Of a DNA stretch of 64,000 nt, positions 1-64,000 are shown one piece after another. How positions within the stretch are numbered: the stretch's first letter is position 1; every line of letters begins with the position of its first letter. Under the pieces are notes generated by a model, which was not told the origin of the DNA, ran no database searches, and saw only the letters and a program-made list of their open reading frames with translations. The translations under genes and the position numbers were made by a program. The stretch is from Botryllus schlosseri (taxonomy: Eukaryota). The DNA lies in the NCBI GenBank assembly GCA_051294905.1, contig CM119383.1, positions 12,090,001-12,154,000 on the forward strand, written 5' to 3'.

Positions 1-136
1 ACTCCTCCACACCTTTCAGGCGTATTTTAAGCAGCGGTGGTTCTCAAGCATCAATCCGCCGCTTTGCATAACAACGAAACCCATCGCGCGAGATGCCAAG
101 CGCACAAAGCATACAAAGAAAAAGAAAACAGCCATG

Positions 137-3100
137 CTAGCATTCCGACGGCGACTGTCTCGAATCACTCGTAGGCGACGCTGCGTCGGGCGCCTGATTC
201 GCGTCGGCCACAGACCTTTTGATGATCCGCTCTAAATACTTGCGAGAGTTGATCTCTTCTTCCAGCTTCTCATGGAATTTTCTTTGCTCCTGAAAACGTG
301 AAGCGAATGGTTAGCTGAGTAGAAGTGGGCCGTAAATTTCTACTCTATTACTAGTAATACTAGTGACAGGGTAAGCAGAGTAGAAGTTATGCCATAAATT
401 TATACTCTATTACTAGTACAAGTGACTCGTTAAACATAATGAAAAGGCACAAAAGGGACTGAAGAAAGTAATTTCAAAAAGAAGATTTGGTCGAGAGGAC
501 GAGAACTTTGTTAGCAGTTAATCGGAGGTGGGTAGTTTCAAAATGGCGAGATGCTTCTTTGTGACCAACGCCAACCGTATGACGAATGACACTGCAAACT
601 GGCGCCATTTTCGCAAGCATATTCAGTTTCTGTGATACATAAGGTCTACTTCACCAGGTTCTTAGTTCTTACGCTAGTTGCACGTTCCGCATTACAGCGG
701 CGACCGACTCAGGTCTACCATAAGATCTGCGATAGCAGGTCCTTTTCCGTGTCTACCTTGCAAAACATGAGTAACTACGAATAAAGAGTGTGCGGAACAA
801 AATATAATATCGATGTCTTCATGAATTCAACAAGAAACACACATCGTCACTAAAATAACTTACAGCAATAAATTCACAATTTCCTGTCTAATCACGCAAA
901 ACCGATCACAACCATACCATGATAAATTACAACACCGACGTCACCGAAAAAACCAGCATGCGATTATTACTGTAGCGAGCAATGATTACGCATTGCGCAT
1001 GCGTGAAGAAAGTGCCTACCTTGACAAGCATGGTGACTTGGTCTTTGAGGTCATATACAGTGTCGACAAGGCTCCTATTTGCGAGACAAAATACAATCGT
1101 TACACGAATAATCACCGGGACCCAGTCGCTCGATCTTACTTTTCCTCGAGACCTCCGTCAGCCGCGTCTTCCACGATTATTTTCTCTTCCAAAATTGAGG
1201 TCTGTCTCGGCTTCGTTCCAGGCAAATGCACTAAAGAAGGAATATGGCAGTGCTCGTTACTCGATCACCATCCTATTCTCTCTCTACACATACTAGTCAT
1301 CCTTTAAGATGTTTAATGAATCAAGATAAATGTAGATGCTTGTTGATGACTAGCACCTTGATACAACCAAATACTCCCGAAAACCAGGCCCAGTAATGTA
1401 AGCAGTATTATAATGTGAAATTTGAGTGATATACCAACAAGCCTGTACGTCACAAGGCAGGTATCTTTCGTTTCTTCCTACAACTGCAAGTGTATGGCTA
1501 AAAGAGGAGCCAGTCTATCCTTCAAACCAGAATTTACGGGACAGACGCATCATTTTGTTCGGGTGTGAAAGGTTACTCGCAGCCAGAAAGCTCGAGGAAA
1601 TTGCGATCATGGACTTTAGGACAGTTACGTATCAGTGGTAGTGTTGGAAACTATCATGGCATTTCATTGTCAGATACGAGTTAAATTCAGATCAAAGTTA
1701 GATAGATATCCGAATGGGGATTTCGTCGCATTCCGATATTTTCACACTATTCTTTTACTAAATAAAAGGCAGAATGGCATTTTTGGAGCATAATGGGAGG
1801 CGTGGAGATGAAATTAATAGCCAATCGGCATGTACTTGAACTAAGACACTTTTACTTCCTAAAGTATCTAGTAATATTGTTCAAAATCGATGGTTCTCAT
1901 GAAATCATTGTCTTCAGTCAGTCTCCAATGTCTAGTGACTTGAAAATGCAGTTCAACAGTGCAGTTTTTCTACAACTACATTTTCTCAGAACAGTCGAAC
2001 AAAACAGATCATTTGATAGATCGTCAAGGTCTTACGAAATTCATTGCAGTAAGGGTCAATATATATACTGCAAGCCTTTCAGGGCTTGACAGGACAAGTA
2101 TCTGCTCAAATCAAGCTTTACAATGGTAACAAATCACCAATTACTAACAAAGACGAGTTCGGCCACCGAGTAGAATAAAAAGCATTCAAGTCAAGTGCAT
2201 ATCTTCAATAAAGATACGAAAGAATACACACCAACACCAAATTGGCGCACCTATTGCATCCTCGAGAGTATTACTCACTACATCTTGTTATTACTGATGA
2301 CCTTACCTCAAATATATCAAAACACATTACCAATAATAATGACATCACAAATGACTACCAGTTTAGTATTCCAAAACAGACACCAAAGTAGCAAAATGAT
2401 CTCGACCATTTTCCTGGTGTAAGCAATCCATGCCACACAACACAGATGTACATATATTCAATTGAATAAAAATACCAGGAACGACATTATACAAAGCTGA
2501 CCTCCGAATATTGCTAGTATGGTTATAATCACCAACATTGTACGGCGATACTAGCAATCTCAAGTCCAAAACACACGACACTATAACAAAAACAGTTACC
2601 TCTCGCTGCGTTAGAACTGGCACCATGTACATCCCGATGATAACTCATTTCCAATAATCCCCGCAATATAGCAGTTTGAACACGACGTTCACACAAAACA
2701 CGGTAGCATATCAATATGACCAAAGAGCTCTCAAACAAAACCTTCCTTCCTGTACACAATCACACAATAGCAGTTCAATGAAGATCGGATCAGCGTGCAA
2801 AAATGAGATGCATTGCTTTCGACTACAGGAAGCGATACCGCATGACGTGACATTGCATAAAGGTCAGAACCCTGGTGACAGCAGCCAATCGAACAAAATA
2901 TCAGAACTTCATCGGTCCGCATTAGATTCCTAGTAACATGAAGTAACGCGTAGCATCATGTCGTGAAACAAAATGATCATGAGCTTGATCTGCATGATTT
3001 TATAAAACTGCATAAGATGCCGCACAGTGAGTCACGAGGTTTAATGTACCAACTGAAGACACAATCAACTACCATACTTACACCTAGATAATTCTAATTG

Positions 3101-6100
3101 TCTAATTACTACGAAATGACGTCAATCTAACTCTTAATCCAATTGGTCAAATGTTTCTATGCTCTAATTTTAATTCTAATCTAATTTCTTGTTATCCTGA
3201 ACTGTATAGCGAAAAGAACCAAGCTTGACGTATGGCGTAAAGCTTTGTTACCATTCTTATACGTATGAGAATAAAAACTGATTTAATTCCTTGATGTTAG
3301 TTGCATTTCTTTGTGCAATTTCAGTAATTCTAATTCTTAATTAACTTTGAAAATCTGAAAATGTCCTAGTTGCTGACTCTGGCTACTATACATCCACAGG
3401 CACCGCCGACTACTAATCAAACATTTGCAATAGCCGACGTCCCGACGGCGTGCTTGAATATTCGAAATCTGATACTACAAAGTCTGCAAATTTGCCAGCT
3501 CAGATTTACGACAGCAAATCAAACACCTGAAGTCGTGACACGTCAGTGTTACCGTTTAGAGTCATCAAATTGTGGAAAAGTGGTCGTGTTGCAGGAAAAT
3601 CCGCGCACCAGTGATGCATTATTCATGTCCTGTCTCCTTAACAGCAGTCATATGACTCTGCAGATACATCTGGTGTGTGCCACATGATTAGCTGAACACC
3701 GCATATGCTTAATAAGCTAATTGGCACCGGTGGGGCAATAAATACACCATTACAATGCCCTTAAGGCATCATTCCACAAAACATTGGTTTCTGACTATAA
3801 ATTAGTTCTAGGCACAAGCATAGCGTAAGAGGTAATCGGATATCTATAATTGCCTCACAGCACAGCGGACCCTGCCAAATCCCACTCCAAACCACTATAC
3901 CCAAAGAGGCTTATCTTAGTTAGAAATCAACATGGCACTTGAGATCGGAATCATCCCACTTGATCATGCAAATGACGGTAACTATAGCCTTCCAGAAAAA
4001 AGCTCAACAATACCTACGCTACATCTACACCGCTACTATAAACACTGCACTAACAAGTCAGGGAATCCAAAACTAGATAAAGTGCAACACTAATCCAATA
4101 ACGTTTTCTAGTAACCATTTTCTGCTTTACTGTATCCCCACAAAGACTAACTTCAGATACAAAGTGTCTTAAGAAGTTATGCCTTTTCAAGAAACACAAC
4201 ACAAATCACTACTACAGAGTAATACTTGGATAGCGGGGTAAAACCATAACCTTCAGTAAACCATATAATTGGGTTACAGAAGCTGTACGGTGGGTTTGTA
4301 TATAGCACAAAAACGAAATTCTAACTGCTTGGGATTACTGGTTCCACAGTCGTTATTGCCCAGTTACTGAGTATTCTATTCACATAGGAATGAATAAACA
4401 AAAGAACCAACTGTTGAGATCACCAATTGGTATTCATAAAATTGTTTAATAGTTTCCCCATCAATCATATGAAAGTTCAAAAACAAAAACACCAAACCCC
4501 TAACAATGCAAGGCGCTGTATATTATAGGATGCCCAAGTATATCAGACTGCCCACTAATCAATAACACTGCAAAAAGATTATTATCAATCCATACAGACT
4601 GGCGCTTGTTGATTGTTCCCAGACATTTTGGTGTCTGCTAACCAAGCTAACCTAAGCATAACCCCAACCCAAGCTGACTTCACTTCAAGCCTAATCATAA
4701 CCCAAGCTAACCCAGCTCTAACCCTAATCTCAACCAAAGCTAAATTAACCCTAACGTTAACTCAAGAAAACCCTGACCCTTTCGCAAGCTAAATCTAACG
4801 CATCCATAACCATTGGGCAGCTAGAAATCATTGTAAACAACCTAGAAGCACCGATACACCAGATATCTAGATATCTCTGCTACAGACTTACTAATTTCAC
4901 TTTACAACTTTTAGCCAATTAAACATGTCGTCGATTGAAGGTTTCCAGACCACTGTGCTATCTCCTAAACAAGCCATTTCCATACTTGTCTAGATATGCA
5001 TATCTGGAAATGTTACATCATCTTGAGTTTACAAATTTCAAGTATTAGGGATCAGCAAACAATAAACTCCCATAATACAATCAGGATCAGCAACAGGCTA
5101 ACTTATGTATCCTCTCGACCTCGCTTTTTGGCAACACAAAACTAAACTAATCATTAGTGAACTGCAGCTCTATATTAGTCACTAGAAAACCAGACAGCGA
5201 CCAGCAAATTCTACAGCCATCAATAGCCGAAAACAGTGAATAACAGGCAAAATCTGACATATATGCACAACATAATTAGCATGAATCATACGTTGGTTAA
5301 ATTTGCCACCAGCAGCAAGAAATACCTGTCACCATCAAAGAATTCATGCATACAGTGTGATAGATTGCTTCCCAGTGTACAAAGAAGATTACACTGCCAA
5401 AGCTACATCATAATAACGAAAGTAACAAATCGAAATTTATCAGCAATAATATCTCGTGGGCTATTCCAAACACTGGACTATGCTGCCAAAAATCTAAGTA
5501 TGACTTAAATTTCAGTAGCATATTGAAATACGAACAAAGAAGCTAACCTGCCTGGCTTTCAACACAAAATAGACTCGGAATTTTCAATCAATTAGAAAAT
5601 ATCAGACATCTCATAGGCCCAATTCACAACAAAACTTTCCAGTGACTAAGATCACGTCATTTAGTGCTTATTTAAAATATTGATTAAGGCTCATGCGTCG
5701 AAGAATTGATAGTCATTGTACAGGATTAAATAGTCAATATTCTGTAATTTATGGATCCGGAGCAGTATGTGATTCATTCTTTACAAAAGTTTAAACTAAT
5801 ACCTGACCAGTTCTCCAAACCGTAGTCGGTATACATTCTCGATTTCAAGTTTCCGAGTCATTAAGGATTTGTCAATCATAAGTCTAATGAAACAAGTTCA
5901 GTAGGATTCCAAACATTGGACGCATGAAACAAAGAAATTCAGTTTGGATAAGGATTTCAGAAGACTGAAACATCCAAGAATACTCACAAGATAAAGCATC
6001 ATTCAACAATCAAGTCCAGGCTATACCCGAATTTCATACCATACCAAAGGCGTTTATCAGCAAAAAAGTATTTCGACTACCAACCACCACTACCCAATAC

Positions 6101-9100
6101 CAGCTTGAGAATAATCAGTTATGAAAATGCACACAGAAATAGAAGGCAAGCCACTTTATACATCTGTCTCTGTCTGGAGTTCAAGAAAACCTTCACACAT
6201 CTCATTATGCTTGAAGGGCAAAATGCCACAAAGAGGCATCATTCGAAAATTGCTATATTAAAGCCCTTCTACCGTGTATGACGGAATGAACGTTCACTAA
6301 CAAAATCTCCAAGATAGCAAAGGAGGATTATTTGCAATGTTTAACAGAAACCGATAAACTTTACCCTATCCACAAAAATCAGGATACTAAATTGCCACGG
6401 GTGCAAATTTTTGGACCGGAATTTCGAGTTAAGATCAATGGTTCCCAAACTTTTTTGGCTTGTGGCACACTAAAAAAAACACACTTATTTATGTGAACAT
6501 ACTTCTAAAACAATGCTGCATTGTTGACAAGTTTACATACCAATTGCAAGCAGTCTCTATCGTGCACAGCTTTCAATTCCAGGCAAAACAAAGACAGCTA
6601 CGTTCACATAGTCGTGGAGATGCACATGACAATAAAATTCTGATTGAAATCCTCTACCATGGGTGCAAAAGCAAAGGAGACAGCCGTAATGCATCCGTTT
6701 TTGTGAGAACAGTGTTTCAAAAATGAGGCATTTCCTAAATCAACGAGCTGTTTTACTACAGAACGATTTCCTGATTCAATGCTTCCAAATGGGCTAACCA
6801 CCCATCTAAAGTTGTGAAAAACAAATACAGAGAAGTAATATTGCATTGAAAGTTGAAGTGCGCAGTGCCAATTGAAAACACCATTCGATATGGGCAGTCC
6901 GCATAAAAACCGAGCATCAGCCACACGAATATGAAGAGTTATCACAAGTGTGAGAATTCATGTTACGCCACGCATGCCCGACAGTCAAGACACGCAAAGA
7001 CCCGCTGACACACTTACCGGGGCCTCTCGAGTTGACGGGGTGACAGTAGTACTTGAGCACTTCCAGGACTTCTTGCTCGTCCGGAACGCGGGCAGCTGTT
7101 ATACAAGACAACAGTTTGAAAGAGCTGCAGAAATAACAAACTCAAGATGCAAAACAGTGATCGAATGATTGTCAGCGCTGATAGTAAGGTCTGAAGAAAA
7201 ATTGGTATTAATGAAATTTTAGCGTTTGTTTTGGGTCAAAAACATTTGCTGTAATAATGAACACGCAATGAAATCGGCAGAAACGAGCAAACTTAGCATT
7301 TTCGAGTCGAAATTAAGATTCAACACCAAGTCGAAATCGAAAATTGATTTCGTATTGTGTCAATATCCGAGTCTGAAATTATGAGACGTCTTAAAGTCCA
7401 AATCCGGTTTAAAGATGGCCCTAACATTATATCTCATACAAATCGGGCCAAAATCTGCAAATCCGGATTTATCAAATCCCAAACCATGTTTATATCTGCT
7501 GAAAGCTGGACATTCCTATGCACAAAGGTGTTTAGTCGAGCTTTCACCGGCAGGCTTATCCGAAAAATTTTGCTTCACGTTTCAAAACTGTAAAACACGA
7601 CCTCAATGGGATGCGAAACCAAGAAGTAATATATCGTTGGATTCACAATTTTAACGCCCAGCCAACTACACAATGAAGCTAGACGAGAGCAGGGCGACCG
7701 AGCGTGTATATAATCAAGAATACGAACCTTGTTGTGAAAACGGACAAGTTTTGGTTACTTCCTCATAGAGTCCACAACGTATGCCTAGTGCGAATAAATA
7801 CGTGCTATTCACTGCGACAGAGATTACTTCTTTCAAACAAGCCACGAGTGACCGCTTTTGCTCAAATAGTTCGATCGATACTATCAACACATGGTAGAGC
7901 GTTTCAGACTGCATGTTTACGGTGAAACGCTCTAAAATATGGTGATATATACACGCACGATTGCCCTGCTCTCGTATAGCTTTGTGGCGTAATTGGTTAG
8001 GCGTTGAAATTCTGAATTCCACGATATATTACTTGTTGGATTCGCATCCCATTGAGGTTGTGTTTCACAGTTTTGAAAAGTGAAGCAAAATTTTTCAGAA
8101 AAACCGTAGGCGAAAGTCAGTTCAGCGTCAATAAACTACTGAAAATAGCCGTGCCAGCGATCGCATGAACCTACGAGACCATCCACAATGCCCATATTGG
8201 GACTTGATTTCTGCCGGAGAACACAAGTTTTTTTTAGGAACTCGGCCATTAAATTTTTGCATCACCCGTTTTCTTTACAGATTCACGAACTAGCATGCAC
8301 AAGTGTCAGTCTAAAATGAATGAAAATAAAAAAAATTGCGTTCATTCCAGCATAGAAACAACGTGCGCCAGCACATACTCAAAATTATACGTTAGTGATT
8401 GGTTTACAATGAATAGAGCACACGAAGCAGCCTGTCAACTTGCTTAAAAGACCACAGGTGGTCAGCAATGAAATACTTTTACTCTTTCAGAGTACTCAAA
8501 TTTTGAGCTTGCACTGCTTACTGAAGACTACTTGCACTTATACAGCCTACTCAAACAGTTTTTTTTAGTCAAGACTACTCACTTTTACCTACTCGGATTC
8601 TCACAGACTAAAATAGTTTTAGAACAAGTTTACATCGATTTTACGAGCGAAATTGTCAGAAGAACTGCACGAAACGGCTCCTATATCACGGCATCAAAAG
8701 AGATTTTCGAAGACTTGCAGGTATTCATAGTGTATTTAGCCATTTTGCATTAGTCAGGAATATGCATATCGCATTTAAAAAGTAGTACTTTTTGGAACTA
8801 CTTCTTCTCCTGTAGCTACGGCATACTTTGAAAATCGCGATCGGCTAATTCCAATACAATTTAAAAACCAAAAATTTCAAAAATACTACAATACCAAAAA
8901 ATAAATGTGGAAAATGAAGCCATTAGAGTTGATGATTAGCATTATAATAAAAAAACAAGCATTCGCGAGAGCATTGAAGTCCAATCTGAAAATCCCTTTT
9001 TACATTAAACCATACACCTTCAAAGTACCCTTTTCACTATTTTTTTTCTATAAAGCAGAATGCTAATGGATTTTTGTCATTTTTAAATCCGCCCCCAAAA

Positions 9101-12100
9101 ATTATTTTCTCGTCTGTAGCTTTTTTACATTTAGTTTAGAATTTTTTCAATTTCTCGGCGACAGAACAATTAGACATTTTCATTGGTTCTCTACCATCGC
9201 TGTAGCACGGAATATTGATTATCAAGGCCTTTCCCCATGCGGCGCCACCTAGTGACAAGAAAATTTCAAATCGCATGATCTTTGGAACCTCTGAAAATTA
9301 TTTAAAGTTTTTTTTATTTACTCGGAATCAAAAAAAAATATGTGCAGATGTTGGAGAATTCCGAGGGTACGCATTACGCAGAGGAGGAACTGAGATTTAT
9401 CAACCGATTTCAAAAAAACGTGCAACACCGCAGGCAAAACAACACAAATCAAACCGCCACAGGCCAAATGCGCGCTATCACCTGACTCTGTAAATCGATC
9501 ACTGTCTTCGTCGATAGTCTTACGGTAGTCTGGCTTTTTGCTTTTGCCTTTTCCCCGTCTCGTCGATTTCGGGCTTTTGGGGTTGTCACGGCCGCCGAAG
9601 AGGTGTCGCAGGGGCGCGGCCGGCCGTAACGACAGTATGCGATGATTCTTGTCTGACTTCGCCCCCGGCGGGTAACAGTAGTTCGTCGTAACTGACAAAA
9701 AATGGAAATTCAAAAGACTGCATATTTCCTTCACATGCCTTGTACAATAGGGTTGTTCAAAAATTGCTTTTTTTCCCAAATTTTACTGGCTGTACATCAA
9801 TTTTGCCCCAATTCAAACCAGTAGAAGCTAAGCTATTGATGTTCAAAATTTAGGATTTCAAATCATAGTATTTACGGTGGGCAGACCTGTAATAAATAAT
9901 TGAAGAATTCGCCTACGCAAATACTATTTTTTTCAGGCAACCTGACAATTTCCAATGATTCAACCAAGTCACGAGGTCCCGAGTCACAAGTCAATCTCAC
10001 TTTTATAGTTTTGACTTGAGTACGAGTCCAAATCAGCGAGTAAAGGGTCGAGTACGAGTCATTGTGTTCGCTTTTCAGTTCAACCCATTTTTAAATCTGC
10101 TCGAGTGATATAGAATGGCTCGCATTCATAATACCGTAGTTTTGCTCAGTCCCGACAGTTTCTGGCCCGATTTTCCAAGTTGCAGGACTGACAGACGAAA
10201 TACCCGGGGTCAGGGGTAAAACCGTGAGCAACTAGTAAAAAATTGGAAAGAACATTCCAAATCAACAAATATACGATGTACTTTTCAATTCTCTACTAGT
10301 TGCTGACGATCACCCCTGACGAGTTTCAGCCGAAAATATTCAGGTTTATTTCAATATGAATATCAGATGTCATTCCATTGTAGATTTCATCGAGGGGTGA
10401 AGGGGTCACATAGTTTTACAGTTGATCGGGGACGGCTACTTCAGAAATTGCAAGACGTGACTTAGCAACCAGCACAAAATGTCCCCGGGAACACAGATTG
10501 AGGATGGGAACACTAATCGATGTAGATAAGAAAGTGTTGCTTACCGTGCATGCCTGGTTTGGAGATCAATGGCGGAGAAATAGCTGGCGGAGACGACAGC
10601 TCAGGCGTGGTCCGCTCTTGTCTGGCGATTGGCTGAAAGATGACAAGCCCGTTAATGACGTAGTAAACTTTACGTATACTGCTGGAAGACAGAGACGAGA
10701 ATTTAATACGTTGAAATCAAACTCTGAATCAGCTCACATCTTTTAATAACGGACATTTCAGAAACCATTCCGTCTGAGGGGGACAAAAAACATCGCAGAG
10801 GTAGTTATTGTGTAAAAAATACCGCCAAGTAAACAAGACAACCAACGGAAGTGTCGCTAAATAAAAGAAACACTCTTCTGCCAACCACCGGCGTACTCCT
10901 TACCCCGGTAGTTTGAGGAATCTGCACCACGGGCACTTGACACGTGGCGATTGGCGACTGCCGGGGCTGCCTGCACTGCTCGCATTGCGACTTGAGCACT
11001 TGTAGCCAGCGCCTTTGCTCTTCCGTGGACCGCGTCACCACTATCTTGCTGTCGATGAGCGAGCCTGGAACAATACAAGGCTAGGTTTTACAGAGAGAGA
11101 GAGAGAAACTAACCGCAGCAAGCTGATTTTTTGATAGCTTTTAGGACCGCTAAAATATGCAATACGGGGAATCTTTAAAAACTAAAACCTCAGTGATAAC
11201 GCCCCAGAATAGACCCAAAATACTGTTGAACACAATTACCATTCATAGTATTTAGCTGAAGTCGTCTTAGTCAGCGTCTCTACTGAATTAGAAACAGAAT
11301 GTCATCAATTTCTACACTTTGCAAAAACAGAAGTAGCAATTTCTAAGACATGTCCAAACTTCTTCAAGTGGACGTATGAGACGCCTAAAAAGTCCTCGCG
11401 TAAGTAGTTTCATAAAGTGTATTCGGTCAAGAGTTCACATATTTTCCCATCTAATCCAGAGGTCTCAAACTCAAATGTGCTCGCGGGCCAATTTTCCAGT
11501 TTTTACGACGCCGCGGGCCGCAGCATCAATAAGGGTATTCCATGTCTTTCCAAGTAGGCCTTAGTTGACGGGATGAAATTGTCCTATTGGAAGTGAGCCG
11601 ATACAGCAGACTGACATTCAACACACATCATAAAAATGTTGTTTACTCTTGTATCAATTTAGGCCTGGCATGAAAAAAATCATCACATTTATAAGTATAT
11701 GAATAGAAGTGTTGTTGTACTTGATATATCAATTATAAGATATAGACATAACGTGAGCGGAAAAATATATATTGCTATCATAAAAGCTATCACGTTATAT
11801 TGCAGCTACTACGAATATTGTGAATTTAACCGACTGATAATAGAGACTGATCTGATATCACAGCATTTGGGGTTTAGGAGTGTAACCCAGTCCAGGATCC
11901 GGGTATACCCCTGATAAGTGGTTATTAAGCTCATGGTCAATTACCTTCGAATATCAGAGCGGAAAAATAACATAAATACAATAATGAATGTCATAGTTAT
12001 AGAAATTCCTTAACGCCGAACAACCCATGTTGATACATCGTTTGGAGCGTACCGCTACGGCACTCAGTACTTTTAAGTGGCCTCAATAACATGGTTTAGC

Positions 12101-15100
12101 GACCCAAGATGTAACTAATAGATTGCGAATGGTTGCCATAAATACTTGCTTAGTAAGCGAAATACCAAGCTGCGACCTTCTGATCTATTACTATTCCCAT
12201 GACTCCGTGTCCACTCGGGTCATTTTCGGGACTCCGTGTCCACTCGGGTCATTTTCATTTGGTCATCGAGTCAGCCTGAGTCCGAGTAATTCTAATAAAG
12301 GTCACGTCCAAGTCTAACTCACAAATTATTTCAGTCACGAATCGTCTATAAGCATAGTGCTGTAAACGACTATCGTCTAAGGGTCAAGGTGTATCATCAT
12401 GAATTGGAAATGTGGCGAAATAGTAAATATTCTGCTGCATGGGAGCGGATTGAAGTTTGATGAATAGTCTCAGGCTTTCGAGCAATTTAAGAGCGAATAT
12501 ATATGTGTGGCACTTATGTTGTGAAATTATTGAAAATCTAAAATGTCGTCGCGGGTCGCACAAAATGATCTGGTGGGCCGCGTGTTTGAGACCTCTGATC
12601 TAATCGAAGGTGGCCGCTTTCAAAATTACAGACGAATATCTTCGACTAACACAAAATAACTAATGACACTACAAACGTGTAGAATCTTCTAAAAAATATT
12701 ATTTGAAAAAATGATATTTAGAGAATATGTATTCAGTTGCCGTGACACAAGGGCTATTTCGCGTGGTTCTTACGACAATATCTTGAAAGTAATAAAAAAT
12801 ATTCATTCCAATTCTCTACTAGTTGCTGACGATTACCCTTGACTAGTGACAGCCGAAGATTTTCGGGTTCATTTCAAAATGAATATGCTACTCAACGATA
12901 CAAAAATATATGCAAAAACTATTTCCCTTTGAATTCCAAAGTGTAAAAAAATAGATTTGCCTAAAAATGGTGCAAGCAGGAATCCTTTTCTGGGGAAGCG
13001 CTTTTCGGAGTACTCAAGTACTCAGACCAAAGACCTCCTGCAAAACTTCCACTCTTACATGGCCTACAATATTTACTTTTCACATGCATGGAAATCGCTA
13101 ATTCTACTTATACTCGAGTAGAAACATACGACATCACTTCCGCATTACCGGGGTCTGACATTTCAAGCAACAATGACAGATTCCAGGCCCAAAAGAGTCC
13201 AAGTGTAACACGGACTGCGGAAGGTCAAAGTTCAACTTCGAAAAAAGCCGGTCACCCGTGATTTCGAACGCGTGCTGATACGTGGCAGTGTCGTCCAGAT
13301 GCTTCGCCTGTATTGCACTCAACGAGAGAAGGCACTCGTATCGGAACCCGGTCATGCGCGGCGACACCGACAGCATGATCAGACAATTTGGAAACAGTAG
13401 CAAATACCGTTCCTTCCGCTCCTGAGAAAAAATCGAAAAAAATATCATAAAAAAATCGAATTCTATCAATTTAAGTTCCGCCTGCCTGTGGAAATAAATC
13501 AACACATAAATGAATTTGAAGTAATTAAAAAATGTGACTTAATATCCTTCAGCTCGTGAAAATAATGTTCAATTGCATAATATAGCATATTGAAATAATT
13601 GAAAATCAAAATCTGGTAGCGCTTACGTCTGGACCGCTGAGTATGATCACCGACGACATGTACAACACCGTGCCATAGCTGGAGATGGAGTCGGCGTCCA
13701 GGCCTTGAATCGGGCTGGAGAGAATGTGGAGGATTGTCTCTTTGCGTTTGCGAGTTTCCTGGCACACGAGCTGAAAGGGCACAGCCGAGACGTCATGATA
13801 GAATCAGTCATCTCGTTGCATAGGTGAAAATCAGACAACGCTACAAAAGACTATGTAAAGAAATTGCTTGTTTTGGATGCAACACGAGATATTATACACA
13901 AAACAACACTTGGCACAATACTTATGGTATAATAACAATATCTCCTAAATGGAGATGACTATAATAAATAACTATATGACGATTTAGACCAACTCTGTCT
14001 GTAACAAAACAAAATTAACTTCACTAGGATTTTAAGGCAAAAAAAACTAGGCAACCTAAACTAAACTTCTAATTACAGGATGATGTTGCCATGCATCATC
14101 TGACACAGCCCGGTACCGCCAAGATACTAGGCTTGTTATTGAAGCATGCACAAATAAAGTAGGCCTACACAGTACACACTTACCGAAATTCGCTCGTACT
14201 CCGATATTGCTTGAAGAACGTTGATTTTATCACTGTGGCTGTCCTGGAAGAGAGAACAAAGCAAGTTTCGCCACCTAACAGACCGAGAACAACGGCATCG
14301 ATCGCACTTCTAAATGCCTTTCCAGCTCCCGCAGTAGATTCGAGTACTCTTCGAGATGACGAAAAGGATTGCTCAGGGCGGCGGTGAATTGTATGAAGTT
14401 AGCGTTGGGGTTGCTTTCCAGCTGCCTGGAATACGGGAGGAAACGCATTGGCATAACACGCTTCATCAAATAGACAACTACCAGATGTCTTTTCATGGGC
14501 AATCGATGCAATGCAATCCGAAATTAGCGGCAGATTTAAATTATAAATTTCATTAAATTTGGTTCACACTATAGATAGACAGAGATAGTCATTAGTGGCC
14601 ACTGTTTAGGAGAAAATAACTGATTTTCAATAACCTTGTGATTTCTACCCTTTTTTAATCACAGATCTATTTAAAAAAGTATACAGGGCCCGAACATGAC
14701 GATCACATTTGTGTCATAAGAGGTCAAAAGCACAGGTGAGCCTAAGATCAGCAACCCTGCCTTATACTGACATATTAAATTGAAAAATTTCATCATGTTT
14801 TCATTATCGAGCCAAAAATTGATATGGATGAGCATTAGAAAGGGTGCCTGGACATGTTGGTAATATGAAGGCCTAGCTCCCAGCTACTGAAAACCACAAC
14901 ACACAAAAATGATTGCGTAAGTTAACCATTCCATTGCAATTAGCAAATGGATTTTACATCCAAAATCACCTCTACATGAAGCAGATTGACTTTAATGATA
15001 GAGCTGTAGACAATTTGATTTTACATTATTAAACATCAAAATCAAAGTCGATTTTTATATCACTTCGTTACAGAAAAATTCCAAAAATAACTTCTATTTC

Positions 15101-18100
15101 CCCCATTATTTGCCTGTCCGCGTTTATTAGTAAGGTGGCAATCCACAGGAAAGAATATCACGATTCTTAACCCGTAACTAAATTTCACTTGAGAATTACT
15201 TGACTTTGTATTTTTTAACATGCCTTGTCCTGTTTCTACTCCTTCAACACGGGCAAGTATTCGGACAGCATAAAAACTGTGGGGAGGCAGTACAAATATC
15301 TATATACATTCATATCAAAGCATGTAATCCAAGCCGGACATCAAATTGTGGTTGATACGTCACGAACTCTAAATTACAGCAGACTAAGCAATCCCAGAAC
15401 ATCACAAGCGGGCGAACATCTGCGGTACAAACCTCGTTATTTGATCTTTGTGCGTTTGTATGACCGACACGGCGGAGGGGTGGTTGCTGCAGTATTCTTC
15501 GTACAGCTTACGAAACGTTTCGCTGTTCTTCTGGAAGCAGTGGCCAGGGTTTTGTTGCGGATAGTTCAACCTATACAAACGGAAAAGGGTTAAATAATAC
15601 CAGGGGGCACACTTCACTTCGAAAATGGCCAACGGTAGTATTAAACCGTCATATAATTAATTTACCGTAAAAGCACAATGAATATCCCTAATATTTTATA
15701 AACACAAAATAAGAAATTGAAATACACCATTCTAATGTCGCCTATAACATGTCAACAGTGATTTGCCTGCTATTACCACACGCCGTTGCTGTATTTGATC
15801 TATTCAAAAATGAAAGAGGTATTTTGGGATGGGTTCAAAGCAAGGAAGAAGAAATGATAGAAGAATATACACTTATAAAAATATTAAAGCCCTCTAGGTC
15901 CAGAAGCAGTGAATTCTTCTACAGTCATGCTATAAATCAATGAAGCAGTTTTAATACATTCAATTTGAAACAATGCTTCAAGGAATTGCACATTAAAGGG
16001 ACACTGCACTCTAAAAATGATGTGTTCTTAAATTGAAGGGCAAAACGAAAAAAAAAAATTTTGGCCACAGCCATTTTCTTCAGAACGCCACCGTAATTGG
16101 AGCTGCAATTCAGTGAAATTTCCACAAGGGTTTCAAGCTTCAGCAGTCACGTAGAGATCAAACTTTATATTGTTGTCAGCCGATGTTATGAAGGAGATAT
16201 GTCGTACATGCCAAGATGGTTTAGATACCGCGTTCAACGGAAGATGTCCAGTCAGGATTTTCATGTCAAAATCGGGCCTAGTGTATTCTATTTCTTTAGG
16301 AAAGAAATAGATCATGTCTAATAATGTTTTATACAATAAAAAATGTTTTATACATAAGAATAGGACATGATCCATTTCTGTCCTAAAGAAATAGAATACA
16401 CTAGGCCCGATTTTGACATAAAAATCCTGACTGGACATCTTCCGTTGAACGTGGTATCTAAACCACCTTGGCGTGTACGACATATTTCCTTCATAACATC
16501 GGCTGACAACTATATAGAGTTTGATCTCTGTGTGACTGCTGGAGCGTGATGTGTTTGTGGAAATTTCAATAAATTGCAGCTCCATTACGGTGGCGTTCTG
16601 AATAAAATGGCTGCGGCGAATTTTTTTTTCGTTTTGCCCTTCAATTTGAGACCACATCATTTTTAGAGTGGATTGTCCCTTCAATATAAAGAAATGTGAA
16701 TTAGCTCCTATGCCTGGAACAACTACATTGCTTTAAAAGGCAATAGCATAACGAATCCTGTATCTGACGGTTTTATATTACTAAATATTATACCTTAAAA
16801 TTCAGCAGTCAGAAGTGTCATACAATGACAATAAACGCCGGGTGACAAATTGTGGTGAGAAAAATAGGCCTACTGTTAATAATTTGGTGATTCTGACATC
16901 ATTGTCCTGTTTTCAAGACACGCGCTGCCAGATGAGCAGCTGCAATCACCGAATGCATATGCGTTCGATACAAGCCGGCCTGGACAAGGAGTTAGTCTCA
17001 ACTCCAAATCCCGAGTGCTCTGGACAAGCTGAATAAGTTGCTGTAAGCCACATGCTTATTAAACGAAATTACAAAACAACGTACTTTGAACAATCTTCCA
17101 ATTCCTTGACGAATTTGATCTGGAAATCAACAATGGACTGAATGTTTCCGGACAGCACCACGATGTCTGACGCCGGAATACCGTCCCCGCCCGGGACAGT
17201 CTGAGGTTGCAGAGGACTTATATAAACTCCCACGAGGTTTTGCAGTTCCTTCACATAATTTCTCTCGGTTTCCAGCAAATTCTGTAAGACCTGCAAGAAT
17301 AACAAACGGCGATTTAGAAAAAGGGTTGCTTCTTAACACGGGGTTCATGAAAGGCCAATGTTGAAACTATAACTATAAACTACATTGCCCTAAACTAAAG
17401 GATCTGTCCTTATTCTCTACTGTATGTCCTTATTTTGTCGTAATTTAATTGCTTTCCACAGGTCACAAGAGCCACACGGACAGTACAAACACTAACAATA
17501 TTAATAATTGCACTTTAACCGGTAGGCCTGATCAGTCGGCGACAGGGTTGGGTGGAAGTGATTGCCTTTTTTTAGTCATCAGGAAGCTTTTCAGGCATTA
17601 ACTAGATAAAATAGTAATGAAGTCATCAGCTTTCCAAATGCCACGGTTAGGGGAGCCCCCGGGACACATCCACCAAAAAAAATTGGAGGCCACGCTAATT
17701 AAGATTAAGAACTCAAGTTTTAGAAGATACAAGCAAACGACAAGTATACAAATTAACATCAAAAGTCCAGATATATTGAAAGCATGACTAAGCCCTGATA
17801 ACTCTGAGAAAATCGAAAAGATTTCAATCAATCAACAGGCTTCTAATAGTCTCGTGATCAGACCCCATGATTATGGGGTAGGATGAGTGTTAAGGTCCCA
17901 GTGTTTAGTGGAAGTCGGAGGCCCTACCCAAAGTCAATGACATTTCAAAATGTATACACGATGGAATCAATTTTGGAAAGTAGGGCTTACCGTATGTCAA
18001 ACACACTCACGTATGCCGTACCCCCAGTCTCGTAAACAAGTATCAAATTCTAGAATGGCAAAATGAAGCAAATATCGCAAAACACCACACTACACTAGAC

Positions 18101-20617
18101 TTCTGTTCTCAGTGCAGAATATCAATCAGTAAATATAGTACCTTACTGTAAACACATTTATAGAATAATGACGTCCCAACTCATTTCCATTGAACAAACA
18201 CAGGGTCATTCTAAAACCATCTATGTACCAATAAATCAGCCAAACTCAATACAGCCAACTCGGAACAATAGGCGAGGTTATCTGCTCATGAATTTAAACC
18301 AAGTCACGATTTTTTTCCAACACAGAGTCATTATTTGAACATAGGCACATACTGAGATAAGACAAGATTATACAACATGAATCCATTCCATGATTCCAAC
18401 TATACAGAGACGAAGATAGGTTAGATAGCTATCAATCAGTAATGTCATGCTGGGCATTGCTAGTGTATTAGGCATTCCCAGTTTGAATTGAATGTAAATT
18501 GAAAAAGATGACCATCCCTTGAAGCCTTTTGTGAGTACTACTACGTAGGATTCAAAGTCAATACTCACACCAGCAGGGTTGGCAATGAGCATATTGTGAA
18601 ATCAATTTACCGGTACATCATATGCACATTATATTTAATCTAACCCTAAACAGAGAAACAGGTGCAGAACCAATTACTGTCAATCAGCCAGCACAATAAT
18701 CTTGGCCCCTTTAGAATACAAATCAAGCGACAAATTCATGACCACAAGTTCACAACCGATAGATTACTAGACAGCTTTGTATAATTAGGTCACTCAAAAA
18801 GGAATTAGAGAAAACAAGATGGGAATTTTGAAGCAAGGGATTTACATCCATATTAATATGCATAAGCTTAATAACCTAAAGATCACTTGTAGAAAAATTG
18901 AACATTGTAATTCATAATAATAACAACATCAACCATAATCACAGGATCTATCCAAAACACTGCAAAAAGTCCGTAAATGAGTATCTTGAAATGTACTATA
19001 GGCCTATATCATCATGGTAATGTGGAGGAACATGATCGGCATAACAATTTCATCGTAAATTCAATTTGTGACTGAAATGACAAGAAATTATCATCAAGAA
19101 TTCACCTGTTGATAGTATGCAACTTTTGTCTCTTGTGTCTTGGAATCTACTTGATCTTGTAAGGAAGATTTTTGTGGACCAGCTTGAGATGGTATGGCAT
19201 CTGTCAAGAGTTGATGTATTTAATCATGATTCTTTTGCCTATGTAAGGAATAACGAACGATAGTGTATTGAGAAAGGCGTGAATATTTTACTTTAATTGA
19301 AATTCCAAGATTCTAAATCATTGTCCACACAAACCGCGTACACATAAATTATCCTAATTATAGCTCTTGGACTTACAATACATTACACCAAATGCGGAAT
19401 GAATGGTAGAGCTAAGCTTATTAAGCTACCACAGCAAACGTACCCGGTTCTATTTTCTTGGTGGTTCTTATTTCTCTAACAAAGTTGCTTGGGAACCATC
19501 CCATGTTGCTGTTCAGAGTCCCTTCCCACCAGCCACCATCTTCTTTTTTGGTAACCTGGTACCCAATTTCAATTACATAGAAAACAATAGACAATAGCTC
19601 CAATATTTTCCAATTTCATGAATGGGAAAAGAGAAGATTTGAATAATACCGAAGGAACTGCTCCAAACAGCTCAGCATTAGAACAGATGAGTAGACTGGA
19701 AAAATACCTAGAACTACGGCAACACGTAGATCTGCCTTGTACTTAAAAATTTGCGATAACTGCAACAAGATTCAATGGAGCTTCAAATATATTGAAAATA
19801 TCTATTGCTAAAAAATATTTATAAATTATAATTTATAAATTGATAGTATTTAAGATCTGCTTCAATGTCAAGGATGAGAGAGAAATAAAGAGATTTATTG
19901 AATGTTCTTGGGATAACTATTGGCAAAAACTTCAGCATGGACAATTGGGCATGCTAGGCATCAAGCTAAATAGAACTAAACTAAATACAATCTGATTTTT
20001 GAAAAAAGCATTACCATGAAAAATGATTGTCTATGCATATTGGAACAAAATTAACGCTTCTTCCACGATGTTCACAAGAATAAAAGCGCCTCTGATCAAG
20101 TTATGTGGAGACTATCGAAATTTCATTGCAATTACACGGAAATTTGTGAAGATTATTGAAAGATGCATGCAAAAACGATGGTGCATGGGCTTAGCAAATA
20201 AAGCTACTTGCACGGTCGAGGCCCAGAAATCTAATTGATTTTGAATTGCTTACTTGCTACGATTACTCACAGGTGACTTTCAAGTATAAGAAGCACTCAT
20301 AACGTTTAGTCAACAGTTTCATTAATCTCACTGGTAAAATGTCAGAAACTTGAACTCTGGAAAATTTGTTGTTTTCTAATTCACTGGTTGTCAAAATATG
20401 AGAGAATCTCTTGAAACCAGGTCGGCCTACTATGAATTATTATTCGTACAAATATAGTAATTCCTTCATAAAATCTGAAGGTAAAACTGATAGGCGCATC
20501 TATAGAACTTCTTACCGTGATTATGTCTCCCTTTTTGAAGGCTAATTCATCCTCATTCTGTCTCTGGTACGAATGCTTAGCTCGTACTTTCATAAGCTTT
20601 TTGGTGCCGGCACTCAT
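137..20617 (-). CDS. ARHGEF7: Rho GEF beta-PIX/Cool-1-like, short SH3-DH-PH-GBD-coiled-coil form without CH domain, ~658 aa, 16 exons
   Basis: Exons 5'->3': 20617-20516, 19555-19444, 19200-19106, 17290-17085, 15570-15433, 14425-14308, 14243-14184, 13770-13627, 13421-13256, 11064-10904, 10632-10545, 9691-9482, 7095-7018, 1230-1140, 1074-1020, 289-137 (1977 nt). All introns are GT-AG and phases match. PIX motifs: SH3 [32 protein letters not shown]; [33 protein letters not shown]; [17 protein letters not shown]; LRPAAPLR; GIT-binding [10 protein letters not shown]; LEEKIIVE; [11 protein letters not shown] coiled coil. Confidence 0.95.
4631..4810. repeat. Degenerate (AACCCT)n-like hexamer tract
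   Basis: Repeated AACCCT/AAGCT/AACCT variants with ~6-bp period in a PIX intron. Confidence 0.6.
8452..8830. mobile_element. Degenerate MITE family B copy; related fragments near 315-430 and 13000-13130
   Basis: CACAGGTGGTCAGCAATGAAATACTTTTACTCTTTCAGAGTACTCAA resembles the family B terminus, followed by CTACTC-rich sequence. The right boundary is uncertain. Confidence 0.5.
10209..10375. repeat. Interspersed repeat family A, copy 1 (hairpin form)
   Basis: Core CAATTCTCTACTAGTTGCTGACGAT.ACCCCTGACGAG..TCAGCCGAAAATATTC.GGTT.ATTTCAATATGAATA. The preceding ~45 bp is its inverted complement. Confidence 0.8.
11457..12597. mobile_element. Non-autonomous hAT-type DNA transposon (1141 bp) in PIX intron
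   Basis: Perfect 14-bp TIR CAGAGGTCTCAAAC/GTTTGAGACCTCTG. Perfect 8-bp TSD ATCTAATC at 11449-11456 and 12598-12605. Subterminal CGCGGGCC motifs; no transposase. Confidence 0.9.
12808..12890. repeat. Family A copy 2
   Basis: TTCCAATTCTCTACTAGTTGCTGACGATTACCCTTGACTAGTGACAGCCGAAGATTTTCGGGTTCATTTCAAAATGAATAT. Confidence 0.8.
15997..16680. mobile_element. Kolobok-type foldback MITE, 684 bp with ~320-bp inverted arms
   Basis: TTAA|AGGGACAC...TGTCCCT|TCAA. RR/YY termini with a TTAA target are the Kolobok signature. The arms are reverse complements over nearly their whole length, with a ~40-bp AT spacer near 16320-16365. Confidence 0.85.
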
Positions 20618-21243
20618 GATCAAATGTTAATGTGAGGCTCGTTAATAATGATAGGAACACGATCCAAAGTTGGAAGAAACTCTCAGGACGTAGTCTTCTT
20701 CAATCAGAAATTCAATGGATACAGAAACACCATGCTACGATCTGTATAGATATCACTGACAATATCCTAGTCTGAAAAGTAATTGACATTTGTGGCACAA
20801 GTTCAAAACAGCCTTTTCCAAAAGAAGTCACCTCAAACTTTTCATGAAACGCGAGTATCATCAATCACCATAACCAACATTAAACACCTGTCAAGCAAAT
20901 TAAATATCCTTCGTAAGATAGTTTTCATGATGCAATTAAGTCTTAATGAGAAAAACCGGTCGATGCTAACAACATCATATCTTATAGACAAGGAAAACAC
21001 AAGTGACATCATGAAATATACACAGAGTGTGATTTTAAAGCGTCAATTGGCACCATCAATTCGACAGTATGGTATCAAGGCAAAAACCATATGTGCACTG
21101 CAATGCTAGTCACACAATGATCATGAGCACAACATTGTTCAAGAAATGGGGATTTTAAGTATAGGGGCGCCATGCTAACACACACAGTGCAACAACTATA
21201 CTTAAAATACCGAAGATAATTACAAAAACAATGCAAGTAATTT

Positions 21244-21507
21244 TCACCGCTGCAACTTCGACTGGACTTCTCTGTCTATTTCATCACACAGACGGTCCTT
21301 CGACATTTGCCTCCAGGTGTAAGCATATATCGATAGTACCATTCCAGTTAGTCCGAGAGCAAAGATATTCTTTCTACGAGATCTCAGGTGTGCGAATTTC
21401 TGGTAACGACTCCTGGTCTGATCCGCGATGTATTTCTTTTGTGCTTCGGTGAGATTGTCTTCCCATACTTTCACCCTCTCCATACGTTTATACTCTTTGT
21501 CGGCCAT
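21244..21507 (-). CDS. COA3: Cytochrome c oxidase assembly factor 3 (CCDC56), 87 aa, single coding exon
   Basis: From MADKEYKR (ATG at 21507, codon 30 of the track ORF). The segment LTEAQ...RSRRKNIFALGLTGMVLSIYAYTWRQMSKDRLCDEID matches the remembered COA3 pattern (R..RNI.TGLGIGALVL.IYGYTF.SI.QERFLDELE) with one TM helix. The upstream MLAGCFF... extension is probably UTR. Confidence 0.88.
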   Translation of the reverse strand: MADKEYKRMERVKVWEDNLTEAQKKYIADQTRSRYQKFAHLRSRRKNIFALGLTGMVLSIYAYTWRQMSKDRLCDEIDREVQSKLQR

Positions 21508-21509
21508 AT

Positions 21510-23255
21510 CTGACCTTGAGCTTGACAGGCGCAGGAATTGACGACGGACAGAGATTTCGGAACGGAAACTGACGAAGAAACACCCCGCAAGCAAACAACA
21601 AACTGAATAGCGCAGGGAACTACGAGACTTATGACGTCAGTTTTGTTATAGCGAAAATAGGATTGGGGCCCGCCTGCCAGCCTAATATTTTCGTCAGCTG
21701 TGGATTGCGGGTTTTGACCACAATGTGAATGCATTGAAAGTCTAGACATCCAAAGTTTAAGGGGCAAAAGAACTTGATAACGATAATGATATCCGATTTG
21801 CAGTAAGTACCGAGGTTTCGGCATCCTCCTGTCTGTTCATTTGACATCGCACTGTGTCTTGTATATCGCATTCTACGTTTTGTGAGTGTCTTAGGCAAAT
21901 GAAAATATAATCTGACGATTATTATTATTATTGATTAAGACTAGGTCCGGTAATCTCAAGCGCTAACTAGCAGTTGGCAAAATGACTTCTCCGCGTGAAT
22001 CAAATCAGGAAATAATGAGAAACGATTCATATATCTCAAAGCGTGTGAACCGTGTAGTAAAGCAAAGACCGCAGGAAAAGTGCAAGCGGCAGCTCAAATC
22101 CAACAGGTCGTTAATCCAAATCCCTTACTGATAAAAAATATTGCTGTTTTGAGGTGTTTTGTTGGGAGTTTTGGAATAAATTTGTTTGCAAAAATCCATT
22201 TTCTCCTGTGATATACATAACCGCTATCCCAGAATAACTTCAACTTGAGCTGCTAGAGAGAAATGACTAGTCGGGACGTTATGTGGTGCCATATGTTGCG
22301 ATCATACCCAATAATGCGTCGCCGGAATCGTTACGTGTTATTATATTACATTCGCCACCACCTATCTATGTGGAAATTAAATGATTTTTGGCATTCGTTC
22401 AGGTCAAATCGACGGCGCGGATTTTCATGACACGGCCATGTATTTCTAGAAAAACAGCTACAGAATTCGCTTTGAAATAATAAAATTCTTCCCAATAGTA
22501 TGATGTTTTTTTTCAATAAAGGTCATTCTATTGCTGTTTATGACTAGCCTACACTTAATATTTGCACAATACAGATATGGCGGCTGCGCAATAATAGACC
22601 TAAATTTGAACTAAAACTTGGGGCTCCACGGGGGTCCGTGACGATCCAAATAGGGTCCGCGAATACAAAAAGGTTCAGAACCAATGCATCTTTCCATTGT
22701 ATCGCAACCTTTTGGTGCTTTGAATTGATGAAAATTTTAATAAAACGATGATGAACCTAACGTCCTAACCTATCTTTGAACCTAACTGTTTGATACATTT
22801 GAGATTAGCGCTTTATATCCAGTTCCTATTTCAGATTCGAATTTACGTCCAGATCCAAGTCGAGAAATATTTTGCAGACTGTAGATTGAGGGTAGATCCT
22901 AGTTCAAAACCGGTAATCACTTTAATTAGTTCAGGTATTGCACAAAATTCAAAACAAAAATTTCAATTAAAATTTCAGATCCAAATCCAGCTTCGAAATA
23001 ATCGTGAATCCATATCTAATCCAAATCCACGAATATGTCACAGTGGGATGAGCATGAGCATCCCAGCTGTTTGGCTTGTTGTTACGTCATCGTGCTCCTG
23101 TGCCGAAAGCTCTGAGAAAGCTCAGCTAATTAGCTCAAGCTCTGAGAAAGCTCAAGATCAGTCTGCTCCAAGAACGGAGGGCGTAGGAGCCGTAGGGGAG
23201 CGTTTGCGTGATTCTTTAGGCGCAAAATAATGATACTCAGTGCGCGCACAATAAG
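21510..23255. promoter_or_regulatory. Candidate divergent promoter interval between COA3 and CTIF, with probable non-coding CTIF exon 1 ending at 23255
   Basis: Head-to-head genes. CpG-rich patches at 21510-21700 (CRE TGACGTCA at 21632-21639) and 23040-23260. An exact 18-bp direct repeat lies at 23107-23124 and 23137-23154. Donor AG|GTAAAT at 23256; acceptor TTATTTCAG at 24337. Confidence 0.45.
22795..23035. repeat. Degenerate ATCCAA/TCCAGA hexamer-periodic repeat; related tracts at ~7355-7520 and ~33180-33380 (inverted)
   Basis: Recurrent GTCCAAATCC/CAGATCC words at three loci. Relatedness judged by eye. Confidence 0.45.
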
Positions 23256-24414
23256 GTAAATCGCCAGGAAAGTTTTACAGTTTTTGGCAGGTTGTGATTG
23301 ATTTACATGTAGCCAGACTTCATCATCATCATCATTGGTTTATTAGCAATTTTATCAGTTCAATACACCACAAAAAATGCGATACAATGAATAGACAGGA
23401 AGATGTCGACTTGGATCCGTTTTGCCTAAATATATGTGCATGCGCTTTATCGTTTTCAGGGAATCAGGATTAAAATTGAAGAGATTTATATCAGTGGACG
23501 ATAAATAGAGATTAAAATGTTGCAGCTTGTAGGCATAAATTAGAGACCATTCATACTACAAATAACACATAGATCTGAATGGTACATATTATTAGGTGCA
23601 ACAGATCCTCCAACCATCATAACTTTATTGAAATTTTCATCAAATCAATAGGCCTACACCACAAGATTGCGATATAATGAAAAGATATAGGAGGGTGCCG
23701 AAACGACTTGGTGTAGTCTTTTGATCAGACCCACCTCAACTGCCAGCACTATACGTTGAAAGAGACTTTCTATACCCATTATGATATGAAAGTACTCAGT
23801 ATATACTTTGATGTCATCCTGAAAGAACTACATGCTGTTACAAATGCAATGTTCCCAGAGTGATTACACATAAGTGCACTAGACCCGGAACTCTATACTA
23901 GGGCCTATATAACTTAGTCATCATGCATTGCAGTACTTTTCTCTCTTCTCTCTTCACACACATGCGTATCTCTTGTCTCAGTTGATTTGATATTCATACA
24001 CATTCATCTCTATATAAAATATATTTCAAAGAGGCATTCCCGCATGAGTGATGCTGTCGGGCCAAGGGCTTCATGATTAGTCTTATACTTCTGGGTTCTG
24101 ATTATGCCGACTTGGGTAAATATTGAGTCATAGGCCCCACCATTCATAATGGATATCAGACTCGCTAATTGTCATCTGGCTGTCACTATTAGGCTGTGTT
24201 GGGTATGTTCATGTTCACCCCTGTAATCACGTTTTGGAGGGCCATTTTATTAGTTTTTGTCCCAGTGTTATTCTAGCAGAAATGACATTAGGTGTTAATC
24301 AGAATTGATTCAATCAGTAAATAATTTCTTATTTCAGTGGGGTCGTTGATATTGCTATGTTTTGGAATAAGTAATTGATTGGGCAAATATAAAATCATCT
24401 AATCTGTATTTGAC

Positions 24415-25911
24415 ATGGATACCGAGATTGCCGACTTGGAGAGTTTCATCGACAGTTATGTTGCCGAGGACGATTGTATCGCTTCCACAACATTCACTAA
24501 TAGTTCCGCTGCTAACAATGAATATGAATACAATGATAAAGAATTTGAAGAAGAGCTAAAAGAACGTCAAAGTCGCCAAGACTCCATGATCCGTGCCATG
24601 TCATCCCAGCGCCACGCCAATGGAGCCGCAGATCCTATCGGATTGTCTTCAGATTTCTACACAGCTGAATATTTGCAAGAAGCACCCCATTCTTTTTACA
24701 CTTCTATCGCCGAAGCGGGTTTGCCGTATGCACCTTATCCCAATGACTACCATTTCAATCCAATGGTTGATAGCCATCCGCCTTCACAGCCGTATCTTGA
24801 TGACGTTGGCATGCCAAATTTTCATATACCCGACAGTGGTGCATCGTCACTAAATGCTGAACAACACAGAAATATTTCAAACAACGATCTGAGGCACCGG
24901 TTAAACGGTAAAAAGCGGATAAATAGCCAAAGAAAAGATCTACCCGGCCAAACGGCGGGCCATGCCAATAACAATCGCAGAATAAATAAAGGGCAATCAA
25001 CAGATAAACGTGCAGATAGCAAATCTGTTACTACCAACCCACTTATTCAAAATAGCGATAATTACTCCAGTGACCGTGCGAACAGTGGAAAATCAAAACC
25101 CACTGCTATTAAGCCGCACAGTCGACACAGCTCACAGTCAAGTTCCAGCGAGAGCTCGAGCTCGGCAAAAAACAGTATCGTATCCGACCGCAGTAAATCG
25201 GAAGTGCACTCTTGGCTGCATCGGGATGCCAAAGCCGGCAAACAGCCGCTAGAACGTCAATTCCAAAATATGAAAGTGTCAAAAAAATCGGACCTTTCCA
25301 AATTACTAAAATCTGCACATGCGTTCATGATTACCGAGGAGAAAATGAAGGAGGTCGCGGAAATGATTTGCAAAAAAGCAATGAAAAATCCAGCCTCCGC
25401 CCAAAGCGGCGCTGTGTTGTCCAGTGAGATGTCGCATCGAATGGTTAATGGTACTAGTTTCCGTACTGTCCTTTTGAATGTAGTTCAAAGTCATTTTAAA
25501 AATCGCCAGCGAATGATTCTAAAAGCCATCGAAAGCAATGATAACGAATGGTGTGGTTTTGTGACGTTCCTCACAGAACTGTATCTGAATCTGCGCACTT
25601 CATCAAACGAGAGATTGAAGGCATTAGTCAACCCCGTATTTGATTGCTTTCACCTTACACTAGACCAGAAGCAGCTGAACCGTAAATTGTCCGAGTGTCT
25701 TTTCGATAATTTGAAAATAGCCGGGGCTTTCTTAGACGAAGCCAATCCACAAAGAATGACGCAGCTCATATCTCTTTTACGAGACACTTGCGTGGTTTCC
25801 AGTAACATGTCCCTTGAAGCGCGTAGAAATCTTTTGCAATCATTAGAATATTATGCACGGGGTTGGAAAAGTAATGCCTCTGACGAACCCTATTATCGTA
25901 GTGATACCTAA
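24415..25911 (+). CDS. CTIF: CBP80/20-dependent translation initiation factor (MIF4G domain), 498 aa, uninterrupted CDS
   Basis: N-terminal EIADLESFIDSYV matches CTIF EIEELERFIDSYV. The C-terminal MIF4G has V.GTSFRTVLLN.VQ..F, W.GFVTFL.EL..NLR.SS.E..K.LV.PVF.C and R..LLQ.LE.YA.GW. The middle is low-complexity Ser/Asn/Arg-rich. Confidence 0.92.
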   Translation: MDTEIADLESFIDSYVAEDDCIASTTFTNSSAANNEYEYNDKEFEEELKERQSRQDSMIRAMSSQRHANGAADPIGLSSDFYTAEYLQEAPHSFYTSIAEAGLPYAPYPNDYHFNPMVDSHPPSQPYLDDVGMPNFHIPDSGASSLNAEQHRNISNNDLRHRLNGKKRINSQRKDLPGQTAGHANNNRRINKGQSTDKRADSKSVTTNPLIQNSDNYSSDRANSGKSKPTAIKPHSRHSSQSSSSESSSSAKNSIVSDRSKSEVHSWLHRDAKAGKQPLERQFQNMKVSKKSDLSKLLKSAHAFMITEEKMKEVAEMICKKAMKNPASAQSGAVLSSEMSHRMVNGTSFRTVLLNVVQSHFKNRQRMILKAIESNDNEWCGFVTFLTELYLNLRTSSNERLKALVNPVFDCFHLTLDQKQLNRKLSECLFDNLKIAGAFLDEANPQRMTQLISLLRDTCVVSSNMSLEARRNLLQSLEYYARGWKSNASDEPYYRSDT

Positions 25912-26504
25912 TGAAAGGTGTATACTTTTACTTGATACCAATGAATTGCATTTTATTTGCCCATTCATATCATGAGGTGCTTACTTCTCCACGTGTTCTT
26001 ACCTTGCCTTTCCATGATTGATATTAGTGTTGTTTGCATGAGTGTATATTTGTTGTGATAATACAATATACAATCTATTTATGATGTGCGATTTTTCCGT
26101 TCATTTCATTGCATCTTTCACATTTTATATTGATCTTATCTTCTCAAGCATTGGTATGTAACAATGGTATATAATTTAGCCATAGTCTTCGTATATTTCT
26201 TGTGTTATATTTTATGATCAATTTTGAAGTCTAGGAGCATTTGCTTAATTTGCCATTAAGTTATGAGATCATCTCAATAGTGTGTTTTTAAATTAGGGAT
26301 TGGAATGAATAATTGTAAAAAATTCTTTGAATTAGATCTTACTCAAATTCAAACCTTTCAGTGGTTTTGAGATATGTCCAAATTTTCCAAGATAAGAGAT
26401 GCTTGGTTCAGTAACTAATTGACTTGGCATTATATTTCAAGTTATTTGATTTGACGGTATTAACTTGTAATGAGAAGGTAGCTCTTGTTGCTTTACCTAA
26501 ATTA

Positions 26505-26650
26505 CGATTGTTGATATACGCTGTTCTTTCGAATTCTCTACTAGTTGCTGACGATAACCCCTGACGAGTGTCAGCCGAAAATATTCGGGTTCATTTTAAT
26601 ATGAATATACTATTCAATTGTATATTGAAGTTCTGTACCTCAAAGAAGCT
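26505..26650. repeat. Family A copy 3, downstream of CTIF
   Basis: Same core, plus the TACGATTGTTGATATAC upstream and ATTGAAGTTCTGTA downstream segments. Confidence 0.8.
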
Positions 26651-26754
26651 GTCTAAATTACTAAGGAAGCACCTGTATAACACTTGGGAAGTATACGTAA
26701 AGTCAACCATGTACTGCTTACACTGGTGTGTTGTTCATTTTATTAATCCTTGTA

Positions 26755-27010
26755 CAGAGGTGGTCAAAGTAGTCACCGTCGCTACTCAAGTAGAAGTAGA
26801 AGTAACTCCGCGAATTCTACTCAAGTAGAAGTAGGAGTGGTGGTTCACAAGTAAGAAAGTAGGTATTCTAAGCTTATTTTTGCCTACAAAACTGAAAACT
26901 GTCAAGTAGAAGTAGTCTAAAATGATATCTACTTAAAAAGTAGTGTGAGTAGGAAAATTCTACTTCAAGTACTTCAAAAAGTAGAAGTACTTCGTTACTG
27001 ACCACCTCTG
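26755..27010. mobile_element. hAT-type MITE family B (AAGTAGAAGT-rich), 256 bp
   Basis: Perfect 12-bp TIR CAGAGGTGGTCA/TGACCACCTCTG. Perfect 8-bp TSD TCCTTGTA at 26747-26754 and 27011-27018. Confidence 0.92.
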
Positions 27011-28533
27011 TCCTTGTATCAGTTATATACTAATGAATGACCTCATTTACTGCTCTTTCCTCCAAGAAGCCCACATGTCGGCTGGTAGCTGGTGCTCGTA
27101 ACATATACGACATGTGGCAAAGTGGAACGTACTACCCTACTCATTAGTTGTTATATTTATACCAAGCATTATGATATTCTGAGTAAAACGCTCATTGAAC
27201 CGTGTGTTGTAGCGGTTATTATGGTGGCACCAAAGTCTGATATTCATGTTGAATTGGTCAAATCCCTGATCAAAATATTTTAGAATATGTCTGTGTGTTA
27301 ACTGTTAAGTAATTACAATGATTATTAGCTGACAAGGTCCTATCAATGCTTTGCTTAAGTTAGCGGGATCTCAGAAGTAGTGTTGAAATTATGTGTCATG
27401 TAACGCGTACTTTTGATATAACTAGGAAATGTTGGACAGTATTTTTGCCACGTTCGTACACTAATGTTGCAAAAATTGATCATTCATTTGTAACACTACT
27501 AGGATATGAACTTGAACTCTCTTACCATGTTGTGTCGCGATAGGAGTCCGTTCTGTAGGTTCCAATGAAATGGAAGATGCAATATGTCAAACTTTAGCTA
27601 TGCATATTTCATGTGAATTAAAGTTCACGATGCTTGCGTATACAAATTGTAGGCTTATGAAGACTCGGTATGCTTGGAACTTTTTATGTGACTATTGAAC
27701 CTGAATGATTAGGTGATCGCAAATCCAAGTTGGATGCATTCAACTTCAATATTTTAGTCAAAGTCCACACTTTGAAAATTTACCATGAAGCGTATACTTT
27801 GTCTATTGTTTTGCATTGTGTTTTTCGATGTCATTGTCAAGATCTCTTAGCAAAATTGTTCGTGTATCACCAGTGTTTCGCGTTATATACAGTGATTAAC
27901 CCACTGACTGTACAAGTCCCAAGCCAATGCCGTATCACAAGAAACTATTCTACACCCATGCTACTTCAAAATTGAGTAGCAATCAAAGCTTTCTTTCATT
28001 TTTATACTTTTAGTGATTTTGGCTTGAAGAACCTTTCTTGTACTTGGTCAAATCTTCTTTCAATTACAAAAAACAAATGATTGATCAGGGACAGCCCTCT
28101 TGCCAATCACGAATACCAAAAATAAAGCTCTGGCAACTCAAAATTATCTCAGCGGTACAGCTCATGCTTTGAATTTGAGCCATCTTGTTGAGTTTGGTGC
28201 ACATGGTTCCTTTATATGGGATTAATAACTATTTCTGATACACATAACTATTCTTGGCATTATAAAGCTGTGTCTCTATTGAAGACGTGCAAATTATAAT
28301 CATGTCCCAAATGTTACTATCATGTGTTTGTAAAACTACTACACATCCCGTCATAACTAAGTTCACTCTCTATGATCAACCGATATTTTACTATCACAGA
28401 GTGCCTGTCACGATTTTAAGATTTTTTACCAGATTGCGCTTTATTATTTGACTCCAATTGCGTCTATTTATAATGCTTCGAGTGTATGTTATTTCAGGAT
28501 TAAGTGCAGTTAAATATCATACGTAGATATAAA

Positions 28534-30688
28534 ATGGATTCGTTTAATTTCTCAAAAGCACAACCGCCGGATGAGGTCATTTCTGTGATGCAAAAAACCA
28601 ATAAACTCAACACCGAGGTGAGTAGACCTCTTTTGAAATCGTAGGTAACATTTTTGAACACGGCTCTTTACGTAGCAATATCAGAACTTACTGGATATTG
28701 TCTTCTCATTGCTGAGCAATGCTCCAAATGCGAACGAAATGGAATCGAAACTGCAGGAATTTGCGTCGTCAAACGGTATCAAAGTCGCGCCTTTGAAGCA
28801 GATGGCCAAGATTTTAATAGTTGTTACTAACGGTGAGATTGGTGACTATTGCCTAGATTGGGTGGAATAAAATAGGCGGTTATCAACCTTAGTCTGTAAC
28901 ACAAGATGGCCAGGAGTTCTATAGAGAGTGATGATGGTGGTTTAGACTAGGCCAGGTGTGCTTATTGCTTTTCGAACCAACATAAATTTTTCTCCAAGTC
29001 TTGCAGCCGGAGTATTCTCTAGCATGTCATTTTGTGGAAAATACACTTATCAATATTAGTCTACATGTAATAATCTAGTCTTGCCACCTGCCTTTTTTGC
29101 GCAAGATAGCCTAGTTGCCAGTTTTCAACATTATCTGCAAATAAATCTACTTTGAAAATCTTTAACTCTCTAAATTTAATAGTTGATTGGTAATGCCTCA
29201 GTCTTGACAAATTCAATAGTAGCCCATCTTCAAAATGGGCCCACATTCTTAAATTAGAATGGTCATGTTATTGTGTTCAGTATAGGCATTGCAATGCAAC
29301 ATACGCCAAACCTTGGTGAGATATAGTGGTTCTTACGCATTCTACAGAACATTCGGCCTAAAGGTCAAATTTCTCTGCTGGGTTAACACAAAAGTTTTCT
29401 GTTATAGAAACTAAATGATGCTTGGAATTTCATAACAGACTTTAACACTAATACGTTTTCAACTACAGGTTTGAAGAAGGTCGTTCTTTGACAGATGTTG
29501 ATGTTTTGCACCTCAAATTGGCAGGTTTCGCTATCCAAATTTGGATTAATTTTATTATTTGAGAACCCATGGACAATGGAGCTACCAAAATTGCGTCTCT
29601 GGCACAAATAGTAGATGTGTCTTTTATGCGCGGCCACTACCATATGATTCCATAGAAGCCAAATTTACCTGAAAACCACTCAAGCAATCATGGCGGTCAT
29701 TGTGTTTCAGCAATGGTGCAGAAGAATCTGAGTGTATTGCAAGTAGAATCCGACCTTCAAAGATTGGGCGTCAGCGAGGAGAACGCAAAGACGTTTTGCG
29801 CAGCGTATAAAGCGTCGATATCGAAAATGCACACCAAATTGCTTGTGTCGTCGGCGAAAGGAAGAAAACTAGTTGGTTTTGACTGGAAGTTTGGGGTGAC
29901 GGCATCGAGTAGCGAGCTTCGTAAAGTGGGACGGTGTTTCATTCAAGTAAGTAGTAGTCACTGGCCGGTACTTCCACTATTTTGCAGTGCTCGAGCAAGT
30001 TTTGCTTGTTCTACTTACGCAATTCGCTATGTCTTCAGACTAATTCCACTTACACGTAAACAGGTTTTTATGCAAAACTGTATATTCATATTGAAATGAA
30101 CCGAACATTTTCGGCACACACTTGTCCCTGGTAATCATCACTAACTAGTAGAGAATTGGAAAGAACATTATGTGTCAACAATATATAACAATATTTTGTG
30201 ATACGATTGTTGATATACAATGTTTTTTCCAATTCTCTACTAGTTGCTGACAATTACCCCTGACGAGTGTCGGCTGAAAATATTTGTGTTCATTTCAATA
30301 TGAACATATTATTCAAATGCATACTGAAGTTTTGTGCCTTTCTACAAATACTTGTTCCTGAGCAGAAATATACAATGGTATTAGTACGGCTTTTACTTGA
30401 GAAGCAATGTTGATAATTTTGGCCGCCTCTGTGTAATTATGTTTACTTTTCCATGTAATTGTAATTGAATATTGAGAAATTTTGCGGTAATCGTAATTGC
30501 TCCACGTTTGGTGCACTGTATATTGAATTCCTGTTTGTGACAAATGTGTTTCGCAGGCCAAATTCTGTGTCGAAGGAGCGGACCGGAAACGTCAGGACTG
30601 TGTCGTCGAAATGACGTTGCCGCAATTTTACGACCTGATGCACGACGTTGAGAAAGCGAAAATCAGCCTGGAATCGTTAGGACAGTGA
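28534..30688 (+). CDS. COMMD7: COMM domain-containing protein 7, ~202 aa, 4 exons
   Basis: Exons 28534-28617, 28676-28832, 29711-29946, 30557-30688 (609 nt, GT-AG, phases match). COMM domain DWKFGVTASSSELRKVGRCFIQ...VEMTLPQFYDLMHDVEKAK resembles COMMD7 EWKFGVTSGSSELEKVGSIFLQ...IELTLPQFYSFLHEMERVR. Confidence 0.92.
30144..30335. repeat. Family A copy 4 (hairpin form), COMMD7 intron 3
   Basis: ACTAGTAGAGAATTGGAAAGAACATT...AATGTTTTTTCCAATTCTCTACTAGT inverted repeat, followed by the core. Confidence 0.8.
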
Positions 30689-30724
30689 ACGTGGTGTCGC
30701 GATGAACATTTTTAATACCCGTGC

Positions 30725-30835
30725 AATAAACACATATTTTCCTATCTCTTGAAATCAATTGTGTGTCTTAACAGTCTATGGCACCACAAAACAAGTTGTG
30801 TGCAGGGGGGAGATTAAACAAGTAACTACTTTATT
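30725..30835. terminator. Convergent polyadenylation signals for COMMD7 (+) and probably RSBN1 (-)
   Basis: AATAAA at 30725-30730 (+), 37 nt after the COMMD7 stop. TTTATT at 30830-30835 is AATAAA on the minus strand. Confidence 0.45.
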
Positions 30836-33439
30836 AGTTCAATAGTTCTCCAAGAATACATTTTACTTACCGGGAAATCGTCAATTGTACTTCTGTGATA
30901 CCAACAGGGCATATCTGAAAACTTTGGCCACTTTGAGTGAGGTTCTCCTACAGCTAACTCCCAGCTCTGAGGCAAAGAATTAAATAGGCCTAGTGGCATA
31001 CACCTACATTCACACAAATATGACACAATCGGAAAATGTGCACTGACCCTATCCCGGAAGGTAATATTAGTAACCCACTCTGCTTTGTGTATTTTGGATG
31101 AGATTTTATTCTGAAACAACAAATGAAATAAGACTCTATACAATGTATCAGCACCTTACACCCTAGCTCTAGAATATAACGTTCTCGGGATAAAGACATG
31201 CGCGGCATGAATACTGTACAAAGCTCGTGCGGGTCATTTCACAAGACTGCTACTTAACGATGATTTAAATAACGGGGTTTGCAAGCATGCGGTTGACTCA
31301 ATCAATAAACTCAATTGACTTTATCGGAAACTGAAGGTGTTGAGGATTGCAAAGAATAGACGGGACAAAATATAGCTAGTCTGTAACAGACACGATCTTA
31401 GGCATAGCCAGAGATTTTTAAAACAAAACGATAGTAGCTGGCATACTTTCAATTGTTGATGATTTTACGACATACCTCCAGGATAACATCTCACTCAGGT
31501 AAAACCGAGCCCAGATAAATCCGAATTAAGCAATTATCACCCTGTAAATAATACCAACATTACATCAAACAACATGGGAGCATGCTTTGGCATATTGTCA
31601 GAAAAATATCATCGATAACACCATGCTGTCATAATGTTTCAAATATAATGTAAAGAGGCCATCAGACATAGCATCGGGCTCATGATGGGTAAACCGCACA
31701 GACTACACTAACATCAATGTCAGGTCACATCCTTGAAAGCGTCGGTGTTAAATATACAGTGGGGCAATACCACAGTTGAAAGTGAACTGTTTTGGAATCA
31801 AGTCTAACGTAACCTATATTAGTACTGCCAGATTAGTAGGCCTACAATCAGATCAAGATGGACTGATACCATAACGCAATCACAAAGTGCAAGGCTGGTG
31901 CCAACTGAGAACAACGAAAAACCACAACAAGCCGCTGCCACCATACCTGTGACGGCAAATCATGAAAAATTGCAACAATCTAACGTTAAATATGTAGAAA
32001 ACGGCATTTGAGCTTATATCATCGATGTCTATTTACAAAGCCCAGCTGTCTCCCGACAAAAACTAATTTTGAGTGAAATTTATAGATTCAAGTCATCGGC
32101 AAAAGGTCGAGAATCTCGGTTTCTCCCACAAAGTTACAGGCCTTCGTTGCTGTACACCACAAATCGTATTCAAACAATTCATCCTGGTTGCAAAATCAAA
32201 CAACATAAAGTCAAAGCGATCTAATACGCGGATCCATCCTTACGCTGTTACTATAACAGCAATGAAATACTGGCATCTAGCATTGTAACCAGGAGAGACA
32301 CATCAAAATCACTTCAAAATACCGCCATGAAAATTGGAATAATGAATTCACGAGTATAACATCGTGGAATCAGAGCGGCTTACGTCCATTTATCACAATT
32401 TCAGAAAACAAAGTTTTTGAAACATTTACATTTGCCTTTTGACATATTTCAGCAAAGTTATTTGTGTCGCATTGATCCAAACATAACCACGGCCAACAGG
32501 TCGCTGCGATAATATATAAATTCTATAAAACTTGATTTCCTCAAAATGTAAAAAATGGACAGCCACTTGTGATTCCACAGCGACGAAATGTCCTGACAAT
32601 CTCGCAAGGCCCGTTCACGATCAGCCATCCTAACACGACACATGAACATGTGCAGTCACAAACATACGACAGCGCATGAAGAACAAAATTTAAATCGAAA
32701 AGGGAGACAAAGACAAGCCAACCAGACTCGCACAAGCTGCAGCCCGCCGTCGAGGCGCGCGCACGCACAATCAATTGCTCGCGAGTCTCGTTTCCGAAAC
32801 AATTCGCGCATCGTTGACGATGCGCAAAGGCCACAGAGGCAACCACATATATAAAATTTCGACGAGATAAAATCGCACAGTAAAACGGTGCAGGCGTGTT
32901 TGCCGGTCGCGAAAAATAAAAGTACTAGTCCTATTCAATTCAAGTGCAAAACCGCATGCGCACGACAACGGCATAAAACGAGACCGGGTTTAAAATAATT
33001 GTCTCCGCCGACTTGCTACTCTGAAAACCGACACGGAAGGGCGAGAGTCAGGCGCCGATTTTCAACGGCAGTCGCGATATCAAAAATAAGGGCAGCTAGA
33101 AAATAAAGAACTTTTTCTCTCCACTATTCACCGTCGAGTCAGCAGAGACGAGCACAGTTTTGGTTTGAAAAAAAAAACGGATTCGAAGATTTTGGCCGGA
33201 TTCTCAGCTGGATTTGGACTTAGATTCAGATACGAAATTTCGGATCATTTTCAATTTTCATGTATCTATCGAACAAATTGCCACCATCACCAAGATTTGG
33301 ACCTGGATTTGGACATGATAGCAAATTATTTAGAGATTTGAATTTGGACTTCAATCAGATTCTAAAATCCGGAACAAAATTAATTATTTGAGATACAAAA
33401 CGCCTCATCTCTGCGAATCGGGGGGGGGGGGTTGACTGA

Positions 33440-36400
33440 CTATGATTTGATATAGGTCGGCGCGCCGTGCAGTCCTTTCAGCCGCAGGTGCCAAGCGATG
33501 CTGATGGCCGAGGCCACGGTGCGAAACTGATGTACCACGTTCCTCGGTATGAAGTAGATATCATTGTCGTAGAGACGTATTCTCGCGTAGCGGACGCCTT
33601 CCCTCCGCATTTGATTCAGTTTGGCTTCGTCCACCCATTTCACGCACTGAAAAGCAAACGTTTATTTACAGGCAATTTCTTTTCAAGTAAAAGCGGGAGT
33701 AGTCTCCAATCAACAACATTCAAATTGTTAAATTAGAAAACCTAGTCCGTCTCCGAGGTCTAAGCACATCTGCTTGAACTGGGACTGTGAATTCCCAAAT
33801 TTTACTGATAACCAATTGATCAATTCCCACATATATTACATGTTTTGTCACATATATATTATTCCAGTGGATAGCTCAAAGCAAGCGATTGCAGTATGGT
33901 GCTTTCAGTGCTTCGTATCGCAATAGCTGGCATTGAATAGGATACCCAAATCTATACACGACAATATCCCAAATTTGATTGAGAGACAACCTTCTCAATG
34001 GCAGAAGTATTTTCATAATAATAGTTAAAATGTTTATTTTACATTTCTCACGCCAAGGAATAAAAAACAATACACAGCACATTTCCGTTAAGGACCACGA
34101 GGTCACAATGCCTTTGACAAAGTCATAATGAATTCTTAAATATTTTCCAAACCATCCATTGATATCTTATATAACATCCAAAAATTCTGTGTTTATTGAA
34201 TCGCAGGACTGCAGAGTGCAGACCAACGGGACTAGCTCAAGAAATTATCGATTCTACCAACATTATGTCCTCTAAATATAATGGGTCTTGTATCGAGATT
34301 AGCAATGTTATATTTCAATGAATAATCGCATTGCAATATCAAGTCTACTTAAGCCGCATACCGCTATGCTAGTCACGAGCAACTGTAGTCTGCACATCAC
34401 GCAAAAAGGAAGTCGACAGAATGCCACTGTTGCATATCCTGACAATGAATTATGCAGCTGGTATTCGACCTTGCAAATCACGAGTTGGGCCTATAGGCGG
34501 AAGAGACAAATCAATTTATAATACCACTTGCAGAACTCGGGTCTGTATCTAACACTATGTTGCACTGTTGCGCATGATTGATTTCAAAGCAACACAAATT
34601 TTAAATAACACTCCCAACTCCACTGTAAATACTACATAGCTTCGCGAGACTCAATTTTATAACCTTTCAAATCAAATAAGATCATAGAATTTTCCAGTGT
34701 AAAACCTGCTCGAAGTTATGGACATAGACTCTTTCATGGTGTGACATCACATTCTATTTCTAGTATCAAATAGCATTGTATCCAGATTCAATCAACCATG
34801 GTAAGTTAGTAGTTCATCCGCAAAAGCCGGGCCTGCGCTTGGCATGCTAGTACATAAAACCTGGCGAATTGTCGCGGTAAATCGCACCTGAGACATGGGC
34901 GGCTCGAAGAGATCGAGATGAAGAATTTGGGCGACCAAATCGAACGAAGACGGGTGAAAGCAGATGACGTCTTTCACCACACGGTTGATGTGGGACCTGG
35001 AACAAAAATATTCAAGCATCGGTCATGTGAATTACACAAGTGACGACCAAATATAATTATCATCTCGCAAGTGAGATGAATGCAAAGGATCTCACTTTTA
35101 AACCGTTGCCCAAATGTAAACAGGCTTCGCTTAAATTCACTGTGGAAACCCGGGGAATAAAATACAGTGCCCAGTGGTTCTCACAACCACAGTTGAACAA
35201 TTGGAAAATTTTCAGATTTTCCAAATTATATTAGCAGTGGTTCCCAAATGGTGGGGAATTCCCCACTGGTGGGGGAATTCAATGGTTTCTGGTGGGGAAT
35301 AGACGCATTTGTTCAAAATTATATACAGGACAGTCTACATATTCACGGAGACACTTGCGCAATTACCATTACCAGTTAACTGCTCTGGAATGTATGTATC
35401 GAAAATTATATTGTGTGTTGTTCACAAGACCTCATTTTAACTCTGGATGGCCAATGATGGCGTCACAAACGCATCCAGCACGACTAGTTTGACGTGTAAT
35501 AACACTTTCGTGAAATTTTGAGCGTTACTGGTATCGGTTCACAATACGTTTTATGTTGCAGTTATAGGCGATTGTCTTGCGTACGCCGTACTGGTGTGGT
35601 TGTGTGTCTTGTGTAGTCAAACCAGCAGATAGTTGCTATGTGATGACAAAAGTGCTGGGTAGTGGGGAACAGGACCGTAACTGTCTCACCCCAAACCCCC
35701 CAATGCCAATTTAAACAAAAAATCTGCGCTGCTTGCGCGATAACATTCAACTTCGAGAAGTGTGCCAGAACGAGCAGCAGCGAGAAGACCATGGCCGAGA
35801 AGGAATGCCCTTGTGGTGACCCAAAACTTTGATATACCGGTATATACAATATAAATATATGTTTAATTGGCTAAATGGCTGGCGCCGAATGTTCCTGTCC
35901 TGGCGATCTGAACCCCACGGGACAAATGCAATCCCGCAGGGAAAAATGATTTTCCAGTAACGTAATATCAATTTGAAATCGTGTGTGCCTTTTAGTTTTG
36001 ACGATTTCCATATTTTTTGACATAGCAGATATAGGAGGTCACGAAATAGCATAATGTAACGAAGTCAATATACCAACGGGTCCGCCCGAAGATGTTCAAT
36101 TCTTTCTTTAGGGGTCCTACCTTTTCCAACACACTTCACTCAGCTCTACCGGTAAATCTGATTACTCGAGCATAGCGGGGATAAAAAATTGATAGCAAAA
36201 TACATGCAATTCCCGATCATATTGGCCACGAAATACATAGGCTACAATTTTCGCGCTTCGCACGTTTAGTAGAAATAAGGCGACGCACTAAACAGTAGAC
36301 CCAACATAGCTTACAAGTTGAAAGGAAAAAGTGTACAAGCTCAGCGGGGATGAGGTGGTTCTGGGGGCCCAAGACCGTTTTTTGGCGGGGCTGACAAAGT

Positions 36401-39400
36401 GCCGTTACGGTCCTGGTGGGCAATGAAGTCTCGGACTAAATCTGAAGTGGGGAATGAAGACTTAAAGGTTGGGAACCACTGTATTAGAATTAGTATTACA
36501 GCTAATCATTATTTTCCAAATTAGACTAGAATTGGAATTGCTAAATTCAGAAAAACTTGGAAATTGAATTATCTTCCGAAAATTAGATGTATTTCATGTC
36601 AGGTCAGAGTTCATTCCCATGTCTGTACACCAAACTTGGCTCGCTTCGTACTATACAGTTCTCCTGTAGCATTTTCAGGAAAAGCAGAATTTTGTCTTAA
36701 ATTTAAATCAAAGCATTGAAACATTTCACTAATCAGATCACAGGCATTTTGCTCCAATTAGACGGTTAGAATTATCAAATTGTTAAAGTCTGCTTATGAC
36801 TATCTATGTCGAGGCGCGGAACATTTTAAATGCGCCTCGTGCTACAGCAAATAACAAGTAACAAGGGACACGGACAACGACCAAACTCCACTTCTACCTG
36901 ACTCAAAATTGTCTTCAATTAATGCTACAATTAGTTGAAGTACCCTATTCTATCTGGCCATGCCTACTTGTATGAAAAGGTCTGATTGGCTTGTATCAAG
37001 AGTATAATCACACTTGAAAGGAGTTTAAAAGTTGATCATGAGATCGGCAGAAGGTTGAGATTAAAAATTGACTTTTTTCCACCTTCATATTCAGAAAAAG
37101 CACAGAGGCAACATTTTGCTGGATTACCGTAAAGGTATACAGAGTCAAAACAGGAGCTTGTTATCACAACTGTCCAATCAATATTGATGTCGACAGTGAA
37201 CCACAGGCAAGGTAATCGGAGACTCAAGTAACATCAAAGTATATTTGCGATGTGTGTAGTTTTACTATCAAAGTCGCCCCACTGCAACGTCCTTATTCAT
37301 CACGGATGCATTTTTACGAAGAGGTATGGAGTGGATTAGTGGAAATTGACAGATGGGGCCAAACCGTTCCCAACGACTCATATATTGTGTAGCTTGGATA
37401 GTAAATAACCCAGCATTTTGACAGAACTAATGTGGGTTACAGATGAATTCGAAGAGAGAAAAACGTATCACATATATGTATCACAGATTATTTACATTTC
37501 AACAAACACATTGTCACAGTTCGCAAACTTTTCCTCCAAAATGAAATCATTTCATCACATTAGCTGGTATTTTAGATATGTGTTATCACTCATATAACCT
37601 AAAATCACAATCAGCGTCTCACATTATCCAAGCCAGGCCATACTTTATCCGTATTTTCAGTAAGCAAAGTTCGTCGCTATGGGATACATAACACAAGAGA
37701 TACTATGTCGGTGAAATTTCAAATAGATTCCTGTTGACATCGTAGTCATGACAGCAACTTTTCCCCACTTTCAAAGTTCTACTCAGTTCATTTAGTCATA
37801 CATTAAATTCAAGCATGTAGTCGACCACGTTAAAAATGTGACGTTGGCATTGTAACACATGATAATCACCAATTGTATCGCATATGTGTGGGGCTGAACT
37901 CCCTGAAGCATTCACCATATCCAACATTAAAAAATCGGGACAGATCGGTACATGCGGTGACTTACTTTTGTCCAGCCGTCACAGCCTTCAGAGCCCCGAC
38001 AGCCCATGTGGTTTGCCTATCGGTGAAATGTCCGACATGGTCAGCATGCGCCCGCGTCCTATCTTCAACCAAAACCTCTCGACTATCGCTGGCCCGCGGG
38101 GTGTATTGAAAGGACAGCCGTCGCAGCTCGTTGACCTGATTCGACCTGTGCAAACAATAGACAGAAGTGAACATTACCTATATGCGGTATTACTTCAATG
38201 GCCGAAAAGGTACCATGATTATAATCATAACCTGATGTATGCAAAACCATGTACATTGCACCGAGGCATGTAAATATTTGCCTTCCGAATTCTCACAATG
38301 CCGACAGTGGTGAAATAGGAATTCACACGGGGCACACAATGCAGACAAGAGACAACCATAAAATGTGACACGCCAATCACATTTCGATCCTTGATAATGG
38401 AGGTCTTCGCATAACCATTCATAGGCGTGTGTTGTGCATAACCACAAGCGAGAACATTGATCACAATGAATACGGAATCCAGATAATATATACAAGTGTT
38501 ACTTTTATCAAGTAAACTTTGGACTTGAATTAACGAAAGAGCCTAAATGACATCAATGCAGCTTAATTCGATAACTCTCAATTTGTTTCATTTTCATCAT
38601 TCAACGCATATACTGGAATACTGAGTAGCTGAGCTATTTAACCGAAATGGAAATGGGAGACAATTTTCTATCAAGCTCAACGCCAAAAGAAAACAACTGA
38701 TGTCTTGCACCTGGGTGCTAGGTGCATATTATCAGTATGGATATATCCACAAATTTGATAGCTCAAACAATGCAGACATAAACATTCAAAGCGTTATGTT
38801 TTAGATGTTAGGACCAACTCTCCATAAAAACACACACAATCACAGGTGCTATATCAATGTACCAATGACATATAACTGAGCCTGAATATTTCCTGGTGCT
38901 GGTATGTATTGAAGATTTTGAGATATTGTATTCTACCTCGGTCTGATTGGGACAGAGAATTGGGAATTCAACAAAAATAAGTGACGTAATTCTCTGTGAA
39001 GGTTTTGACAACATGTAAGGAATTCGAAATATTTACAAGGCCGCATGGTATTATGGGATAGAAATATCAGATCTGTCTACTCTTGATGTTGAGTCAGACT
39101 TTGTGTTCAGGGAATAGCCCAATGGGCAATGGCAACCAGTTAAATTAAACATGATGCTATTGAACCATACGACATCAAAAGTAGGGGAAGATCAAAATCA
39201 AATCATTGCTGTGGTCCTGTGGATAAAACACCCTTTCAAACAAAACTCTTCTTTCATTTTTATTGCCCTACGACTGACTGCAAATTTGAGTTAGCTTTAA
39301 ATGGCACAAGCAACACTTCCCTATAAGATTCTATATCATACGATGTAGTTAAAATCAGTCATCCATATTTCAGAATCACTAGAACTTTAAACGACACACA

Positions 39401-42400
39401 GTTTTCCGGTTAATTTCAATTCTCGATTATAGAATAAACGAGTCTGACGCACGGCAGCAGGAAAATGCAATAGATATTTTTGTCAATTTTGATTCGGCTC
39501 ATCATATATTTCGGTATTGTGTCTCACAATCTTATTCAATGCTAAAATCCTTGTTTGTAAAATTTGCCGACAAATGTCACATAATTTTGCAACGTTGACA
39601 TTTGGCAGTTGCTAAGTGAAAACATTTTTTGTCATAAATATTCAACGAATGTCAGTATGTCACCAGACCTCACATTAATAGCCTTCCTGGTACAAGGCAG
39701 TGTTGAAAGTTCCTTTATAGTGCAACTGGCATGCCATAATTTCATTGTGAAGATATATAATTCTAGAGGCAAAGGTACATTCCAGATGTACATGATCTTA
39801 AATGGCGTTCCGGATAATTACCACCTTGTTGAGCTACCGTTGAGTGATTTTATTACCATTGTATTTCCGATGGAAAAGGTCTTTAAGCTACATATTGTTG
39901 AAGAGAAGATGTGCATCACGGAGCACTGTCGCTAACCAAGCTGTTGCTTACATTTCATAGTTAACTGATGTCGTATTTCACAATGTATCTAGTTATATGA
40001 AATCAAAAATTCAACAAATATTGTAAAATTAACTCATAGCTTACACAATTAAAGCAAAATTAGAATAATGTCTGATGTTAGTAACTTGATATCAACAGTC
40101 CTCGAACAGGACTCTAATTTCATAGGACTTCTATTTCTGATGCAGAAGTTTACAGTCGTCCTTGTAGTAAATTATGGTCAAATTTTGTGTCAATATCAGA
40201 ACATTGAAGAGTTAAGTTACAATAACAAATTATCTACTTCCACTCAAGAGACCATTACAGCAAAGTGTAGCTGCATAGCGCTGCAAAACTTGTCTCTCAG
40301 CATGCAATGTCTCATTATTCGTGAACTCAAAAGATCCTAAACTACACTTGCATCTCTCATACACTACAAGAAATAGATTTCAGTATTTTTGCTGTGTGTA
40401 GTTTCGACCAGAAGATATTTGGCTGTACTGATATAATAGAGTCAATATCAAGGTGTTATGAAATATCATTACCAGCCAATAACCTCCCCCGCTCAGTGTA
40501 TCTCGTCAATTTCAATCATGATTCTACCCAAGTTATTGAATACATAGTCAATTACTCGTATAGAATCTATACAGCACATAACTAGCCGAATTTCATAATT
40601 TCAAAATCAATGACACTTGAACATTCAAGATTCAACCAAACTATTTGGACTACTACGGCAAGCTATCTTATTCAAAAGTCATCAGGAACGTTCTACCACA
40701 AAGGTTACTACGGTTCAGTCACACTTGAAGAGTTCTAACAAGTCGTGTGTCCAGAGGTTGTTATTGCATTGGATTTATAGATAGAAGATCATATTTCAGG
40801 GGTAAATGATACAGTTAAACTCCACATGATGAACAAAGTTCTGATCTTTACAGAATGTCATCTAGAAGTAGCCATGACACAAAATGGCTGTTAAAAACGT
40901 CAAGAGTAGTGAATTATAAAAAACACTTGAAATATTAACTCAGTGCTAACCCGAACATACACTCATGTAGTAAGTTAAATCGAGATCCAAATAATAATCA
41001 TACTAAGTAAAACTATCATCAGTCAATGAGATCAATTCATATTCTACAGCTCATTGAAGATAGAATTGGCATACCGGTAAGCGGTAACACAACGATACAC
41101 ACATTTGCTGACAGGACGATGTTATTTAATTCCAAAAACCATGCTAGAATCTTCATCTTTACGAAATGGTGAATGTGTAATATATGTGTGTCCAGTTTGT
41201 CAGTTACATGTTTTGTTACATACATGAGACGTAATGTATATTACTGAATTAAATTGTAGAGATTCATATTATTTAAATGCCACGCAAAATTCAAAGCAAT
41301 AGGCTATATCTATCCCGGCTTAGAAATTTCCATTTCAATGCATAAACAGTCACCACTCACCATATTTGTCAGATAATATGGTCACCCTTAGAACTTCAAA
41401 CAAACCAATTACCACATATACCATACGTCTGCCTATACGCCATTTACAGACAGCATCAACAAATTTTCATGGTCCTCAAGCATAATAGCATATCAATTGC
41501 AAACAGGCATAAGTGATTTAACAAAATCAATCTTCCAATAATTCGAAACTAAGTCCTTTCGATCTCACATAGCAGCAGCACATCTTTGCCGTATTTCAGT
41601 GTAGCCAACTATATATTAGTAGGACTTAAAATAAAACACCGTAACATGATTTAATACCATCAATATTGATACCAATAAAGACTTGAACAGGGTTATGTTG
41701 CACAAATCGAAGAAAGTTCTCAAAATAAATCGATTGATCCAATCTCAAGCAATTACATTGTATTCTTGCACAGTAGTGTTATGCCACGTAATATCCTGAA
41801 GTTGAATGTAACAATCACCTTGGAACATAGCTTCATAGAGTGTCCATTGCTATTTTACTTTTATTCAATGCCCTGAAAGACTGAAACTAACAATTATTTC
41901 CCAATCATTTTCAAGAACCATGACATGTTCTATCACAACTGTCCTAGGTTACGTACAATTCCGATACATCACAAAGATGAGAAAGTGGGATTTTCCTCCG
42001 TAAACGTTTGACGCCAAAAATTGTTAGCAAAGTGTGAACCATGGTCACATTAGAATTATATATTCTATAAAATTGGTTATTGCCGACACTGACTTTCATC
42101 CCTACTGAAAATATGAATTGTTGAATACAAGTACGGCAATTCATTTCAAATACCACAATTTATTATTTGTAAACGACACCTTTTCATGTCAATTGGACTT
42201 CTACAAAACACAGTTTTTTTGCATTGAAATTACGGGATTTCAATACCTATATTTTTTCAGCTATCAATTGTTCTCTACAGACCGCAAATTTCAAGTATAA
42301 ATGCACTATAAGCAATAAAGGAAATTTGCGAAATTGGAACAGGCTGCTTAAATCTGACATCCAAATCCTTTTGAAGAAAGCAAGCAGCAAGTGCATATTA

Positions 42401-45400
42401 TGCCGTGCGAGGTACAAGTCTTATAGAAGGAGAATGACAGTGACAAAATCATAGAATAAACTATACAACGCATAGCATATATGCAAATTACCTCCGTCTT
42501 TTCACCGGAGACCCCTTCAAGTCGGCCGTCGGTACCATTTGCTCCCCGGGTCTTATCCACAAAATTGGCCCGTCGTTGCTCAGCGACCTGCACTCCATCG
42601 GCGTGCACGACAAGTCGCCCCAAGGAGCAGTTTTTCGCAGAAACGGATCCCGCTCGAGCATGTCCAGGACATCCGGGTAATATCCCCCGGACTCTTCGTG
42701 GACGGCACCCACGAGACTTATCTGTCTCATCGGGCCATACCTGAGCACAAGAAGAGGACTTCAAATGCGGCCAAGAATTGTTTACCGTTCAAGTAAAGGA
42801 AATTCCATGTACATCAAGTAGTCTACCGTATGTGATTTAGTCCCTAATTTGAGGTCTAGGTTCAAGGAAAATACAGTCAGCACAATTACTTGGTTGTGCC
42901 ACAACCAATGATGTTGGAAAATATCAAATAAAATACATTACATCCTTCTCATATACCTCACAAATGATCCATAATGGCAAATAGGGGGGGTGGGGGAACT
43001 TGAGTAGGTAGGGGAATTTGAGTACATTTGACAAAAACTTTTGCTTTCTCAACATATCTGCTTTAAATTCGGCAGTTCTGCATTTATTCATTAGCTCACT
43101 ATGTAAGCTCTAGATAAGACTAATAACCATTTTTATCAAAGGCCGATTTTAGCCTCAACGTGGAATTGAAAGTTTGTGAATTTTTTTTTTCATTTTTGAC
43201 GCCACTTTTCAACTTCTTTGCAGACAGCATAAAAATGGTTGTTGCATATCCAAATATTGCTTAAGTTTGTGATAGTTGATCATACTACAAGGTATGGCAA
43301 TGCATTTTGTCAATGGTGGTAAGAGTAAGTTTTAATTTGAAGAATATTTTTTTGGGGTGATTCGGGTATAGTATAAATTAGGAGTGGGTTAAATTGAGTA
43401 TACTACTAAATGAGAACTTTTTTTGTTGCACTGTCATCAGAGAGGTTGTAGATACTCTTTTGAATCTTGTTATTCTGATTTTGTTACACAATTAGAGATT
43501 TAAAACAGTAACAGACATGCTTAGGTATTATAAGAAGAAGCGAACCGCTAAATATGCACCACATGAATTCGATCATGCCATCAAAGAAAGTAAGACAGGA
43601 AAGAGCTGTTATAATAGAGTCTGGGATTCCCTATGAAGCACTCATAACAAAGTTAATTAGAGCAACACAGAAAATTGTAGCCACAAGAGCAAGAATCAGT
43701 CGAGGAAAGTGACTAGATGAAAAGTTTGACTCGGGCAATTACTACACAGTAGTCTCACAAATAATGAAAAGAGAATCAAGAAATTATTTAGCTAGTCATA
43801 ATGCCAAAAGAAGGCATGTTCACTTGATCAGGCCATAACTGGTGAGGTGCTGACATCAGAAGAAAGCATGACCAGACTTTAAGATGAGGAGAATGTATGA
43901 AAGCTAAAACACAAGAGCAATGAAGTTGTGGTCAGTGACGATTATGAGGAGGAAGTAGCCACTTTAAGTACAGTTCTGAGATGGACTTGGGGAATTTGAA
44001 ACAGTTTAGAAAGAGATGGATATCAACGAGTTGGATTGGCTTGTTATACAATACAGACAGACAAAGTTTCTGGGGCAGGTGGAAAATATGATGGGTGGTG
44101 GTGAAACATTCGAACATACTTTTTTTGTTTGGTATGAACATAGCATCAACCAACGGGTTGCATATTTTCCTATCCCTGAAACATTGATGACATCAATTTC
44201 ATGTGGAGAATATTTTCCATTTCATTCAATGAAGTAATTTTCAAAGTGAAAGCACCAATTTCAGAAAGAAGAGGGGTTGTCAAATTTGATTTGAATCCAA
44301 ACATTTAGTGAAACTTTGACATCTGATTATTTCGTTCTGCTGTTCCTCCTAAAAAAGTTTCTGTTCAAGCAACAATAAGAGATCTTGTTCCAGTTTATTT
44401 TTTAAAAACATGTAAATATACTCAGTTTTCCCATACAATGGGTCATTTGGGTATAACGTGGGGATAAGGCTTGCTTCAAGTACACTTTAGACAGTATACT
44501 CAATTTTCCCACAAAATTGGGGTAAATTGAGTATACGAATTTGTAAAAAAAAAATCACAATATTTTTCCATTGCGAGCAAATTGAATCTTTAATTAATTT
44601 GCAACCGAAAATTCAACCATACAATGTAACAAATATCAACCAGCCACCTTTTTATTTGACTGATTATGAAAATGACAGCTGCTCAAACTTGAAAATATAC
44701 TCAAATTCCCCCATCCCCCCTAGATATATTAATGACTCTGAATGCATGGAAGTGGCACACCTGTAGAGCTAATTTACTTAAAAAACAAAACAAGAGCCCG
44801 CCAGCCGGTCTATTCACTATTTGTCCAAGCACGAGAGTTGTCACTACTCAAGACTATGCCTTTATGTGCAAACTCCTTCATATTTACACAAGCGTACATC
44901 CAATTATAGAGTAGCCTACGACTGTGTACAATAGTAAGACATTACATTCAAGATAGGCAAATGAAGCTTGGCTAAACAAACCCAAAAAGAAGTTTGTAAC
45001 AGTTAAGAATGATGCATAAATCGTCCATATATACCGTAATTAAACGAACAGGCTGCTTGCGGAACCAAATAAAGAAGAAACCAAGTTTCAAGAAACATCG
45101 GTATTGATCAAAATTTCAAAATATCCCCAATACCATACCTATAAAACTAAGTCATCTCAGCAATAATTTACTTTGAAATCATAAACATATAAACTAGAAC
45201 AGTGGCACGAGATGTAAATATGCACACGTAAAGTATTTTTGCGTATATTTCTTTATATTAAAAACTATCTCCACGCTTCACACGATTCATTGTAATCGGA
45301 TCGATATATCTTAATATGGGTGCCCCCCACCAAAATATATATAAATAAAATATTCATAATGTACAGAAGAGTACTGTCATATACAAAATTATGAGAGAAC

Positions 45401-48400
45401 GGCATGAAGCCATTGGGATGCTTTAGTCTAGGGCAGTGATTCCCAACCGCGGCCCTGAGGGCCGCATGCGGCCCCCAACTAGCCTAATTGCGGCCCCCAC
45501 AAAAACATTGAGATATCGATCTATGAAAACAAAATATATTTAAAAAATACTTTTGCTTGGCTTGGAGTCTGGAGTTTTCAATTAGGATTGCAGGCAAGTT
45601 GTGAGTAGACTGCTAAGATTACGTCACTGCTGTTTCAATGCAATGTGCCCTAACTTTCCAGTTGAACGGGCAGTACCTATAGATATAGGTATAGTTAGAG
45701 GAATTGACAGGACCGTAACCGTCGCACCTCAAGCCCCCCAATTGGGGGGAGCGAGCTCGAAGGGGGCCCAAAATTATTTAGTGAATCAGCATAAATTATA
45801 GAGTAATTTATGAAAATTTATGCATCTTTTTCAAAGATTTTTCGCGCTGCGCGCGATATCAAGTTATCAAGTACCTTAATTATTGGGTACTCTTCGACCA
45901 AGATAAAATACGCAAGATTTATAGAAGTGGGCATATCGGCGTTAGCCAATGCCGCGCCCACGCCACACGTAGACATTTAAAGTTTTAGGCCATGTAACAT
46001 GCGACTCCAAGAAGTGTGCCAGAACGGTCGGCAGCGAGAAAACCTTGGCCGAAAAGGACTGCCCACGCTGACCGAAAACTTCGTTATGTATATTCAATAT
46101 ACATATAGGTATAATTGACCATAGGCGCCTAAATGACTGGCGGCGAATGTTCCTGTCTTGGCAATCTGAACGTCACGAGACAAATAGGCTACCATCCCGC
46201 AGGGAAGAATTATATGCCAGTGAAGAACTACCAATTAGAAATCGTGTGCATCTTTTAGTTTAATACGTTTGGGCGATTTTATCTTTTTTGATATAGCAGA
46301 CTGGAGGTCACGAAATAACAAATAACATCATGTAACGAAGTGGTACCAACGGGTCCGCCCGTCCGAATATGTTTAATTGTTATTTACGGGCCCTACAGTT
46401 TCCAAGACACATCACTCAGCTCTACCGGTAAATCTGATTAGGTGAGCAGAGAGGACAAGTAACTGATTGCAATATATATGCAATTCCCGATCTTATTGAC
46501 CCATTTCATTTTGAATTATCGAAAATTTTCGCGCACCACGCTGGCTCACTAAACGGGGATCCTGATTTCTTGGCAGAAGCGAACAACGGCATGAGGGGTC
46601 GGTTTATCACCCTATTGGAGCTCAAGACCTAAGTGTTCTGGGGGGCCTGACGAAGTGCTGTTTCGTTCCTGCCACCGCACGAAGATGTTTATTTATTATT
46701 GAGTGGTCCTACTTTTTCAAACACAACTCACTCGGCTCAACCGGTCAGTCTGAGTACGTGAGCAGAGAGAGGATAAAAATTGATACCAATATATTAGCAA
46801 TTCCGATAATATTGACCGATTCAATCATGAATTATAGAAATTTTTCGCGCTTCGCGCGATTTCTCGAGACAAGCTCCCTGAAACGAACACCTGATTTAGA
46901 TGATAAATAGCGGTAAACAGCCATCTATCCTGAGAGGGTCTGGGGGCTTCGAAGTTCGGTCTATCACCCTATGGGGAGCCCAAGAGAAACGTTTTTTTGG
47001 GGGGAGGGGCTGACGAAGTGCTGTTACGGCCCTGGGTAATGATAACTAATTTACGGATAGATGTGTAACAAGTGACTCACGATTGAATACGCCGAGATGC
47101 GTACTGCTTAGCCGGCAAAATGCAGCATAATTGGTAGTCCTATAGCTCGCGACCCAAGCATCCGAATAATTTGATATGTCAGTGTTTATCGAAAGCAAGG
47201 GTCGCACTGATTCCAAAAATACGAATTGAAATCTCGCCAGGGCAATAAAATTACTCCGAAATAGCCAGCAAAGGTTGATTGTTCTGAGCAACGGGAGCGC
47301 GGCAACACAATGGCCAATGGCGTCAAGCGAATGATCGGAACAATGCCAATTTTCATATTTTGGTGACTATTTTGGGTTCCTTTCATTGCCCTGGTATTTG
47401 TGCGGCCCCGGCCGTACTCTGAAATTCTGAATTTGGCCCTGCCATCGAAAAAGGTTGGGAACCACTGGTCTAGGGTGTTCAACCTGTGGGTACTTGACTA
47501 AAGGAACCGCATTTGATATAAAAACATTAAAAAATTAAAATGAAAACGTTCGGCATGCGAGTTGGTAATACTTCAAGATTTTGTCCGCTGCATAAAAAAG
47601 GTTTCTGACCCCTGCACTGGAAATTAAAAATTCCGATTTATCAATTGACTGCTAGCAAACCAAACCTAATCAAAGATATCATTATCCGGTAGGCCTACAA
47701 ATAGTAAATTTTAAGTAACCACAAATCACTAATGAAATAGGTACGAATAAATGGGCGAAACAACAATAATCAAGAACTTACCTGTACATGCCACTCGTTT
47801 TCGAGTACGTGTCGTGAACTTTCGTCTTGAATTCGTTGATAGACATCGTCAGAATATCTCTCTGCCCGAGCACCTCGGCTTTCACCGTGATATCTCCGTG
47901 CTTCTCTGCGAAATACTCCAAATAGTCCGGCTGGTCGGAAAGCGCATCGTGCACGATGCCCATCACAAAGTCGGCAGAATTCGGCTTCGTTTCCAAGAAG
48001 GACAGGCGACAAAAATCGTCTGCGAATAAATCTCGATCCGCTTCCGACATTTCCATCAACTCGTGCTTGTAGGCGTGCAGGACGGGCGCTTCCCCGTTCG
48101 GGCACGTCTCGACGTGTACATATTTCCGAAATTTTTGATTTGAGAACGGGAACTTGTCAACAATCTCCAAATCTTCAGGCAGAGCTTGGAAATACGAAAC
48201 AGACGGTACGTACGGTAACCTTGTCTTATCGCCATTTTCTATCTCTGATTTTTCATCGGAAGGCTCCGTTTTCACAGGAGTACCGACAAATATCTCCTCT
48301 TTAACGGGTTTTTCCGGTTCAGATTTTTCAGAATCAGATTTTTGTACTAACGCCGTGTGTTCCGGGGAGGATAATTCAGAGTCTGATGAAGAATTTGATG

Positions 48401-49478
48401 AACTACTTGAAGACGAAGAAGATGATGATAACGATGAAGAAGAGGCATCAGAGTCGCTGCCAGAGTCTTCGTCTTTACGGTGTGGACTTTCAATTACCGT
48501 CTCATTGACTTCTGGTGTTGCGGGTCGTTCCGTTTTTATTATCGGTGTAATACCGGTTCCGTTGGTACTTGTTTTCTCACCGCTATCGTGATCTGAATTT
48601 TTTCTATATTTTTTCCTCTTCGGCTCTTTAGAATATTTTACAGAGTCCGGACTGCGTTCGCGTTTTATTTGACTAGTGGGGTGCGGAAAATTTATGTTCC
48701 TATCAAACATATCGGTTTTACTTTTGAGCGGACTATCGGTCTTACCTTTTTTCTGCGATTGTTCGCGATTTCGAACACCGCCTTCGTGTTTGACGTTAGA
48801 CTGAATTTGCGATTTGATCACGCTTTTTTCGTGCTCTTTTTTATCGGGTAAGACATTGACAGAGTTTGATTTAGATAACGAGTGTGGGTTAGCAGTGTTT
48901 TCGATTACTTTTTCCCGACATTGAGCCGACTCTGTGGTGTCACTGTTCAGAATATTGTCGAACACATTGTCACCGAGGTCACTGTGAGTTCTTTTACGCG
49001 GATGCGTGGATTCTAGTTCTTGCTGAGATGGCGACGGTACTTCCCGCAGGACAGCATCTGCCATTTCTGTGATTTTAATATTCCCGGCATTCTGACGATT
49101 CCTTTCTTTGACGTGCTTCAATCTCTTCTGCTTGTTGGGCTTCGCGTCATTTGCACCATGTGTTTTGATGCCATTATTCTTTGCCGACTCCGCAACAGGT
49201 TGCGATGCGGTTGCGTTAACAGGTTTTGTCGACGGTTTCCAATGTTTTGAATCTCCGTTACTGCCGTTTTGGTGGGACTTTGGCGTGGGAAGTGCTGGCT
49301 TTCGAACGTGATTGCCGGGCTTCGATTTGACGGGACTTGGTAACTGTGGCTTCTTCCGTTTGAACTGTACCAGATTGATGGGGTCGGAGAACAGCCCTGG
49401 TAGGTCGCATGTCGTCAGTATGCGAGCTTTGGGTTTGTGCAACGAATGTAGTTTGTCGGTTTTCAAAGGAGAGCTCAT
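33440..49478 (-). CDS. RSBN1: Round spermatid basic protein 1-like (DPY-21 family JmjC-like H4K20 demethylase), ~813 aa, 5 exons
   Basis: Exons 49478-47782, 42740-42492, 38145-37966, 34996-34888, 33646-33440 (2442 nt, phases match). Conserved motifs: [114 protein letters not shown]1 versus RSBN1L cannot be resolved. Confidence 0.95.
35235..36481. mobile_element. Charlie/hAT-type non-autonomous element (host 1) in RSBN1 intron 3
   Basis: TIR CAGTGGTTCCCAA/TTGGGAACCACTG. TATTAG flanks both sides, but only 6 bp match cleanly. Internal palindrome GTGGGGAATTCCCCAC at 35251-35266. Confidence 0.8.
35670..36415. mobile_element. Nested hAT-type element, family E (746 bp)
   Basis: Perfect 12-bp TIR CAGGACCGTAAC/GTTACGGTCCTG. 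TSD GTGGGGAA/GTGGGCAA (7/8). The interior is shared with ~46005-46680. Confidence 0.85.
42984..44720 (+). mobile_element. Decayed pogo-like (Tc1/mariner superfamily) transposon, 1737 bp
   Basis: TA-flanked 24-bp TIRs (22/24 match): GGGGGGGTGGGGGAACTTGAGTA and TACTCAAATTCCCCCATCCCCCC. Frameshifted remnants: [24 protein letters not shown] and SGIPYEAL (HTH-psq-like, ~43518-43640), [13 protein letters not shown] (~43840-43890) and DWLVIQY...FLGQV...FPIPE (44016-44237). No DDE core seen. The family call is inferred from motif memory. Confidence 0.7.
45434..47467. mobile_element. Charlie/hAT-type non-autonomous element (host 2), 2034 bp, in RSBN1 intron 1
   Basis: TIR CAGTGATTCCCAACC/GGTTGGGAACCACTG. 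Perfect 8-bp TSD GTCTAGGG at 45426-45433 and 47468-47475. Confidence 0.9.
45708..47034. mobile_element. Nested family E element with internal ~350-bp tandem duplication of its right part
   Basis: CAGGACCGTAAC...GTTACGGCCCTG. TSD GGAATTGA/GGTAATGA (6/8). A degenerate internal right end lies at ~46640-46672; the units ~46330-46675 and ~46680-47034 are collinear. Confidence 0.8.
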
Positions 49479-50268
49479 TTCATCATTTTGCAGCTTATGA
49501 TTTTATTGAAAATAGATCTGTTGAAAGGTTGATAAGTTTTCAATGAAGTAACGATCTGACAACAAAAATGTGTCGCATTTTTTAATCACTTGTGACAAGG
49601 GTCCTGCGACAGAATTTCCTTTTCTGAAAATATGTCTAACGTAACGCTGCAAGTGCGGTGAAGTGCCGAGATGGATTTTTCGGCACATGACTTTCGTTTT
49701 TAGATTTTAGAACAAGCTAATACAGCCACTTCATCTGGTATTGTGTATCTAGGTTCATATTCAAGTCAATGAGCAATTACATAACATGGGCAGGATTAAT
49801 TTTTGCGGATAATACTTTAATTTGTTTAATGATGGTCGGTTATAGGAGTTGAAGCTAATCGAGTTATCAAATACCATGCTAATTTCTCTCATTGTCTGTG
49901 GAGCCCCTATTTTAAAGTGAATGGTAGAGATAGAGCTGGTTCGATTATGAGTAAATCGTTTACGAATTAACTTCCTGTTTCCAATTTAGAATCAAGTTGG
50001 TATAGCCGTATAGTTATATTACCAGTACAGTACTCAAGGAACTAGATGACTGTCATACATCTTTCTGTTCTGATCGTGAATTTAGTTTTTTAGTCAAAAC
50101 ACATCTACGAGTATAATTGTGTATATGTCATCCCTGATTGGCTGATTCAATGTTGAGACTGTGTGTTATGGCTGAGTCAGTGTATCATAGTGTCGACAGA
50201 AGTGTCTGAGGTTTCACACTTACAGTAATAATAAAACCGTACTATCCGCGTGTATCTTATCGACTCAC

Positions 50269-50335
50269 AATACAAAAATAATCTCGATAATTTAACAAAA
50301 TTCGCGAGCAACACCAACACGCCGCCATTTTACTA
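50269..50335 (-). promoter_or_regulatory. Candidate RSBN1 first exon/TSS with YY1-type motif
   Basis: The minus strand has AAAATGGCGGC (50331-50321) in a CpG-rich patch, followed by a GTGAGT donor at 50268-50263. A candidate acceptor TTTCAACAG lies at 49518. Confidence 0.45.
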
Positions 50336-50790
50336 CATAAACCTACAATTACAACATCCAATCGCACATCGACAACAGAAACGCTATCTCATAGTGATCA
50401 CTGGGTGTCCCATTTGAGCAAGTAAAATTCACTGAGCCAGTGCTTTTCAACCTGTGGAATGGTACCATAGCAAGCCAGCTATGCTGTAAATTGCTATGAT
50501 GGTACTATTGAATAAACTAACCTACGTTAGTTATCTATAATGGTACGCACTTCGTCGCAGTTGTATCAAAGTAGGTTATGTCAAATTTTCAAATTTTGAA
50601 GTTTCATTTTTAAAACTTTAAAAAAAATCACAATTTTTCGAACGTTTTTGAATATTTTTCGGCCATGTCTTGCCCATGGTTATGTCTATCTCAGTGTTTC
50701 AAATTTAATGGGGAACAATATATGATTGAAAGAAGACGAAAACTTCATGTAAAGATAATTTTCTCAAAATGTGTGAAATGAACATGACAT

Positions 50791-51000
50791 GAGAGAGAGA
50801 GAGAGAGATAGATATGATATTATATTTCGCCTGCACCATCGAGATGCTTTGACGACGGAGATGCGATACGACCGTAATGTCACCTAGTCTGCACCCCCGT
50901 TTTTTGTTTCTCCTCCATGCTATCCGTCGTTGCTATGCGCCTAGCAGGATAGCAGCTGATACGAGTTTTCAAGTCTTTGGTTTGACCCGGCCGGGGATCG
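50791..51000 (-). mobile_element. 5'-truncated tRNA-type SINE with MetaSINE-like central domain and (TC)n tail
   Basis: The minus strand reads CGATCCCCGGCCGGGTCAAACCAAAGACTTGAAAACTCGTATCAGCTGCTATCCTGCTAGGCGCATAGCA. This is a box-B-like end followed by a segment resembling the Meta domain as I remember it. It ends in the (GA)n run at 50791-50808. Confidence 0.55.
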
Positions 51001-51460
51001 GGGATATATGGCTAGTAAATCAACTGAGATAGTGCTAAAGAACTTTGCTCACATTGAATTTAGTACTGCTCCTAGGTATTAACTTTAATATGAATGTATT
51101 CCAAACAAAGCAACCCATATTTTATAACGTTCATGTGAGGTTGCGGGCCACAATATCAACCTTTATGATACGATGAAGAAATATTGTGAATATGTAATTT
51201 TGTAGCTGTCAAAAACAATTATATAGTCAGTTTTGTAATTTGACCTAAAATCTTCAAAGCATCTTTAATGTACAAGGACTCTCACTCTTAAAAATATGGC
51301 ACAGGCACATATGTCTCTTTCTTCGGTATCGAGACGCTGTCCGCTGCGGAATAAAATACCTAATTCGAAACATTTTGTGACAGACCCGAGCTAGCGCGAT
51401 TAATTTTGCATGAATTTTAATGAATGCTATTTATAACTAACACATAATAGATGGTGCAGG

Positions 51461-51590
51461 NNNNNNNNNNNNNNNNNNNNNNNNNNNNNNNNNNNNNNNN
51501 NNNNNNNNNNNNNNNNNNNNNNNNNNNNNNNNNNNNNNNNNNNNNNNNNNNNNNNNNNNNNNNNNNNNNNNNNNNNNNNNNNNNNNNNNN
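51461..51590. other. Assembly gap (130 N)
   Basis: Run of N. The left flank GATGGTGCAGG matches part of the SINE at 50791-51000 in the opposite orientation. Confidence 0.99.
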
Positions 51591-51929
51591 GAATTCGGAA
51601 TGTGTAGGCTACTGTACACCGGGCTCTAACCAGGTGGTACGAGTCCGTACCCGATGGTTGTTTTAACAACCTTGATGTGATTCCTAATACGCAACATACA
51701 ATTATTATATCGTAAATTAGTCGAGTGGTCCACGAGCGCGAATCATAAGCTATTTCCAATAGTAACGTCCCAACCCGAAAAGACCGACAGGACTTCGAAC
51801 TCTTACCCCTTGTTTTTACTGCCGTCCTTAAGATATGGGGGCGGGGGGCAGACCTAGGCAGTTTTCGAAAGGGGGAACTGCAAAAAGGTCAAGAACCACT
51901 GGTCAAAATTCTTGATGTTTATCTTATGA

Positions 51930-52440
51930 TATCTTCTTGGAGGCTATAATCTTTTATGCCGTCGGTTCCGCTTCCAGGTGCATTTTATCAAGTTTGTAAT
52001 CATCCAGGGCTTGCGATCCACGAGGCGGTGTTGTTGACACGCGTCTCAGAGGTGTGGCGACAGGTGCATAACTTCCATCAGCAATTTGATCGTAGACTTG
52101 AAATCCCGGAAATTTGCGTCATCGTGATGGGAGGAAATTCCGATAGATCAAATTCATTGACCGCATCATCATGAAGAGCTTCTTCGTCAACTGAATAACG
52201 ATGTCTAATTTATATAGTGACAAGATTCAATAGAAATGCCTTTTCTGGTAATTGACTATCGGTATGGTTATATGGTAGGTAATTGCTCAATGGTGAAACC
52301 TAATTACCGCTTCCGTGGTTCGGATGTATCCCAAAGCAAGTACGGCGTGAAACGGCTATATGCCCTACAGATGAAATCAAGCCAAAAGAAATACCGTTAC
52401 TACTGCGTCCGAGACTCAATAGAATTGTCTTCGTCTAATC
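51930..52440 (-). mobile_element. Probable decayed LINE ORF2 fragment (endonuclease C-terminus plus linker, CR1/L2-like)
   Basis: Minus-strand frames with stops and frameshifts give WLDFIC, GSGN*VSPLSNYLP (SDHLP-like) and DANFRDFKSTIKLLMEVMHLSP...DRKPWMITNLIKCTWKRNR (KPWIT linker-like), in the expected order. Confidence 0.4.
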
Positions 52441-53591
52441 GTATGACTTCGCTGTAAATGCATATACTGCACATTTCATATTTTCTGTTCCTATAATTAA
52501 TGGAATACAATAATGATCATACGTATAGATATAGTATATTGTATCGAATCCCTCCTTAAATCATAGCAAAATTTATCCTGTAAAGGGCATGGAAGTTGCT
52601 GTTCGTAGCAAGTATCTATTCGGTCTTGCGCATTAAACAATAATGCGGGTTGACCCGACAGATAGAAAATGTATAACTTCGTGAATTCCTAATCCCGTCA
52701 CAATAGATGCAAAACTAATAGATGAATAGCCTACATTGATTTATACAGCCGGAAAAGTTGTTGCAAACTTACGGGGACACTGTAAAACCATGGCGACAAG
52801 CGCTCCCGTCCCTTGTCCTCTGTACTTCATTTTTTCGCATCATAATCATAGTAAAACTTTTGTAGCAGAGTTAGTCGTTATTTGACGTCCCATGCGACAT
52901 GATGACGATGGCTGCAATTGTAAATCCAGCTGTCAATGGAATGCCCCACGAAGGCAGCTCAATGGAAATATTTGTAATATGCGTATTGCGCTGTTTGGGT
53001 AAAGTGGCAATTAAACTCACAGGTATTAGCACAGAATTCCAAACCTTGTACGTTACCGATGACTACGTATTCGGGGAATATAACGGAACGAGTATATAAT
53101 TCCACTTAAGCGCATTATTGCTACTAGTCGCGATGACTTAGCTCGGTTTTACAGATCAGTCGGGGAACGCAGTCGATTGCTGCCTCCATATGTTGCTATA
53201 GCGATTCAAATGGAAATATTTCATAAAGGCATTTCACCAATAAGGGGTGAAGTCTTTCTATGAGTCCGCATGTATGGGACAAGCATCAGTGACGTAATAG
53301 ATGAGCATTAGCTTACCCTTTACAGTGTTTTAGGCACTACCGTATAGTGATTTCTACTTCGTTGTGAAGATATTGCTCTTGAGAAATAGACCGATCGTTC
53401 TAACAGGTGCCAAAACTTCATGATTCGCAATGAAAATCTTCAAGTCTTACCGTGAGTTAGTGTATTATAATAGGGCGTTCCGGATTTATTCGCGTGCAGA
53501 TGCATCAAGTCGATCAATGCCGAATGGAAATACAGAGCTAGTCGATAAAGGATAGAGACTGTAATTTCGATGTGAATTTGGAAGATATAGA

Positions 53592-56500
53592 ATGCCTAAA
53601 ATTAGTGATAGCAGTGGCAATATTCGCATTCCCGCGAAATCGTCGAAACGCGGTTGGGTGCGATGCGATCGTATGCTGGCTGGCAAAACAGTGCTGATAA
53701 CTGGGGCTAACTCTGGAATTGGGCTTGAAACTGCGATTGACTTGGCACGCCGAAAAGCAAAAGTCATCATCGCATGCAGGGATCCCAAAAGAGGAAATGA
53801 TGCAGCAGAGACGGTATGAACCTTGAGTATTTTATATATTTACTGATCATGCATTTATGTACTTCCTCGGGAAACATCATGATTTTGTTCAGACAATTTT
53901 GGTGTGTTCAATAATTTCCATATATCGATTGAATTTAGATCAATCGATGCTCAAATTCTCGCGATGCCACAGCTTGTGTCCTAGATCTGGCTTCGTTTGA
54001 ATCAATACGTACCTGTGTTGATAAATTACTACGCGAAGAAGCGAGGTTGGATATACTAATCAACAATGCAGGTCAGGTTTTTAGCACGATACAGCTAAAT
54101 TACAATTTTGCAATCACGCACAACGTAAATCGCATCGGTCATCCACGATCGTAGAATGCGGTGTTTTCCTTAGCTTATGTGATGAGAATAATCTCAATCT
54201 TTGATAGTTGAACCCTTCAGCACCCTATCACGAGATGTGCTGACACTTTGAAATTTCCCGATATCAGCATCATTGCATGTTAATGTTTTGTTTTAGTACG
54301 AAATAAATTCCCGCTGGCCGTAGCCATTGATATCTGCGATTACTTCTGCTTTGCGAATTAAAGTGATTCTGAAAAGTAATGTCTATGGATGACAAGCATT
54401 ACATATTTACATTTTACATGTTTTGCCATCACTCATCAGCGATAAAATAATATCATAGCCTGCTGATAATTGTACGAACGAACGAACCCGTTTACGACAT
54501 CGATTTCTCGAGTATCTCCTGAATCAACGCACCAGGAATATGTTCCTCATCTTATGCGGATATTTCTATGTAGATTGTAGACTATGTGTCATTATTATGA
54601 ATTTGACAGTTTATTACTATGTGGAGACCCAGACGTTGGGTGTTTGATAAATTTCACCGAGTCGTATGGACAACAAACTTAGTATCATAATGTTGTCATA
54701 CTTTTATTGCATAGAAATATTATCAAAATTTTATCAAAATACACCAGCCAAGGCTGTCTCAACAAAAAGAGTTTGTGTACCATTTAAAAATAGTACATTG
54801 AACCCTCTCATATTCGACATTTCATGCTGGTGACGTCATATTTTGTGATACGATTGTTGATATACGATGTTCTTTTGAATTTTCTAACAGTTGCTGTGGA
54901 TTACTGCTGACGATTGTCAGCCGAAAATATTCGGGTTCATTTCAATATGAATAGCCTATACTATTCGATTGTAGGCCTATATTGAAGTTCTGTATCTCCA
55001 AGAACCTGTTCAAATAGAAATATTAGTCAACATTAATTAACGATGAGATGGTAGCACGGGACCTATACGATACGTAGGCCCCGGATAGAAAATACAATGA
55101 CATAACACTAACAACACTCGGAAACCTATAGATGCAGGCAGAAACTGCGGTTTCTGCACTCGGATGTCCTATTTCAAGTTATTGCAACATCATATATGAG
55201 CCTGGCCGTGTTTAAATGCGGTCCTCTGTAACCCAAATATTACTATCTGTCATGCGAGGTGGTCTGAATGAAGGATATCAAGGAATACAATACTAAATCA
55301 TGATCAGTATAGATTCTTTATTGAAATGCCAACTTTCGATTGATTTTAGGCTATATGGCTAGATATTGGATCGATGCGTCACCGAATTTATTCTTGTGCA
55401 CTGTGCACTGTGCAGATGTCGCAAATTCGGCTCCGTGCGCAAATTATATGTATACCTTGTTAACGATGAATCGCAGAGAATTGACATGTGCCATATTTAT
55501 GTAGTAGGCCTGTGTGGTATTGCTACTGAGTAGCTATCGAACTCATTTTGACCTTATCGACTTGTCGCCGAATGAAAGAGACGCGTCATTAACGACGAAT
55601 TGTAGCGGAACGGTGACCTATTTTTCCAGGTGTCATGATGTGTCCGAAATCGGCCACCAAGGACGGGCATGAGATGCATTTCGGAGTGAATCATTTGGGT
55701 CATTTTCTGCTCACTCTCTTGTTACTCGATTTAATCAAGGTCTGGTTAATGTTACTTCAGCATCCTATAGTTAGGCTACTATTACATATTAATTGATTGA
55801 TTTCCCGAAATATAATTCAGAGGAGCGCTCCAAGCCGGATCATCACTCTTTCGTCAGTCATGCATACAGAGATGTACAACGCTTACATCCACTGGGATGA
55901 CCTGAATCTGGATAGAGGCTACGTCGCACGGGATGCCTATAGCCAGAGCAAACTTATGAATGTGCTTTTTTCAAGAGAGCTCTCGAAGCGATTGAAAGGT
56001 AAAAACGCTCGGGAATGCATACAATAAACCCAAGGACAAGGGTTGACATATCGGACACAGGCAATAAAATGGTTCACCGCATTAAGGCGCCAGAACTGGG
56101 AATTTACTTCAGTTGTATCGGGCCACGGGGAAATGTCGAAAATATATATGGTGCTACCGATCGCCCAATGAAGATCTTAGTCGCAATACATCTTTACGGG
56201 CCTGATGCGACGTATATCTATGAAGCTGAATAGAGACATTAACATGACCTCACCGAAAAATTATGACTTGTATGCAGAATGTGGACGTACTATATGCACT
56301 AGTGACAGCCGTATGGCGTATCATATTCTAAACCATAGATATTACTTATGAATCACTTCGAGATAAATATGCCTATAGCCTGCAACTTCTGCGACCATTT
56401 CCATCAGCCAGGCTACGGGTTTATATTAGATATTACACTATTTGCAACCAGAAGTGGTCAGTAACGAAGTACATCTTCTTTTTCGAGTACTCAAGTTGGC

Positions 56501-57141
56501 GTTGCCTATTCGTATTCAAGTGCTTTTATTTCTAGACTATACTTCCACTTAACAGTTTTCAGTTTTTAAGAAAAACCTGGCAGAGAATATTAGTTACTTT
56601 TTGCTCACTTGTAAATCACTATACCTCATCTACTTCTAGTTGAGTACAAATTTACGACATTGCTTGCTACTTCCACTTTATTAGCAGCGATGACTACTTT
56701 GATCAGCTGCATTTGCAGTGTTCTTAATCCCACTGACTCGCTATGCTATAGGTACTGGCGTCACTACATACTGCGTCCATCCGGGTCTGGTTAGGACCAA
56801 CATCCTGCAACACGTCGGGGAAAACACATCATGCTGGGACTCACTATTTTGTTGCGTGTCAAAATTAACCAAGTACTTTTGGAAAACGCCCGAGCACGGA
56901 GCGCAAACATCTATCTACTGCGCCATTGCACCGGAACTCGAAGACGAAACAGGGTTATACTATTGGTACGTATCGTCGAGAAATCGGGTTAGTCTCACTT
57001 GAAAATATCCGTTCCGGTCACAGTGACTGCAAGAAGAAAAGAGAAGCTCCGCGCGGAAGAGATGATGCCGCCGCGGAAAGATTATGGAAAATAAGTTGCG
57101 ACATTACCGGTACTGACAATATCGCCATCGATGAAAATTGA
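53592..57141 (+). CDS. Short-chain dehydrogenase/reductase, retinol dehydrogenase 11/12/13/14-like, ~324 aa, 6 exons
   Basis: Exons 53592-53813, 53939-54071, 55630-55739, 55821-55998, 56752-56965, 57024-57141 (975 nt, phases match). Motifs: [13 protein letters not shown] (basic residue suggests NADP(H)), [27 protein letters not shown], catalytic [29 protein letters not shown] small upstream exon (53420-53451) may extend the N-terminus. Confidence 0.92.
54841..55010. repeat. Family A copy 5, SDR intron 2
   Basis: TTTTGTGATACGATTGTTGATATACGATGTTCTTT...GTCAGCCGAAAATATTCGGGTTCATTTCAATATGAATA...ATTGAAGTTCTGTA. Confidence 0.75.
56449..56710. mobile_element. MITE family B copy, reverse orientation, in SDR intron 4
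   Basis: Begins CAGAAGTGGTCAGTAACGAAGTAC, the reverse complement of the 26755 copy's right end. Ends GACTACTTTGATCAGCTGC. TSD degenerate. Confidence 0.7.
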
Positions 57142-57722
57142 CGTCTGTTACTGCTCACCTAAACAGAATGGCGAGAACTGAGGTATATGGGGTTGTAAAA
57201 CCCGGACTTGAAACTTCAGTCGAAAAGAGGTGTGATGGCGTCTACAGTTCTTCCGAAACATTGAAATCGCTGCTTTGGTGGATAGATAGTTATTGTGCAT
57301 TACTAAAACTATCGACATTGATGCAATTTCACTTTCTCCTTCCGATGGATGCGGTCCGTGTAGCAGATCGCCCATTGAAACCTATTTTGCCATGCATCGC
57401 GTGTATAATATCAAGATATGTATATTGCTCAGGCGATGTCAATTTATTGTATGAAAATTACGCTTGATGACGCAACAAATGGAAAGCGGAAGTAGCAAAT
57501 GACGATAACGTATCATCAGAAATAGGCCTGTAATTATTTGAACTGTTGCCTAATTTCACAGCTTCTGGTATATCGAACGTAGGATAGATATTTGAATTCT
57601 AATATATTTTTGAAAAACGTCGAAACTGCATTTGATTGAATGATCAGGAGTATTGGAACTAAGTTATATAGACAGCTCTAACCGGGCTCGAAAATATAAA
57701 TCGTATGCGTGGTCGATATTAA

Positions 57723-58009
57723 AGGGGCACTGCGCTCTAAAAATGATGAGGTCTCAAATTGAAAGGCAAAACGAAAGAAAAATTTTGGCCGCAGCCGTTC
57801 TCTTCAGAACGCCACCGTAATGGAGCTGTAATGTATTGAAATTTCCAGAGTTGCAGCACGCTCCAGCAGTCACGCAGAGATCGAACTTTATTTCAATACA
57901 TTACAGCTCCATTACGGTGGCGTTCTGAAGAAAACGGATGCGGCCAAAATTATTTTTTCGTTTTGTCCTTCAATTTGAGACCACATCATTTTTAGAGCGC
58001 AGTGCCCCT
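57723..58009. mobile_element. Shorter, internally deleted copy of the same Kolobok-type MITE
   Basis: TTAA|AGGGGCACTGCGCTCTAAAAATGATG...CATCATTTTTAGAGCGCAGTGCCCCT|TTAA. The arm sequence is shared with 15997-16680. Confidence 0.88.
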
Positions 58010-58499
58010 TTAATGTCGAGCAGAGAATGTTGAGAGCGTTTCTTTTGTGATCACAATTATACAAATACCAGAACATCGTTTCCAGCCAAGTCAGGTGGTT
58101 AACTTGAAACGACGACACGTACTCTTTAGAATCCGCTCTCAATCGTCAGCAATAAAATTGAGAAACTCGGAAAGGCGCATAACCTGTATTGCTATCAATG
58201 GAGCCGAAAAAAATACATAAAACGAAGGCAACCAACATAGTCACATTACATAATTTGGCTCGTATAACTCAAAGGAACGAAACACATCGAATTACAAAAC
58301 CAGATCGTGATCTCAACGCATTTCAGATGCACCTGCCATCTCAGAAAAATGATCATTATAAACTATTTTGCATATGCATATTGCTCAATTTTATAAATAC
58401 GGTCGTGACGCAAAACTACCTTTTCATGGATATCAGGGGTGGCCAACCTGCAGGCAGTTCTTTGTGGTGGCATAAAAGGTACATATTTGAACCTTGACC

Positions 58500-58614
58500 A
58501 CAACATGTTGTGACGTCATCATGAGTGATACTCGACTCGACTCGACTCGAAGCGTAATACGAGGTTCAGAATCGAATAACTCAGGTATATCCTATTCGAA
58601 TTTCCCGAGCCCTA
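58500..58614 (-). mobile_element. Inverted partial copy of the family D left end
   Basis: TGACGTCATCATGAGTGATACTCGACTCGACTCGACTCGAAGCGTAATACG...GAGCCCTA is the reverse complement of ~60925-61045. Confidence 0.7.
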
Positions 58615-59146
58615 GTTTGAAACATCGGTTTTTTGCATTTTTGTTCAAAGCTCAACCTCAGGCATGACACATATGAGATGAAATAAAACACTGTTTTGGA
58701 AGTGGCGATGTGGAGGTGCTGTCGTGATAACGTGGACACAGTGAATATACTGTAAAATGTTTGCATTAATACTATAGCAAATTAGCTAATATACCTCACA
58801 GTACAGTTTTCTTAATTAACGGCGAGGTCGTCTAGATTTTCCAGGTTATTTAGTAACAAGCTAAGTATATCTAATATGAGATAAGGACTATATAAATATG
58901 AATTGTTTGACGGGTGCCAATAAATGTACTGTGACGGACAACACAAAAGCTGCAATGAGTGAGGAGTCCGTAAATCTTATCTGGCATATTGCTCACGAAG
59001 TGGCATGTCGACATGAGACTGTTATACAACATTGAGGAGTTTAAACGAGCCTGGACAGCTCAGTGCAGAAGCTAGGCTCTGAATCAGATACAAATGATCG
59101 ATTCCATATAGTTAGAATTCGGTGGTGTGTGAAAGCAAGATTAGCG

Positions 59147-62100
59147 ATGCAAGACGACAACAAAGTTAGATGGTTTAAAAGTTTATTGTTGGTCACCATA
59201 ATTTCCATGTGGGTGAGTATATTTTTTGTCGAATCATGCTGAATTGATTGAAATGAGTAGGCGTCTAGATGGAGCCAAATGCCTTCAACAATCAACAAGT
59301 TAATAATTTTGGCCTAAAGAATAATAGTTTTCGATGGACAAGTTGATGTGATATATAATATCTGTAAGCAGGATGTCTGCGGCAAGGTTTGGTTATTTGG
59401 AACTGCTGATGAATGTGATTGTTGATTTTGACAATAATAAATATGAATGTAGGCCTATATATCCGTTGTAATATGGTTACCGTACGTCCTTTTTTCAAGA
59501 GGATTAGCCTCTTTTTTGACTTTTTTAAAGTGTCCTCGGAGGACGCCCAAATGTCCTATTTTTTGAGAATTTTGGTTAAATATCTGGCAAAATCGACTTA
59601 GATACAGCAAATCAGCACCGAAGTAACGCTCCGCCGGGTATTTCGGTAGCTGGGCCGGAAAGTTGACCTTTTTTTAGTCAACCGACCACGATGCGGGAAA
59701 AATTTACCATTTTTTCAGGATTTTCCTCCGGTTTTGCAAGTCTGAAAATTTTGAAAACGTGTCCTCTTTTCAGATTTCCAAAACATGGTAACCCTACCGT
59801 TGTTCCCATCAATGGTTTAGTAAAGTAGCCACGGCGTCCGTGACAGGCGCTCCGGGATAGCATGGGGAATAAACTCTGGGGGTGCTGACTGCTGATATCG
59901 TTGTGATTCCATCCGTAGCCCGTATAGGCGAGGCGTGTGAGAACCAGGATAGACATTTTAGGTTTGTGGTCGGTCAACTTTTGCCTACACGGTACACGGT
60001 ACGGGAAAACACAGGTATTAAGTATAAATGGAAGCACCTGCATGTAGTCATTCAATACTAATCGGCTTATCGGTCGCCTGTATCAACACAACTCAAATCG
60101 ACAAACATCGCACCATACTCACTGTGGGGAGTCATTATCGGTAACGCAGGTTATCTCCGACCAAATTATTTTGAAATGCAAATACACTTACATGCCGATA
60201 AGCAAACACTGTTATCTAAATTCACTCACGTTCAATGACCTTTTGCTGATCATTAATTGTAAGATATGCATCTTACTGGTCGAGAATTTTTCGGATTTCG
60301 ATATAAGGCACACAAGTCATCACGAAAGAATTTGCTTTCAACTTCTTCTTCCTGTCTAATCGCTTGTTATTGTTGCGAACATACACGTCTTGCTGTCATA
60401 TTTGCCTGCGTTATGCTGGACTCCTGTTGTTGAAATTTCAGATGGCTAATTGGCATACGTCACTGGTCAAACTAGCCCGCGTTATACTCAGGTTTAGACT
60501 TTTTTAGTCCACTGGTCCGAAGCAGAGAATATAATTCGTATAGCTAGGAAATCAACGCCACTTAGTTATATAGCCTTCCGTATGCGCTTGACAATATTTT
60601 ACATTCCAGGTAACTTCATTAACAATGATTGGGATCGCTTGCTGGATCCGAGACAACCTGAGCTCCATAATCGTCGTAGCGGACGGAACAGACGTTGGAA
60701 ACTTTTACATTCAGTCCTTCTTTCCGATTGTGTTCCCAGTACTGATAACAGCGTCTTGCCTCATGCTTGTTATCGGATGTGTGGGATGCTGTGGAACTTG
60801 CTCTGACAACAGAACGCTACTGGGATGGGTATGTAGGCTACTCTACAATGACATGGTTTACGAGGATCCCCGACCTTCATAGTGTCTGTGCGAGTCAACG
60901 ATCCTGTGCCGATAGTGTTATGACTAGGGCTGTGCAAAATCGAGTACCTGAGTGATTCGATTCTTAATCATCATTATCTGAATCATTATTCCGTATTATG
61001 CTTCGAGTCGAGTCGAGTATTCGAGTATCACTCATTATGACGTCAAAAGAGAATGGAAGAAGTCAAATTTCAAATATGTTCCTTTCTTACCACCCGAAAG
61101 AATTTAATGCCTGTATTATCCATCACATTAAAGATACTTTGGTACTTTTTTCGACCATACCGATTTCAATGCGCTTTGCGACATTGTGAGATGGTCAGGA
61201 TTTCGGAAATGGGTTATCTCAAGTAACGCTAGTAGCTTTGTACTATATGTTCCGTATGCTGTCATGCGGCCAATTGCGGTTTCAAGGCTTGCACATTGGA
61301 AAATAGCGCCGAAACTATAATTCTCGTCGATAAATAACTTTCAGTGGCGAGGAGCGTATAATTTCAGTACTCGACCAAATCATCTTTTACTACTCGACTC
61401 GAATCATTGAAATTAGGCTATTACTCGATTCAGAATCGAGTACTCGAATCATTATGCCCAGCCCTAGCCATGACCATACCAGAGCCATATCCGTAACAGT
61501 AGGCCCTACTTTTCTGAAATTTACCATGCGGCCCAGACCCTATAATGACTCACTTGAGAATGACGCAAACACTGAATAAAATTTTAGTTTTTCGTATCAC
61601 TGCTGGTGACCTTCTGCATTGAAATAAGCGCTGGAATAGCGGGGAAGTGGGATTGGAGTAACAACTCGAACAGGCGCGATGTGGACATGATGAATGAGAA
61701 AATGAAATCGATGGAATGGCAGCAAAGAGACTGGTTGAATCAAGCGTGGAAAGAGATACAAACGAAGGTAGACTAATTCGATTACTGGAGATTCCTCTCT
61801 TACACATTTCAAGCTAAAATCAACTATACGGCTCTTATACAGTTCAACTGTTGCGGCATAAAGTGGTCGGATGATTGGAAAAGTTACGGAAAACTCTCGA
61901 GTGGATGCTCGGACGGCGAGCAAAACGAAATTTTGCAATGTGGCGAAGCGCTGATCATTTTCCTTACGAAGACAACCATTCTACGTGTTGTACCGTTTCT
62001 AGCGTCGATATTGGGACTTCTACAAGTACGTATGCTACGTAGCTTGAATATATTTATGTACATTGCACGATGCACATACTAAATACACGCATCGGGCGGA

Positions 62101-63640
62101 GCCGTGATGACCTCACGGGCTCAGTTTTCACATAGAATTATTCAGAAGTGGTCAAGTTGTCGTAACATCTTAATTTCTACTGAAGCGCAAGTAGAAGTAG
62201 CGTAAGCAAGAAGGAAGTATATTTTAGGCCTAGTTTTGCCTAAACACTAAAAAATGTTAAGTAGAAGTGGAAGAATATACTAAAATCATAGCCATTTGAA
62301 TATGTAGAGCAAGTAGGCAGAACCGTACTTGAGTACTCCACAAAAGTAGAAGTACTTTGTTACTGACAACCTCTGGAAATCTCCGACCACGGATTGCTTA
62401 CTTGACGCCTTGCGTATCATCGGTGTCTTGTTTAGATAACGGTTTCCAGCGGCTATCATGCGTTCATCACAAGTAATTGATGAAATATATGTTTGTCCAC
62501 GCTAACTTAAACTATCTCTATACGCGCCCATTGGTTGAAAAATTACCATATTAAATCGATGCATTTCGATTAGCCTATTTGTGGTTTCATTGAACCGGTA
62601 CATTTTACAATGTACAATGTACATTGTGTACATATTACAAATCCAAACATCATTGGATTTCGATTTGTTACGTTTGCATCGAAGCGCTCCGTAGCCTGCT
62701 GAAAAATCCATTTTTCAAAGACTACAAAATCCACTCAATCACTCACCTCTAAGTAATAAATTACTATTTCCAGGTTACTGCCTTGATCGTCACTGCGAAA
62801 TTGTGGACATTAGCAAGTGTAGACGAGCGCATGAAGTTACCTAACACAACCTACGTCACGACTGCTGAACAGCCTAACTCGCAAACAGCAATACAACTCG
62901 AACCATTGCTGAAGACCGTTTCGGCGCCAACGTCGCGACATTCCACGCTAACAGCGCATTCATCCAGAGAGGAATTGAAGTTGAAATCTTTAAATTTTCC
63001 ACAAAAGAGCAAACTTTACAACGAAAGTTGCCCACAATGCATCATGAAATGGTACGAAGAGACCAAACTGATGACGTCTTCCAGACTTGAAGCCGAGTAT
63101 AGGCAATATCAAGCGCAACATAGCCGGTTACGGCGAGATAGGACGCGTCGTAGTGACGAACTGCTGCATAGTAGATCGTCAAGAGAGATACAAAGACAGC
63201 AGAGACCTAAATATAGCAGTCAACACATGGTTAAAAGCGCGAGTTACGGGAGCCCAACAGACTGGAGAACACCTAGCCTTCGTTCGGTTTCAAAAAGCTC
63301 GCGAGAATGTCACAGCGCTTCTTTGCCTAGAAGAAAACATCCTTACGTGCGGCAGCATCGTCGCTTCGATTACTCCCGAAACTTTATTCAGCGGCTATCG
63401 ACCATCCGAGCGTCCGGGGTGGCTGTGGAGAGCGATAGCTCATCAGAGCTCGACGAATCTCCCCGGGAAGAATTGGGCGATAGCCGTTGTTACAACACAG
63501 AAGCTGGATCTTCCTCTTCCGGCGACAGAGAGCCTTATTTTCACTATGTGAGAGATCGGCATATAAGCGAGCCTGGAAATGCAGTCGGGTACGTATTCGA
63601 AGTTCGGAAACAAAAAGCGTCCGACTACACAACTTTATGA
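59147..63640 (+). CDS. TSPAN12: Tetraspanin, TSPAN12-like, ~504 aa with very long C-terminal tail, 5 exons
   Basis: Exons 59147-59212, 60610-60828, 61588-61767, 61843-62025, 62774-63640 (1515 nt, all phase 0, GT-AG). Four TM segments, GCVGCCG and EC2 FNCCG. TSPAN12-like words from memory: WIRDNL (WMRDYL), FFPIVFPVLI (YFPVVHPVMI), LLGWFF (LLAWYF), DWLNQAW..IQ (RWLTHAW..FQ). The family call is secure; the orthology is less so. Confidence 0.85.
59471..59796. mobile_element. hAT (Blackjack-like) MITE in tetraspanin intron 1
   Basis: Ends TATGGTTACC/TGGTAACCCTA. Flanks CCGTTGTA and CCGTTGTT (7/8 TSD). Subterminal GTCCTC/TTTT motifs. Confidence 0.7.
60925..61466. mobile_element. hAT-type MITE family D (TCGAG-rich), 542 bp, in tetraspanin intron 2
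   Basis: TIR TAGGGCTGTGCA/TGCCCAGCCCTA (11/12). TSD GTTATGAC/GCCATGAC (6/8). (TCGAG)n subterminal arrays. Confidence 0.8.
62143..62375. mobile_element. MITE family B copy in tetraspanin intron 4
   Basis: CAGAAGTGGTCAAG...AAAAGTAGAAGTACTTTGTTACTGACAACCTCTG is collinear with 26755-27010. Confidence 0.75.
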
Positions 63641-64000
63641 CAACGGAACATCAAAAAATAAACCGTTCCACTGCTGCAACGTCATTCGCACAGAGACAAG
63701 TACAGAGTTATTGGAACAAATGAGAACTCTTGATGGGATTCCGTCAAGTAGGCCTATGTGAATGTAAGACGTTCGGGACAGCTCAACTGAAGGCGAAATT
63801 CGCTCCACTGCCATGGCATGATCTAACCAAGTTATACTCTGGAATCCTGGATTGTGATTTTTTTGGTGACTTTGTATTACCGAACGAGCTAACATTTCGT
63901 CTTAATAGAAATATTCCCACTCTGGAACTATATACAATACAGAGACAATATTGAAGAGCGTACATGATTTGATTGCCGTTCCCCGTCCATTGCAACGTTC

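What the first reader, a model, noticed from the sequence alone, without database searches (positions are those of the whole stretch)
62774..63640. Tetraspanin with a ~275-aa cytoplasmic tail ending in an ITIM- and PDZ-like motif
Seen: after TM4 the frame stays open for ~275 codons in a single exon. It has a helical R/Q/E-rich stretch (SRLEAEYRQYQAQHSRLRRDR), many basic Ser/Thr motifs (RHST, RRSD, KSASYGSP, HSASLP, RLST), an acidic Ser patch, and ends S-D-Y-T-T-L-stop. That end fits the ITIM consensus [ILVS]xYxx[LV], a YxxL sorting signal and a class I PDZ ligand (T-x-L). Known: most tetraspanin tails are under ~20 aa, and that of TSPAN12 is about 60 aa. Inference: a tetraspanin turned into a receptor-like signalling scaffold, together with the remodelled outer loop. 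This is the strongest novel-system candidate in the window.
Basis: partly seen in the sequence, partly recalled or inferred. Interest (0 to 1): 0.75.

Follow-up and report, generated by a model that had tools for sequence, protein, structure and literature searches.

The report
Sea-squirt tetraspanin with long conserved tail
A real, expressed sea-squirt gene encodes a four-pass tetraspanin membrane protein whose inner tail is roughly ten times longer than usual, mostly unstructured and kept by selection in related sea squirts, but nothing shows that it works as an immune-type (ITIM) signalling receptor.

Summary
Exon 62774-63640 is the last of five phase-0 exons of a 504-aa tetraspanin gene (59147-63640, + strand). 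It encodes the end of TM4 and a tail of about 275 residues ending SDYTTL-stop.

- **Expression:** spliced RNA-derived contigs from three studies join all five exons at the predicted GT..AG sites. One runs unspliced through the whole tail.
- **Conservation:** the tail ORF is intact in four other species, including Styela clava LOC120339925, which is annotated as uncharacterized. Synonymous sites are saturated while dN is 0.41. The islands kept are CxxC plus helices, KSAS...LPRRK, RLS[TP]IRASG, SRCYNTE and the end Y-x-T-L-COOH.
- **Orthology:** the exon structure and the neighbours (SDR gene upstream, IRAK-like kinase gene downstream) are shared with Styela. The downstream neighbour is also shared with Clavelina.
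- **Structure:** the tail matches no known family and is predicted mostly disordered.
- **Distribution:** only ascidian or unidentified-source relatives were found.

The conserved end fits a C-terminal YxxΦ sorting signal of the CD63/LAMP type in 5 of 5 tails. Class I PDZ and ITIM patterns each fit 4 of 5. The "receptor-like ITIM scaffold" reading is therefore untested and not specifically supported.

Verdict: a lineage-restricted long-tailed tetraspanin subfamily, a new variant of a known kind, of moderate interest.

The parts
59147..59212 (+). Exon 1: start codon, N-terminal cytoplasmic stub and first half of TM1
   Evidence: Model. The 59212/60610 junction is seen in spliced contigs of X13, X1 and X3 and in 2 raw RNA reads of X18. 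The N-terminus aligns with Styela P0003. There is no in-frame ATG further upstream in this exon.
60610..60828 (+). Exon 2: rest of TM1, small outer loop, TM2, inner loop
   Evidence: Pfam PF00335 Tetraspanin, E 4.2e-05 on this piece alone.
61588..61767 (+). Exon 3: TM3 and first part of the large outer loop (EC2)
   Evidence: Pfam PF00335, E 0.045 on this piece.
61843..62025 (+). Exon 4: CCG motif, variable part of EC2 (4 cysteines in all), first half of TM4
   Evidence: The 61767/61843 and 62025/62774 junctions are. This is the most polymorphic exon (13 differences in 185 nt in the X3 contig).
62774..62815 (+). Start of exon 5: second half of TM4 (VTALIVTAKLWTLA)
   Evidence: AF2 predicts a helix over residues 2-20 of the exon. 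TAKLW is conserved in relatives.
62816..63637 (+). Cytoplasmic tail, about 274 residues, mostly disordered
   Evidence: mean pLDDT 44.9; 218 of 288 residues below 50. No Pfam family matches. It is conserved in P0001-P0004.
63029..63160 (+). CxxC motif followed by two predicted helices (CPQC-IMKWYEETKL; SSRLEAEYRQYQAQHSRLRRDR...)
   Evidence: CxxC is present in 5 of 5 tails. Helices at 87-98 and 102-129 have pLDDT about 60-70. The block is 70% identical to the L001 species.
63233..63337 (+). Basic Ser-rich block KSASY.SPTDW..PSL...R.C.SASLPRRK
   Evidence: Invariant S155, S168, R177, C179, S181, L184, P185, R186 in five tails.
63380..63436 (+). Best-conserved island NFIQ-RLSTIRASG-VA.ESD (two R-x-S sites)
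   Evidence: Invariant N203, R207, L208, S209, I211, R212, A213, S214, A217, D221. The R-x-S sites are kept in 4 of 4 relatives.
63470..63526 (+). Island ELGDSRCYNTEAGSSSSGD (invariant Cys plus Ser run, acidic flanks)
   Evidence: Invariant G235, R238, C239, N241, T242, E243, S247, S249.
63620..63640 (+). C-terminal SDYTTL and the TGA stop
   Evidence: Y(-3), T(-1) and L(0) are invariant in five tails. In the three with DNA in hand or a complete annotated protein (window, L001, Styela) a stop follows directly. The 20-40 residues before the motif are not alignable.
63641..63862 (+). 3' UTR (at least this far)
   Evidence: RNA-derived contigs run on to 63843 (X3), 63862 (X1) and further pieces to 64000. 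An AATAAA lies at 63657.

Best explanation
Shown: this is the last exon of a single-copy, transcribed, five-exon tetraspanin gene. It has orthologues in other ascidians, in the same gene neighbourhood. The protein has an ordinary CD9/CD81-like four-helix core. Its C-terminal cytoplasmic tail is about 275 residues long and is under purifying selection.

Inferred: the tail is an intrinsically disordered platform. It carries short conserved docking and regulatory motifs:
- a CxxC plus amphipathic helices close to the membrane;
- Ser sites with Arg at -2 or -3, which are likely basophilic-kinase targets (RLSTIRAS, KSAS, SASLPRRK);
- an acidic Ser cluster;
- four invariant cysteines, which could be zinc-binding or acylation sites;
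- a free C-terminal Y-x-T-L.

The most likely job of that end is a tyrosine-based YxxΦ sorting signal read by clathrin-adaptor mu subunits, possibly competed by a PDZ protein as in CD63 and syntenin. On this reading the tail controls where the tetraspanin and its membrane partners traffic, and phosphorylation of the Ser islands modulates this. That the gene and its conserved tail are real is near certain. The sorting and scaffold mechanism is an inference from motifs and from tetraspanin precedent.
For: **Gene and transcript**
- The X3 contig of 1923 nt joins all five exons at the predicted GT..AG sites and runs uninterrupted over 62774-63843.
- The same joints occur in X1 and X13, which come from different studies. 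Raw RNA reads of X18 give thin cover.
- The tail is single copy in the 495.5-Mb genome.

**Tetraspanin identity**
- The orthologue P0003 (Styela clava XP_039264097) scores PF00335 at E 6.5e-23.
- It is 42% identical to the window's core and 31.5% identical in the tail.
- The nearest solved structures are CD9 (2.5e-12) and CD81.

**Constraint**
- Against the L001 species dN is 0.41 and dS is saturated (LWL85 2.09, ratio 0.19).
- Codon-position identities are 0.66, 0.69 and 0.40.
- Listed within-species SNPs in the tail are 12 synonymous to 9 non-synonymous, pN/pS about 0.22.
- The ORF stays open for at least 286 codons in five species.
- 34 columns are invariant, including all four tail cysteines of the window protein.

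**Orthology by context**
- Styela has the same five-exon plan with the tail as one exon.
- The SDR gene upstream is 64-73% identical to Styela's.
- The kinase gene downstream on the other strand matches those of Styela, Clavelina and L002.

**Disorder**
- AF2 mean pLDDT is 44.9, with helices only at 87-98 and 102-129.
- No Pfam family matches.

**C-terminus**
- YxxΦ-COOH fits 5 of 5 tails.
- Precedent: CD63 GYEVM-COOH is both an AP sorting signal and the syntenin PDZ site, and potential YxxΦ signals occur in 12 other tetraspanins (PMC4165315; PMC11078179).
- SDYQRL is the TGN38 sorting motif (PMC2133967).
Against: - No protein-level, localisation or binding data exist.
- Lysosomal-type YxxΦ-COOH signals of CD63 and LAMPs lie a few residues from the membrane (my own knowledge). 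Here the motif is about 270 residues away.
- The invariant Thr at -1 is not explained by the YxxΦ rule.
- The annotated Clavelina orthologue (P0006) has a long tail but lacks the CxxC-helix block and the YxTL end. It needs an extra predicted intron that contains stops. The motif set is therefore not universal in ascidians, or that gene model is wrong.
- Motif matches of 3-6 residues carry little information.
- Expression is low in the runs laid (contig depth about 10-20; few raw reads).
Confidence: 0.6

Rival explanations
1. One reading: the terminal S-x-Y-x-x-L is an ITIM. Once the Tyr is phosphorylated it recruits SHP/SHIP-type phosphatases, which makes the tetraspanin an inhibitory receptor-like signalling scaffold. 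A related version reads it as a hemITAM- or SH2-docking YxxL.
For: - The window, P0001, P0002 and P0004 fit [ILVS]xYxx[LVI].
- The Tyr and the Leu are invariant in five species.
- The tail is long, disordered and rich in kinase-type motifs, as in many signalling adaptors.
- The outer-loop exon is the most polymorphic part of the gene.
- A Death-domain kinase gene is a conserved neighbour.
Against: - The ITIM-defining residue at Y-2 is not conserved (S, S, S, A, L). Styela has Ala there, outside the consensus.
- An ITIM does not need to sit at the free C-terminus, yet here the motif is always the last four residues.
- There is no second Tyr motif in ITIM/ITSM or ITAM spacing.
- Neighbourhood alone is not evidence of function.
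- Nothing here tests phosphorylation.
Confidence: 0.1
2. The conserved free C-terminus is mainly a PDZ ligand. It anchors the tetraspanin to a submembrane PDZ scaffold, and the Tyr is only part of the PDZ contact.
For: - The motif lies at the extreme C-terminus in 5 of 5 tails, with a stop directly after it where the DNA or a complete annotated protein is in hand. The residues before it vary in length and sequence.
- T-x-L-COOH (class I) is present in 4 of 5 tails. Styela's L-T-L-COOH would be class II.
- CD63 binds the PDZ protein syntenin-1 through its last residues (PMC4165315, PMC11078179).
Against: - The class-defining position -2 is not invariant (Leu in Styela).
- Y(-3) and T(-1), which are less critical for PDZ binding, are invariant.
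- No partner is known.
Confidence: 0.2
3. The tail is not a functional part of the protein. It would be an annotation artefact, normally spliced to an earlier stop, or a decaying unconstrained extension.
For: - An AATAAA lies 17 nt after the stop, which fits a normal terminal exon but gives no support to this rival.
- The Clavelina model needs an extra intron that contains stops.
- AF2 confidence is low.
Against: - RNA-derived contigs from three studies cover the tail without any internal joint.
- The ORF is intact in five species although synonymous sites are saturated.
- dN/dS is about 0.2 and pN/pS about 0.2.
- Conserved islands include the very last residues.
Confidence: 0.03

Closest known systems
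Styela clava LOC120339925 (XP_039264097; P0003/P0005) and Clavelina lepadiformis LOC143459997 (P0006), both annotated 'uncharacterized protein'
   Same: Both are tetraspanins with a tail of about 300 residues. Styela has the same five-exon plan, and both share the Death-plus-kinase gene downstream. Styela also shares the SDR gene upstream. Styela keeps the CxxC, KSAS, LPRRK, RLSTIRASG and SRCYNTE islands and ends in YLTL.
   Different: The Styela core is 42% identical and the tail 31.5%. Styela and Clavelina have six EC2 cysteines, the window protein four. The Clavelina tail aligns at only about 17%, has an extra predicted intron and lacks the YxTL end. None of these proteins has been studied.
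CD63 (LAMP-3), tetraspanin with C-terminal GYEVM
   Same: It is a tetraspanin whose last four residues are a YxxΦ signal at the free C-terminus. That signal is read by AP complexes and overlaps a PDZ (syntenin-1) binding site (PMC4165315; PMC11078179). The window protein ends Y-T-T-L-COOH, and one relative ends G-Y-T-T-L.
   Different: The CD63 tail is only about a dozen residues long, so its signal lies next to the membrane (my own knowledge). Here about 270 disordered residues intervene. No orthology to CD63 was shown; the nearest solved cores are CD9 and CD81.
Long-tailed vertebrate tetraspanins (TSPAN12, peripherin-2/ROM1, TSPAN32)
   Same: They are tetraspanins whose C-terminal tails are longer than the family norm and functionally important. 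For example, the TSPAN12 tail contributes to its ADAM10 association (PMC5382171).
   Different: Their tails are roughly 60-90 residues and the proteins 300-355 aa (my own knowledge, not tested here). This protein has about 275 tail residues in 504 aa. No sequence similarity between the tails was found (only four hits in 1.84 billion proteins).
TGN38 sorting motif SDYQRL
   Same: It has the same S-D-Y-x-x-L pattern as the window's SDYTTL. SDYQRL is an experimentally defined tyrosine-based trafficking signal (PMC2133967).
   Different: TGN38 is a type I protein and its motif is internal, not at the C-terminus. The S-D prefix is kept only in the window's closest two relatives.
ITIM-bearing inhibitory receptors
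   Same: They have a cytoplasmic [ILVS]xYxx[LVI] pattern, which is present in the window protein.
   Different: The Y-2 position is not conserved among orthologues. There is no Ig or lectin ectodomain, and no evidence of phosphorylation or phosphatase recruitment.

Membership tests
Tetraspanin (Pfam PF00335) | Four transmembrane helices with short N-terminus, small and large outer loops | tested here: met
   Hydropathy peaks lie at residues 13-31, 62-80, 92-110 and 204-226 of the 504-aa model. The model aligns end to end with Styela P0003.
Tetraspanin (Pfam PF00335) | Profile match above the curated cut-off | tested here: inconclusive
   The spliced window protein could not be submitted as one reference. 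Single exons score 23.8 and 13.8 bits, below the 32.1-bit cut-off. The orthologue P0003 scores 82 bits, E 6.5e-23, and is 42% identical to the window core.
Tetraspanin (Pfam PF00335) | CCG motif and at least two further conserved cysteines in the large outer loop | tested here: met
   Exon 4 reads FNCCG...GC...QCG, four cysteines in all. The L001 relative has CCD instead of CCG.
Tyrosine-based YxxΦ sorting signal (CD63/LAMP-type, C-terminal) | Y-x-x-bulky hydrophobic residue in a cytoplasmic tail, conserved in orthologues | tested here: met
   The ends are YTTL, YTTL, YTTL, YLTL and YTTL in the five tails, always as the last four residues.
Tyrosine-based YxxΦ sorting signal (CD63/LAMP-type, C-terminal) | Lysosomal subtype: Gly before Tyr, and the motif within about 6-9 residues of the membrane | tested here: not met
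   Gly precedes Tyr only in P0004. The motif lies about 270 residues after TM4. The spacing rule itself is from my own knowledge.
Tyrosine-based YxxΦ sorting signal (CD63/LAMP-type, C-terminal) | Binding to an adaptor mu subunit and an effect on trafficking | not testable with these tools
   This needs peptide binding assays and mutant localisation.
Class I PDZ ligand | [S/T]-x-Φ at the free C-terminus, conserved | tested here: inconclusive
   It is met in the window (T-T-L) and in 4 of 5 tails. Styela has L-T-L, which is class II-like. The terminal position is kept in 5 of 5.
ITIM | [I/L/V/S]-x-Y-x-x-[L/V/I] in the cytoplasmic tail, conserved | tested here: inconclusive
   It is met in the window (S-D-Y-T-T-L) and in 4 of 5 tails. 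Styela has Ala at Y-2.
ITIM | Tyr phosphorylation and recruitment of SH2 phosphatases (SHP-1/2, SHIP) | not testable with these tools
   No phosphoproteomic or binding data are available here.

The most novel reading that the evidence does not exclude
This would be an ascidian-specific tetraspanin converted into a true signalling receptor subunit. Its fast-evolving, polymorphic outer loop would sense a partner or ligand. Its long disordered tail would transmit through a phosphotyrosine switch at the C-terminus (ITIM or hemITAM-like) and through phospho-Ser docking islands, perhaps in innate immunity or self/non-self recognition of a colonial sea squirt. The conserved Death-domain kinase gene next door hints at this theme but does not support it.
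Probability: 0.07. Interest if true: 0.8.

Novelty: new variant of a known kind. Interest (0 to 1): 0.45.

Why it matters
Tetraspanins are usually seen as small membrane organisers with minimal cytoplasmic parts. A subfamily that has kept a tail of 275-310 residues across ascidians shows that the scaffold can carry a large intracellular platform. The tail holds a handful of sharply conserved linear motifs, four invariant cysteines and a fixed Y-x-T-L-COOH end. This gives a compact, testable set of sites for asking how a tetraspanin is linked to trafficking and kinase signalling. The orthologues in public annotation are "uncharacterized", and I found no paper on them. The finding is descriptive and restricted to one lineage, and the terminal motif is of a kind already known in tetraspanins.

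Tried and rejected
**Tail searches that found no known family**
- Pfam finds nothing on the window tail or on any of the five tails.
- The ESM Atlas feature search of the tail gives only weak look-alikes among disordered proteins (0.83, low recognition). I treated this as no evidence.
- phmmer of the tail against 1.84 billion representatives finds only four relatives.
- A profile of five tails adds none.
- No tail similarity to any vertebrate tetraspanin or other protein was found.

**Limits on the core search**
- The search with the Styela core was restricted to proteins of 295-938 aa and found only Styela and Clavelina.
- I could therefore not name the closest canonical tetraspanin subfamily beyond CD9/CD81-like.
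- The spliced 504-aa window protein has no reference, so it was never submitted whole.

**Data that could not be fetched**
- DNA for P0001 could not be fetched because the sample file is too large.
- The exact P0003 sequence is not on record as a gene, so its close variant P0005 was used.

**Weak or unmatched pieces**
- The single SDR exon and the single kinase-like exon gave no Pfam hit on their own. Synteny was shown by tblastx instead.
- The Botryllus "tetraspanin-8" of PMC4523013 (testis and oocyte expression) could not be matched to this gene, because no sequence is available to me.

**Corrected and skipped**
- I first read the invariant Thr as PDZ position -2. Recounting shows it is position -1, and this is corrected throughout.
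- An RNA fold of the stop-codon region showed nothing special (z -1.08).
Full report
**1. What is in the sequence**

Translating window:62774-63640:+ gives 288 codons and a TGA stop.

The exon is preceded by a polypyrimidine/AG acceptor. It continues a frame that I could assemble from four upstream exons with GT..AG borders, all in phase 0: 59147-59212, 60610-60828, 61588-61767 and 61843-62025. The product is 504 aa.

Hydropathy shows four hydrophobic segments (about 13-31, 62-80, 92-110 and 204-226) and nothing hydrophobic after residue 235. Exon 4 holds the CCG motif. Exon pieces hit Pfam Tetraspanin weakly. TM4 is split by the last intron, so the last exon encodes about 14 membrane residues and then a tail of about 274. 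A 289-codon open frame has a chance probability of about 1e-8 at the local composition.

**2. Is it expressed, and is the tail spliced?**

I laid four public runs of the same species on 59100-64000.

- In run X3 a single contig of 1923 nt joins all five exons exactly at the predicted sites. It then runs without a gap or joint from 62774 to 63843.
- Runs X1 and X13, from other studies, show the same joints and cover the tail in overlapping pieces.
- These runs were only guessed to be RNA. Contigs that skip four GT..AG introns must derive from spliced RNA, and the tail exists only once in the 495.5-Mb genome, so a processed copy is unlikely.
- A 2026 raw-read RNA run (X18) gives two reads across the first junction and thin cover of the tail.
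- Depth is low throughout, so the gene is weakly expressed in these samples.

**3. Is the tail conserved?**

A word-indexed search and an exhaustive phmmer search of 1.84 billion representative proteins found only four relatives of the tail.

| Relative | Source | Identity to window tail | Note |
|---|---|---|---|
| P0001 | Logan assembly | 54% | ORF from a genomic contig |
| P0002 | Logan assembly | 49-51% | ORF from a genomic contig (L001) |
| P0004 | Logan assembly | 39% over the conserved islands | Last exon only |
| P0003 | Styela clava XP_039264097 | 33% (31.5% over the aligned tail) | Full length, 536 aa, "uncharacterized protein LOC120339925" |

P0003 is a bona fide tetraspanin (PF00335, E 6.5e-23) followed by a tail of about 300 residues.

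The genomic contig L001, for P0002, shows the preceding exon, the same phase-0 intron inside TM4, a single tail exon and a TGA directly after SDYTTL. The 488-aa database entry simply read through that TGA.

Measures of constraint:
- Against L001 the tail has dN 0.41 with saturated synonymous sites (LWL85 dS 2.09, ratio 0.19).
- Identity at codon positions 1, 2 and 3 is 0.66, 0.69 and 0.40.
- The SNPs listed between the reference and the RNA contigs are 12 synonymous to 9 non-synonymous in the tail, pN/pS about 0.22.

The second refutation test, a frameshifted or unconstrained tail in relatives, therefore also did not refute the finding.

**4. Orthology and range**

- Styela has the same five-exon plan with the tail as one exon.
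- In Styela the gene lies between an adh_short (SDR) gene upstream on the same strand and a Death-plus-protein-kinase (IRAK-like) gene downstream on the opposite strand. Clavelina shares the downstream gene, and L002 carries a kinase fragment there.
- In the window, the gene at about 53634-57105 is 64-73% identical exon by exon to the Styela SDR gene.
- A kinase-like exon about 4.6-4.9 kb beyond the window's end matches the downstream genes of Styela, Clavelina and L002 (tblastx 1e-19, 1e-8 and 5e-20).
- These are therefore positional orthologues.

The tetraspanin core (42%) and tail (31.5%) have diverged much more than the SDR neighbour (about 70%), so this gene evolves fast.

Clavelina lepadiformis LOC143459997 (P0006, 547 aa, core 45% identical to Styela) also has a long tail. 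That tail aligns at only about 17%, needs an extra predicted 195-nt intron that contains stops, and ends differently. Either that lineage has remodelled the tail or the gene model is wrong.

Notes by other agents of this scan call the genome Botryllus schlosseri. I did not verify the species, but the ascidian affiliation fits all relatives found. No non-ascidian relative of the tail was detected.

**5. Anatomy of the tail**

AlphaFold2 with the five-sequence alignment gives mean pLDDT 44.9, and 218 of 288 residues are below 50. The only elements are the end of TM4 and two helices at residues 87-98 and 102-129 of the exon, with pLDDT about 60-70.

Composition is 23% Ser+Thr, 17% Arg+Lys and 12% Asp+Glu, with net charge +13.

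In the five-tail alignment 34 columns are invariant. They cluster in islands:
- TAKLW at the membrane;
- C-x-x-C followed by the helices;
- KSAS...SP..W..PS;
- R-x-C-x-S-x-x-L-P-R;
- R-L-S-x-I-R-A-S-G-x-A, the sharpest block, with two R-x-S sites;
- G-x-x-R-C-x-N-T-E...S-x-S;
- the end Y-x-T-L.

All four cysteines of the window tail are invariant, although only 12% of columns are. This suggests metal binding or acylation. No Pfam family matches any tail, and the Atlas look-alikes are weak.

**6. The C-terminus**

In register the window ends S(-5) D(-4) Y(-3) T(-2) T(-1) L(0). Across the five tails Y(-3), T(-1) and L(0) are invariant. Position -2 is T, T, T, L, T, and the residue two before the Tyr is S, S, S, A, L. 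The 20-40 residues before the motif vary in length and do not align, yet the motif is always the last four residues.

| Pattern | Tails that fit |
|---|---|
| YxxΦ at a free C-terminus | 5 of 5 |
| Class I PDZ ligand | 4 of 5 |
| ITIM | 4 of 5 |

A terminal YxxΦ is a known feature of tetraspanins. CD63 ends GYEVM, which is read by AP complexes and overlapped by the syntenin-1 PDZ site. Potential YxxΦ signals are reported in 12 further tetraspanins (PMC4165315; PMC11078179). SDYQRL is the classical TGN38 signal (PMC2133967).

What differs here is the distance of about 270 residues from the membrane, and the unexplained invariant Thr at -1.

**7. Most likely mechanism**

Shown: the gene is real, spliced, single copy and syntenically conserved. 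Its tail is long, disordered and constrained, and it carries conserved linear motifs.

Inferred: the tail is a regulatory and trafficking platform. The terminal YxTL acts as a tyrosine-based sorting signal, possibly competed by a PDZ protein. The basic Ser islands would be kinase-controlled docking sites, and the cysteines would tether or fold part of the tail. I put about 0.6 on this package. The existence and constraint part is near certain, and the sorting part is about even odds. PDZ anchoring as the main role gets 0.2, ITIM or SH2 signalling 0.1, and an artefact or non-functional tail 0.03.

**8. Comparison and novelty**

Membership in the tetraspanin family is met. The tail has no known family.

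The closest functional analogue for the end is CD63. The closest analogues for "long tail" are TSPAN12, peripherin-2/ROM1 and TSPAN32, whose tails are several times shorter (my own knowledge). The orthologues in public annotation are uncharacterized, and literature searches found nothing on them.

I classify it as a new variant of a known kind: a lineage-restricted long-tailed tetraspanin subfamily. Interest is moderate (0.45). The length and conservation of the tail are unusual. The best-conserved motif is of a known type, the range is narrow, and no functional data exist.

Noticed in passing
window 61843-62025 (exon 4, variable part of the large outer loop); L001 701-892; L002 196-420: The outer-loop exon is the most polymorphic part of the gene. 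The X3 contig shows 13 differences in 185 nt, against 2 in 219, 4 in 179 and 29 in 1070 for the other exons. Of the listed SNPs, 6 are non-synonymous and 5 synonymous. The window and L001 species have four EC2 cysteines where Styela, Clavelina and the L002 species have six. L001 has CCD instead of the hallmark CCG.
   Followed up: partly
window 53634-57105 (+) and G000:C13 about 12158548-12158904 (L006 4548-4904, - strand): Microsynteny is conserved: an SDR/retinol-dehydrogenase-like gene, then the tetraspanin, then (convergent) a Death-domain protein kinase gene of IRAK type. All three neighbours are seen in the window genome and in Styela. Clavelina and L002 share the tetraspanin and the downstream kinase gene. 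The SDR is about 70% identical between the window species and Styela, against 42% for the tetraspanin core.
   Followed up: partly
window 59428-59919 and 60904-61559 (introns 1 and 2): Contig depth in all RNA-type runs is hundreds to thousands of times that of the exons, with many loose ends and odd joints. These are copies of high-copy, transcribed repeats (transposable elements) inside the introns.
   Followed up: no
window 57710-58022: A 133-nt inverted repeat, 93% complementary, with a 47-nt spacer (foldback or MITE-like element). It lies in the intergenic region between the SDR gene and the tetraspanin.
   Followed up: partly
window 47781-49502 (-) and 24403-25908 (+): These are the two longest stop-free frames in the window: 574 aa with no Pfam match, and 502 aa with a MIF4G domain (E 8e-14).
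   Followed up: partly
L004 10518-10712 (Clavelina lepadiformis): The annotated Clavelina orthologue removes a 195-nt stretch with several stops from the tail region as an extra intron. If it is not spliced, the protein would end after a tail of about 55 residues. The model needs RNA support.
   Followed up: partly
window 63657: An AATAAA lies 17 nt after the stop, yet RNA-derived contigs continue to at least 63843-63862 and in pieces to 64000. This suggests alternative or downstream polyadenylation.
   Followed up: no
P0002 (database entry, 488 aa) versus L001 1306-2166: The public gene call read through three TGA codons as Trp, fusing 200 spurious residues after SDYTTL. With the standard code the ORF ends at the conserved terminus.
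   Followed up: yes
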